DNA of 44,597 nucleotides, taken from a virus. Taxonomy: Duplodnaviria; Caudoviricetes. Shown piece by piece: positions 1-44,597 of this stretch (the first letter of the stretch is position 1; each line of letters starts with the position of its first letter). The notes below the pieces were generated by a model, which saw only the letters and a program-made list of their open reading frames with translations, made no database searches and was not told the origin of the DNA. Made by a program: the position numbers and the translations under genes. The stretch covers positions 1 to 44,597 of the IMG/VR virus record IMGVR_UViG_3300010398_000015; one strand, written 5' to 3'.

Positions 1-201
1 CAATTCCTGAACCACTTCCTCGACGGCGGTCTGCAACGTGGCGTCGTCGATGGCGGAGCCCTGCGTCTGGACGTTCGGGTCCATCACGGTCGGCGGCTGC
101 ACCTGCCCCGCGACTATGTCCGGGTTCTGATAGCAGTTCGCCGCCCACTTCATGCGCGCGTTATGCGCCGTGACGCTGGATGGCTCGTTCATGATGTAGG
201 C
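1..201. repeat. Imperfect terminal direct repeat, left copy (pairs with 44397-44597)
   Basis: Manual ungapped alignment: 201 nt with 15 substitutions; the first 63 nt are identical. Confidence 0.95.
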
Positions 202-333
202 CGCGAACTTGAGACACGCCGTTTTCACGCGGCCCCGGAAGTTGTAGTCGCTCATCAGCTGGGATGACTGCTCGTAAGACAACGTCGTGGCTGGCGGAAT
301 CGGCACGATAGGATTGGGCGGCGATGGCGTCAT
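1..333 (-). CDS. Small protein downstream of the tail fibre (~112 aa, runs off the window edge); possible fibre-associated protein
   Basis: ATG at 333 overlaps the fibre TGA (ATGA). Reads MTPSPPNPIVP...FRGRVKTACLKFAAYIMNEPSSVTAHNARMKWAANC...VQEL; the other allele ends at the stop at 44391. Not in the ORF track. Confidence 0.85.
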   Translation of the reverse strand, partial: MTPSPPNPIVPIPPATTLSYEQSSQLMSDYNFRGRVKTACLKFAAYIMNEPSSVTAHNARMKWAANCYQNPDIVAGQVQPPTVMDPNVQTQGSAIDDATLQTAVEEVVQEL

Positions 334-3300
334 AACAGACCTTTCTCTCCCATCTTCCAGGCCAGCTGCTGCACGGCCAGGATCAAATGGAACAAAATTT
401 CGTGACTGTTGAAATCCAGAATCTCGATCTCTTCCTTGTCGCTATCGCGCAGCCTGCCGCGATGCGAGGGGCAGCAGCCGGGCAGCACGGCCTTCAGGTC
501 TTCAACAACGACCGAGACCACGCGCTGGCCCTGCGGGGTGTTATGCAGGCCGTTGTATTCGCCCTCCACCGGCTTGATCTGACTGATGATGGACAGGCCG
601 CCTTCGAGCGGCTTGACGTTCTGCTTGAGTCTCACATCGGAGGAGATCGTCCACGTGTTAGTGGAAAGTTTGGCGGCGTCGTCGGTCGAGACTTGCAACT
701 GATGAGAAGGACTGGTGGTTCCTATACCTACGCTGCCGCCAAGCGGATTGAGACAGAGCGGATAAGCGTTGCCGCTCGCCGTACAGTGACGCATCTGTAA
801 GTGACCGAAGCCGTTGCCGTCGGTAAAGAGCGCCAATTCAGTTACCCCGGCGGTGCCGAACACTGCCGTGGCGGCGCTCTGCGAAGTCAGGCTAGGGCTG
901 CTGTTGGCCGCGCAGAGAGCCGTGATTCCCCCATACGGCGTGCCGTTGATGGCTTGGTTCCCAATGCCGACCTTCCCGCCGTAAGCCGAAGTGGCGTTGC
1001 CCCAAACGAGAGGAACGTCCGCGCCGCCTTGCCGATAGCCGAATACGCAGCCCGCCGTGCCGCCAGCGAAGTACATCGAGCCCACGTAAGCGCCGTAGTC
1101 CTGGTTGTAATCGACGCCAATGGAAATCCTCCCGGCAGGAACGGTCGCAGAGATGCCGCCGATACCCTGAACGAACAAGCGAGTGTTGGTTGGCAGCGTG
1201 CCTCCCGGATTAGTGGTAGATACTGTCAACAGCGCGGTCGGCGCTGTGTTCCCGATGCCCACGTTGCCATTGGCCAAAACGGTAAGCATCGAATTAAACG
1301 AAGCTGGATTTATATTGGGGGCGCTGTGAAGGACAGAGTATGAGCCGACAGTCGCCGCACTAATCGTTTGGACAACCCAGGCATCGCGGGTGCTGTCGCG
1401 TAGATGCCAATTCGTCCCGTCATTCCAAGCATTCGCGCATAGCTGCACATATCCATTTCCATTAGCCGCCAAATTAATAACGCAAAAGTCCAACGTGCCG
1501 GGACCAGTGGTGGGGCCAATGGTGACATTGGTCTGAATGCCTTGACCCATGTTCACGCCGCTCGATACGTGGAGGAGAGATGCGGGCGACGTGGTTCCGA
1601 TGCCCACGTTGCCCGCGCTCGACACTGTTAAACGCGCCACACGACTGTTACCAGCAGCGCCGGGGGTTTTCGTAGCCACGGACCAGTTAGCTGAAAAGTT
1701 GCCATCTTCAGACGATTGCAAACTAACAAGCACAGATTGCGACATAGTGCCATTAGAGTAGAATATGGCTCCGCCCGCTCCCGCGCCGCCGCCCTGATTG
1801 TCAAGAGTCAGGGCTGGAGCAAGGGAGCCTGCCGAATCCCGCCGCCCATATATAAGCGATTGCGGAGTGCCGCCAATGCCAAGCAAATTGCTGGTATTAT
1901 CCCAAAAAAGATTAGCGGAAGCCCCAAACGCGCCAGCGTTATTAAACTGAATCTGTCCCGTTGAGCCAGCAGGAGAGCCGGGAGCGGACCCATTAATGGT
2001 ATTAATGTTTTGCAGATTAATCAGCGTTCCACCACCAGTGACAGCAAACGGAGATCCGCCCAACCGATAGGATTGCGGAAGAGCAATATTAATGTCTCCC
2101 GATACGTCTAACTTATAATTCGGACCCGAAGTTCCGATCCCTACATTACCGGACGTATCCATCCGAAATCTCTCTACTAGATTCTGAATCCAGACAAAAG
2201 GCTGAGGCCCTAATTGTATGAGGGCACAGTTGGGAACAGTGGCATTCGTACTACCTTGCATCTTCAGATAAACACCATTACCCGCATCGTTTTGCAGATA
2301 AATTTGAGCTTGAAATGTTGGTCTGCTATCGTAAATACGAATCCCACCAAGTGGAACGGATGGAGTACCCTCGATATTTAGGCCATACGTAGATGGAGTC
2401 GTCGCATTGCCGCAACCGATTCCTCCACATCCAGTAAGCGTATTACCAGCGGCAACGATAGTTTGAGTCCAAGGAGTTTGCGGCTGACCCGGAGCGGCCC
2501 CGTTGATGTTGCTAATATTTTGTAGATTGATTAACGTTCCCCCGCCACTGACGGCAAATGGGGAACCACCAATCCTATAAGACCGTCCTAAATTAATGTT
2601 GATGTCACCAGCCACATCCAACGCATAGTTCGGACCCGTAGTATTAATGCCAACATTTCCATTAGACCCAGATACAACCAAAAACGGAGCATTGTTAATC
2701 TTCAACTGTAGTTGAGCCGGAGAGAAAGCCGCGCCAATCTGAAATAACTGAGTGGGAGTTTGAAATGCAATATCCGTGGTTACAACTCCGGCTCCTATAT
2801 TATTGAGATAAAGTACGGTATTCCCTCCCGCTCCAGTAAGACTTGCGGCATAAAGGGAGGCATTCGTCTGTACAACAACAATTTCGGAAGCATTATTGAG
2901 AGCAAAGGAGGCCGCATCGATGTTACTGGCCCAAGGAGTCTGAACCATCGAGGCAATAGGATTCCCATTAATGTTGGCTATATTGATGAGATTGACATTG
3001 GAACTCGGTCCCTGAACAGCAAAGGGAAAGCCACCTAATCTATAAGACTGGGGAAGTGCAATGTCTATATCACCAACTACGTCTAAAGCATAGTTGGGGC
3101 TAACCGTTTTGATTCCTAATCGATTGTTTACATTGTCCCAAAATAGATTAGCACTACCACCAAAAGACGTGCCCGCACTGTTAAACTGTACATATCCCGC
3201 AGAACCTCCTGGGGATGTACCTCCTCCAGTCCCAGATGGCACGGCCCAAGTAGAATCTTCGCGAAGAAATCTCGTAGCACCAACAGTTGCACCAGGATCT

Positions 3301-4202
3301 GGTACAGCACCTAAAGAATGTCCAGCACCAGAGGGGCCAAAGGGAACACTAACTATAGTGCGATTAGCTGAAAGATCTCCACCACCAGATAAACCAGCAC
3401 CCGTGGCAATAATTCTCGTTGCCGGAACAGGGGCGGCCCCGTTGATGTTACCTACATTAATCAGATTGACGGCCCCACCAGTACCCTGAACCGCAAATGG
3501 AATTCCACCTAAACGATATGAACTTGGAAGGGAAATATCAATATCCCCAAAAACATCAAGCGCGTAGTTTGGGCTACTGGTATTGATTCCTAAACGACGG
3601 TTGGTGTAATCCCAAACGAAATACTGAGATGCGGAGAAATTACCACCCTGATTAAATTGAACTTGACCGTCCGACCCGGAAGCATGGGCGCTGATGGAGA
3701 TACTCTGACCATCAGGACTTTCTGGGGTTATCGTTATGTTGTTCCCACCAACTAAATTGACATCTCCAGCTATTCCATTAATTGAACCAACCCCTGCTCC
3801 AATCGTGCGCGGCCCGATCCCAGGATTAAGGAATGAGTTACGAGTTGCTTCCGCATAACCGACATCCAGAACACTAGTCTCCGAGAAACCAGCCTTATAG
3901 AACAAATCCTCAGAGTTTCCAATGCTTGGCTCAGATCCAGCCTTCTTGAATATCAGGTAATAAGACGCACCCAGGATGAGCGACCAATTTATGTTAATAG
4001 CATGGTCGCCATCCAGGACTTGTGGACCAAAAGCCGACACCCCCATTGCAGACGTAGCAACAGCGGTGTTATCGCTGGTGTACGCCACGACAATATAGAA
4101 GTACTGAACCGTCGTAACTCCCGGAACAGATTCTCCGATATATCTTACGGAGGTCGGGATTACTACGGCGGACGTACCATTGCCTATGGGGTAACGGCTC
4201 AT
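330..4202 (-). CDS. Long tail fibre / receptor-binding protein with C-terminal Peptidase_S74-type intramolecular chaperone
   Basis: 1290 aa, rich in G/N/S/T, many GNVGIGT-type repeats, four PNYALDV.GDI.I.L..SYRLGG.PFAV modules, C-terminal SDVRLKQNV autocleavage motif. Confidence 0.9.
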   Translation of the reverse strand: MSRYPIGNGTSAVVIPTSVRYIGESVPGVTTVQYFYIVVAYTSDNTAVATSAMGVSAFGPQVLDGDHAININWSLILGASYYLIFKKAGSEPSIGNSEDLFYKAGFSETSVLDVGYAEATRNSFLNPGIGPRTIGAGVGSINGIAGDVNLVGGNNITITPESPDGQSISISAHASGSDGQVQFNQGGNFSASQYFVWDYTNRRLGINTSSPNYALDVFGDIDISLPSSYRLGGIPFAVQGTGGAVNLINVGNINGAAPVPATRIIATGAGLSGGGDLSANRTIVSVPFGPSGAGHSLGAVPDPGATVGATRFLREDSTWAVPSGTGGGTSPGGSAGYVQFNSAGTSFGGSANLFWDNVNNRLGIKTVSPNYALDVVGDIDIALPQSYRLGGFPFAVQGPSSNVNLINIANINGNPIASMVQTPWASNIDAASFALNNASEIVVVQTNASLYAASLTGAGGNTVLYLNNIGAGVVTTDIAFQTPTQLFQIGAAFSPAQLQLKINNAPFLVVSGSNGNVGINTTGPNYALDVAGDININLGRSYRIGGSPFAVSGGGTLINLQNISNINGAAPGQPQTPWTQTIVAAGNTLTGCGGIGCGNATTPSTYGLNIEGTPSVPLGGIRIYDSRPTFQAQIYLQNDAGNGVYLKMQGSTNATVPNCALIQLGPQPFVWIQNLVERFRMDTSGNVGIGTSGPNYKLDVSGDINIALPQSYRLGGSPFAVTGGGTLINLQNINTINGSAPGSPAGSTGQIQFNNAGAFGASANLFWDNTSNLLGIGGTPQSLIYGRRDSAGSLAPALTLDNQGGGAGAGGAIFYSNGTMSQSVLVSLQSSEDGNFSANWSVATKTPGAAGNSRVARLTVSSAGNVGIGTTSPASLLHVSSGVNMGQGIQTNVTIGPTTGPGTLDFCVINLAANGNGYVQLCANAWNDGTNWHLRDSTRDAWVVQTISAATVGSYSVLHSAPNINPASFNSMLTVLANGNVGIGNTAPTALLTVSTTNPGGTLPTNTRLFVQGIGGISATVPAGRISIGVDYNQDYGAYVGSMYFAGGTAGCVFGYRQGGADVPLVWGNATSAYGGKVGIGNQAINGTPYGGITALCAANSSPSLTSQSAATAVFGTAGVTELALFTDGNGFGHLQMRHCTASGNAYPLCLNPLGGSVGIGTTSPSHQLQVSTDDAAKLSTNTWTISSDVRLKQNVKPLEGGLSIISQIKPVEGEYNGLHNTPQGQRVVSVVVEDLKAVLPGCCPSHRGRLRDSDKEEIEILDFNSHEILFHLILAVQQLAWKMGEKGLL

Positions 4203-4213
4203 GGCGTGAAGAC

Positions 4214-4546
4214 TTAACTCCTAGTTGTTGCCGGGAAACCAATATCTTTCACGCCCAACTCAGACGTGAAGGCCGCCCAAGGATCTCCCGTCGTAACGGG
4301 CGCCGACCCTGCCGCGCGGAATAACTGATAAGCAATTGCACCAACTTGCGGGGACCATTGGACGTTCACGATATCTATCCCATTAAGACCCGCGTTGGCA
4401 ACTGGTCCCGTACTGTTGGTCACGCCGGTTCCGACTGTCCCACCAGGGAATATCGGAATCAGAGTATAGAACCAGTTGGTCATTGTAACACCAGGTATGT
4501 AGGTTCCTTGATACCTAGCTTGTAGCGAGAAAACCGGTTGAGTCAT
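4214..4546 (-). CDS. Stand-alone paralogue of the tail fibre N-terminal (beta-sandwich-like) domain
   Basis: Aligns by eye with fibre aa ~15-122 (RYQGTYIPGVT/RYIGESVPGVT; NVQWS..GAIAYQLFRAAGSAP/NINWS..GASYYLIFKKAGSEP). Confidence 0.75.
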   Translation of the reverse strand: MTQPVFSLQARYQGTYIPGVTMTNWFYTLIPIFPGGTVGTGVTNSTGPVANAGLNGIDIVNVQWSPQVGAIAYQLFRAAGSAPVTTGDPWAAFTSELGVKDIGFPATTRS

Positions 4547-4547
4547 A

Positions 4548-5744
4548 TTATCCTCCTAAACTTGCCAATTTCGTTTCGAGTTCAGCAATTCGTGCTTCGA
4601 GTATGCTGATGTTAGCGGGATTGATTTGGACGGGGACACCGTTAATGCGGTAGGTGCCGGTAATGTTTAGATCACCGACAACATCTAACGCGTATGCAGG
4701 AGCTAGGTTGTTGACACCGATGAAACCACTCGCTGTGGGCATAATGTTATCGATGTTTAAAATCACATGTCCAAGACCGGAGGGGACCGCTTGAGGATTA
4801 GTGCGGGCCAAGCTAGCAGCGGATACAAACTGGACTCCAGCAACGTAGTATCCAGCAGAGGTGTCTACCGGACCATTGACGTATAGAGCGTAGGCCGTTC
4901 CTCCAATAGGGGGTGGAGCATTGGAGTTAATAATCACCATCCCACCCTCGTTGTAATAGATCCCGTTGCCTAATCCCTGATAAACATACCAGTCGCCTAG
5001 TTGTTTACCACCCCTGGAGAAATATCCAGTATTGTTGACATCAATGGTCTGGACACCAGACAACGAGTATCCCGAGCCGTTTATATTCTGGGTCCAAGGA
5101 GTCTGTGCGCCTCCTGGTCCTGTGGGACCTTGGGGACCTGTAGCGCCTGTAGGACCCTGTGGTCCTGTAGCTCCTGTAGCTCCCGTAGTTCCAGGGGGAC
5201 CAGGAGATCCAGTAGGTCCAGTAGAACCGGGGGGTCCCTGAATCCCTGCTGGTCCCGCTGGACCCTGAACTTTACCAACATTTACCCAACCAGATACAGT
5301 CCAGACCCAGAGATTTCCAGTATCATTAGTGATGTAACCATCACCAATGTTTGCCGATGGTGGTAGAGCCGAGGCCGTAGCTACAGATCCTACAATAGTT
5401 GTAGCATGACCTGGAGGACCTACGGCTCCTGTGGAACCTTGAGGACCTGGAGGTCCTTGTGCGCCTGTTGCACCAGTGGCACCAGTGGCTCCGGTTGCAC
5501 CGGGAGGTCCTGGGGGACCTTGAGTCCCACCACTACCGCTACCACCAAAAGGAGTTCCATTAAGCCGATAAGTAAAACCAGCGGCATTACCTGGATCACT
5601 GATGTTGATATCTCCCGAGATATCCAACGCCCAATCAGGGACCTTGCCAGTTCCTAGCCAACGAAAGCCGTACTTATCCGGGACCGTAGGAAGAGTTGCC
5701 GCGGCGAATGGGGTTGCAACATTTCGACGTATTGTAGAGATCAT
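4548..5744 (-). CDS. Collagen-like (Gly-X-Y) fibre protein
   Basis: Two GPP/GAT/GPQ triplet tracts, ALDI/VxGDxNI modules shared with the long fibre, C-terminal coiled coil. Confidence 0.85.
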
Positions 5745-5902
5745 TTGTTCATCTCGCGAGCCAAACTACCTCGTAATTTCCTCGATGGAACTCTGTTCTC
5801 CCCTCCCAATCCTCTCACAGGAGATCTCGCGGCGCGCGCAGCCCTAGCGAATCCCTTCCTCTTCCCTCTCTCGAGAGCTTCGATTTTCTTCCGACGAGCC
5901 AT
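5741..5902 (-). CDS. Small, very basic protein (53 aa)
   Basis: Not in the ORF track. TAATG overlap upstream and ATGA overlap downstream; [53 protein letters not shown]. Confidence 0.75.
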
Positions 5903-6165
5903 TACTTGTACCTCTTTCCCGTGAGATTCTCTGCGAAAGATTTTCCTTGCCTTCTAGACCGGGTGGCGGGGCGCCGCACTTCTCCTCCGAGCCCACTAAT
6001 TCTGGCGCTGGAGTGAAGCTCATGCTTCTCCTCCGCCTTACGACCTTTCTCAGTAGTCTTCGATCCACGCATGAGACCCCTCGCGTTCATGATTTTATAC
6101 GGAATGGAACTATCCTTGCCGTATTGTTTTTTCAATTTCTTCTCGAGAAACTTCGGCATTGTCAT
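5902..6165 (-). CDS. Small, very basic protein (87 aa)
   Basis: Lys/Arg-rich, tightly packed in the operon, shares the GLGGE motif with the downstream gene. Confidence 0.7.
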   Translation of the reverse strand: MTMPKFLEKKLKKQYGKDSSIPYKIMNARGLMRGSKTTEKGRKAEEKHELHSSARISGLGGEVRRPATRSRRQGKSFAENLTGKRYK

Positions 6166-6460
6166 TCACCCGATGTGACTTCTCAAGCTCTCTCCTAATT
6201 CGAGGCCAGCTTGATAGCGCGTGTCCAACCGGCTTCATTCCGGGAGGACCTTGCATTCCATTTTCAGGATGCATTCTATTTCTGATGTCCGTCTCGATCT
6301 TATCTGAACGTTCACGCTCTCGCTCCACGATATCTTTAAAGAGGGTAACGGTAGTTTCAGCAGCCAGACATCGGTCACGCCAGCCGTCGCAGACGGCTGT
6401 ATGCACGGCAAGCTCACGTTTAGTGGTCCCTCCGAGCATGACGATGAGCCAATCAAACAT
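6110..6460 (-). CDS. Hypothetical protein
   Basis: Overlaps the terL stop; coiled-coil-like middle. Confidence 0.65.
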   Translation of the reverse strand: MFDWLIVMLGGTTKRELAVHTAVCDGWRDRCLAAETTVTLFKDIVERERERSDKIETDIRNRMHPENGMQGPPGMKPVGHALSSWPRIRRELEKSHRVNDNAEVSREEIEKTIRQG

Positions 6461-8090
6461 GATGCCTCATCCTCACCGGCATATCTGGTGGACGTTTCCG
6501 TTCCAACTTTTCCATCCCACGATAATAAGCGTTCCAATTTCCTGTGTCCTGTAACTTCTGAATTAGGTCGTTTTCTCTCCTACGAGACTCTCCTTGATCC
6601 TTCAAGGTTCCCAGGTATCGATCAACAGCCATGTTGAGATACCTAACAGTATCGTAAGGATCATCCCCATTGAACTCTCGAACGTCCTCAGCGGGTTTAT
6701 CCGATACGTTAGATTTCTTTTCATAAATGCAGAGGGGAATAGTGCGGCGGAGTTCCCGACAATCTGGGAATATCTGGAGCCTTGGGAGGACTTGAAGTTC
6801 CCTTCTATCTTGAAAGGAACTCGCGTAGGTTGTATAAGCCAAGGTTCCATCAACGCGCAGGATACGCATCGCGACCTCATGGTCGTACTCCGCCGTATTG
6901 GACGCGGCTTTTGCGGGAGCCTCTTTCCAACGAAGATATTCCTGAAGGAGCAACTTACCAGCTATTCTGTCATTATCCGCCTGACGAGCTATCAGACCAG
7001 AATACTTGGTGAATTGCTCTTGCTGAGTCATTTCGTCCCCTCGTTGTTGCCAGGCACTTCGACAGAGAACGATATCCGTAAACTTCTCACCTATCGAAAG
7101 GTTTCCCACCTCAGTCGCCCATGTTGATGTCTTAGCCTCCTTCTTTGTGTATTCCCTGTAAACGTATAGTCTATCATCCGGACTAAGCGCGCCCCAAAGC
7201 GCACAGGTCATTGCACTATAGCCCCAGTCGATCGCGAGGAATCGGAGCCACCAATCAGGGACCGTAAATGGCTGGCAGATATGACACGCATTATCGGGCT
7301 CACCGTCACTAGGCATCTCACGGTAATCAGAAAATACCTGCCCTTCAAATGAATCCCAAGATCCATATCTTTTCGCCGCGCGCTCAGCTTCGGGAAGAGA
7401 TTCCAGTCTGTTAACGTATTGCGGGTCGTTCGACATGAGATACGGATTATCCTCAGCGAAAGACTGGATAAATATTCTTTTGAGATTGGTTTTTCGATCG
7501 ACGATAATTGTATTCTTTGGAGCGGGGGTGATAAACAAGTCCCTAACCCACGCATGTCCAATATTTCCCGGATTTGTAGCAGATCGAACGATGGCGGGCA
7601 ATCTACTAGAAGAAGAACGGCACCGGGTTCGAGAGAGATAAACGTATTGTCCCTGAGTGAAGGAGGTAAGCTCGTCAAAAGCCATGTAATTGTATTCGGC
7701 AGTATCATATTTTCTGACGTCACTTTCGTACTCAACATGGCCGAACTGAATTAACGCGCCGGAGGGAAATTGCCAACGTTTCTTTTCCTCGTTGTATTTC
7801 CCTCCAGCTAGGGAGTACCAATCACGGCTTCGGACGATAATCTCACTCTCAAGCTCAGGAAATGTTCTACGGAAGATAATAGCTTTGAATCGAGGCTCTT
7901 GATAAAACCCTCTTATGATGGGAAGCATTAAGAGGAGTTCGGACTTCCCTCCACCGGCGGCACCACCGTAAAGAGCCTCGAAGATTGTATCAGGCAGAGA
8001 CGCAAATTGTTCCTGCCTCTTGTGCGGCTTCCATTCGCGGTTCGTCAAAGAGGAACGATCGACGTTTTGTTTATCGAACGACGGCCTCAT
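6453..8090 (-). CDS. terL: Terminase large subunit
   Basis: Walker A GGAAGGGKS, Walker B MAFDELT, coupling motif ATNPG, RNase H-like nuclease AIDWG and DDPYDTVRY. Confidence 0.95.
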   Translation of the reverse strand: MRPSFDKQNVDRSSLTNREWKPHKRQEQFASLPDTIFEALYGGAAGGGKSELLLMLPIIRGFYQEPRFKAIIFRRTFPELESEIIVRSRDWYSLAGGKYNEEKKRWQFPSGALIQFGHVEYESDVRKYDTAEYNYMAFDELTSFTQGQYVYLSRTRCRSSSSRLPAIVRSATNPGNIGHAWVRDLFITPAPKNTIIVDRKTNLKRIFIQSFAEDNPYLMSNDPQYVNRLESLPEAERAAKRYGSWDSFEGQVFSDYREMPSDGEPDNACHICQPFTVPDWWLRFLAIDWGYSAMTCALWGALSPDDRLYVYREYTKKEAKTSTWATEVGNLSIGEKFTDIVLCRSAWQQRGDEMTQQEQFTKYSGLIARQADNDRIAGKLLLQEYLRWKEAPAKAASNTAEYDHEVAMRILRVDGTLAYTTYASSFQDRRELQVLPRLQIFPDCRELRRTIPLCIYEKKSNVSDKPAEDVREFNGDDPYDTVRYLNMAVDRYLGTLKDQGESRRRENDLIQKLQDTGNWNAYYRGMEKLERKRPPDMPVRMRHHV

Positions 8091-8506
8091 TTCATCCCGA
8101 AACTTGGATCAATCTCAGGCACCCAGGCCCAAGCGTCCCCTCTTACGTACACATAATGGCCCCTGGCTTGGGAGTCGAATCTGGGCTCACCAGATTCCAG
8201 CCCAGTCTCCCTGGCGAGGAATCCATATACGGGCGGCGCACCCCAACCTGAGTCGATGGTTATCCAAACTCCTAGTGTACGAGAATCTGGGGCATTCGGG
8301 GGAGGTGTTTTGTCTTTTGGGTATGGAAGTAATACGTGACCCCGAGGCTTGAGATTCCTAGGCTTGAGATTCTCAGGTAGATTCCCAGACGTCCAGCCTA
8401 CAGGCACTTCGTTGTTGATGAAGGGATATGGATAGGAATAAAATTGCCCAGGGACGGCGAACTGTGGTCCAACTGGGGCGACTTCGAAAATAGGCTCTGG
8501 GGTCAT
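8087..8506 (-). CDS. Hypothetical Pro-rich protein between terS and terL
   Basis: AAAGGA RBS; ATGA overlap with terL. Confidence 0.7.
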   Translation of the reverse strand: MTPEPIFEVAPVGPQFAVPGQFYSYPYPFINNEVPVGWTSGNLPENLKPRNLKPRGHVLLPYPKDKTPPPNAPDSRTLGVWITIDSGWGAPPVYGFLARETGLESGEPRFDSQARGHYVYVRGDAWAWVPEIDPSFGMK

Positions 8507-8517
8507 ATCTTTTCCTT

Positions 8518-9174
8518 TTATATCTCAACTACCTCGAAGGACTTCTCACTCCGGATCTCAGGAGTATAAACAATCAGGTTGATATTACCTTGCCGATCCT
8601 TGTCGGGCATGGTTTTCTCCACGACACGAGACATGTTCGCCGCGATGTTTGCCAAATCGGTCGCCTTACAGCCGGATAATTTATCATCCGTTAAAAGACC
8701 AAGCGAGGCCATTAACCGGTCGAGAGCTTTATTACGAGCGATCTCAATCGCATGGGCAACTTCTGATTCATCACGGAGACCCAGTCCGGCATGTATTTGG
8801 GCTACCGCTTGCCGGGATATCCCGTGCTCTTGCGCGATAGTTTCTTGTTTGCGCCCACTAATCTTGGCGTCGATGGCGATTTCAGTTCGCTCCTCGACAG
8901 AAAGCCACGGTCCGCGTCTACCCGTGCGCGGAATGCTCCGGTGCTCGACTTGTTCGCAGTTGATAGCTCCGGCTGGTAATGACTGGATACTTCCGGATTC
9001 TTTCTCTTGTTGCCCGCTCTCCGCCGCTTCGGTTTCGATGCGGGCTTCCCTACTATGTCCCGTGGCATTTATAGACCTCTCCTGTTCTACTCGACGAGCA
9101 GCTAAGTTAAACCGATTAGCCAGGTTGTCTGGGCTAGACAATCGCTGCCGAGCCTGATCCTCAGTAATAAACAT
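8518..9174 (-). CDS. Putative terminase small subunit (HTH protein)
   Basis: HTH-like QETIAQEHGISRQAVAQI, helical C-terminal half, first gene of the packaging operon. Confidence 0.6.
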   Translation of the reverse strand: MFITEDQARQRLSSPDNLANRFNLAARRVEQERSINATGHSREARIETEAAESGQQEKESGSIQSLPAGAINCEQVEHRSIPRTGRRGPWLSVEERTEIAIDAKISGRKQETIAQEHGISRQAVAQIHAGLGLRDESEVAHAIEIARNKALDRLMASLGLLTDDKLSGCKATDLANIAANMSRVVEKTMPDKDRQGNINLIVYTPEIRSEKSFEVVEI

Positions 9175-9256
9175 ATAGAATTCCTAGGGGAAAGCTTTGA
9201 GATAGGCACGATCCAAGGGACCCATTAGATTTGAATACAACTTTCCCCTAAGCCCA

Positions 9257-9285
9257 AGTGTACCCCTACCCCCCTACAGAGTCAA
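9257..9285 (-). promoter_or_regulatory. Sigma70-type promoter for the late arm
   Basis: TTGACT (9285-9280), 17 nt spacer, TACACT (9262-9257) on the minus strand, ~80 nt upstream of the terS ATG. Confidence 0.7.
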
Positions 9286-9468
9286 GGAGAAAAATCGCCC
9301 TGTTTTCAACAACTTCCGAAAAAGGGGAGTAACGCTTCATCGCGTGAAGAGTTATTTCATATTTTAAAAATTGTAGGTGGAAGCTCTCCTTCTGACGAAC
9401 GAAAACGCGAGGAGGATCGACTTCGCCGCCGGAGTCCCTGGTCCCCAACGTCCTGGAGGACACCCACC

Positions 9469-9624
9469 TACGAAGGATTTCGTACGAAGGTCTTCGTACT
9501 TACTTTACCGCTAACGTTATCGCTAACGTTACCGCTAAAGGTCTACTAGTTACTTAGTACTTAGTAGGTCGTAGAGCTTTACCGCTAAAGTTACTCTAAC
9601 GTTATCGGTAAAGTTAGCGGTAAC
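9469..9624. repeat. Array of short palindromic repeats
   Basis: TACGAA-N4-TTCGTA x2; seven 11-12 bp TTA-N3/4-TAA units in two blocks; TACTTAG x2 in between. Confidence 0.85.
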
Positions 9625-9780
9625 TGTGTAGAATTTTCTCCCCTATGTAAAAATTGCGCGCACAAATTACACGCTTTGCGTTATAAAGTCCTTTGAGGAC
9701 CTGTAAGTCCTTTATTATCATAGAGGATAGTTTGGACTGCCCCTTGCTATATATAGAGTGTAGTTCGAAGGACAAGGTGG

Positions 9781-10310
9781 CGCCTCCCGCGCGCGTTCTG
9801 CGCGTGACTTTTCTAGGGAGACGGAAGCCAAGATGGAACGCACAATTTTAATGGCCGATATTGAAGGCTAGGGTCACGGACGCTAGGTCTCCGTCAACTC
9901 AACCCGACCAGCTACGTTCGATGCGTAGTGTACGGTCAGGACTCCAACTTGAGTGAGACACGGACTGAATCTCCTCCCCCATGTTTCACGATTATACGAC
10001 AGGTGAAAGTATACGTCATTCGCTTGACCTGGGTACTCATCATACCGGAAGTCTCTGTGCCACCGTATGCGCCGTATAGTCTAGGGTGATCCGACTAGCA
10101 GATTGACACTTTGCGGAGTAGAACCAAATCCTTCCCTATTCTGTTTGTTTGTTATCAAGCGTACGTGATTCGTCGCTACAGATAGGCGTCGTCCGACTTA
10201 ATGCGGATATAGGTAATGCCGTCTCGTGTCGAGTGTAGGAGAATAAGTGGAATCTCATACAGGTGAGGACTCAACGAAGTCCGTTATCAGCCTAAGATAT
10301 GAGAGGACTC
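9781..10310 (+). ncRNA. Candidate large structured non-coding RNA (family not recognised)
   Basis: No ORF of 60 aa or more on either strand; many nested helices; a possible long-range helix GAGACGG/CCGTCTC. Strand inferred from G-U pairs and context. Confidence 0.4.
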
Positions 10311-10364
10311 TATTTGGCCTTACATTAAGATTTCATTTATGAGATTTTAATGAAAGGTCAAATA
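10311..10364 (+). promoter_or_regulatory. Long hairpin (~24 bp) covering the RBS of the first early gene; RNase III-site-like
   Basis: TATTTGGCCTT-A-CATTAAGATTTCA / TGAGATTTTAATG-A-AAGGTCAAATA; apart from one A-A mismatch, the non-Watson-Crick pairs are G-U on this strand. Confidence 0.6.
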
Positions 10365-10368
10365 AACT

Positions 10369-10578
10369 ATGAATACTATCAGTTTTCGCTTCTTTCCTTC
10401 CGGACATCCGACGTTCGACGTCGTGATTGACGGAACTTCTTGGAAACAAGAAGACGACCAAGTGTACATTTACGATGAAAAAAATCACGTAATCGCTCAC
10501 ATTTGGTTGGACAATGGTTACGTTGAGGTCATGGAATTCGGAAAGGAGAAACTTAAATTAACGGCTAATGCTGCCTAA
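10369..10578 (+). CDS. Early hypothetical protein
   Basis: 69 aa ORF with a GAAAGG RBS. Confidence 0.7.
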   Translation: MNTISFRFFPSGHPTFDVVIDGTSWKQEDDQVYIYDEKNHVIAHIWLDNGYVEVMEFGKEKLKLTANAA

Positions 10579-10584
10579 CAAATC

Positions 10585-10624
10585 TTCAGGGGGCTTGCAA
10601 AATTCTTTTTTGTAAGCCCCTGAA
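10585..10624 (+). other. Intergenic inverted repeat (terminator or processing hairpin)
   Basis: TTCAGGGGGCTTGCAAAA / TTTTGTAAGCCCCTGAA with one bulge. Confidence 0.55.
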
Positions 10625-10652
10625 TCTAAACCAATTATACCCAAGAAAAGTG

Positions 10653-10682
10653 TTGACTCGCGTTTTTTACGCCGGTTATACT
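10653..10682 (+). promoter_or_regulatory. Sigma70-type early promoter
   Basis: TTGACT, 18 nt spacer, TATACT, upstream of a strong AAAGGAG RBS. Confidence 0.65.
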
Positions 10683-10730
10683 TTCCTTAGGTGGAATTGA
10701 AAGGCCACCTATTTAAAAGGAGATACCAAT

Positions 10731-11066
10731 ATGCAAACTGTACAAGGAACCGTTGAAGTTTCCGTGGGATCGCGCAAGTTCTCACGTCCCTTTGAGAAGG
10801 TCGTTTTCCAGAGTCGTGAAGACGTGCTGGAAGCCCTTCAGACCGATAAGGGATTGGTTGAATTGCTCGACCATGTTAACTACTCGATCGATCTGACCGA
10901 ACGTGCAAAGGTTCGTCAGGCAATCCTCGCCAACGAGGCTTCGTCGGCTGCGAGCGAAGAGAAGTCCATCAAGGACTTGATGAAGGTTCGCGCTGCGGCT
11001 GGCAAGCCCGTCACCGAAGACCAAGCTCGCAAGATCATCGAGGTCATGAAGACCTTAGAGGTCTGA
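10731..11066 (+). CDS. Early hypothetical protein
   Basis: AAAAGGAG RBS; followed by a strong hairpin. Confidence 0.85.
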   Translation: MQTVQGTVEVSVGSRKFSRPFEKVVFQSREDVLEALQTDKGLVELLDHVNYSIDLTERAKVRQAILANEASSAASEEKSIKDLMKVRAAAGKPVTEDQARKIIEVMKTLEV

Positions 11067-11073
11067 ATCCGCA

Positions 11074-11182
11074 GGGGGGACCTTTCTCGAGAGGTTCCCC
11101 CTCCTTCATTAAGTCTTCATACACTGAAGATTTAATGAAGGTAGGAAAGCAAGCTACCCTGGGGGAGAGTACGAAACCTCCC
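11074..11182 (+). other. Cluster of four consecutive hairpins, including a second CATTAAG/TTAATG stem
   Basis: Stems at 11074-11101 (12 bp), 11103-11141 (17 bp), 11140-11158 and 11163-11182. Confidence 0.6.
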
Positions 11183-11202
11183 ACCTTGAAAAGGAGGCCT
11201 TT

Positions 11203-11403
11203 ATGGCAATTAAAAGAGTCGACAACCTAAATGAGGTGTCGGCTTTCCTCAAAACTGAGGTCACGAGAGTCGTAGCTAATGTCGCTCGAGACTTAGATCT
11301 TCGACCGGATCATATCCTCGACGCTGCTCGAGTCCTGAATCAAATCGACAAGCTGCAAGGCGACATCGTCAGATTCACGGAGAACTTGGAGGTGAGGAAA
11401 TGA
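11203..11403 (+). CDS. Early hypothetical protein
   Basis: AAGGAGG RBS. Confidence 0.8.
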   Translation: MAIKRVDNLNEVSAFLKTEVTRVVANVARDLDLRPDHILDAARVLNQIDKLQGDIVRFTENLEVRK

Positions 11404-11591
11404 CCTATTACGATGACAACTACGGTCATTACGAGATCGAAGACCAAGATGACGTCGATTTCTACCATCAGGTCCAACGTGAATCCGTTTACAAGACCTG
11501 CTCTGGTTGCAATCGACGTGTCAAGATCAAACCTGACTACGCCTACTGCAACTCCTGTGCGACCAAAATCGAACAGGGGTATGACCTCTAA
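11400..11591 (+). CDS. Small Zn-ribbon protein
   Basis: GGAGGTG RBS, ATGA overlap, CSGC...CNSC. Confidence 0.8.
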   Translation: MTYYDDNYGHYEIEDQDDVDFYHQVQRESVYKTCSGCNRRVKIKPDYAYCNSCATKIEQGYDL

Positions 11592-11755
11592 TGCCTACAA
11601 AAAAGTGGGTCGTATCATCTGGCGGTATTGTCTATACCGTCTACGCTAACTCGATCTCTGAAGTCTTCCAGATCGTTCAAGACTCATCAGATCGTCTCCC
11701 AGATGACCTTATAATCCACCGAATCTCTCGCTCAGATCCAAAATACCCTCAGTAA
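11591..11755 (+). CDS. Small hypothetical protein (54 aa)
   Basis: Not in the ORF track; TAATG overlap; MPTKKWVVSSGGIVYTV...KYPQ. Confidence 0.55.
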   Translation: MPTKKWVVSSGGIVYTVYANSISEVFQIVQDSSDRLPDDLIIHRISRSDPKYPQ

Positions 11756-11924
11756 TTTCAGATCTTTCAAGGCTTCGTCTTAAGGGATTTACTTACCTCC
11801 CTAAATGGAGTTCCGCTAAGGGATTGCTGAAGTTTCGGGGCAATAATGCTGAACTACCGGGCCAAAATACCCCCCCTAACCCATTGAAAACAGGGGGGTT
11901 AGGGGGTTCGGCCAGTAAGAGGAG

Positions 11925-11951
11925 TATATACATATATATATATATATATAT
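11925..11951. repeat. (TA)n dinucleotide tract
   Basis: TATATACATATATATATATATATATAT. Confidence 0.95.
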
Positions 11952-12073
11952 TACACACTTCTCCCTTCCCTCCCGCTATATAAATTTTACATAGCATTTC
12001 CAACCTACCCCCTGTAAGGGGGGCTTGAAGGCCGATTCCGCCTAAGCCCTTGAAAACAAAGCAAATAAAGGGC

Positions 12074-12103
12074 TTGCATTCGCCAATGAAACGGCGGTAA
12101 CCT
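12074..12103 (+). promoter_or_regulatory. Putative sigma70-type promoter for the replication arm
   Basis: TTGCAT, 18 nt spacer, TAACCT; same spacing as the 10653 promoter. Confidence 0.5.
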
Positions 12104-12149
12104 AGCTATACCGGCCCCATACTACAACGGTATTGGGACAAGAGGAATT

Positions 12150-12365
12150 ATGAAACGCAAGGGAGTCCAAAAGGAGATCAGTGATAGGATAAGGCGTGGA
12201 ATACGCAAAGCTAAATCCAATAGATCTGACGTAGTTCATCAGTATCGACACAAGATGGATTATGAGACGGACTACCCCAAAAGTTTTGACAAAAGTTTTG
12301 AATCACGATTTTTTGAAGAACTAGAAAAACTAAGAAAGGAGGATCTAAATCCAAATGGGAAATAA
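12150..12365 (+). CDS. Hypothetical protein
   Basis: GAGGA RBS. Confidence 0.7.
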   Translation: MKRKGVQKEISDRIRRGIRKAKSNRSDVVHQYRHKMDYETDYPKSFDKSFESRFFEELEKLRKEDLNPNGK

Positions 12366-12876
12366 TTCCTGGGAGAGATGTCAGTACGTATCTCCACAAG
12401 GGGAGGAATGCGATGTGTGGTTTCAAGTAGACGGTAAAGGTCATCTTTGCCCGAAATACCATAGAAACCTCTCTGTAACGGAGAATAAAGAAAACTTTAT
12501 CTCCCTAATGAATTCCGAGCGCGATTTGTGCTATAAAATGTCCAATGAGGATCTAGAACAGCATATTACCTCGCTGGAAGCCAAGATCGAAGAGTTTCTC
12601 CAGACTGAGCGCACGAAATTAGCAAGCGCCCGCGCTGTTAGGGCAGAACGCTATCAGAAGATGAGCGCGGAAGAACGCAAGGAATTACAAAAGATCAAGG
12701 TGAGCGATCCCAACGGGAAGAAGCCTACGGCTAAATCTCGTGAGGATAAATCGACCAAGATGGCTAACAAGCTGGGAGTCTCTCGTAATGATTTACTAAC
12801 GATGGACGTCGACCAGTTAATGGCAAGGTTCAACAAGGCGAAAGGAAATGACGAAGCAAGTAAATCTACTGCATAA
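12355..12876 (+). CDS. Hypothetical protein (N-terminal Cys/His cluster, coiled coil)
   Basis: AAGGAGG RBS; C...C...CPKYH cluster. Confidence 0.75.
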   Translation: MGNNSWERCQYVSPQGEECDVWFQVDGKGHLCPKYHRNLSVTENKENFISLMNSERDLCYKMSNEDLEQHITSLEAKIEEFLQTERTKLASARAVRAERYQKMSAEERKELQKIKVSDPNGKKPTAKSREDKSTKMANKLGVSRNDLLTMDVDQLMARFNKAKGNDEASKSTA

Positions 12877-13093
12877 CTCGATGGTAGACATGAATTGTCA
12901 CATCGACCTGGCTACGAACACGGGATGCTTCTGTGTCGTTCATGGGCATAAAAGTGAGTCGTTTTACCATTTGAACGATGCTATCAAGCATTTCTTCACT
13001 ATAACTGAGGGGCTTTTCGACCAGGCGACTAAGCTGGTCGAGGAATGCTCATCGAGACATACTCAGCTAGTAATCGGGAGGCATCGGAAGTGA
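12848..13093 (+). CDS. Hypothetical protein
   Basis: AAAGGA RBS; overlaps its neighbours. Confidence 0.65.
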   Translation: MTKQVNLLHNSMVDMNCHIDLATNTGCFCVVHGHKSESFYHLNDAIKHFFTITEGLFDQATKLVEECSSRHTQLVIGRHRK

Positions 13094-13272
13094 CGATCAC
13101 AATGTGGAAGGTTAGTAAGCTCAGAAATGGGGAGACATCCAAGTCGGAAGAGCATGACCTCCGGCCAGGGTACAACGAATTCTATCTTCCCTCCGTCGGC
13201 CCGAATGAAGAACTCTGGGTCAAGGTGACGAGCGATCATGAAAGGGATTATACCCTGCACCTCAAGCGTTAA
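13090..13272 (+). CDS. Hypothetical protein
   Basis: Start moved to GTG 13090 (GTGA overlap, GGGAGG RBS). Confidence 0.6.
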   Translation: MTITMWKVSKLRNGETSKSEEHDLRPGYNEFYLPSVGPNEELWVKVTSDHERDYTLHLKR

Positions 13273-13348
13273 GCGTTAGGTACGATTCGACTACTCTCGC
13301 GAAACGAGAGTATTCGAATAGTAGTTAACCCACTGAAAGGAGAAACAT

Positions 13349-14941
13349 ACGCCGTTCACAAAAACATACTGCCAACAATGCGGGAAAGTTGCTGAAGGTC
13401 TGAAGCAATTCGACATGGGCAAGACCCAAGTGTGGCTATTGAAATGTGGACACATAATCAAAGAAGAAGTTCTTAACTCTTCACGCCCTGAAGATATACG
13501 CTCGATGGATGGCAAGCGGTTATATCCGTTCCAAAACGACGGAGTACGCTTCGCTGAGAAGTCGGGCGGGCGGTGTTTGATCGGAGACGAGATGGGTCTT
13601 GGTAAAACGATCCAGGCTCTAGCGACAATGCACCTACATCCGAAGGAAATGTTACCGTTCCTATGGATCGGGAAATCAAGTCTCAAGTATCAATACCAAC
13701 ACGAGACCATGCGCTGGTTGGGAGAAGATGCCTTCGCTCAAGTCATCGATGGATCTAAATCAGTGTTGATGCCTGGGGTCATGGGATATATTATCTCATA
13801 TGATCTTCTGAGAAGAATGAACGACAACTTCGCTGAACAAGTGGAGAAACGAGTTAAGACTATCGTCTTGGACGAGTGCCAACAAATCAAGAATTCCGAA
13901 AGTGAGCGCACGAAGTATACGCGGCTGCTCTGCTCGAAGGTCAGGAATGTCATTGCACTATCTGGCACCCCGATCAAGAATCATGCGGCTGAGTATTTCC
14001 CGATCTTGAACATCTTGCATCCAGAGGTATTCCCTCGTGAGGCAACGTTCATTCGGTATGATTGCGATAGCTATTGGAATGGCTACGGTTACAAAACGGG
14101 AGGGTTAGCAGATCCGGAGGCTTTCAAGCGGAAGACTAAGACGTTCATCATTCGCAGAGAGCGCGCCGAAGTTATGCCCGACCTGCCTAAGATCGATAGA
14201 CAGTTTGAATTCCACGAGATGAGTAAGACCGTGGAGGCTGCCTACATCGAAACCTTCAAACAATTCCGCAATGAGTACAACAACGTTGGATTCAATACCA
14301 ATGGTGGGGGGATCTCCTTCGAGGATACCAGCAACATCCTGGCGTACTTATCCAGAATGAGGCATCTGGTTGGTCTGTCGAAGATTGATCCTTGCATCGA
14401 TCACTTGATGGAATTCTTGGGGTCTACGGATCGTAAGATTACTATCTTCGTTCATCATAAGGACGTTGGAGCCATCCTCGCTGAGAAGCTCAACACAGTT
14501 CTGAAGGAACTTGAACTCGAGCCTGTTATCCAGTTGACCGCTGATTTAGATGCGGGCGCGCGCTTTGATCGAGTCCAAGAGTTTCAGAACAACAGTAAGA
14601 AGCGAGTCCTAATTGCCTCAACTTTAGGATTCGGAGAAGGTCTCAACCTGCAATTCTGCCAGGATTGTATCATCCTGGAACGCCAGTGGAATCCCGCTAA
14701 TGAGGAACAGGCTGAGGCTAGATTCCCTCGACCTGGCTCCGTAGCGGAAAGTATAGCAGTGACCTATATGGTCGCTGTTGGTACTGTAGACGAGTTTTTC
14801 TCCGAAATTGTGGAGAAGAAACGTGAGATCGTGACTCAAACCTTGAATGGTGAAGCCGCTGTCTCATGGGACCAATCATCGTTGATGAAGGAGTTAACTC
14901 AAATATTGGCCGCTAACGGCGGTCGGAAATGGAGTATATGA
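13349..14941 (+). CDS. SNF2-family (SF2) helicase/translocase with N-terminal Zn ribbon; probable ACG start (first ATG at 13415)
   Basis: GDEMGLGKT, DECQ, LSGTPIKN, GEGLNLQ and WNPANEEQAEAR motifs. AAGGAG-6nt-ACG is in frame and adds CQQC to pair with CGH. Confidence 0.9.
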   Translation, partial: TPFTKTYCQQCGKVAEGLKQFDMGKTQVWLLKCGHIIKEEVLNSSRPEDIRSMDGKRLYPFQNDGVRFAEKSGGRCLIGDEMGLGKTIQALATMHLHPKEMLPFLWIGKSSLKYQYQHETMRWLGEDAFAQVIDGSKSVLMPGVMGYIISYDLLRRMNDNFAEQVEKRVKTIVLDECQQIKNSESERTKYTRLLCSKVRNVIALSGTPIKNHAAEYFPILNILHPEVFPREATFIRYDCDSYWNGYGYKTGGLADPEAFKRKTKTFIIRRERAEVMPDLPKIDRQFEFHEMSKTVEAAYIETFKQFRNEYNNVGFNTNGGGISFEDTSNILAYLSRMRHLVGLSKIDPCIDHLMEFLGSTDRKITIFVHHKDVGAILAEKLNTVLKELELEPVIQLTADLDAGARFDRVQEFQNNSKKRVLIASTLGFGEGLNLQFCQDCIILERQWNPANEEQAEARFPRPGSVAESIAVTYMVAVGTVDEFFSEIVEKKREIVTQTLNGEAAVSWDQSSLMKELTQILAANGGRKWSI

Positions 14942-14975
14942 TCCTCTCTCGCAAGCGAGAGAGGGGAGAAAAAAC

Positions 14976-15203
14976 ATGATTCTATATAGAGAGGACTTGG
15001 ATGCCCAGGAATGCGGGCATCCAAGTCATACGAAGGGGGAGGAAGAATGCTTTCTTCTCCTAACTGCACGGTGCCATCCTGGTAAGGGAATGGACGTCGG
15101 TTATGATAAATTAACCGGGCGGGTTTGCGCGCGCTGTCATGAGTGCGCGCAGCCTATTTGTTCAGTCCAGGTTGCAAGGAGGGTCGATGTCTCAAGGAAC
15201 TAA
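14976..15203 (+). CDS. Small Cys/His-rich protein
   Basis: GGGGAG RBS within an upstream hairpin; CGH, CH and CHEC motifs. Confidence 0.7.
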   Translation: MILYREDLDAQECGHPSHTKGEEECFLLLTARCHPGKGMDVGYDKLTGRVCARCHECAQPICSVQVARRVDVSRN

Positions 15204-15227
15204 ATTACCTACACGAGGAGATAAAAG

Positions 15228-15452
15228 ATGAATCAGCTTGAAGACGAAAGTAAGCCTCCAGAAACTGACCACTATGGTTACCGAGCGGATAGGTTTCCTC
15301 CAGAATCTGGGGGCGTCCGCTGGTGGAGGACCCAGGGATGGAATGGTCAATTCGACTTAATTCCCTGGACGGAACTCGAAACCAGGAAGGAAGCGGCGCG
15401 CAGGGAAGGCATCGAGGTCTACGACTACGATGACATGTGTTGGGACGGATGA
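15228..15452 (+). CDS. Hypothetical protein
   Basis: GAGGAG RBS. Confidence 0.7.
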   Translation: MNQLEDESKPPETDHYGYRADRFPPESGGVRWWRTQGWNGQFDLIPWTELETRKEAARREGIEVYDYDDMCWDG

Positions 15453-15664
15453 TTATTCAGATGATTATCCACGACACAGAACACTGTAAGATAGATCTAT
15501 CGTGGCAGATGGTTCCAGGCCACGAAGATTACTTGCAAATCACCTCGTTCAATTTACGAGGTACAGAATGGCGTAGTAAAATAATCAGGTTGTCAGCAAA
15601 GACAGTCTGTAAGATGATTCAGTTTATAGGAGAACATCATGGCAACGAAGACGGTAGCGAGTGA
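15449..15664 (+). CDS. Hypothetical protein
   Basis: ATGA overlap at 15449. Confidence 0.6.
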   Translation: MIIQMIIHDTEHCKIDLSWQMVPGHEDYLQITSFNLRGTEWRSKIIRLSAKTVCKMIQFIGEHHGNEDGSE

Positions 15665-15932
15665 AGCGGGCGAATGTTTTTATTGCTCACTCCCAATAGA
15701 GAAGGGAGACCTGATCTACGAGGAGGGTGAGTCCATCGCTCACCTAGAGTGTTACGAAAGAGAGCGGGCCGACTCTCCCTCAGAGTTCAGTGATCTCATC
15801 GAAGACGAGGACGAGGACGAGGACGAGGACATAATTGTCGCCCTGGAGGAAGAACCTGAATCGGAAGATCCTGATACGGCGGAAGAAAGCGAGCAGGACA
15901 CTGAAGGTCCGGACGGAGGAGAGGACGAATGA
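15639..15932 (+). CDS. Zn-finger protein with a very acidic C-terminal tail
   Basis: AGGAG RBS; CFYC...HLEC followed by a D/E-rich tail. Confidence 0.75.
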   Translation: MATKTVASEAGECFYCSLPIEKGDLIYEEGESIAHLECYERERADSPSEFSDLIEDEDEDEDEDIIVALEEEPESEDPDTAEESEQDTEGPDGGEDE

Positions 15933-16078
15933 CAATCAGACACCCTGAGTTCCAACAAATCCAATTCAAGAATCCGACGGTGAAGGTAATCGAGCGGATT
16001 CTTGACGATCCAAACATCAACCAGAAGTTCAAGGATTCTCTCATTGACCAGATGAGAAAACACGACTACAGGGAATAA
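15929..16078 (+). CDS. Small hypothetical protein (49 aa)
   Basis: Not in the ORF track; ATGA overlap, GAGGA RBS; MTIRHPEFQQIQFKNP...HDYRE. Confidence 0.6.
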   Translation: MTIRHPEFQQIQFKNPTVKVIERILDDPNINQKFKDSLIDQMRKHDYRE

Positions 16079-16171
16079 GTAATATGTGCGCCTCCGCTTA
16101 TAAACGGAGCAATACTGGACAATACTACGGGGCGCGCCTTTTATTTTAATTCTTTTAAAAGGAGAGAAACG

Positions 16172-16636
16172 ATGGTTAATGAGACGATAAAATTCAATCC
16201 GCCAAAGGCGGATTGGGGTCCGGGACCTTGGCAGGATGAACCTGATCGGGTAGATTTTCACCATGTCGGGTTCTCGTGCATGATGATACGTAATCATTCG
16301 GGCGCATGGTGTGGGTACGTGGGTATCCCGAATGATCATCCGCTGTACAAGGTTAGTTATCATGATGTGGATCTAAGCGCGCACGGAGGGCTAACGTACA
16401 GTAACAAATGTCAGAGTCCAATCTGCCATACTCCTACGCAGGGTTATCCCGAAGACGTATGGTGGTTCGGATTCGATTGTAGTCATGCGTGGGACTACAC
16501 ACCTGGGCTAGTGGCTACGATGCGGCGCCTGGGAATCAAGCGACTAACTTTAGATAAGGTCGAAACCTACCGCGATATGAATTACGTTCGCGGTGAGGTC
16601 GAGTCCCTAGCCAACCAACTAAAGGGATACAAATGA
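16172..16636 (+). CDS. Conserved phage hypothetical protein
   Basis: WCGYVGIP, HGGLTY and WWFGFDCSH motifs typical of a widespread phage family; AAAGGAG RBS. Confidence 0.85.
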   Translation: MVNETIKFNPPKADWGPGPWQDEPDRVDFHHVGFSCMMIRNHSGAWCGYVGIPNDHPLYKVSYHDVDLSAHGGLTYSNKCQSPICHTPTQGYPEDVWWFGFDCSHAWDYTPGLVATMRRLGIKRLTLDKVETYRDMNYVRGEVESLANQLKGYK

Positions 16637-17511
16637 AAATAATAACATTCGACGCGAGCATTCTCAACGTCATTCAGAATTGCTTTCGCAAGGCGCAGTA
16701 CTCCTTCATTTACAACTTGGCTCCTCATGAAAAGGAGGAGTCTCTCGAGAAGGGAGACTTAATGCATAAGATGATGGAGCCTTACTACGGGATGCTCGGT
16801 CCACAGAAATACGACACTCCTGTCTGGAGAGAGCTTATCGAGGCTGGGGTCAAACCTATAGGCGACCCGGTACAACGGGCGATTGAGGCTGGGATGTATT
16901 TCTCGACCAAGCTAAGTATTCCGATGGAGACTGCGGAGGAAGTAATTAAGCAATTCCGCGATTATTGCGAATTCTATCGGAATGACGTATGGCATCCGTT
17001 GGCTGTCGAGGAAGTCGGATCGAAGTTGTTTCATGAGGAGGAGGATCTCCAAATCATTTACAACTTCAAGATTGACCTCATCGCAGAGAAGGGAAACATA
17101 GTTGCTCCCTTCGATCACAAGACGGGCAAGATGCGCAAAGATCCGATTAGCCTGAGCAATCAGTTCATCGGTTACTGTTACGCTCTTAATTGTAATCACA
17201 TCGTCATGAATAAAATTGGCTTTCAGAAAACCCTAACACCGGCGGAGAGATTCCAGAGATTCGTGTTCAATATTGATAACGACCGAATCGAGGAATGGAG
17301 GAAGAATGCAATCTGGTGGGTCAAGAGATTCCAGGAGTGCATCGAGGAGGAAAATTACCCAATGAATCTAACCTCATGCGACAAGTACTCTGGTTGCATC
17401 TTCAAGAGGATCTGTGAGTCAGATCCTGGTTCGAGAGATTACAAATTGGCGCGGGATTTCAGTACGGTAGAAAAGTGGGACGTTGCTAAGACTCTGGAGG
17501 CTGGCTCATGA
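16633..17511 (+). CDS. Cas4/RecB-like PD-(D/E)xK exonuclease
   Basis: KIDLI...FDHKTG, QxxxY, one N-terminal Cys plus a C-terminal Cys triad. Confidence 0.85.
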   Translation: MKIITFDASILNVIQNCFRKAQYSFIYNLAPHEKEESLEKGDLMHKMMEPYYGMLGPQKYDTPVWRELIEAGVKPIGDPVQRAIEAGMYFSTKLSIPMETAEEVIKQFRDYCEFYRNDVWHPLAVEEVGSKLFHEEEDLQIIYNFKIDLIAEKGNIVAPFDHKTGKMRKDPISLSNQFIGYCYALNCNHIVMNKIGFQKTLTPAERFQRFVFNIDNDRIEEWRKNAIWWVKRFQECIEEENYPMNLTSCDKYSGCIFKRICESDPGSRDYKLARDFSTVEKWDVAKTLEAGS

Positions 17512-17708
17512 CCTACAGCCGCAAAGACGATGAAGTAACCGTCGTAATGACAACCGACGATTATGCTCTTCTCCTGGCGATTCTTGGGTTCGCATCGATG
17601 TTTGGAACCAAGAGGGTCGTGGAGGACACCAATCAGTTTATCGAGAATATTAACAGGACTAACCCAGATATCTTGTTATATCTAAGGAAAGGGCAGCGAT
17701 GGATGTAG
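17508..17708 (+). CDS. Hypothetical protein
   Basis: GGAGG RBS, ATGA overlap. Confidence 0.7.
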   Translation: MTYSRKDDEVTVVMTTDDYALLLAILGFASMFGTKRVVEDTNQFIENINRTNPDILLYLRKGQRWM

Positions 17709-17947
17709 AGATTGGAAAGCAACTAAAGTTGGGCGACCTGAGAGTCAACACGGTTGTCTGTCTTCGAGCAAAGCACAGGCCAAAAATCGCCATAACAGCC
17801 TGGGTCCGTACAATAGACGAGACAGTATGTTCGTTCAAGATGGGAGAGATCTTCGCGGTACTCTACCTGTATACGGACAAGGAGGGTAATTTCTTCGACG
17901 GAATGAGGAACGTCGTCGAAGTGTACGAGTATTTAGGAGAGATATGA
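17699..17947 (+). CDS. Hypothetical protein
   Basis: Tightly packed ORF. Confidence 0.65.
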   Translation: MDVEIGKQLKLGDLRVNTVVCLRAKHRPKIAITAWVRTIDETVCSFKMGEIFAVLYLYTDKEGNFFDGMRNVVEVYEYLGEI

Positions 17948-18243
17948 ATCATACTCCGGCGTATTCAATCGACAGGTACGCAAGTAAGCGTCAGAACGGC
18001 ATGAAGATGTATGACATGTTCGTCCGACACGCTATTGGAATAGACGAAATCGCCTATGCAATACATCGCGACTTCGACAACAAAATCAACAATGTAACTC
18101 GGAAGGGTCTACTCGACGCCGTCGCATCCAATCTGAGATTTGGACTACCAAATGAAGGTGGTTGGGATGGATACTCAGAGAAAGAAATGGAGGAGGCTTA
18201 CAGGATCGCTAGGGTCTTGTTTCCAGAACTAAGCGATGAATAA
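17944..18243 (+). CDS. Hypothetical protein
   Basis: AGGAG RBS, ATGA overlap. Confidence 0.7.
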   Translation: MNHTPAYSIDRYASKRQNGMKMYDMFVRHAIGIDEIAYAIHRDFDNKINNVTRKGLLDAVASNLRFGLPNEGGWDGYSEKEMEEAYRIARVLFPELSDE

Positions 18244-18517
18244 ACATGTGCACAAATACGAAAGGACAGAGTTAGGCAAGAAGGGATATGAGATCTACAA
18301 GTGTCGTCTCCCTGACTGCCCACACTACGTTCCCGTTGCGATAGCAACGGGGAGATTGAGCTTATGTTGGGCAAACTGTGGTAACGCAGTTATGCTCACA
18401 CAGGAGATGGTAAATCACGACAAGGTATGGAGGCCGCTCTGCGACACTTGTAAGAAGCTCAGGGCAGAAAGGAGGAAGGCAATGAGGGAGCTTCCACGAG
18501 AGGAGGAAATCGCATGA
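18236..18517 (+). CDS. Cys/His-rich (Zn-binding) protein
   Basis: HVH, CxxxxCPH, CWANC and CDTC motifs. Confidence 0.7.
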   Translation: MNKHVHKYERTELGKKGYEIYKCRLPDCPHYVPVAIATGRLSLCWANCGNAVMLTQEMVNHDKVWRPLCDTCKKLRAERRKAMRELPREEEIA

Positions 18518-18759
18518 GATATTGGGGGATGGCTTTAATCAGCCTTGTGACTATCATTGCTCTTCTGATAATCGAGTCGGGAACCCCATTTTGGACTGTT
18601 GTAAAGGTCATATGGGAATTAATATGGTGGGTCATAAAATGGATGTCAATCCTATGGGCCATCTACGCGGGTGTTTCGTATCTAGGACCCATTGGAATAG
18701 CCATCCTAGTCGGAGCACTGATAATTGCAGCTGCAATAAGAAAGGAATCAAATGCCTAA
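18514..18759 (+). CDS. Small membrane protein
   Basis: AGGAGG RBS; 2-3 hydrophobic segments. Confidence 0.7.
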   Translation: MRYWGMALISLVTIIALLIIESGTPFWTVVKVIWELIWWVIKWMSILWAIYAGVSYLGPIGIAILVGALIIAAAIRKESNA

Positions 18760-19576
18760 ATCGACGTTAGACGGGGAGGACGAGAATGGTCTACTCGCGA
18801 TATTCAAAGGGGAATCAGGAGTTGGGAAGTCTGTTGCTGCTTTTAGTTTTCCAAGTGTTTATGTGTTTGATTTCGACCGCAAGATGCCATCGATCGCGCA
18901 GAAACACTATCCTGGAAAAGATATTCAGTACGATGTTTTTGAGGATGTTTTCGCGGTAGATGCCCAAATACAAGAACTCAAGAAGTACTGTCCGTATGAG
19001 ACGATTTTATGCGACAGTTTCACCGGCCTGGGTAACTTGGTCTTCAATACGATGGCGGGGATCAAGTCAGAACCAGGCAGCGTCGTAATTAAACGAATGT
19101 CCAATCCAAAAGCGGAGAAGGTCGGAATTGACTATTACTTCGCTGAGAATCATTTCATCAATTACTTCGTCGACCAGATGAAGCTACTGCACAGGCGTCC
19201 TGGTAATCCGAAACATGTGATTATCACGGCGCATGTCATTACATATGAATCTGCACCCGACCTGAGAACGAAACAGGTCACTAAGTTCAGATCCATATTA
19301 TCGCAAGGCAGGAAACCAGCGGCAATTTTGCCGACTGAATTTGACGATGTGTACATTTTCGGGTTACAAAGAACCGATGACACCTTTGCATCCGGCGTAC
19401 CCAAAGTCGAAAGAGTCTGTATTACAGAATCTTTCGGCGAAGACCCCGCGAAGTGTTCACATCCATTCAAAGAAGTCATGGACTTCACAACGAAACCGCT
19501 ATACGGACAAATGTTCGGAAGCAAAGACTTATTACTTATAGGAGAAGAGGTTAAGGATGAACAACAAGGATTATGA
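18752..19576 (+). CDS. AAA_24 / Sak4-like P-loop ATPase (recombinase candidate)
   Basis: GESGVGKS, FDFD, ILCDSFT and IITAH motifs; lies between the exonuclease and SSB-like genes. Confidence 0.8.
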   Translation: MPKSTLDGEDENGLLAIFKGESGVGKSVAAFSFPSVYVFDFDRKMPSIAQKHYPGKDIQYDVFEDVFAVDAQIQELKKYCPYETILCDSFTGLGNLVFNTMAGIKSEPGSVVIKRMSNPKAEKVGIDYYFAENHFINYFVDQMKLLHRRPGNPKHVIITAHVITYESAPDLRTKQVTKFRSILSQGRKPAAILPTEFDDVYIFGLQRTDDTFASGVPKVERVCITESFGEDPAKCSHPFKEVMDFTTKPLYGQMFGSKDLLLIGEEVKDEQQGL

Positions 19577-19841
19577 GAGATTCGGGAGAGCAACACTCAT
19601 TCCCGGAATGCAGTATATGGTCGATATGATGCAGAAAGAACTCGACTATATGCGTCAATCAGTCGGCGAGGACAGCGAAACAGTTCGGGACGTAATTGAA
19701 AAGAAAAAATTAGGTCATCCTAAGAAAAGGACGTCGTCACAAGGTAACAAAGATTACTGGTCCAAGATGACTCCAGAAGAAAGACGAACCGAGATAGCCC
19801 GACGTATGAAGGTCGCTGCGAGGAGGAAAGCAAATGGTTAG
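19557..19841 (+). CDS. Hypothetical protein with basic C-terminus (possible DNA binder)
   Basis: GAGG RBS; YWSKMTPEERRTEIARRMK. Confidence 0.7.
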   Translation: MNNKDYERFGRATLIPGMQYMVDMMQKELDYMRQSVGEDSETVRDVIEKKKLGHPKKRTSSQGNKDYWSKMTPEERRTEIARRMKVAARRKANG

Positions 19842-20133
19842 TCTATCCAACAGGGGCTACCCAATGCTCAAGATGTTCTTTGACATGAGAGATGACGAGT
19901 ACATGTCTCGTGAGGAGGCTCAGCATTGGGACCAACGTCCGTTCCGGAGTATGCTGGTCAGAGGTTATATCCGGTATACTCTAAACCGTGGGTTCAGGAT
20001 TACACGAAAAGGTCAGAGTGCTCTGAGAGTCTTCATTGCGACTGACATCGCTAGGAAAGATCCCACGAAACCACTAACGCGATATTTCGATCTAAATGCT
20101 TACAAGCTCCGGGTGGTGAAGAAAACCGCATGA
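19834..20133 (+). CDS. Hypothetical protein (winged-helix-like)
   Basis: GAGGAGG RBS; LVRGYI...FRITRKG pattern. Confidence 0.65.
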
Positions 20134-20267
20134 GAAATACTCTACGGATACAGTTCATTTTCCGATGGTACGATTTTTGGGTGGGATTCTATTGGGATCG
20201 AGATCAGAGAATCCTATACTTCTTTCCGATCCCAATGATTGGATTCCGAATTTATTGGGTGCATTGA
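20130..20267 (+). CDS. Small aromatic-rich phage protein (45 aa)
   Basis: Not in the ORF track; ATGA overlap; [11 protein letters not shown]...LYFFPIP. Confidence 0.65.
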
Positions 20268-20335
20268 CATGCATTCATGCGGGGCTAATTGGGTTCGAGT
20301 GCCCCATCAACGTGCGAACATTATTAGGAGATGAA

Positions 20336-20725
20336 ATGCCTTCAGTTAGATTTACCAAAGAAGACTTATTAGCGCGTAAGCAGTTGAGCGCGGGATGGAG
20401 ACAGGTAAAGATAAAGTCGATCGACGAGGAGCCTGGGGTTAAGGACCCGACCTCGATCAACTACGTCTGCACCGTGGTCGTCGAGACCGGTCCCGACGAG
20501 GGAGTTACCATCAAGAACTGGTTCAGTGAGAAGCGGATGGACCTGTTGTCTAAGTTCATCGAGTGCTTCATCCCGAATCGAACCATCGACACCAACAAGG
20601 ACTACGATCTAAATCAGACAATAGGTCGTTCGGTCGAAGCGTACTGTCAGTACGATATCCAACGTCAGTGGAATTCAGTCCTCGACTGGAGACCCATAAC
20701 AAAACCTCAGGCAGCGACGAAGTAG
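20336..20725 (+). CDS. Putative ssDNA-binding protein (DUF669-like OB fold)
   Basis: Start moved to ATG 20336 (AGGAG RBS); LSAGWRQVKIKSI pattern; follows the Sak4-like ATPase. Confidence 0.6.
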   Translation: MPSVRFTKEDLLARKQLSAGWRQVKIKSIDEEPGVKDPTSINYVCTVVVETGPDEGVTIKNWFSEKRMDLLSKFIECFIPNRTIDTNKDYDLNQTIGRSVEAYCQYDIQRQWNSVLDWRPITKPQAATK

Positions 20726-20732
20726 TCAAATT

Positions 20733-20758
20733 GGGGGCCGAAAGGCCCCCTCTTTATT
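20733..20758 (+). terminator. Rho-independent terminator
   Basis: GGGGGCC-GAAA-GGCCCCC followed by TCTTTATT. Confidence 0.8.
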
Positions 20759-20783
20759 AAATGGACAGAATTGGAGGGAAGAT

Positions 20784-21119
20784 ATGACGATCAACGAAGC
20801 ATTGCGCGCAGTTGATATAGAATACTCTAATGAGACCACAGAGGCGAGACATAACGCGCGCCTGAATAGGGCAATGACAAATACTCTTCATCGTGAGTTT
20901 GAAGAAATTGACAAAGAGCTGCCCGATGTTGTAGCAGACATTGCACGCGGTATGGGAGTCCCTAGTGGGACGACATTACCCGGTTATGTTTACCAGGTCG
21001 CTAGAATGTGTTTTCGTTTAGGGATGCGCGTGCAACGAAAAATAGATAATCCTAATGAAGAAACCACAACATTTTGGAGGCTAGATAGGAGGCAAGTAGA
21101 TGGCAGTATCGGTTCATGA
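20784..21119 (+). CDS. Hypothetical protein
   Basis: GGAGG RBS. Confidence 0.7.
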   Translation: MTINEALRAVDIEYSNETTEARHNARLNRAMTNTLHREFEEIDKELPDVVADIARGMGVPSGTTLPGYVYQVARMCFRLGMRVQRKIDNPNEETTTFWRLDRRQVDGSIGS

Positions 21120-22293
21120 AGTTCGCGATCCTAATGTCGCGAAAAAAGATGGCTTCGAGCGGATGAAGGCATCTATACAACAGGTCGGATTAATGCATCC
21201 GATCATCTTACAAGGGGACCAGCCTCCGTATCTTGTCGTCGCGGGCAAGCAGAGATTCATGGCGATGAAGGAGCTTGGCTTCAATGTAATTCCCGTGAGT
21301 TCGATACTCCCCAGCAATGCCGGAAACGCGCACGAAATATCGCTACATGAGAATCTGAGGAGAGAGAATCTCGCTTGGCATGAGCAGGTTACGCTCGAGA
21401 AGGAGCTTCATGACCTGAGAGTTGAAGAGCACGGTCAGAAGCGAATGGGTCGGAATTGGGGAGACAACCCAGGTTGGACCAAAGAGATGACGGCAAAGGA
21501 ACTTGGGATCTCATACGGTGGTCTCTCGCAAGACCTTAAGTTGGCTGATGCACTTTTAATCAATCCTGAATTGAAAAACGTACAGGATAAAGGGACAGCT
21601 CTCCGCCTGATAAAGCTGGCAGAGAACCGTATGTATTCAGAGCTTGAAGCATTAAGGCCATCGTCTACGGTCATGGACCAAGTCTTACATGGAGATTCGT
21701 CGGAGATACTTAAACATTTTCCGGCGGAGACGTTCGACCTCTGTCTGACCGACCCTCCGTGGTCCCAATGGAAAGAAGGAGGAATTGAGCAGGAGTCTTT
21801 GATTCCAGTCTTCAAGGAATTGATGCGGGTTCTGAAAAGCACGTCGATCATGTACGTAATTACGAGCACGACCGATTTTTACTTCTACCATAGAGAGCTG
21901 AAATTAATGGGCTTCGCGGTGCAGGATTATCCATTGATCTGGCACAAGCCCCGCAACCTAACTCATGGGAGACTCAACTGGCAGACGGCAAGGGACTATG
22001 AACCCATCCTGTTGGCATCAAAAGGGAAGGCTACGTTGACGGCTGGTGTCGAGTTCTCGTCGATACTGACATACGATAACGTGCACGTTAGTCGATTGAA
22101 ACACCCGCATGAGAAACCGGTCGACTTAATGAAAGAATTGATAAGTCGAGCCTGCTATCCAGGAGGGAAAGTAGTCGATCCTTTCGCGGGATCAGGAGTA
22201 ACCGGCGTAGCATGTAAGGAGGTTGATAGGAGATACATTCTAATCGAAAAGGAGTACGAGCACTATGACCAGATCAAACGACGTATTGGATGA
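21100..22293 (+). CDS. ParB/Srx-domain fused amino-DNA methyltransferase (beta class, m6A/m4C)
   Basis: GLMHPII, VVAGKQRF and ENLRRENL (ParB), HTH, then TDPPW, HPHEKP and DPFAGSG. Confidence 0.9.
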   Translation: MAVSVHEVRDPNVAKKDGFERMKASIQQVGLMHPIILQGDQPPYLVVAGKQRFMAMKELGFNVIPVSSILPSNAGNAHEISLHENLRRENLAWHEQVTLEKELHDLRVEEHGQKRMGRNWGDNPGWTKEMTAKELGISYGGLSQDLKLADALLINPELKNVQDKGTALRLIKLAENRMYSELEALRPSSTVMDQVLHGDSSEILKHFPAETFDLCLTDPPWSQWKEGGIEQESLIPVFKELMRVLKSTSIMYVITSTTDFYFYHRELKLMGFAVQDYPLIWHKPRNLTHGRLNWQTARDYEPILLASKGKATLTAGVEFSSILTYDNVHVSRLKHPHEKPVDLMKELISRACYPGGKVVDPFAGSGVTGVACKEVDRRYILIEKEYEHYDQIKRRIG

Positions 22294-22429
22294 ACTAAAG
22301 TGGGTGATTAGAAACATTTACGAGAAGTTTGGGGTGACAGACATTGAGCGCGCGCACGGTCTGGCGTCCAAAGCGATTTTTGAGTATATCATGTTTGGTA
22401 CAGCAACTCCGCCTGAGGAAATTCTGTAA
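22265..22429 (+). CDS. Small hypothetical protein (54 aa)
   Basis: Not in the ORF track; AAGGAG RBS; TAATG overlap with the polymerase gene. Confidence 0.6.
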   Translation: MTRSNDVLDELKWVIRNIYEKFGVTDIERAHGLASKAIFEYIMFGTATPPEEIL

Positions 22430-24888
22430 TGGAATTAAGGTACGTCGGAGGAGAAGGTCCCGCCATAGCTTCGCTAGTGGCGGTAGGCGAAGCTCCGGGA
22501 GCAGAAGAGGAGCGACTAGGGAGGCCATTTGTTGGTCCGTCTGGTAAGATGGTTGACAATGTCTTACAAGAGGCAGGAATGCCTAGACCTCGAGTCTACC
22601 TGACAAATGTAGTAAAACATCGACCTCCCCAAAATAAAATCAAAGATCTTAACCTGATCGGAAAGAAGATTGAAGACTACCTTCCACAACTCTATGCAGA
22701 AATCGAAGCCATCAAACCGAATTGCATCCTTGCTCTTGGAGCAACAGCTCTCGAGGCTCTTACAGGCTACAGAGGAATTGAGAAATATCGTGGATCAATA
22801 TTGCAGAGTAATTTCGGACCTTACAAAGTTGTCGGAACTCTGCACCCTGCATCCATCCTCCACGGTGAAGCCGAAGGGAAGATGCGATCTTGGAAAGATC
22901 TCACGTACATTAAATGGGACGTCGAGCGCGCCGTTAAGCAAGCGAAATTCCCCGAATTAATTCTTCCTCAAAGGAACCTGATGGTCTGCAAGAATGCTCA
23001 GATGTTGTACAGGTTTCTTGAGTCGAATCGAGATAGGGAGTTGGTATCAGTTGACATCGAGACTTTCAAGACCGTTCCAATTTGTATTGGCCTCGCATTT
23101 GATAAAGACAACGCGATGTCGATACCTCTGTTGAACAAACCAATAGATTCAGGAATGACTCGACTAGATCTGGTAGATTGTTGGCACCAAATTTCGGAGT
23201 TAATGGCTAATCCAAATGTCAAAAAAATCGGACAAAACTTTAAGTTTGACGAGAAGCAGCTTACGACGTGCCTCAATGGAACTACTAACTTTGGTATCAT
23301 TACAAGGGGTTTTTATTTTGATACTCTACTGGCTTTTAGGGTACTTTACCCTGAGCTTTCTGGATCTCTTCAGTTTTCCACATCTGTTCTAACAGAAGAA
23401 CCTTATTACAAAGACGAAGGAAAGGAGTACAATCCAAAGAAAGATAAGTTTGACCGTCTACTTTTGTACAATGCAAAAGACGCGGCGGTTACCTATGAAG
23501 TTTTTGAAAGGGAAATGGAGGAGCTTGAAGAAAGAGGGCTCAAGAAATTCTTCTTCGAATTTCAAATGCCGCTCCATCCTTTCTACAGCAGAATTGAAGA
23601 TCGTGGAATCTTAAGAGATGATTTCGCAAAGAGTTTCCTACACGAGAAGTACAAGATTCAGTGGGAGCATCTACAAGGGGAGTTGAACGAGTTGACATCG
23701 GAGTACCTAGAAAAGCCTGTCAATGTCAATAGTAATGGAGCCAAAGGCGACGTTCCCTTGTTGGTATATGTAGGGATGAAACTCCCATTGAGGAAAGGAA
23801 CAGATGAAAAAAGTCTAGATGGACTGATGCGTAACGTGGTAAAAGATCCAAAGAAACGACGAATACTAGAATTGATCCTTGAGATCAGAAAGGTAAGGAA
23901 AACGATTGGAACTTATATTGAAACTGAGGTTGACCACAGAGGGAGACTGCTCACTGGTTTTAGAATTATCCTCGAGACCGGACGGACCTCCACCAGCATC
24001 CTTAAACCTCCCGTTACAACCAAGCCAATGGGAGTGGCTTTCCAAACAGTTACAAAGCATGGTGATGTCGGATCGGATCTTAGGAGGATGTATGTTCCCG
24101 ACCCCGGATTTGTCCTCATTGAGCCAGATCTCTCGGGAGCAGAGGCTAGAGTGGTTGCTTTGCTTGCAAACGATGAGCACCTCCTTAAAGTATTTAGATT
24201 CGAAATTGACGTTCATAGGTTCACAGCCTGCCAGGTTGCCGGGAGAGTCCCGACGCTATTTGAAGAATTCTGGGAAGCCGACGACGAACGATCCAGAGAG
24301 TTAGCAAAAGAAATAAATCGCGTAATGAAAGGTCTCATAGACGATGAGATGAGGCAGATGGGAAAGAAATTCAGGCACGCATGTCATTACGCGATGGGAA
24401 AATATGAGGCATCGGTACAAGCTGGAATTCCAGAGTGGAAAGCGGCGCAGATATTAGAATCCGTCCATTCGACCAATCCCAACATACGTGGGGTATTCCA
24501 CGCGGAGATTCAGCTTGCTCTCAAGTACGGTGACAGGAAATTACGATCTCCCAATGGGAGAGAAAGGTTATTTCTTAATCGCTGGGGAGATGATTTGTTC
24601 AAAGAGGCTTACGCACAGATTCCTCAGAGTACAGTGAGCGACCAAAACAAGAAGGCCGCACGGGCTTGTGAGAGACGAATACCAAGTTTACAGATTCTCT
24701 CAGAGAGTCACGACAGTTTCTTGGGCCAACTCCCAATTGGAGATCTAAATGCAGCAATCCCGATAATCAACGAAGAAATGGAATCGCCCATAGATTTCAA
24801 GGATTGTAGCCTCTCTCGTGGAACCTTAATCATACCTTGCGAAATTAAAATTGGCGAAAATAATTGGGAGGATATGAGGAAGATCTAA
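22429..24888 (+). CDS. polA: Family A DNA polymerase with N-terminal family-4 UDG-like domain and 3'-5' exonuclease
   Basis: UDG motifs GEAPG, PFVG and LHPASIL; ExoI DIET, ExoII NFKFD, ExoIII YNAKD; Pol motifs A DLSGAEAR, B RQMGKKFRHACHY, C SHDS. Confidence 0.93.
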   Translation: MELRYVGGEGPAIASLVAVGEAPGAEEERLGRPFVGPSGKMVDNVLQEAGMPRPRVYLTNVVKHRPPQNKIKDLNLIGKKIEDYLPQLYAEIEAIKPNCILALGATALEALTGYRGIEKYRGSILQSNFGPYKVVGTLHPASILHGEAEGKMRSWKDLTYIKWDVERAVKQAKFPELILPQRNLMVCKNAQMLYRFLESNRDRELVSVDIETFKTVPICIGLAFDKDNAMSIPLLNKPIDSGMTRLDLVDCWHQISELMANPNVKKIGQNFKFDEKQLTTCLNGTTNFGIITRGFYFDTLLAFRVLYPELSGSLQFSTSVLTEEPYYKDEGKEYNPKKDKFDRLLLYNAKDAAVTYEVFEREMEELEERGLKKFFFEFQMPLHPFYSRIEDRGILRDDFAKSFLHEKYKIQWEHLQGELNELTSEYLEKPVNVNSNGAKGDVPLLVYVGMKLPLRKGTDEKSLDGLMRNVVKDPKKRRILELILEIRKVRKTIGTYIETEVDHRGRLLTGFRIILETGRTSTSILKPPVTTKPMGVAFQTVTKHGDVGSDLRRMYVPDPGFVLIEPDLSGAEARVVALLANDEHLLKVFRFEIDVHRFTACQVAGRVPTLFEEFWEADDERSRELAKEINRVMKGLIDDEMRQMGKKFRHACHYAMGKYEASVQAGIPEWKAAQILESVHSTNPNIRGVFHAEIQLALKYGDRKLRSPNGRERLFLNRWGDDLFKEAYAQIPQSTVSDQNKKAARACERRIPSLQILSESHDSFLGQLPIGDLNAAIPIINEEMESPIDFKDCSLSRGTLIIPCEIKIGENNWEDMRKI

Positions 24889-26100
24889 ATGAGCTGGCTT
24901 GATCTGTTGCTAAGATCGACAGAGGAAAGTGAGGCTCCTGAACGGTATTTTTGGTGGTCTGGGTTGGCTACGGTGTCGGCTATGGTGAGAAAGAACGTCT
25001 TCTTGAACAGACATTATTACAAGCTATACCCGAATATTTACGTGGCCCTAGTCTCCTCAAGATCAGGAGCTAAGAAAGGGATACCAATCTCGATTTGTAA
25101 ATCCATATTGGAAGAGTGCGCGCTATGTAGAGTAATCTCAGGATGCAATTCGATTCAGGGTTTGATTCAAGAATTATCAATGCAGAAAACATTCCCTAAC
25201 GGTTTGGTAATATCTGACGCGCAGGGAATTATGCTGTCTGATGAGTTTGAATCATTCCTAACTGACGATCCCAAGGCGTTAACCTATTTAACTGCGTTGC
25301 ATAATACACATGAACACGAGAAGTCTTGGACTAAACGCCTTAAGTCTTCACCGCTTGAAGAGTTGAAAAGCCCATGTCTGACTTTATTGGTTGCATCCAA
25401 TGAAGCACTGTTTGATGCTGTAGTCAAACAGAAAGACATCGAGGGTGGATTCATTGCAAGAACATTTATTATTTACGAGAGAAAACCACGGCTTATTAAT
25501 TCATTAGTTTATGCACCTAAGCATGTACCTGACATTCATGAGTTAAGTTTAAGACTACTTAAGATATCAAAGATTCAAGGCGAGTTTAAATGGACCCCAG
25601 ACGCAGCAGACCTCTATGATACATGGTACCGAAAGCTGGCAACTATGGGATATGACGACCGAACTGGATCAATGAATAGGTTAGGCGATCAGGTCCTAAA
25701 AGCGGCCATGCTTATCTCACTAACAAGAAAGGATGATTTGGATTTGGTTGTCGAGGATGTAGCCTTGGCAATAAGGAAATCGGAAGAGTGTATGCAAGCG
25801 ATAAACGTGATGATGTTAGCTAGTTCCAACGGAGACGTTTCCGGGCCGATCAAGTTAGTTTTGAAGACATTGGCAAATGCAGAAAATCAATCTATCAGTA
25901 GAGCTAAACTACTCTCAAAGCTACATCCAGACGGGGTCGATTCGATCGTTTTAGACAGGGTAATAGAAACACTTCAGCAATCGAACGCAATTGTTCCTCC
26001 ATTCCGGAGGGGAAAGGATGTGATATACAAGATGTCTCCTGCTGCCTATGCAGAGTTTCACGAGACATTCATCAAATTATCTAAAGGGATGGTTAATTAG
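24889..26100 (+). CDS. DUF3987/YfjI-like AAA+ protein (putative replicative helicase) with C-terminal wHTH
   Basis: SEAPERYFWW, YPNIYVALV, Walker B LSDEFES, GGFIARTF. Confidence 0.65.
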   Translation: MSWLDLLLRSTEESEAPERYFWWSGLATVSAMVRKNVFLNRHYYKLYPNIYVALVSSRSGAKKGIPISICKSILEECALCRVISGCNSIQGLIQELSMQKTFPNGLVISDAQGIMLSDEFESFLTDDPKALTYLTALHNTHEHEKSWTKRLKSSPLEELKSPCLTLLVASNEALFDAVVKQKDIEGGFIARTFIIYERKPRLINSLVYAPKHVPDIHELSLRLLKISKIQGEFKWTPDAADLYDTWYRKLATMGYDDRTGSMNRLGDQVLKAAMLISLTRKDDLDLVVEDVALAIRKSEECMQAINVMMLASSNGDVSGPIKLVLKTLANAENQSISRAKLLSKLHPDGVDSIVLDRVIETLQQSNAIVPPFRRGKDVIYKMSPAAYAEFHETFIKLSKGMVN

Positions 26101-27340
26101 GTTTAATTAGTCTAGCCGTTGTTGTGTCCCCGGATGTTACGACCTCGAGATCTTGAGGTTTAACGTTCGGGGATTTTTTCATGAATCTCGCTTTGGCTAC
26201 AGCTTGATCGATTTGACTCTGAGTAGAAAGTTTTTCCTGACTAAGTTCTTTCCTTAGCCGCGCACGAGCCTGATAACTGTTCCCTTTAACAGCATCAAGG
26301 TCCACGTCCTTACTAATAAGAGCATTGGTAAGATCATCAACATGGGTGGCTGGCTTAGATATCGTTGGTTCAACAGGCTTAGCCTCCAGCTTGAACCCTG
26401 GGGGCCGCACAGGAGCGCCAATTCCTCGAGTAGTCACTGGAGGAGTTGGGCTTGTAGGTATCGGAGAGGTAGCTTGAGGATCAATGATAGGTTGTCCAGA
26501 TGCACTAGTTATAGGAGGGCGCAATGGCTGTTGTCCAGTTCTTGGAGCAACAGGAGGAACATTCGCTGGTGCCGTAGGAATCCTCTCCGATGGTAAAGCG
26601 AAATCAGGAGGTTGTACAGGCGGGCGTACTGGTCCAGCAAATTGTGTACGAGGCACAACCGGAGGAACACCCGCAGGATTAACCGGTATTTGACTAAATG
26701 CTTGTCCACCTCCAGGAGCCATAGGAGGTTGTATGGGTCCAGCTCCAAAATTACCGGGTCTAAAATTTGATCCAGGAGGAGACGGAGGTTGTCTCGGAGG
26801 TAATTGAAACCCTGGTGGCATTGGCTCTGGACCGTAAGGCTCCTGACCTAAATAACCGCCCGCACCTCTTGCAAATGGAAGAGCCCTAGGAGCTTGTCGT
26901 CCGACCTCCTCGCCAACTAAACCTCCAATAGGACCACCCATATGTTCACCTAATAATCCTCCTAAGACTCTAGGTATTGATCGTCTACCAAAATGGAGAA
27001 ATGGTTCGACGGGAGTCTGACGAGCTGTTCGAGCACCTTCTCTAAGAGCGGCCATCGCTTCTGGACCGACCTGCCTGAATCCACTTAGCCCTGGAACAAG
27101 AGAGAGTGCCGCACCAATCTCATCCAGTCCTTCTCCCTTCCCTTTCATGTATTGACGTATTTGATCCTGTTCTTCTGGAGTACGAGGCTCATTATGCGAC
27201 ATGAGATATTCCAAGTCGTGAACTTGTAGTCTCTCAGGTAACGGTGGAGTTACAGGACCGGGATGTTCAGGAACCATAGGGGCACTCTGCCATCCAGCTA
27301 CGGGAGCTTTTTGCCATTCGGGAGTTTGATCTTGAGGCAT
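26093..27340 (-). CDS. Pro-rich putative internal virion protein
   Basis: Last gene of the late arm; Gly-rich amphipathic segment and a Pro-rich linker. Confidence 0.6.
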   Translation of the reverse strand: MPQDQTPEWQKAPVAGWQSAPMVPEHPGPVTPPLPERLQVHDLEYLMSHNEPRTPEEQDQIRQYMKGKGEGLDEIGAALSLVPGLSGFRQVGPEAMAALREGARTARQTPVEPFLHFGRRSIPRVLGGLLGEHMGGPIGGLVGEEVGRQAPRALPFARGAGGYLGQEPYGPEPMPPGFQLPPRQPPSPPGSNFRPGNFGAGPIQPPMAPGGGQAFSQIPVNPAGVPPVVPRTQFAGPVRPPVQPPDFALPSERIPTAPANVPPVAPRTGQQPLRPPITSASGQPIIDPQATSPIPTSPTPPVTTRGIGAPVRPPGFKLEAKPVEPTISKPATHVDDLTNALISKDVDLDAVKGNSYQARARLRKELSQEKLSTQSQIDQAVAKARFMKKSPNVKPQDLEVVTSGDTTTARLIKPN

Positions 27341-29070
27341 TATGGTTTAATCCTTGGTACACCATCAGGACCAATAAAAGGGGTACCACTTTTTAACTTG
27401 TTGTAATCCTCATCTCCTTGAATCCTAACGGGACCCAAATTTATTTTAGGCTCGACGCCTTTAGGCGGAGCCACAGTAAATGGGGAGGATTTTTTCTCAG
27501 GAGCAGACCGTCCAGTCTCCATCTCTTGTAATTGTTTAGTCGTCCAGGCTTGGATTCTTTCGACCTCATTTGCATCACCAGCAAGAGAAACTGCATCTGA
27601 TCCGGCAGTCATTATCGACTGTTTCTTGAACTCTATGTTCCTTTGATCCTCGAGCAATCTTTTCAACTGCTCTCTTTGAGGCTCTGTTAATTTGCCACCA
27701 CCTCCAGCGACTTTTTGCATCAAGGCTACGAAATCTCCACTAACTGGTCGAGTTCCAATTAGGAATTCAATACCCTGTTGACTCATCCTTCTAGACATGG
27801 ACTTCAAAGCAAGCTCTACCGCCGCTGAGTCCGCCATAGGAGTGTTCTGGTCTAAAGCATGTAAAGTTTGGGTGGCATTTGTTATGTTGTCCTGAGACGC
27901 CTTAGTTGCTGTCTTCCAATAAGTATTGTACCTACTCACTGCCGTATTTGTTTGCGCGCTCATTTGTATAGCTTGGGTCTGTCTTCGGAGTTCTATTCCC
28001 TGTTCTGCAAGATCCCTTCTCAGAGCTTGACTTTGCTGGAATTCCATTTCTCTTTGTTTTAATTGGTCTCTTCTAAATTCCAAAGTTTCTCTGTCAAGTT
28101 CAAGCTTATCCCGCGCTCTCTGGTCAGCCTCTCTCGCCCTCTCGTCCCTATTCTGCTTATCTCTCGCATCGATCTCCCTTTGAACCTGTTCCAACCTTTT
28201 TTGCTCAGCCTCGAGACGAACATTCTCCTTAGCCATATCCTGATTGAATTTCTCAGGAGAAATCTCATACAGAGCTTTCTTACCCTCCGCGATATCTTTA
28301 AAAGTCTCAGCTCCCGTCTTCTGAAAATCTAATCCCGTCTTAGCTACAGAGGCTGCTGCATCCATCACTTTCTGTGCAGTCGCGACCTTCCTTTGTGAAG
28401 CCTCCTCAGCCGCTCGTTCTGGAGTACCAACCGTGGTGATTTCTCGTTGTATCCACTTTCCCAACGCGGGATTTGCAGTTACAATTCCCGCACCGATTCC
28501 AAGAGTATCACCTATGATTCTTCTGAATAATGAAGGATGACGGTTTGCCAATTCTTGATTTGTTTTAGCCTCAGCTTTTATTGCCTCAATGTAATTATCT
28601 GTTGCGTCTTGATACTCCTGTAATGTTTTGTAATTCTGAGGTTGAGGCGCTTGGGTTTGAGACGGCTTCATCTCCTCAGGAACAGGAGTATAATTTAGAC
28701 CAGCAGTCTGGGGAATATTAAGAACTCCGGTTTGTGAACCTTGTCCCTCAGCTGGTATTGGGGAAGGAGTAGGAGGAGGTTGTACAAGAGGTGAAGGTAT
28801 TTGAATAGCCGGAATAGCCGGAGGCTGAACAGGAGGATTAGCGGTAGCATTAACTATTTGTTGAGCGGTGCGGGTTCCCTGATCGGGAAGAGCAATGGGT
28901 GCTCCACTAGCCATCTGGAATCCACCACCTCCAATATCTCCGGGATTGAAAGACACAGGAGGTTGATCCGCAGTCTGAGGTTTAGCTTGTTGCTCTTGAC
29001 GCATCAATAGAGGAAGATATTTCCTCAATAGGGAATCGTCTTGAGAAAGTAAAGGGTTATAATCTGGCAT
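27340..29070 (-). CDS. Putative internal virion/ejection protein (coiled coil)
   Basis: Q/E/R-rich helical sequence; position typical of podovirus ejection genes. Confidence 0.65.
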   Translation of the reverse strand: MPDYNPLLSQDDSLLRKYLPLLMRQEQQAKPQTADQPPVSFNPGDIGGGGFQMASGAPIALPDQGTRTAQQIVNATANPPVQPPAIPAIQIPSPLVQPPPTPSPIPAEGQGSQTGVLNIPQTAGLNYTPVPEEMKPSQTQAPQPQNYKTLQEYQDATDNYIEAIKAEAKTNQELANRHPSLFRRIIGDTLGIGAGIVTANPALGKWIQREITTVGTPERAAEEASQRKVATAQKVMDAAASVAKTGLDFQKTGAETFKDIAEGKKALYEISPEKFNQDMAKENVRLEAEQKRLEQVQREIDARDKQNRDERAREADQRARDKLELDRETLEFRRDQLKQREMEFQQSQALRRDLAEQGIELRRQTQAIQMSAQTNTAVSRYNTYWKTATKASQDNITNATQTLHALDQNTPMADSAAVELALKSMSRRMSQQGIEFLIGTRPVSGDFVALMQKVAGGGGKLTEPQREQLKRLLEDQRNIEFKKQSIMTAGSDAVSLAGDANEVERIQAWTTKQLQEMETGRSAPEKKSSPFTVAPPKGVEPKINLGPVRIQGDEDYNKLKSGTPFIGPDGVPRIKP

Positions 29071-30179
29071 TATGGTACACCTAGAGCTTTAAGCCCTACA
29101 CCTCCACCTGCCGCACCTATCAGAGATGTAATATCTCCGAATATAGTTTGGAACAATCCAGGATTCTTGGACAACGCTTGTAGGATCTCAGCACCTTGAG
29201 CTTCCGTACCAAATTGTAGACCAAGACCCTGCAATACTTGACGGCCCAACTCTGAAACTTGGCCGGTCTGCGTATTAAACAAACCCGCGAGTCCTACGTT
29301 AGCAGCCTGGACTCCACTGGCAACTCCGGATTCAAGACCAGACTGGAGACCTCCAAAGGCTCGTTGTCCAGTAGCAACATTAGCTTCCGTCGAACCAGCC
29401 TGACCGAGGATATCGCGCGCTCCGGCAGAAACTCCAGATTCCAGACTGGCTCGTTGACCAGTAATTCCTTGTCTAGCCGCGGCAAGTTGGGCTTCCGTCG
29501 TATCGAGACCCTGTAGACCAGATAGCTTTCCTTGGTTAATCGCTTCCCCAAGACCCAACATGGCATTCGTCGTGGTAGTAGCTTCAGTTTGCCCACCTTG
29601 TCGAGCGATATCAGCAATGGCAGCCTGAGCGTTTCCACCAGACGCCGCCGCCGATCTCTTAGCTGCAGAGGCCAATGCGTCAGTGAGATTTCTATTTCCA
29701 GTTGTGGCACGTTGGAGGAACTCTGATTGCATCGCCGGAGTATAACCTCCGGTATTAGCGAAATCAGTATATCCCGAGGTAGTTCTAGCTAATGCGGCTG
29801 GGTCCATTCCCCCCGTTTCCTGCATCGATGCGAGAGAGGTCCTAAGATTCGACAACTGGGTAGGGTCATACCCACCAGTAGGCAATAGGGAGGAATATTG
29901 GCCGCGCAAACTAGCAAGTTGTGTAGGATCGTAACCACCTGATGAAAAAGCATCTGCAAATTCAGTACGAAGATTAGCAAGTTGTGTAGGATCGTAACCT
30001 CCAGAGCGCTGCTGCTCGTCAAAGCCGGTAGTAGCCTGACCCAATAATAACGCCTGATTCGCCTGAGCTTGAGAACTTTGACCTTGAAGTCCCTGGATTA
30101 CAGGAGGCATCAAGGTGTTGGCTTGATTTATAAGATTATTAGACGCAGTTGTAGATTGGTTAGTCTGGGATTTAGCCAT
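29070..30179 (-). CDS. Putative ejection/pilot protein with internal repeats
   Basis: A/G/Q/S-rich, GGYDPTQL repeats, hydrophobic Gly-rich C-terminus. Confidence 0.7.
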   Translation of the reverse strand: MAKSQTNQSTTASNNLINQANTLMPPVIQGLQGQSSQAQANQALLLGQATTGFDEQQRSGGYDPTQLANLRTEFADAFSSGGYDPTQLASLRGQYSSLLPTGGYDPTQLSNLRTSLASMQETGGMDPAALARTTSGYTDFANTGGYTPAMQSEFLQRATTGNRNLTDALASAAKRSAAASGGNAQAAIADIARQGGQTEATTTTNAMLGLGEAINQGKLSGLQGLDTTEAQLAAARQGITGQRASLESGVSAGARDILGQAGSTEANVATGQRAFGGLQSGLESGVASGVQAANVGLAGLFNTQTGQVSELGRQVLQGLGLQFGTEAQGAEILQALSKNPGLFQTIFGDITSLIGAAGGGVGLKALGVP

Positions 30180-30541
30180 TAAGCCCTCCTAACGAGTGCC
30201 TGTCCGACACAGTACTCGAATCCGAAGTGATCAACCAGAATCTGGGCATACTTCGGATTGTCAGGTATGAAGGTATGGATATCCCGGTATCCTTTACTTA
30301 TTAGTTCTCGATATGTCAACTTTTCTATATCCCTCAAAGCCTTAATTTTATCTCTAAGGGATCTATTCGCGAGAATTATTGAAATTTCCGCGGTATTAGT
30401 GACGATCACAGAACCCAATAAGCCCTTGTCATCTAAGATGCTCTTCTCGAGAATTCGCGGTTGGGTACGCAAATTACTCAACGGGAACTGAGCACACTCC
30501 TCCAGTTCAACGAGATCTCGAATTTGCATGTCACGTATCAT
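30179..30541 (-). CDS. GNAT-fold-like virion assembly protein (syntenic with P22 gp14 / T7 gp13)
   Basis: Start at the ATGA overlap 30541; MIRDMQIRDL...ILVDHFGF pattern; directly before the ejection genes. Confidence 0.5.
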   Translation of the reverse strand: MIRDMQIRDLVELEECAQFPLSNLRTQPRILEKSILDDKGLLGSVIVTNTAEISIILANRSLRDKIKALRDIEKLTYRELISKGYRDIHTFIPDNPKYAQILVDHFGFEYCVGQALVRRA

Positions 30542-31134
30542 GCAATTCTGTATGCACCACCAATCCAATGAGTTATCTGACCATCTACGTCGATGTATCG
30601 GTCCGCAATCATATACCCACCTAGGGATTGCTTCATTTTCCCGAAAGACGGGAATGGTAAAGTCAACCTAACAGAAGGGACCTTACTAGATGAGACATGA
30701 ATCTGTATGAAACAGATAGGACCATACACGATGTACTGACCTTGCGCTGAGGCAGCCGGAGCAAACTCCACCCAATCTCCAGGATCGGAATGAATCTTCA
30801 CTCCATCCGGAGTTCTTTCAAGGAGAACATTGTCTCCCTCTTCAAGAGTAACATCGACGGCCCTCTCTATAATCTTCTCCGTAATCAGTGGAGCCACAGT
30901 TCGCTCGATGACTTTTTCGGGAACAGGTCGGAACGCCATAATTGGCGTACCATTTATCAGGAATGTGCCACGAACGTTGATATTCCCTAGGCATTCAATC
31001 CCCCCAACATTTAGGAGATAGTTTTTCTGAGCATCGACGTTGGCGTGCCAATGGGTAGTACTGTATATGAGGTCATTCATATCCCTAGCATAGATAGGCT
31101 CGCCGGGATGAAATTCTCGTTCTCTTTTTCCCAT
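30538..31134 (-). CDS. Short fibre-like structural protein
   Basis: Shares WxxNVDA..N.L.NVGGI and GNINV.GTF.INGTP modules with the two fibre proteins. Confidence 0.55.
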   Translation of the reverse strand: MGKREREFHPGEPIYARDMNDLIYSTTHWHANVDAQKNYLLNVGGIECLGNINVRGTFLINGTPIMAFRPVPEKVIERTVAPLITEKIIERAVDVTLEEGDNVLLERTPDGVKIHSDPGDWVEFAPAASAQGQYIVYGPICFIQIHVSSSKVPSVRLTLPFPSFGKMKQSLGGYMIADRYIDVDGQITHWIGGAYRIA

Positions 31135-31136
31135 GT

Positions 31137-31484
31137 TTACCTCCTTTTCACAGGTGGTGGTATAGGCGCGGTGTTTTCGCCGCTTCCTCCACTATCAGCA
31201 GGCTGACCCCGTAAGCCCCCACTTCCAGGTAAGGCTGGATGATGAACTCTTATTGTCGTTTTCTTAGTTATCGCAAAGATGGCGTTGTTGATAGAATCAG
31301 CGAGGTTATTTATTGCAGCAGCCAGGTCCTCAATGTTTTGCACCAGTTGATTAGACTGCTTCTGCATGGAAGTTAGTGCCTGATACAGATGAGGATCTTG
31401 CTTACCGATATGCGTTATTAGATCTCCCGTTTGTTGCTGTCTCGTGAGATCGCTAACTGTCGTTGGTGGCTTTCTTGGTGTCAT
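31137..31484 (-). CDS. Hypothetical structural protein (coiled coil)
   Basis: ATGA overlap with the upstream gene. Confidence 0.65.
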   Translation of the reverse strand: MTPRKPPTTVSDLTRQQQTGDLITHIGKQDPHLYQALTSMQKQSNQLVQNIEDLAAAINNLADSINNAIFAITKKTTIRVHHPALPGSGGLRGQPADSGGSGENTAPIPPPVKRR

Positions 31485-33559
31485 CCGTTAGGTCTCTTGG
31501 GCCATTTTACTTTACCAAAGACGTCTACCCTTGCCATCCTGAAAGAGTCCGAAGCGGCGTTCATTCCGAAACGGATAATTGCTTTCTCATTTAAAAAATT
31601 GAGCTGAAAACCCTGGTCCTTATAGTTACCAGGAAAAGGAAGAGGTTGAACATTAGTTTCACTAACAGTCGCTACATCTCCTTGATCTGTAACCGACGTG
31701 AACAACGTGCCATAACCAGAACAACGATAACGAATGTATCGACAAATGTTAATCGCACCGGGATCGCCCAGAATTAGAGGAGCGAGTGTATAATAATTAT
31801 TGATGGTCGAACCGACGTCTGTATTAGTCCTCCCATCGAGTTTATAAATCGCTCCATTACTTCCCATACGCAGGAAATAGTCGAGGACTCCATCGTTGTC
31901 CCCACTATAATAACCCATCATGATGTCTCTCACCGAAAACGGGAAGTTATACGTAGCCCAACGAATGTTCTGGGCATCCAGACCCAGACTATAATCACCA
32001 ACAAGGAAAAGACTTGGAAATGTCTGACCGTCAGCAGGTATAAGGACGTAAAAAAGATCATTGTAAATATCAACCGCTACACGTATATTGTACTCAGCAC
32101 CATGAGTCATCCGACCCCAGATTTGACGGATCTTCCACGTCAGTTCAGGCCGCAATACGTTTCCATTGAACAGAAATAACCCGTTTCGATTTGCAAGAAA
32201 ACCAGTTGAATTAAAAGATAAGGATGGCTGTGAACCCGAGATAGTTCCCACCGCATGATGGTACGCACCTATACCTCCATCGATTAGATTCACTTTCCAA
32301 GGATTGGTGGGATCATTTGGCTCACTCCCGGTATCCTGAGTTGCAAAAGTTCCAACAGCTTTACAGATGTAAAAGACACCAAACAATTCGAATCCTGTTC
32401 GAGGAATATTTCCATCAAATTCCGACTGTACATCGACGTACCCAGTGAGTCTATCGAAGGTTTCTGGCTGTCCAGCATTAGAGATCCAAACTCTATCGTC
32501 CGGATATTCGTCGAAGCCAGGGGTGGCCACGATGTTATTTGGGTCAACATTTTGCGTGTATTGAGTCCCAATAATTATCATTCTCCCATGATACTTCGCC
32601 AAAGATGCAGATCCAAAGCCAATACCAATTGGCAATGTGGGCAAAGAATTTAGGATGTTTCCATTTCCGGGCAGATTATCAGCGGAAACAGTTAAATCCG
32701 TATCGTAAAAATTTAAGAAAATCGGACTTGGTGTAGTTAATGGGATCTCCTCATATTGGAAAAGCTGCGCATTTCGAGCAAGCGGCTGTCCTGTTCCCGT
32801 GATAGTTTGAGTAGATCCATCTGTCAAAGTTATGACGTCATCCTGCTGACCTTGGGTGACCCAAATTATCATGGAAACAGCTCCAGGAGGCTTACCAGCT
32901 TCTAGGCCACTAATGTTCATCATAATCTGGTCTACCCCTGGTGGAGGAGGATTCGCTGATGGCGGCAAGTACACAGTTTGCCATCCCCCACCAGGGATCT
33001 GTGCGGGCGCGGTGACGAATCCTGTACTAGTCACGTAGCTAACAGAAACTCCATACCACCCAGGACCCGTATGCCCTGTTCCGATGCTTGCAGAGATACT
33101 GAAATTACCATTATCAGGAGCTATACCAGCTGCCTGTCTTACTTGGGAAGTAGAATCTTCCCAGACATAAATAGTGTAGGCTCCTCCCGTAACAAAATGG
33201 TCGAACATTGGCGCGATGTAAACCGCACCATTCATGTTCAAGAAGTCTACATCAATCATGCCGCTAATGGTTAAGATTGGTTGATTAGTGTCGTCTCTCC
33301 AAATAGTTCCCTGCCCGTCGAAATGTAGTGGAATTAATCCTGTACCATGACTGAAAGCCGCAATGAATTGTCGAACAGCAGTACCTTGAATATTGCGACC
33401 AAGGGAGGAACCCGGACGAGTCAACACCTCACGCTTCCTGGAGAAAGCCATATTGTGGCAGTCGGTAGCATGATCGGGAGGAATATCGTCAAATGAGCCT
33501 CTATTCCAGAGACCCATGAAATTCTCTACCGTCGTTCTTTTGTACTCATCAAGCCACAT
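31481..33559 (-). CDS. Putative tail nozzle / DNA stabilisation protein (P22 gp10 / T7 gp12-like)
   Basis: 692 aa, beta-rich; NFMGLWN..DIPPD..CHNM..RPGS start and RVWISNAGQPETF motif; follows the adaptor genes. Confidence 0.65.
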   Translation of the reverse strand: MWLDEYKRTTVENFMGLWNRGSFDDIPPDHATDCHNMAFSRKREVLTRPGSSLGRNIQGTAVRQFIAAFSHGTGLIPLHFDGQGTIWRDDTNQPILTISGMIDVDFLNMNGAVYIAPMFDHFVTGGAYTIYVWEDSTSQVRQAAGIAPDNGNFSISASIGTGHTGPGWYGVSVSYVTSTGFVTAPAQIPGGGWQTVYLPPSANPPPPGVDQIMMNISGLEAGKPPGAVSMIIWVTQGQQDDVITLTDGSTQTITGTGQPLARNAQLFQYEEIPLTTPSPIFLNFYDTDLTVSADNLPGNGNILNSLPTLPIGIGFGSASLAKYHGRMIIIGTQYTQNVDPNNIVATPGFDEYPDDRVWISNAGQPETFDRLTGYVDVQSEFDGNIPRTGFELFGVFYICKAVGTFATQDTGSEPNDPTNPWKVNLIDGGIGAYHHAVGTISGSQPSLSFNSTGFLANRNGLFLFNGNVLRPELTWKIRQIWGRMTHGAEYNIRVAVDIYNDLFYVLIPADGQTFPSLFLVGDYSLGLDAQNIRWATYNFPFSVRDIMMGYYSGDNDGVLDYFLRMGSNGAIYKLDGRTNTDVGSTINNYYTLAPLILGDPGAINICRYIRYRCSGYGTLFTSVTDQGDVATVSETNVQPLPFPGNYKDQGFQLNFLNEKAIIRFGMNAASDSFRMARVDVFGKVKWPKRPNG

Positions 33560-33688
33560 TTTTCGATCTCTTGAGCCAACCTACGAAGTGCTGTAGGAAT
33601 GTCGAACGCGAATGCTTTAATCCAACCATATTCCGCAACATATCCATTGCCAGAAGTATGGACTAAACTTACCAGAGTCGTTCTATTG

Positions 33689-34414
33689 CTAGAAGTCGCG
33701 TAAGACTCTGTTTCTACCGTATCCACGATGATAAGGCCTCCGCTTAGTCGGCAGGTTCTGCTGTTGTTTGATGTTCATACGGACAATCTTGTCGAGATTT
33801 TTTGATGCTCGATCGTCCAGATCTTGAGCTAGTTGACGCATCGCGGGCTGACTTGCGGCTGCGATCGCTGCTACCCGGTAGGATAGGTAAAGTTGACCTA
33901 GGGGCACAATGATCGAGTCTGTATTCATCCCAGGAACTGGAAGCAATCTCTGATACCTCAGGAGGACTTGTCGATCCTGAAGACATCCCATGACCGTGAT
34001 TGTCCCTTTGTACCATGTCCAATACCTCAAATAATTGTCTACGGAAGTTATAGGCGCAAAATCGGTTTCAGTCATATCAACGAAATCACGCCATTGTTCT
34101 CCCACACCACGTTCCTTCATCCAGATAGGTAAAATCATGTCTGTAGGATAACCCGGGATGGTAGATAAATCAAGGGCTTCACCAGTAGGATTCTGATTGA
34201 TGTCGTAAGCTGGAACGGTGAAGATTATATTTTGCGAATTGATGATGGGAATTCCAGCTAATATGAGATCAGCCTCGAGTTCCTCAAACGCCTGTGCGGC
34301 TTTTGGGATGAGCTTCGGATCTGGCCAATTCTGACCATCATCGTCGTTCAGGTGAGTTCTTGCACGATAGAGAACGTCGCCCAGTAAATTGGTTCCGACA
34401 AGTGTTGGAGTCAT
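33689..34414 (-). CDS. Putative head-tail adaptor / tail ring protein (paralogue 2)
   Basis: DVLYRARTHLNDD...WPD..L N-terminus; full-length similarity to the upstream gene. Confidence 0.65.
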   Translation of the reverse strand: MTPTLVGTNLLGDVLYRARTHLNDDDGQNWPDPKLIPKAAQAFEELEADLILAGIPIINSQNIIFTVPAYDINQNPTGEALDLSTIPGYPTDMILPIWMKERGVGEQWRDFVDMTETDFAPITSVDNYLRYWTWYKGTITVMGCLQDRQVLLRYQRLLPVPGMNTDSIIVPLGQLYLSYRVAAIAAASQPAMRQLAQDLDDRASKNLDKIVRMNIKQQQNLPTKRRPYHRGYGRNRVLRDF

Positions 34415-35031
34415 GGCCTAACTGATACTCCAGGCATCTGAACTGCTCTGCCTCTGTTAGCGAGAACAACCTTCTCGATCGTTTCTGTCGCCTCATCTCC
34501 GGCAATTTTAGCAGTGTCCATTTGTCCTACAGAAGCAGCCGCAATAGCTGCCGTCCTTGGAGCTAACCACATCTCACCATCGATAATCCCGATAGGAGAA
34601 TTTGGAGCAGTTGGGATGAGTAAAGATCTCCAATAAAAAACTTGGATTTCTCTATACACATTTGCGCCAATAAAGTTTATATCAATCCCATCCCATTGCC
34701 ACCAGTTTAAAGTTGGCCCCTGAGGAACCTGCGGAAGGGGGTCCGCTTCGGTCATTAAGGTAAAAGTATTAACTCCCAAAGGGGCCTCCCATAATTGTAT
34801 GGGAGAAACCAAATTTGGTTGAAGAGGCAGTAAAGTAACGTTCGGATTTAAGGTAACGGCCGCGCTAGTCTTCATCAGCGGCGCGGCCCTCTGTCTCAAT
34901 AGGACTTGTAATTCCTGATGAGCGCGAGTAAACATAGGAGTGAGTATAGCATCAGTCCATAGTTGGACATTCTGGTCGTCTAAAAAGACGCGCGCCGTAT
35001 TCAGAACATCCTCTACTAAAGCAATGCTCAT
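34411..35031 (-). CDS. Putative head-tail adaptor / tail ring protein (paralogue 1)
   Basis: Start at 35031 (GGAGG RBS); DVLNTARVFLDD...WTD..L. Confidence 0.65.
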   Translation of the reverse strand: MSIALVEDVLNTARVFLDDQNVQLWTDAILTPMFTRAHQELQVLLRQRAAPLMKTSAAVTLNPNVTLLPLQPNLVSPIQLWEAPLGVNTFTLMTEADPLPQVPQGPTLNWWQWDGIDINFIGANVYREIQVFYWRSLLIPTAPNSPIGIIDGEMWLAPRTAAIAAASVGQMDTAKIAGDEATETIEKVVLANRGRAVQMPGVSVRP

Positions 35032-35177
35032 TGGACCCTCCTCCAATTTAGACGTGCAGGTTTTTTGACTGGTATCCCACTTAGCAGTGATCGATAAGTG
35101 GATTTCTGCGCCTGCTCGCGCGCGGCCCCGGCTTTAGGATCTCTCTCGTCCTGTTTTTGCCACTTATATAGCTTCAT
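35028..35177 (-). CDS. Small basic protein (49 aa)
   Basis: Not in the ORF track; fills the intergenic gap and ends in an ATGA overlap. Confidence 0.5.
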   Translation of the reverse strand: MKLYKWQKQDERDPKAGAAREQAQKSTYRSLLSGIPVKKPARLNWRRVQ

Positions 35178-35186
35178 GGAGAACCA

Positions 35187-35504
35187 TCAACCAACCTCGA
35201 AAAATATCGATACAGTTCCCGAATTGGTTCCGAGAATGTAGTCATTGGCATTGATCGAATTCTTAGAGGAGTGAACAAAAAAGGTTGATCCAGCATTCAT
35301 CGTATACACCGGATTGTTCAAGTCGAACGGTGCATACATATTAACACCAGATTGCGTATCGAATATCTTGAGATCATATCCCAGGTTGGGAACTAAAACA
35401 GCGTTGGGATATTGGAGTCTCAAGATACCGAACGCAGATACCCTCTGAGCCACACCTCCAAGACTGACACCGGCCCAATTGCTGAATTGTGCTACGTACA
35501 GCAT
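35187..35504 (-). CDS. Hypothetical virion protein
   Basis: TAATG overlap with the upstream gene. Confidence 0.7.
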   Translation of the reverse strand: MLYVAQFSNWAGVSLGGVAQRVSAFGILRLQYPNAVLVPNLGYDLKIFDTQSGVNMYAPFDLNNPVYTMNAGSTFFVHSSKNSINANDYILGTNSGTVSIFFEVG

Positions 35505-35929
35505 TACTCCATCCCCTGAAAGATGAATAGACCAGTCGTCGCCGCCCCACTTGGTAGGGCACCGGTGATCTCCGTCCCGGCCGCGTTCCGTATGACCAAT
35601 TTTCCATCGTTGATATCCGTCACCGGCTGCCCCATAGGTCTACCGGCAGTTCCCACGGTATTCGGGGGATCTATACCGAGAATCTCCGACGGAGTTAGGT
35701 AGTTATACTGATTCCCCGCCGCATCGGGCGTAATGTCAGCGAAGAAAGGCGCGCGACTCGCCTTAATCAACGAGGCACCTACGGGAATGGGATTTCTCGT
35801 GTCTTTGAAAGACAGAGGAATCCCACCGGCAACGTAGTTACCGGTCATTCGAATAGTGCCGATAACGAAATACTTGTTACCGGCGATGAATTGCCACCTG
35901 TCGTCATTTATCGTTACGAATGCTGGCAT
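35504..35929 (-). CDS. Putative virion (decoration-like) protein
   Basis: Start moved to 35929 (AAGGAG RBS); beta-rich, NYVAGGIPL motif. Confidence 0.65.
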   Translation of the reverse strand: MPAFVTINDDRWQFIAGNKYFVIGTIRMTGNYVAGGIPLSFKDTRNPIPVGASLIKASRAPFFADITPDAAGNQYNYLTPSEILGIDPPNTVGTAGRPMGQPVTDINDGKLVIRNAAGTEITGALPSGAATTGLFIFQGME

Positions 35930-36587
35930 TTGTAGTCTCCTTCTGATATGCGGATTTGCCCTTGAGTTCACTACGGCGATCCTCTTGGGCTATATAGTCC
36001 AAAACTTCATGACATGCCGTACAGATGATTGCTCCCACAGGGAGACTTGTCATGCAGAATGGACACGCGAATGTCTTGCCCTGCTGTAAGGCTAATGGGG
36101 TCATCCATTCATGATCCTCAGAATTCAGGTCCAAGAGAGTACCAATCTTGCGCTGGAAATCCGAGATCACGTTATGCTGACGGTATCTGACCCAATCATC
36201 GTCAGCCATTTTGACGAGATTTACGAACCATTTGCGCTGTCTGAGCCGCATCTCGTTCATAATCTCCTTTTCTTTCTCAAGAACCTGCTCCAAATTGTAG
36301 TCAGAATCGACCCACCACAATGCAGGTCCAACTTCGTCGCTGATCCCAAGTTGGGCAGTTATGAAATCGTTGACGATCGCCTTAGCGACTACGTCGCTGG
36401 GATCTTTCACCTGAAGCATACCTCGAGATTCGTCGAGATATACATAATGTGTAGCCGTGCCGATATGCAACAGCTTAGGAATTATCGTATCGGACTCTTC
36501 AATGATAAACCTGGGAGGATACAAACCAGGCTTTTCTTCGATGATCTTACACGGCACTAAAGAAACTACTGTACATGCTAGACTCAT
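35904..36587 (-). CDS. Hypothetical protein with C-terminal Zn ribbon
   Basis: GAGGGAG RBS; CPFC...CTAC. Confidence 0.75.
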   Translation of the reverse strand: MSLACTVVSLVPCKIIEEKPGLYPPRFIIEESDTIIPKLLHIGTATHYVYLDESRGMLQVKDPSDVVAKAIVNDFITAQLGISDEVGPALWWVDSDYNLEQVLEKEKEIMNEMRLRQRKWFVNLVKMADDDWVRYRQHNVISDFQRKIGTLLDLNSEDHEWMTPLALQQGKTFACPFCMTSLPVGAIICTACHEVLDYIAQEDRRSELKGKSAYQKETTNASIRNDK

Positions 36588-37126
36588 TTGTCTCCCTCGA
36601 TTGTGGTTGCGGGAAAGCCCTTGAAGAAAATCGCGTTCCTCGTGGCACCGGGCCGCGTTTGAAAATGGGACGGATGATCGTCGAGGCTCTCCTCTATCTG
36701 CTTTATTTCTCGATCCTGTAAATACTCCTCTGTTGGCAATTCGTCTCGTTTAACTTTACCTTCTAAGGCAGAAATCAGAAATTCGACTACACGCCTCGTG
36801 GGAGGAAGATACGTTCCGGTTCCGGATTCAAATACATATACCGGAACATAATCGCCTCCCGAAGCATCCGGTAGTTCTGGGCTTCTTGTGATGTTTCCAG
36901 GAGCAAACATCTCAAAGATCCACCGATGGTGTATGTAATTGTACTTCCTAACTTTACGGACCTCGGTAACTTCTCGGATTAAAATTCCGCCTTCAGTAAA
37001 TGTTCTAAACGTTCCAAGTCTATTTTCATAGATGTCCTCTGACCATACTAATCTGTAAATTGGCTTCTTCTCCAGATTAGTATACTGGTTGGTTAACCAT
37101 TCGTTGATTATTTCGATATCCGTCAC
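36584..37126 (-). CDS. Hypothetical protein after the major capsid gene
   Basis: GGAGG RBS before GTG 37126; the track ATG at 37159 lies inside the terminator hairpin. Confidence 0.7.
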   Translation of the reverse strand: MTDIEIINEWLTNQYTNLEKKPIYRLVWSEDIYENRLGTFRTFTEGGILIREVTEVRKVRKYNYIHHRWIFEMFAPGNITRSPELPDASGGDYVPVYVFESGTGTYLPPTRRVVEFLISALEGKVKRDELPTEEYLQDREIKQIEESLDDHPSHFQTRPGATRNAIFFKGFPATTIEGDK

Positions 37127-37135
37127 AGACCCTCC

Positions 37136-37178
37136 AAAAATGTTGGGGTAACCCCTCATGCAGTGAAGAGTTACCCCA
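37136..37178 (-). terminator. Terminator after the major capsid gene
   Basis: TGGGGTAACTCTTCA / TGAGGGGTTACCCCA (15 bp with G-U pairs) followed by ACATTTTT. Confidence 0.7.
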
Positions 37179-37192
37179 TGCAGGCTGAGAGA

Positions 37193-38458
37193 TCAGTATC
37201 CCGCGAGGACTGCGAGGTTATAGATGTAGCTGGCACCAGCGGGTTGATTCATGAAGAGGTTGAAGCTGGCGACGATGTAGAAGATCCAACCGGCGGCCAC
37301 ACCACCCGAGGGACCGCGGAGTTCCCAGACTCTCTGGTTGTTATCCGGATTTTGGTAGAAACCGGGTGTCCGTAATTCGGCGCGCCCCCATACGGTTTCA
37401 TCAATGAAGTCAATCCGAGTACGATCCCATGAATAATGGCATCGGACGGGGGCTCCGGCCATTCGCATGTTATCGTTAAAGTACATGTCGAGCCCTTGCT
37501 CGCGGGCTTCCTTATCAATTCGAATGACATTGAATCCTAACTCTTCGTATGCGGCTTGTTGAGCCTTGTGCATCCAGGCTGTGAGTCTGGAGTCATGATT
37601 GATCCCAATTCGGTCCCCGATTTTGTTGATGGCAAGTCTAGGGAGAGGCAAAGTGAGAGCCACTCCATTTGCGTTAACGGCATTCGCCCGAATTTCCGGA
37701 TTGATAGCTCGGTTAAATCCCAACCAGGTCCCAACCGATGCATTATTGTTGTGATATTTGACGCCATAGAGTCCTACAGGTGGGACCATTTGAAGGCCAT
37801 CTGCCACAATAAGGTCGCCAGGAACAATTCCTGGAACTGTGGCATTAAGCATGATGGTATTTTGAGCGAGGTCATAGTAAATGATTTGTGGCTCACCTCC
37901 AAGAGTACGACATGATGTGAGCGTACTGTTGAAGATGTTAATGAGTTGTTTTGGACGGAGCAGTCTTGCTCGAAAACCATCCGTCGTGAATGTGAGTGTG
38001 TCATTTGGGAGGTTGGTCGTAGTTACGGTGGTGATTGTCGCCATCGTACCCGTACCGTCCGTCATGGCCTGACTGTCGACATCCCTCCTAAACTGCTTCA
38101 TCTCGACTGCCAGACTATGACGGAAGGCATTTATGACGGCCTTACGGGTGTTGTCCGTCGACCAGACGGTCTTCGCCGTCATTTCAACTCGATGGACAAG
38201 ATGTACTGAGTTAATGACGGCTTTGTCGAAGTCGGAGATGTCTCCACGACCCATATCGCCGCCGTCTGGATTGTAATATCCAGTGTTTCCATTTGGACGC
38301 ATTTCAAGAGGTATTCGCATATCCCTTGAAGAAATAACTTCGACTGGGCGCTTCTCAATCGTGGCATAAAATACATCATCACGATCGAAAAGTGCCGGAA
38401 CTTTTGGCAGTACCCTCTCTAGTTCTGTCCCCAGAACTTGTGCTTCATTACCGGCCAT
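37193..38458 (-). CDS. Major capsid protein
   Basis: 421 aa, AGGAG RBS, follows the scaffold and precedes a terminator; long helix FRRDVDSQAMTDGTG. Confidence 0.8.
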   Translation of the reverse strand: MAGNEAQVLGTELERVLPKVPALFDRDDVFYATIEKRPVEVISSRDMRIPLEMRPNGNTGYYNPDGGDMGRGDISDFDKAVINSVHLVHRVEMTAKTVWSTDNTRKAVINAFRHSLAVEMKQFRRDVDSQAMTDGTGTMATITTVTTTNLPNDTLTFTTDGFRARLLRPKQLINIFNSTLTSCRTLGGEPQIIYYDLAQNTIMLNATVPGIVPGDLIVADGLQMVPPVGLYGVKYHNNNASVGTWLGFNRAINPEIRANAVNANGVALTLPLPRLAINKIGDRIGINHDSRLTAWMHKAQQAAYEELGFNVIRIDKEAREQGLDMYFNDNMRMAGAPVRCHYSWDRTRIDFIDETVWGRAELRTPGFYQNPDNNQRVWELRGPSGGVAAGWIFYIVASFNLFMNQPAGASYIYNLAVLAGY

Positions 38459-38467
38459 AAAACACTC

Positions 38468-39697
38468 CTAGTCTTTATATTTGACATCATCATTGAGGAT
38501 GTCAGAGTCAGAGGTTTTACGGTAGTCAATCTTTTTCGGATTATAGTCGTGGCGATCGCCTGCTGGCGCTCTACCATTACTCGCCGTCCGGGGCGGGACA
38601 GATGCTACCCTCCTGAGTTTTTCTCCGGCTACTCGAGATCTTCTCCCGAGGGCTTCGGAGACGTATTTGCTTCTGAGAGCAGGAGCCATTGCTCGTGCCC
38701 TACTTAAGTAAGCGCTAATAATCTTTTCCTTGTCGACATTCCTACGACCATTGGTTTTGGCTCTAGTCCAGAGGGAATCCATGAACTTTAGATGAGAGGT
38801 ATCTGATGCCAGAGCGGCGCCAATGTCTTGAACTACGTGATCTACGATAGTTTGAGTAATGAACGGGCTTAAGGACCCATCAGGATCGATCTTGGTTTTA
38901 CCAGTTTTCTCGTCGAAACCGATAATCATCTCGTCCAACTGACTCCTCAAGTCAGACTCCAGCGAGCTACGGAACTCGAGATGTTTCCGATCCTCCCATT
39001 CCTTCTTTTCCTGGTCGAGTTTGGTTTGACCTTCGTCTTGTTGAGCCTTAGATGTGGCCTTTCCTTCGGCGATATCCGACTTCCCAAAGAAGAACTGGCT
39101 CAAATGGAGAGCGGCATTCTTAATATTCTCATCGCCCTCGAGCCTACCTTTGTTGAACATTGCGCGCGCTACGTCTTCAATCAAGGGATTCGCCGCTTTC
39201 CAGAAAGCATTCATGTTGGTCTTCGTAAGATTCGCGAGGAAACCTCCAGCGAACCTCTCCAGACCTTTAGGGTCGACGTTATTCACAGCTGACATGAATT
39301 TTGTTCCGTCGCCATTGAAAACATCATCGCGGATATTAGCGAACGCAGAATTATTCTCCGAAGCCTCCTTCGCATCTTCAACTGTCGGGAATAACTTGGC
39401 GTACTCAGCCTCGCGGAAATACATATCCCGCATAGAGGGGAACTTTTTAAAGAAATCCGGATATGCCTCATTGATGTTCTTTAGACTTGGTCTGTCGAAG
39501 GGGTGCGCGGACGGTATTTCCGATTCAGCTTCTTCTCCTTCAGCCTCTTCTCCCTCTTCTCCCTCCTCCGCAGCTTCCAGTTCTTCTTCGGCAGGGGATT
39601 CCTCTTCCTCTTCTTCGACTACGGCAGACTCGTCGTTCAGTTCGGCGAGATCGTTTTCAACAGTCGAAGATGATCCATCGACTCCGTCGGTGGCCAT
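38468..39697 (-). CDS. Putative scaffolding protein
   Basis: Very acidic N-terminus, helical body, directly before the capsid gene; start placed after the ATP-grasp stop. Confidence 0.7.
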   Translation of the reverse strand: MATDGVDGSSSTVENDLAELNDESAVVEEEEEESPAEEELEAAEEGEEGEEAEGEEAESEIPSAHPFDRPSLKNINEAYPDFFKKFPSMRDMYFREAEYAKLFPTVEDAKEASENNSAFANIRDDVFNGDGTKFMSAVNNVDPKGLERFAGGFLANLTKTNMNAFWKAANPLIEDVARAMFNKGRLEGDENIKNAALHLSQFFFGKSDIAEGKATSKAQQDEGQTKLDQEKKEWEDRKHLEFRSSLESDLRSQLDEMIIGFDEKTGKTKIDPDGSLSPFITQTIVDHVVQDIGAALASDTSHLKFMDSLWTRAKTNGRRNVDKEKIISAYLSRARAMAPALRSKYVSEALGRRSRVAGEKLRRVASVPPRTASNGRAPAGDRHDYNPKKIDYRKTSDSDILNDDVKYKD

Positions 39698-39699
39698 TC

Positions 39700-40968
39700 T
39701 TAAGATTTCTTTATTCCACATAAGACCTCACATGCTTCCTGGAACATGTCTGGCAGGACGATTTGTAAATCAGTCCTGTATTGTTTGTCAGGAATACTAG
39801 CTCCTTCCAAGATTTCATAAGGTATAGTCAAGCAATCAACCACATCATCCGCAGCGTCTGATACAACTGCAATTACTCCCGTTCCCGAACTGTGTACCAG
39901 TTCACCTTCCCACTTCATCACTTCATAATAGTACGCATCCTCGAGTCCTTTAATCGGAACCCCAATGTTCGGACTCTGAGATAAAACCTTCTTCACATCC
40001 GTCGTAGGCTCGATCGGATATGGAGGGATCGAAATACGGACACCACCAGCAATCAAGTCGTGAAGACGCATTTCGTCGGTCTGACCCAGAGTAATATCTG
40101 CAATCAGTTTCCCAATGTCGCCATCTACGAGGCGTAGGAACGTAGGCATCGCGTCTAGACCAAATCTTGGTGTCCATTCAAGCCCCATCGGTCCCTGTTC
40201 TGATAATATTGCATTAAGGTCTATGCACCCAACAAAGCTCTCCTTAATGAGGTCATCCTCTAGAGCCAACATTAAAGCCGTTACTTCGTCCTCATCAGCC
40301 TCCCAAACTAAGTTTCCTTGGCACCCAGTGGACGGTCCCAGATTATCATTAAGGAATTTTTTGACTTCGACGGTATGATTTGCAGGACGTATGAAGCCAT
40401 TAGGCCCAACCCAAAACTCCGTGCTAACAATCGGTCCTTCCACGAACGTTTGGAGTACGAAATCTTCGATTTTAGAGACAAAGTACCGTCCCACAAAACG
40501 CAAGTATGACAATAAGTCATCTCGATCCTCCGCACAATAGGTTAGTTTGCAAGGCAAATCCTCCCCATTGGGTTTGAAAACGAATTTTTCGTCCCTCTTT
40601 CGTTCCTTCACCCAATCAATAGCTTGGACGAAGGTAGTAAAAATCTTCGTTTCGGGTATTTGAATGCCATGACCCTGCATGTAAGATAGGCCAAAGTCCC
40701 GCTCTTGTTCGAGCTTATCAGCGAATGCCGAACCACCGAATACTTTAAATCCTCGTTTCCGATAACCATCAGCCTCTTTACCCATCCCATCAGTGTCCAC
40801 AATAATAATGGACCCCTCTTTAGGGTTCTCACTTTTTGTGAGGATACCGTCGAAAGCAGAAGTGTAGTCTTTGCCTTCAATGTTGACGGTGCATTCATTT
40901 CCTTCCTCCTGAATGCGCTGCATTAGCCCACAGCCTTCTCCACAACCCGATAATAGATGAAATTTCAT
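39700..40968 (-). CDS. PurD (GAR synthetase)-like ATP-grasp ligase, divergent
   Basis: VFGGSAFADKLE, FVFKP, LQTFVEG, GPSTGCQG, IDLN, LEWTPRFG and QYRTDL are colinear with PurD motifs. Confidence 0.85.
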   Translation of the reverse strand: MKFHLLSGCGEGCGLMQRIQEEGNECTVNIEGKDYTSAFDGILTKSENPKEGSIIIVDTDGMGKEADGYRKRGFKVFGGSAFADKLEQERDFGLSYMQGHGIQIPETKIFTTFVQAIDWVKERKRDEKFVFKPNGEDLPCKLTYCAEDRDDLLSYLRFVGRYFVSKIEDFVLQTFVEGPIVSTEFWVGPNGFIRPANHTVEVKKFLNDNLGPSTGCQGNLVWEADEDEVTALMLALEDDLIKESFVGCIDLNAILSEQGPMGLEWTPRFGLDAMPTFLRLVDGDIGKLIADITLGQTDEMRLHDLIAGGVRISIPPYPIEPTTDVKKVLSQSPNIGVPIKGLEDAYYYEVMKWEGELVHSSGTGVIAVVSDAADDVVDCLTIPYEILEGASIPDKQYRTDLQIVLPDMFQEACEVLCGIKKS

Positions 40969-43229
40969 CGCCCCATTCCGTTCGGCGCAGGGGGTCTCTG
41001 AGGTGCGTTGGCACCCTGAGGCTGCTGCTTCGATGCTGGAGGAACCATTGACCGAATCGCTGCACGTCTTATCTGTTCCATTTGCTTGGTCGCCACGTAC
41101 TGATCGGTCATTTTTTGCATGTTATCATCTTGTTGTTGATTATGATTCTGAAGATGCATTTGCAAATGCTGCGAAACTATCTCATAAGCCTTAGGATTGA
41201 CCTTTTTCAGCTCTAGACCTCTCTCACTAGCGAGATAGTTTCGACAGACTTCAATATGTATACCATCATCATCAACAAGAGGATCAATATTGACAGGAGT
41301 ACCTCGCAGCATATCACCAATTTCAGTAGCTTGCTTAATCTGCTGTTCCTCACCGGGGATATACAGCTCAGTAAAACCGACGAGGTCAGCAATAATGCGG
41401 CGATTCTCAGGGTCAAAAAGTGCGTTATTAACGAATTCATTGTTAAGCTGTAGGAGCTGATAAAATAATCCCTGCTTTTGAGGTATAGACATTGGGAAGC
41501 TATCTGCCCCTACGGGCTCTACTTCACCAACGTGACCCGTCATATCTGCTTTCCTGATCCAAACATTAACGTAATTGTCCTTCTTAGCTTGATCTGGAAC
41601 GACGAAACGCTCATCCTCGATCAAGTTTTCGACATAAAGATGAACACAACGCTCCATCAACTTAGCCCATGCCTGGACAAACAACGCCCAACAGATAGAT
41701 AATCTCTGAAGGGCCTGTACGCGGGACTGTTGATACTCGCCCAGCGTGCGGGAGGCAACTTCCCCAGGCCCTCCATAGAGAGAAGGATAGTCTCCGACGA
41801 CGAACTGACCATCCTTATCAAGCTGATTAAGGAAGTCACCCACTTCCTTAGCCAACGTGGCGCGCCCTGTTTCAAAGAATGACTGATCTAACGCTTGTCC
41901 CGGCCTTGGTCTCGCGGGATAAATATACCCTGGACGAGCTTCATGCTTTGCGTATACACCAAAATTAAGAACATCGGGATCAGCAAAGAAAGATCCAATA
42001 CTTTGTTCAACAGTCTCTGCCGTGAGGTTAATGTTAATGTTTCGTAGCTCTTGTACCGGGATGAGTGGTTGCCCCAACGCATCCGCGTGTATATAATCCG
42101 CCAGACCAGGCTTAAAAACAGACCAATGCTTGTCCATATCCTGATCGTCAACATCGGCGAATATCTTTCCACACTCAGCAACGTAGGCTCCATTGGGATA
42201 TAGTTTGTATAACTTCTTCTTTACGTCCTCTTTGTCAACTGGGAGACCTTCATAAGACCAAGGTCTCAACCAGGTCTGACGATGTGTTATAAGATCTTGG
42301 TTATCGTCGGCGCGATTGAACGAGGTGAACGAACTTGGAGTCCTTCCCATACGTTCATACATATGAGCATCTGACTCTGTCATATCCATTTTTTCCGCTA
42401 TCCACGGATAGACTGACTTCATGAGCGGCTTTGGCCGATCATGTTGAAGAATGAGGTAGCCGGAATCCCGGAGATCCATTGCCCAGAATGAAGTCTTGAC
42501 GAAAAGTCCTCCATAAGGCTCGATAAGAACTCTGGACTTTGGGGATTCTTGGATACTATCCAGTACTGTATTTGCTTCGAGGGGTGTACCACAATTTGGG
42601 CAAGGATGTAGTCCGGAGAGGAGATCTTCCTCATCATCAACAGGGACTTCCTGTCCACAACTAGGACAAGATAGGACCTTTTTGTAATTCTCAATGTGAG
42701 TAACGCCAAAAGTTCGATCAGATTTCGGCGCGTGATACCAATAGACATTGCCTTGATTCCAAGCTATCAAGAACGATTGAAGCATCAAATTCTTGATATT
42801 ATTATGCCTTTGAATTAGGTCTGCAATTTTCGCATACGTCTTAGAAGTAAGGAGATCATCATCATCTTCAGCATCATCGGGTGGGAACCTAACTGCTGGT
42901 ACTTGAGCAGACAGAGCTGAGATAATTGCTTCTCCGTGACTTCTAAAGATGTTGATAACGAAATCGTAAAAAGGTCCCTCGACTCCTTCTCTTCCCTCGT
43001 CTTCTTGGAACCAGCGAGTCTCGACAGGAAGTAACCAATCCTGTCGAGACTCGGACCAAAATATGTACTGTATTCCATGCCAGAACTCTGAATTTTTCTT
43101 CCAGAGCTTAATCTGCTGTTTTCGGACCCAACCATCTTCTTTTTCATATTTATGGACGAGGAACTTCAACGCCTCCTGAACATCTTCAGGAACGTCCTTA
43201 GTCGGGTCCTTTTTAGAAACAGCAGGCAT
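40965..43229 (-). CDS. Portal protein (podovirus/P22-like) with Zn-ribbon insert
   Basis: 754 aa; FWHGIQY, INIFR..GE, ALGQPLIPVQ..N motifs; Q/P-rich tail; upstream of scaffold and capsid. Confidence 0.8.
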   Translation of the reverse strand: MPAVSKKDPTKDVPEDVQEALKFLVHKYEKEDGWVRKQQIKLWKKNSEFWHGIQYIFWSESRQDWLLPVETRWFQEDEGREGVEGPFYDFVINIFRSHGEAIISALSAQVPAVRFPPDDAEDDDDLLTSKTYAKIADLIQRHNNIKNLMLQSFLIAWNQGNVYWYHAPKSDRTFGVTHIENYKKVLSCPSCGQEVPVDDEEDLLSGLHPCPNCGTPLEANTVLDSIQESPKSRVLIEPYGGLFVKTSFWAMDLRDSGYLILQHDRPKPLMKSVYPWIAEKMDMTESDAHMYERMGRTPSSFTSFNRADDNQDLITHRQTWLRPWSYEGLPVDKEDVKKKLYKLYPNGAYVAECGKIFADVDDQDMDKHWSVFKPGLADYIHADALGQPLIPVQELRNININLTAETVEQSIGSFFADPDVLNFGVYAKHEARPGYIYPARPRPGQALDQSFFETGRATLAKEVGDFLNQLDKDGQFVVGDYPSLYGGPGEVASRTLGEYQQSRVQALQRLSICWALFVQAWAKLMERCVHLYVENLIEDERFVVPDQAKKDNYVNVWIRKADMTGHVGEVEPVGADSFPMSIPQKQGLFYQLLQLNNEFVNNALFDPENRRIIADLVGFTELYIPGEEQQIKQATEIGDMLRGTPVNIDPLVDDDGIHIEVCRNYLASERGLELKKVNPKAYEIVSQHLQMHLQNHNQQQDDNMQKMTDQYVATKQMEQIRRAAIRSMVPPASKQQPQGANAPQRPPAPNGMGR

Positions 43230-43233
43230 CTAA

Positions 43234-43782
43234 TTACCTTCGAGGGGGATTCGCTCCTCTTTGTGTCCCCGGACCACCGGGCGACGGCGGATGAGTTCCG
43301 GTCGGAGTAAATGTAATGTCCCCCGCTACAGCTTCCCCCGAGATGGTGGTTATATCGATAATGGCTGTAACTTTCCGGACTCCCTCCCCCAGATCCGCGT
43401 CGGCCGTGGCGTGTATCGATGCCGACCCTATAGGACCTGGTGCATAAGCGTTGGCGATTTGAGGATTGCCGGACGATACGGTAACTTGCACTACAGACTC
43501 ATCGGTAGAAGTCCACGTAGTTGGACCATCTACCTTAACCGTGCCGCCGCTCGCGTCCTTCCACTCTACAGAAACCACCGCCATGCTTCCGACTTGCATG
43601 TCAGCGGTTGAACGTTGAGATACTGCCTGCCCTGTTGGTGATTGTCCCACGACACTTACTCCTTTAAAAGTGAAATTACCTACTTTGAACGTAATCTCAG
43701 CAAATTGCCACACAACTTGCTGATGAATAACTACTAGTGGCGTTCCGAAACTAATTTTGAGGTCACACATTTTATTTCCCAC
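43234..43782 (-). CDS. Ig-like domain virion protein
   Basis: VSVEWKDASG..VDGPTTWTSTDESVVQV...HATADADLGEG; start uncertain (43782 or 43770). Confidence 0.65.
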   Translation of the reverse strand: MGNKMCDLKISFGTPLVVIHQQVVWQFAEITFKVGNFTFKGVSVVGQSPTGQAVSQRSTADMQVGSMAVVSVEWKDASGGTVKVDGPTTWTSTDESVVQVTVSSGNPQIANAYAPGPIGSASIHATADADLGEGVRKVTAIIDITTISGEAVAGDITFTPTGTHPPSPGGPGTQRGANPPRR

Positions 43783-44038
43783 GCTTTGGATGAAAGATAT
43801 CTCCGTGATCTTTTGCCTCTTCTTTCTTCACCTCCTTTTCTTCTTTTTTCTTATCCTCTTTAGAGGTCTCTTTAGAGGTCGATTTCTCTGAGGTACCAAC
43901 CTCCAATGTTCCCAGGAAATTTGGGATTCTCACGTTGGGACCCTGAGCTAAACTCCAACCAGGGTCGTTCCCTGCTGGCGGGACGTTGGTTTGTACCGAT
44001 TGTGGGTTAATAAATACTGGACTAAGACCTGGAAACAT
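43772..44038 (-). CDS. Hypothetical protein
   Basis: GGAGGA RBS; charged C-terminus. Confidence 0.65.
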   Translation of the reverse strand: MFPGLSPVFINPQSVQTNVPPAGNDPGWSLAQGPNVRIPNFLGTLEVGTSEKSTSKETSKEDKKKEEKEVKKEEAKDHGDIFHPKRGK

Positions 44039-44384
44039 TTTCTTCCTCCACTGGCATTTGTGAGATTAATGGCATCCACCATGATTTATCCCGTGCAAGA
44101 ACTACACGATAACTATCTATGGCACGGGTTATCCTGGAGGAATCCGCATCGCTGAGTTTGAACTCTTTCACATAACCATCGCTATTCAATGCCCAGGTTG
44201 CGTACTCCTGACCATTAGGTGTCCTGTGTTTTTCATATGAAATCGATTTCTTTTCTTCATCCGAAAGATCGATTTCATCTTGCAACTTACAAATAGCGTG
44301 TATCTCGCGCCGCCCTTGAACTTCCATCGAATCCAAGACAGCAATCATGTTAAGACGCTGTGTGTAGTTAAGTTTAAGTGTCAT
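44022..44384 (-). CDS. Hypothetical protein (possible fibre assembly chaperone)
   Basis: 120 aa helical ORF following the fibre cassette on the circular map. Confidence 0.65.
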   Translation of the reverse strand: MTLKLNYTQRLNMIAVLDSMEVQGRREIHAICKLQDEIDLSDEEKKSISYEKHRTPNGQEYATWALNSDGYVKEFKLSDADSSRITRAIDSYRVVLARDKSWWMPLISQMPVEEENVSRS

Positions 44385-44390
44385 ATTCTT

Positions 44391-44597
44391 CTAAATCAAT
44401 TCCTGAACCACTTCCTCGACGGCGGTCTGCAACGTGGCGTCGTCGATGGCGGAGCCCTGAGTCTGGACGTTCGGGTCCATCACGGTCGGCGGCTGGACCT
44501 GCTGCGCGACCATATTCGGGTTCTGGTAACAACTCGCCGCCCACTTGAGGCGCGCGTTATGCGCCGTGACGTTGGATGGCTCGTTCATGATATAGGC
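44391..44597 (-). CDS. C-terminal part of a second allele of the 1-333 gene
   Basis: Same protein with 6 amino-acid differences; supplies the stop codon. Confidence 0.85.
   Translation of the reverse strand, partial: AYIMNEPSNVTAHNARLKWAASCYQNPNMVAQQVQPPTVMDPNVQTQGSAIDDATLQTAVEEVVQELI
44397..44597. repeat. Imperfect terminal direct repeat, right copy
   Basis: 186/201 identical to 1-201. Confidence 0.95.

Follow-up and report, generated by a model that had tools for sequence, protein, structure and literature searches.

Bacterial and phage RNAs of at least 500 nt with a conserved fold are rare, and the known ones, as far as PMC5737381 describes them, are either ribozymes or unexplained. ROOL RNA averages 581 nt and many GOLLD RNAs exceed 800 nt (PMC5737381, PMC12286853). 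By size and phage context, these two classes are the closest described counterparts of a candidate RNA in a 44,597-nt stretch of viral DNA (IMG/VR record IMGVR_UViG_3300010398_000015; hereafter the window): they too are large, multi-junction RNAs of phages and prophages whose function is little known, and at ~550 nt the candidate is near ROOL in size (PMC5737381, PMC12286853). It is nevertheless not a member of either class. At every threshold applied, Rfam searches with the window and its relatives gave no match. ROOL and GOLLD are often neighbors of tRNAs, whereas ARAGORN found no tRNA gene in the window. Here a sigma-54-type promoter precedes the RNA, which would come first in the early arm, and the phage encodes its own DNA polymerase and gave no integrase match.

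Structured RNAs also stand at the 5′ end of long mobile-element operons, as in the cis-acting leaders HK022 put, Bacillus EAR and pLS20 cATT. The first two are far shorter than ~550 nt. The third differs in being a stem-loop/terminator switch (PMC13401043). A sigma-54 promoter has been described in a phage, as P015 of Pseudomonas phage YuA, and phage ncRNAs derived from 5′ UTRs have precedent, at about 90–210 nt against about 550 nt here (PMC10914365).

The conserved regions I and V (P4) of RNase P RNA, searched as patterns, are absent from the window and its relatives, and no Rfam match was obtained; the same holds for group I (R and S elements in order) and group II (domain 5) introns, likewise searched by patterns. 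The relatives also seemed to resemble RNase P RNA (GUAACGCC, AC..AA.....CUUA), a reading that was abandoned because CUUA changes along with the closing helix and no P4 pattern is present. The tRNA-like ends and tag ORF of tmRNA were not found in the window, nor were a hammerhead pattern or an Rfam model match to small self-cleaving ribozymes. A first-pass annotation of this DNA had been unable to assign the tract to a class, and the Rfam search bears it out, returning no family match and only sub-threshold chance matches of miRNA and snoRNA type.

As a phage record, the window is nearly complete. On a family scan of its 58 proteins, the minus strand encodes tail, terminase and capsid proteins, and the plus strand a helicase, an exonuclease, an annealing protein, a methyltransferase, a DNA polymerase and a primase; neither an RNA polymerase nor an integrase was matched among them. 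The large terminase gene occupies 6453–8090. The late and early arms diverge across 9175–10368, at 1194 nt by far the largest gap in a gene chain in which 50 of 59 gaps are 50 nt or shorter, and the gene-free stretch of a compact genome to which the first-pass annotation had drawn attention lies inside it. The second-largest gap contains a (TA)n run (11925–11951), also present in L002, L019, L020, L021, L023 and L024, which is a possible replication origin. No isolated phage is close: the best large-terminase match among GenBank phages reaches 32.5%, and the region gave no blastn match to them. Among prokaryote genomes none yielded a small-terminase alignment, and the large terminase led to one 2.5 kb contig. 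The DNA is present in four sequencing runs, all of soil DNA labelled soil metagenome, and an assembly artefact is ruled out by identical sequence in contigs of two of them, both possibly the source of this DNA. No RNA run was listed with the sequence, which says nothing about expression either way.

Upstream of the small-terminase-like gene, relatives have GGGACCC between C-rich and G-rich flanks, matched in the window by GGTCCC; this motif is likely a packaging-start or genome-end signal. In L022 and L025, ~400 nt of mostly ORF-free sequence around GGGACCC, ~100–700 nt upstream of the small-terminase match, is 82% identical. The slot of the window's 12-nt repeats holds other palindromic repeats in L018 and L158, with L018 sharing TACGAAG.TCTTCGTA.

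The first-pass annotation had overlooked two elements, a 31-codon ORF overlapping its last structural domain (10247–10342) and the promoter at 9732–9748. Since the promoter lies there, the likely 5′ end of the RNA shifts to ~9759. Both the sigma-54-type site and the IHF-like element before it are presumed assignments, made by comparison with consensus sequences. A promoter pattern with a TATA extension, drawn from the window site and its relatives, has a single match in the window and none in 100 shuffles. Sites of this type occupy the equivalent slot of L038, L158, L040, L044 and L123/L179, with looser matches in L018 and L017, and in the relatives bearing the site the IHF-like element is 10–30 nt upstream. 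Scanning viral contigs with the pattern returned 52 loci, in which family genes accompany only the window's own copy; the sigma-54-like pattern also occurs in 51 unrelated viral loci (L059–L110), all without family genes.

Searches with terminases and early proteins yielded overlapping sets of 12, 17, 6, 22, 79 and 4 related loci. Most of these phages have small genes after a sigma-70-type promoter behind GGGACCC, and the sigma-54-type site recurs in a subset, eight distinct phages of the family. Leader length was taken as the distance from this site to the nearest following gene that has at least 35 codons and a Shine-Dalgarno sequence. Four of the eight have long leaders (621 nt in the window, 606 in L038, 553 in L158 and 528 in L018, or 660 from a second site), three have short ones (37 nt in L040, 43 in L017 and 106 in L123, which is the same as L179), and in L044 the sequence ends before the first gene. 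Leader lengths are bimodal behind one promoter type; the tract is thus a module that may or may not stand between the promoter and the first gene. That of the window lies directly behind the early-arm sigma-54-type promoter and spans the 520–620 nt to the first gene by which members are defined. A tree built from 17 small-terminase rows separates the phages with a tract from L040 and L044 but does not resolve their place among other tract-less phages. The elements of this region are listed in Table 1.

Table 1. Elements around the leader tract of the window, and positions of the family RNA in three related phages.
Feature	Position	Strand	Remarks
Small-terminase-like gene opening the packaging/late arm	8518–9174	minus	Named by position only, no family match; synteny anchor
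C-rich/GGTCCC/G-rich motif	9424–9460	plus	GGGACCC in relatives
Short 12-nt repeats, direct and inverted	9497–9626		Between GGTCCC motif and promoter
Conserved IHF-like element	9704–9720		Upstream of promoter; before promoter in L040, L044, L158 and L123; inverted in L038
Sigma-54-type promoter, GG-N10-GC (TTGG...TTGCT)	9732–9748	plus	Predicted transcription start ~9759
Candidate large RNA, ~550 nt	9759–10310	plus	Likely distant relative of the L038/L158/L018 family
Stable 5′ hairpin, GUUCU loop	9788–9806	plus	By eye, GUUCU in L038 and GUUCA in L158
GAAAGTA	10005–10011	plus	257 nt from promoter (268 in L038, 269 in L158, in conserved block); post hoc, weak
Core three-way junction	10135–10213	plus	10135–39/10209–13 (5 bp); 10143–52/10178–87; GUC-loop-GAC 10188–97; UUAAU 10198–202
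Possible 31-codon leader ORF, AGGAG + GTG	10247–10342	plus	Stop at tip of end hairpin; no homologue
Terminal hairpin GGACU-CAACGA-AGUCC	10267–10282	plus	Variant (CUC-AACG-AAG) of relatives' UUC-UACG-GAA hairpin
24-bp A/U-rich hairpin, predicted RNase III site	10311–10364	plus	z −8.8; 3′ arm holds ribosome-binding site of first gene
First early gene, 69 aa	10369–10578	plus	Relatives searched, none found
Family RNA, L038	3003–3540	minus	Gene-free leader slot
Family RNA, L158	1493–2030	minus	Gene-free leader slot
Family RNA, L018	285–830	minus	Gene-free leader slot

The early-arm leader slot of three relatives (L038, L158 and L018) is occupied by a covarying RNA family of ~540 nt that has no Rfam match. 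The alignment of the L158 and L038 RNAs extends over 463 nt (E 8e-29), and its invariant blocks are separated by variable helices; L018 was found by the profile of these two (E 2e-9) and by their covariance model R1 (E 7e-11). All three RNAs fold better than shuffles (z −2.37, −3.14 and −3.47). Their core runs in the order 5-bp helix, 2-nt linker, helix, 3-bp G..C hairpin, UUAAU plus 6–7 nt, closing strand, and its two helices (14 pairs) are paired in all three family rows. In a four-row alignment that includes the window row, both-sided changes affect 8 of the 14 core pairs, which none of 500 shuffles equals, and 89% of the cells are paired against 31–53% when slid; the basis of this covariation is three family sequences and a structure derived from those same sequences, which differs from an R-scape test.

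Models R1 and R2 gave no match at E ≤1 over 93 further loci (899 kb), a 5′ motif scan of viral contigs returned two loci, one already known and one due to chance, and a terminal-loop scan of 28 of the 64 parts of the viral contigs returned 120 loci, whose only family members were again L158 and L018. The L158 RNA has no blastn match in GenBank phages, and no description of the family was found in the literature searched. PMC10690425 reports candidate RNAs from IMG/VR that are 29–151 nt long; family terms are absent from the portion of its supplements that was searched, and fragments of the family may be listed there. For structure work, the L038, L158 and L018 RNAs are better candidates than the window.

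The nearest relative of the window, L002/L015 (large terminase 84%), has neither the family core nor a clear sigma-54 site. At 4150–4720 on the minus strand (also represented by L002, L004 and L016), L015 contains another tract that is poor in ORFs and folds strongly (z −3.1), in the equivalent slot. It resembles neither the window nor the L038 family by any test, and only TATCAAGCGTA is common to it and the window. Because this tract is folded yet lacks the core and a clear sigma-54 site, the slot apparently accommodates more than one RNA. The early arm of L015 also carries a tRNA gene (2478–2563, minus strand); the window has none.

The window tract itself lacks the folding signal of the three relatives. 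Every string on which the first-pass annotation had built its proposal of a structured RNA is where it had been placed, including the repeated word ACAGGTGA at 9999 and 10259, and the tract is indeed non-repetitive. As evidence for an RNA, however, the proposed helices fail, their number and energy being at the level of chance: 12 local Watson-Crick helices of at least 5 bp compare with 11.4 ± 3.1 in shuffles, and 4 of at least 7 bp with 7.0 ± 2.6. The folding z-score against shuffles that had been suggested as a check is +0.43 on the plus strand, where 60 of 100 shuffles do as well, and +0.30 on the minus strand; a further determination gave +0.66, and no 100-nt plus-strand segment starting between 9700 and 10225 is down to z −2. 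In the ensemble of 9759–10306 the suggested long-range pair GAGACGG/CCGTCTC has a probability of 0.00 and TCTCATA/TATGAGA of 0.01; the hairpin at 9788–9806 (0.92) and the GGACT/AGTCC helix (about 1.0) are stable.

Tests of overall likeness to the family were also negative. The covariance models R1, R2 and R3, built from two or three sequences, have no match in the window tract. Global alignment to the two-sequence profile gave z 1.8 and 1.4 for the window against 7.3 for the L018 control, and to the three-sequence profile 0.0–0.5. Only one of 12 conserved blocks was found at p 0.02, out of place, and 90 of 500 shuffles reached the ordered chain. No close homologue of the tract was found for direct covariation.

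Local likeness is centred on the core, which in the window reads CCUAU, UCU, a 10-bp helix, GUC-GUCC-GAC, UUAAUGCGGAU and AUAGG at 10135–10213. A core descriptor with the strict ranges of the three members misses this site, where the linker is 3 rather than 2 nt and the loop 4 rather than 6–11 nt. Widened slightly after the window had been seen (linker 2–3, loop 3–12), it has a single match on the two strands of the window, at 10135–10213, and none in 20,000 shuffles; over 3.26 Mb of fetched loci, duplicates included, it returned the three family members only, with no false match. An earlier, looser descriptor in another register matched 5 and 0 of 2000 shuffles. As in the family, 11 nt separate GAC from the closing strand; G-U makes up three of the six pairs of the first helix, and the ensemble probabilities of the three helices are 0.48, 0.72–0.75 and, for the small hairpin B, 0.02. 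None of the five base pairs of the closing helix is that of the relatives, and yet the strands pair at equal spacing, a pairing that the descriptor requires.

Two elements outside the core, the terminal loop and GAAAGTA, fall in register in an unguided MAFFT alignment. The terminal-loop variant lies 58 nt past the core, and the widened pattern that recognizes it has a background of 41 matches in 2.76 Mb, or 0.002 per 150 nt. Fainter signs of likeness are the GUUCU-loop hairpin near the 5′ end and GAAAGTA with its similar distance from the promoter. The terminal ACG loop might also pair at long range with a core CGU, over 5, 5 and 7 bp in the three relatives and 4–5 bp in the window; as several equally long chance partners exist in the window and L038, this is no more than a lead.

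The window tract agrees with the family in slot, in promoter type and in length, and probably also in the topology of the core junction, with UUAAU, and in a terminal ACG-loop hairpin of variant sequence; it differs in the altered linker and loops and in having no detectable overall sequence likeness or folding signal. Judged from sequence, and with local tests that are post hoc, the tract is probably akin to the L038/L158/L018 RNAs; we call it a likely distant relative and not a member because the covariance models and profile of the family fail to detect it. That it contains a functional folded RNA is a proposition toward which we lean with less assurance. The idea of an early ncRNA of no recognized class has accordingly gained support from the promoter, the RNA of the relatives and the probable common core junction, and has lost that of the helices first offered for it.

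The same data could describe a tract that has decayed from a family RNA, or a spacer without structure, with the RNA functional in the relatives only. Chance-level helix counts, the missing folding signal and the failure of every model fit such a reading; the closing helix, which keeps its pairing (as the descriptor requires) and spacing though all five pairs differ, the preserved length behind the promoter and the expectation that so compact a genome (50 of 59 gaps ≤50 nt) would shed 550 idle bases argue against it, and we regard it as rather unlikely. We give far less credence to a tract that works as DNA, in the form of entry, replication-origin or protein-binding sites near a genome end. 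It does adjoin the packaging-type motif, the short repeats and the IHF-like site, and the word ATCAAGCG, which we take to resemble an IHF half-site, occurs in four tracts, although at unrelated positions; but the tract is not repetitive, and the both-sided pair changes and G-U pairs of the relatives point to single-stranded RNA.

The RNase III-like hairpin with which the first-pass annotation had closed the region proved real (24 bp, z −8.8) and is alone in standing out by its folding. L038 has a long hairpin in the equivalent place. In L158 and L018 the RNA continues into the Shine-Dalgarno sequence of the first gene, and there is no separate hairpin for release. The ORF that overlaps the hairpin raises the alternative that the region encodes small peptides, notably a 31-aa leader peptide at 10247–10342 the translation of which would unfold the end hairpin and turn the first gene on, so that the RNA would end near 10240. 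An AGGAG followed by GTG, 31 codons and a stop at the hairpin tip favor such a peptide. However, the ORF has no tblastn match, the relatives have only ORFs of 7–19 codons behind such sites, the variant terminal hairpin lies inside the ORF and 9759–10240 would be left unexplained; we consider this very improbable.

A more serious contender is a cis-acting leader of the early operon, in which an RNA of the same family would alter RNA polymerase for terminator read-through in the manner of put or EAR, or serve attenuation or gating of first-gene translation. The tract is a 5′ leader by position, the conserved 3′ end of the L158 and L018 RNAs includes the Shine-Dalgarno sequence of the first gene, strong hairpins lie downstream (10585–10625 and 11073–11141), the hairpin at 9788–9806 is also terminator-like because a weak U run follows it, and the conjugation operon of plasmid pLS20 provides a precedent with a 456-nt attenuator leader (PMC13401043). 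On the other hand, relatives with the same promoter do without the tract, a sigma-70-type promoter at 10653–10682 would restart transcription past the first hairpin, and several conserved domains over 540 nt seem beyond the needs of an attenuator. On balance we find a cis-acting role doubtful. Further observations downstream are that the sigma-70-type promoter is conserved, that a gene for a 111-aa protein without known family (10731–11066) is kept across the phage family, and that the element after it, at 11073–11141, comprises two adjacent perfect-looking hairpins (z −7.5), a terminator and a second RNase III-like stem.

The explanation that we favor, tentatively, is an early RNA of ~550 nt that is released by the hairpin and acts in trans. 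Host sigma-54 RNA polymerase would likely start at ~9759 and make the tract the first transcript of the early arm. The RNA is predicted to fold around the conserved three-way junction; RNase III would cut the hairpin at 10311–10364, freeing an RNA of 550–600 nt and, at the same time, the ribosome-binding site of the gene at 10369. Within minutes of the start of infection, the freed RNA would most likely engage a host factor as decoy or scaffold. Transcription, RNase III cutting and action in trans are steps that we infer; the last is suggested by the size of the RNA, the conserved unpaired bases of the relatives, the absence of the tract in kin with the same promoter and the slot itself. Phage T7 keeps its anti-restriction gene in a comparable first-expressed slot. 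That the tract represents a new class of large, intricately folded, first-expressed, sigma-54-controlled phage RNA with an anti-defence job, as decoy or ribozyme, is a bolder idea and an unlikely one; if true, a slot with at least two unrelated folds, those of the L038 family and the L015 tract, would amount to a fast-evolving RNA arsenal.

The family adds an RNA without Rfam match for which ends are predicted and a promoter type is assigned. Kin that have this promoter and lack the RNA provide a natural control, and the role of the RNA is therefore open to direct testing. If phages make a large RNA before anything else in infection, this would extend the known routes by which they take over or disarm their hosts.
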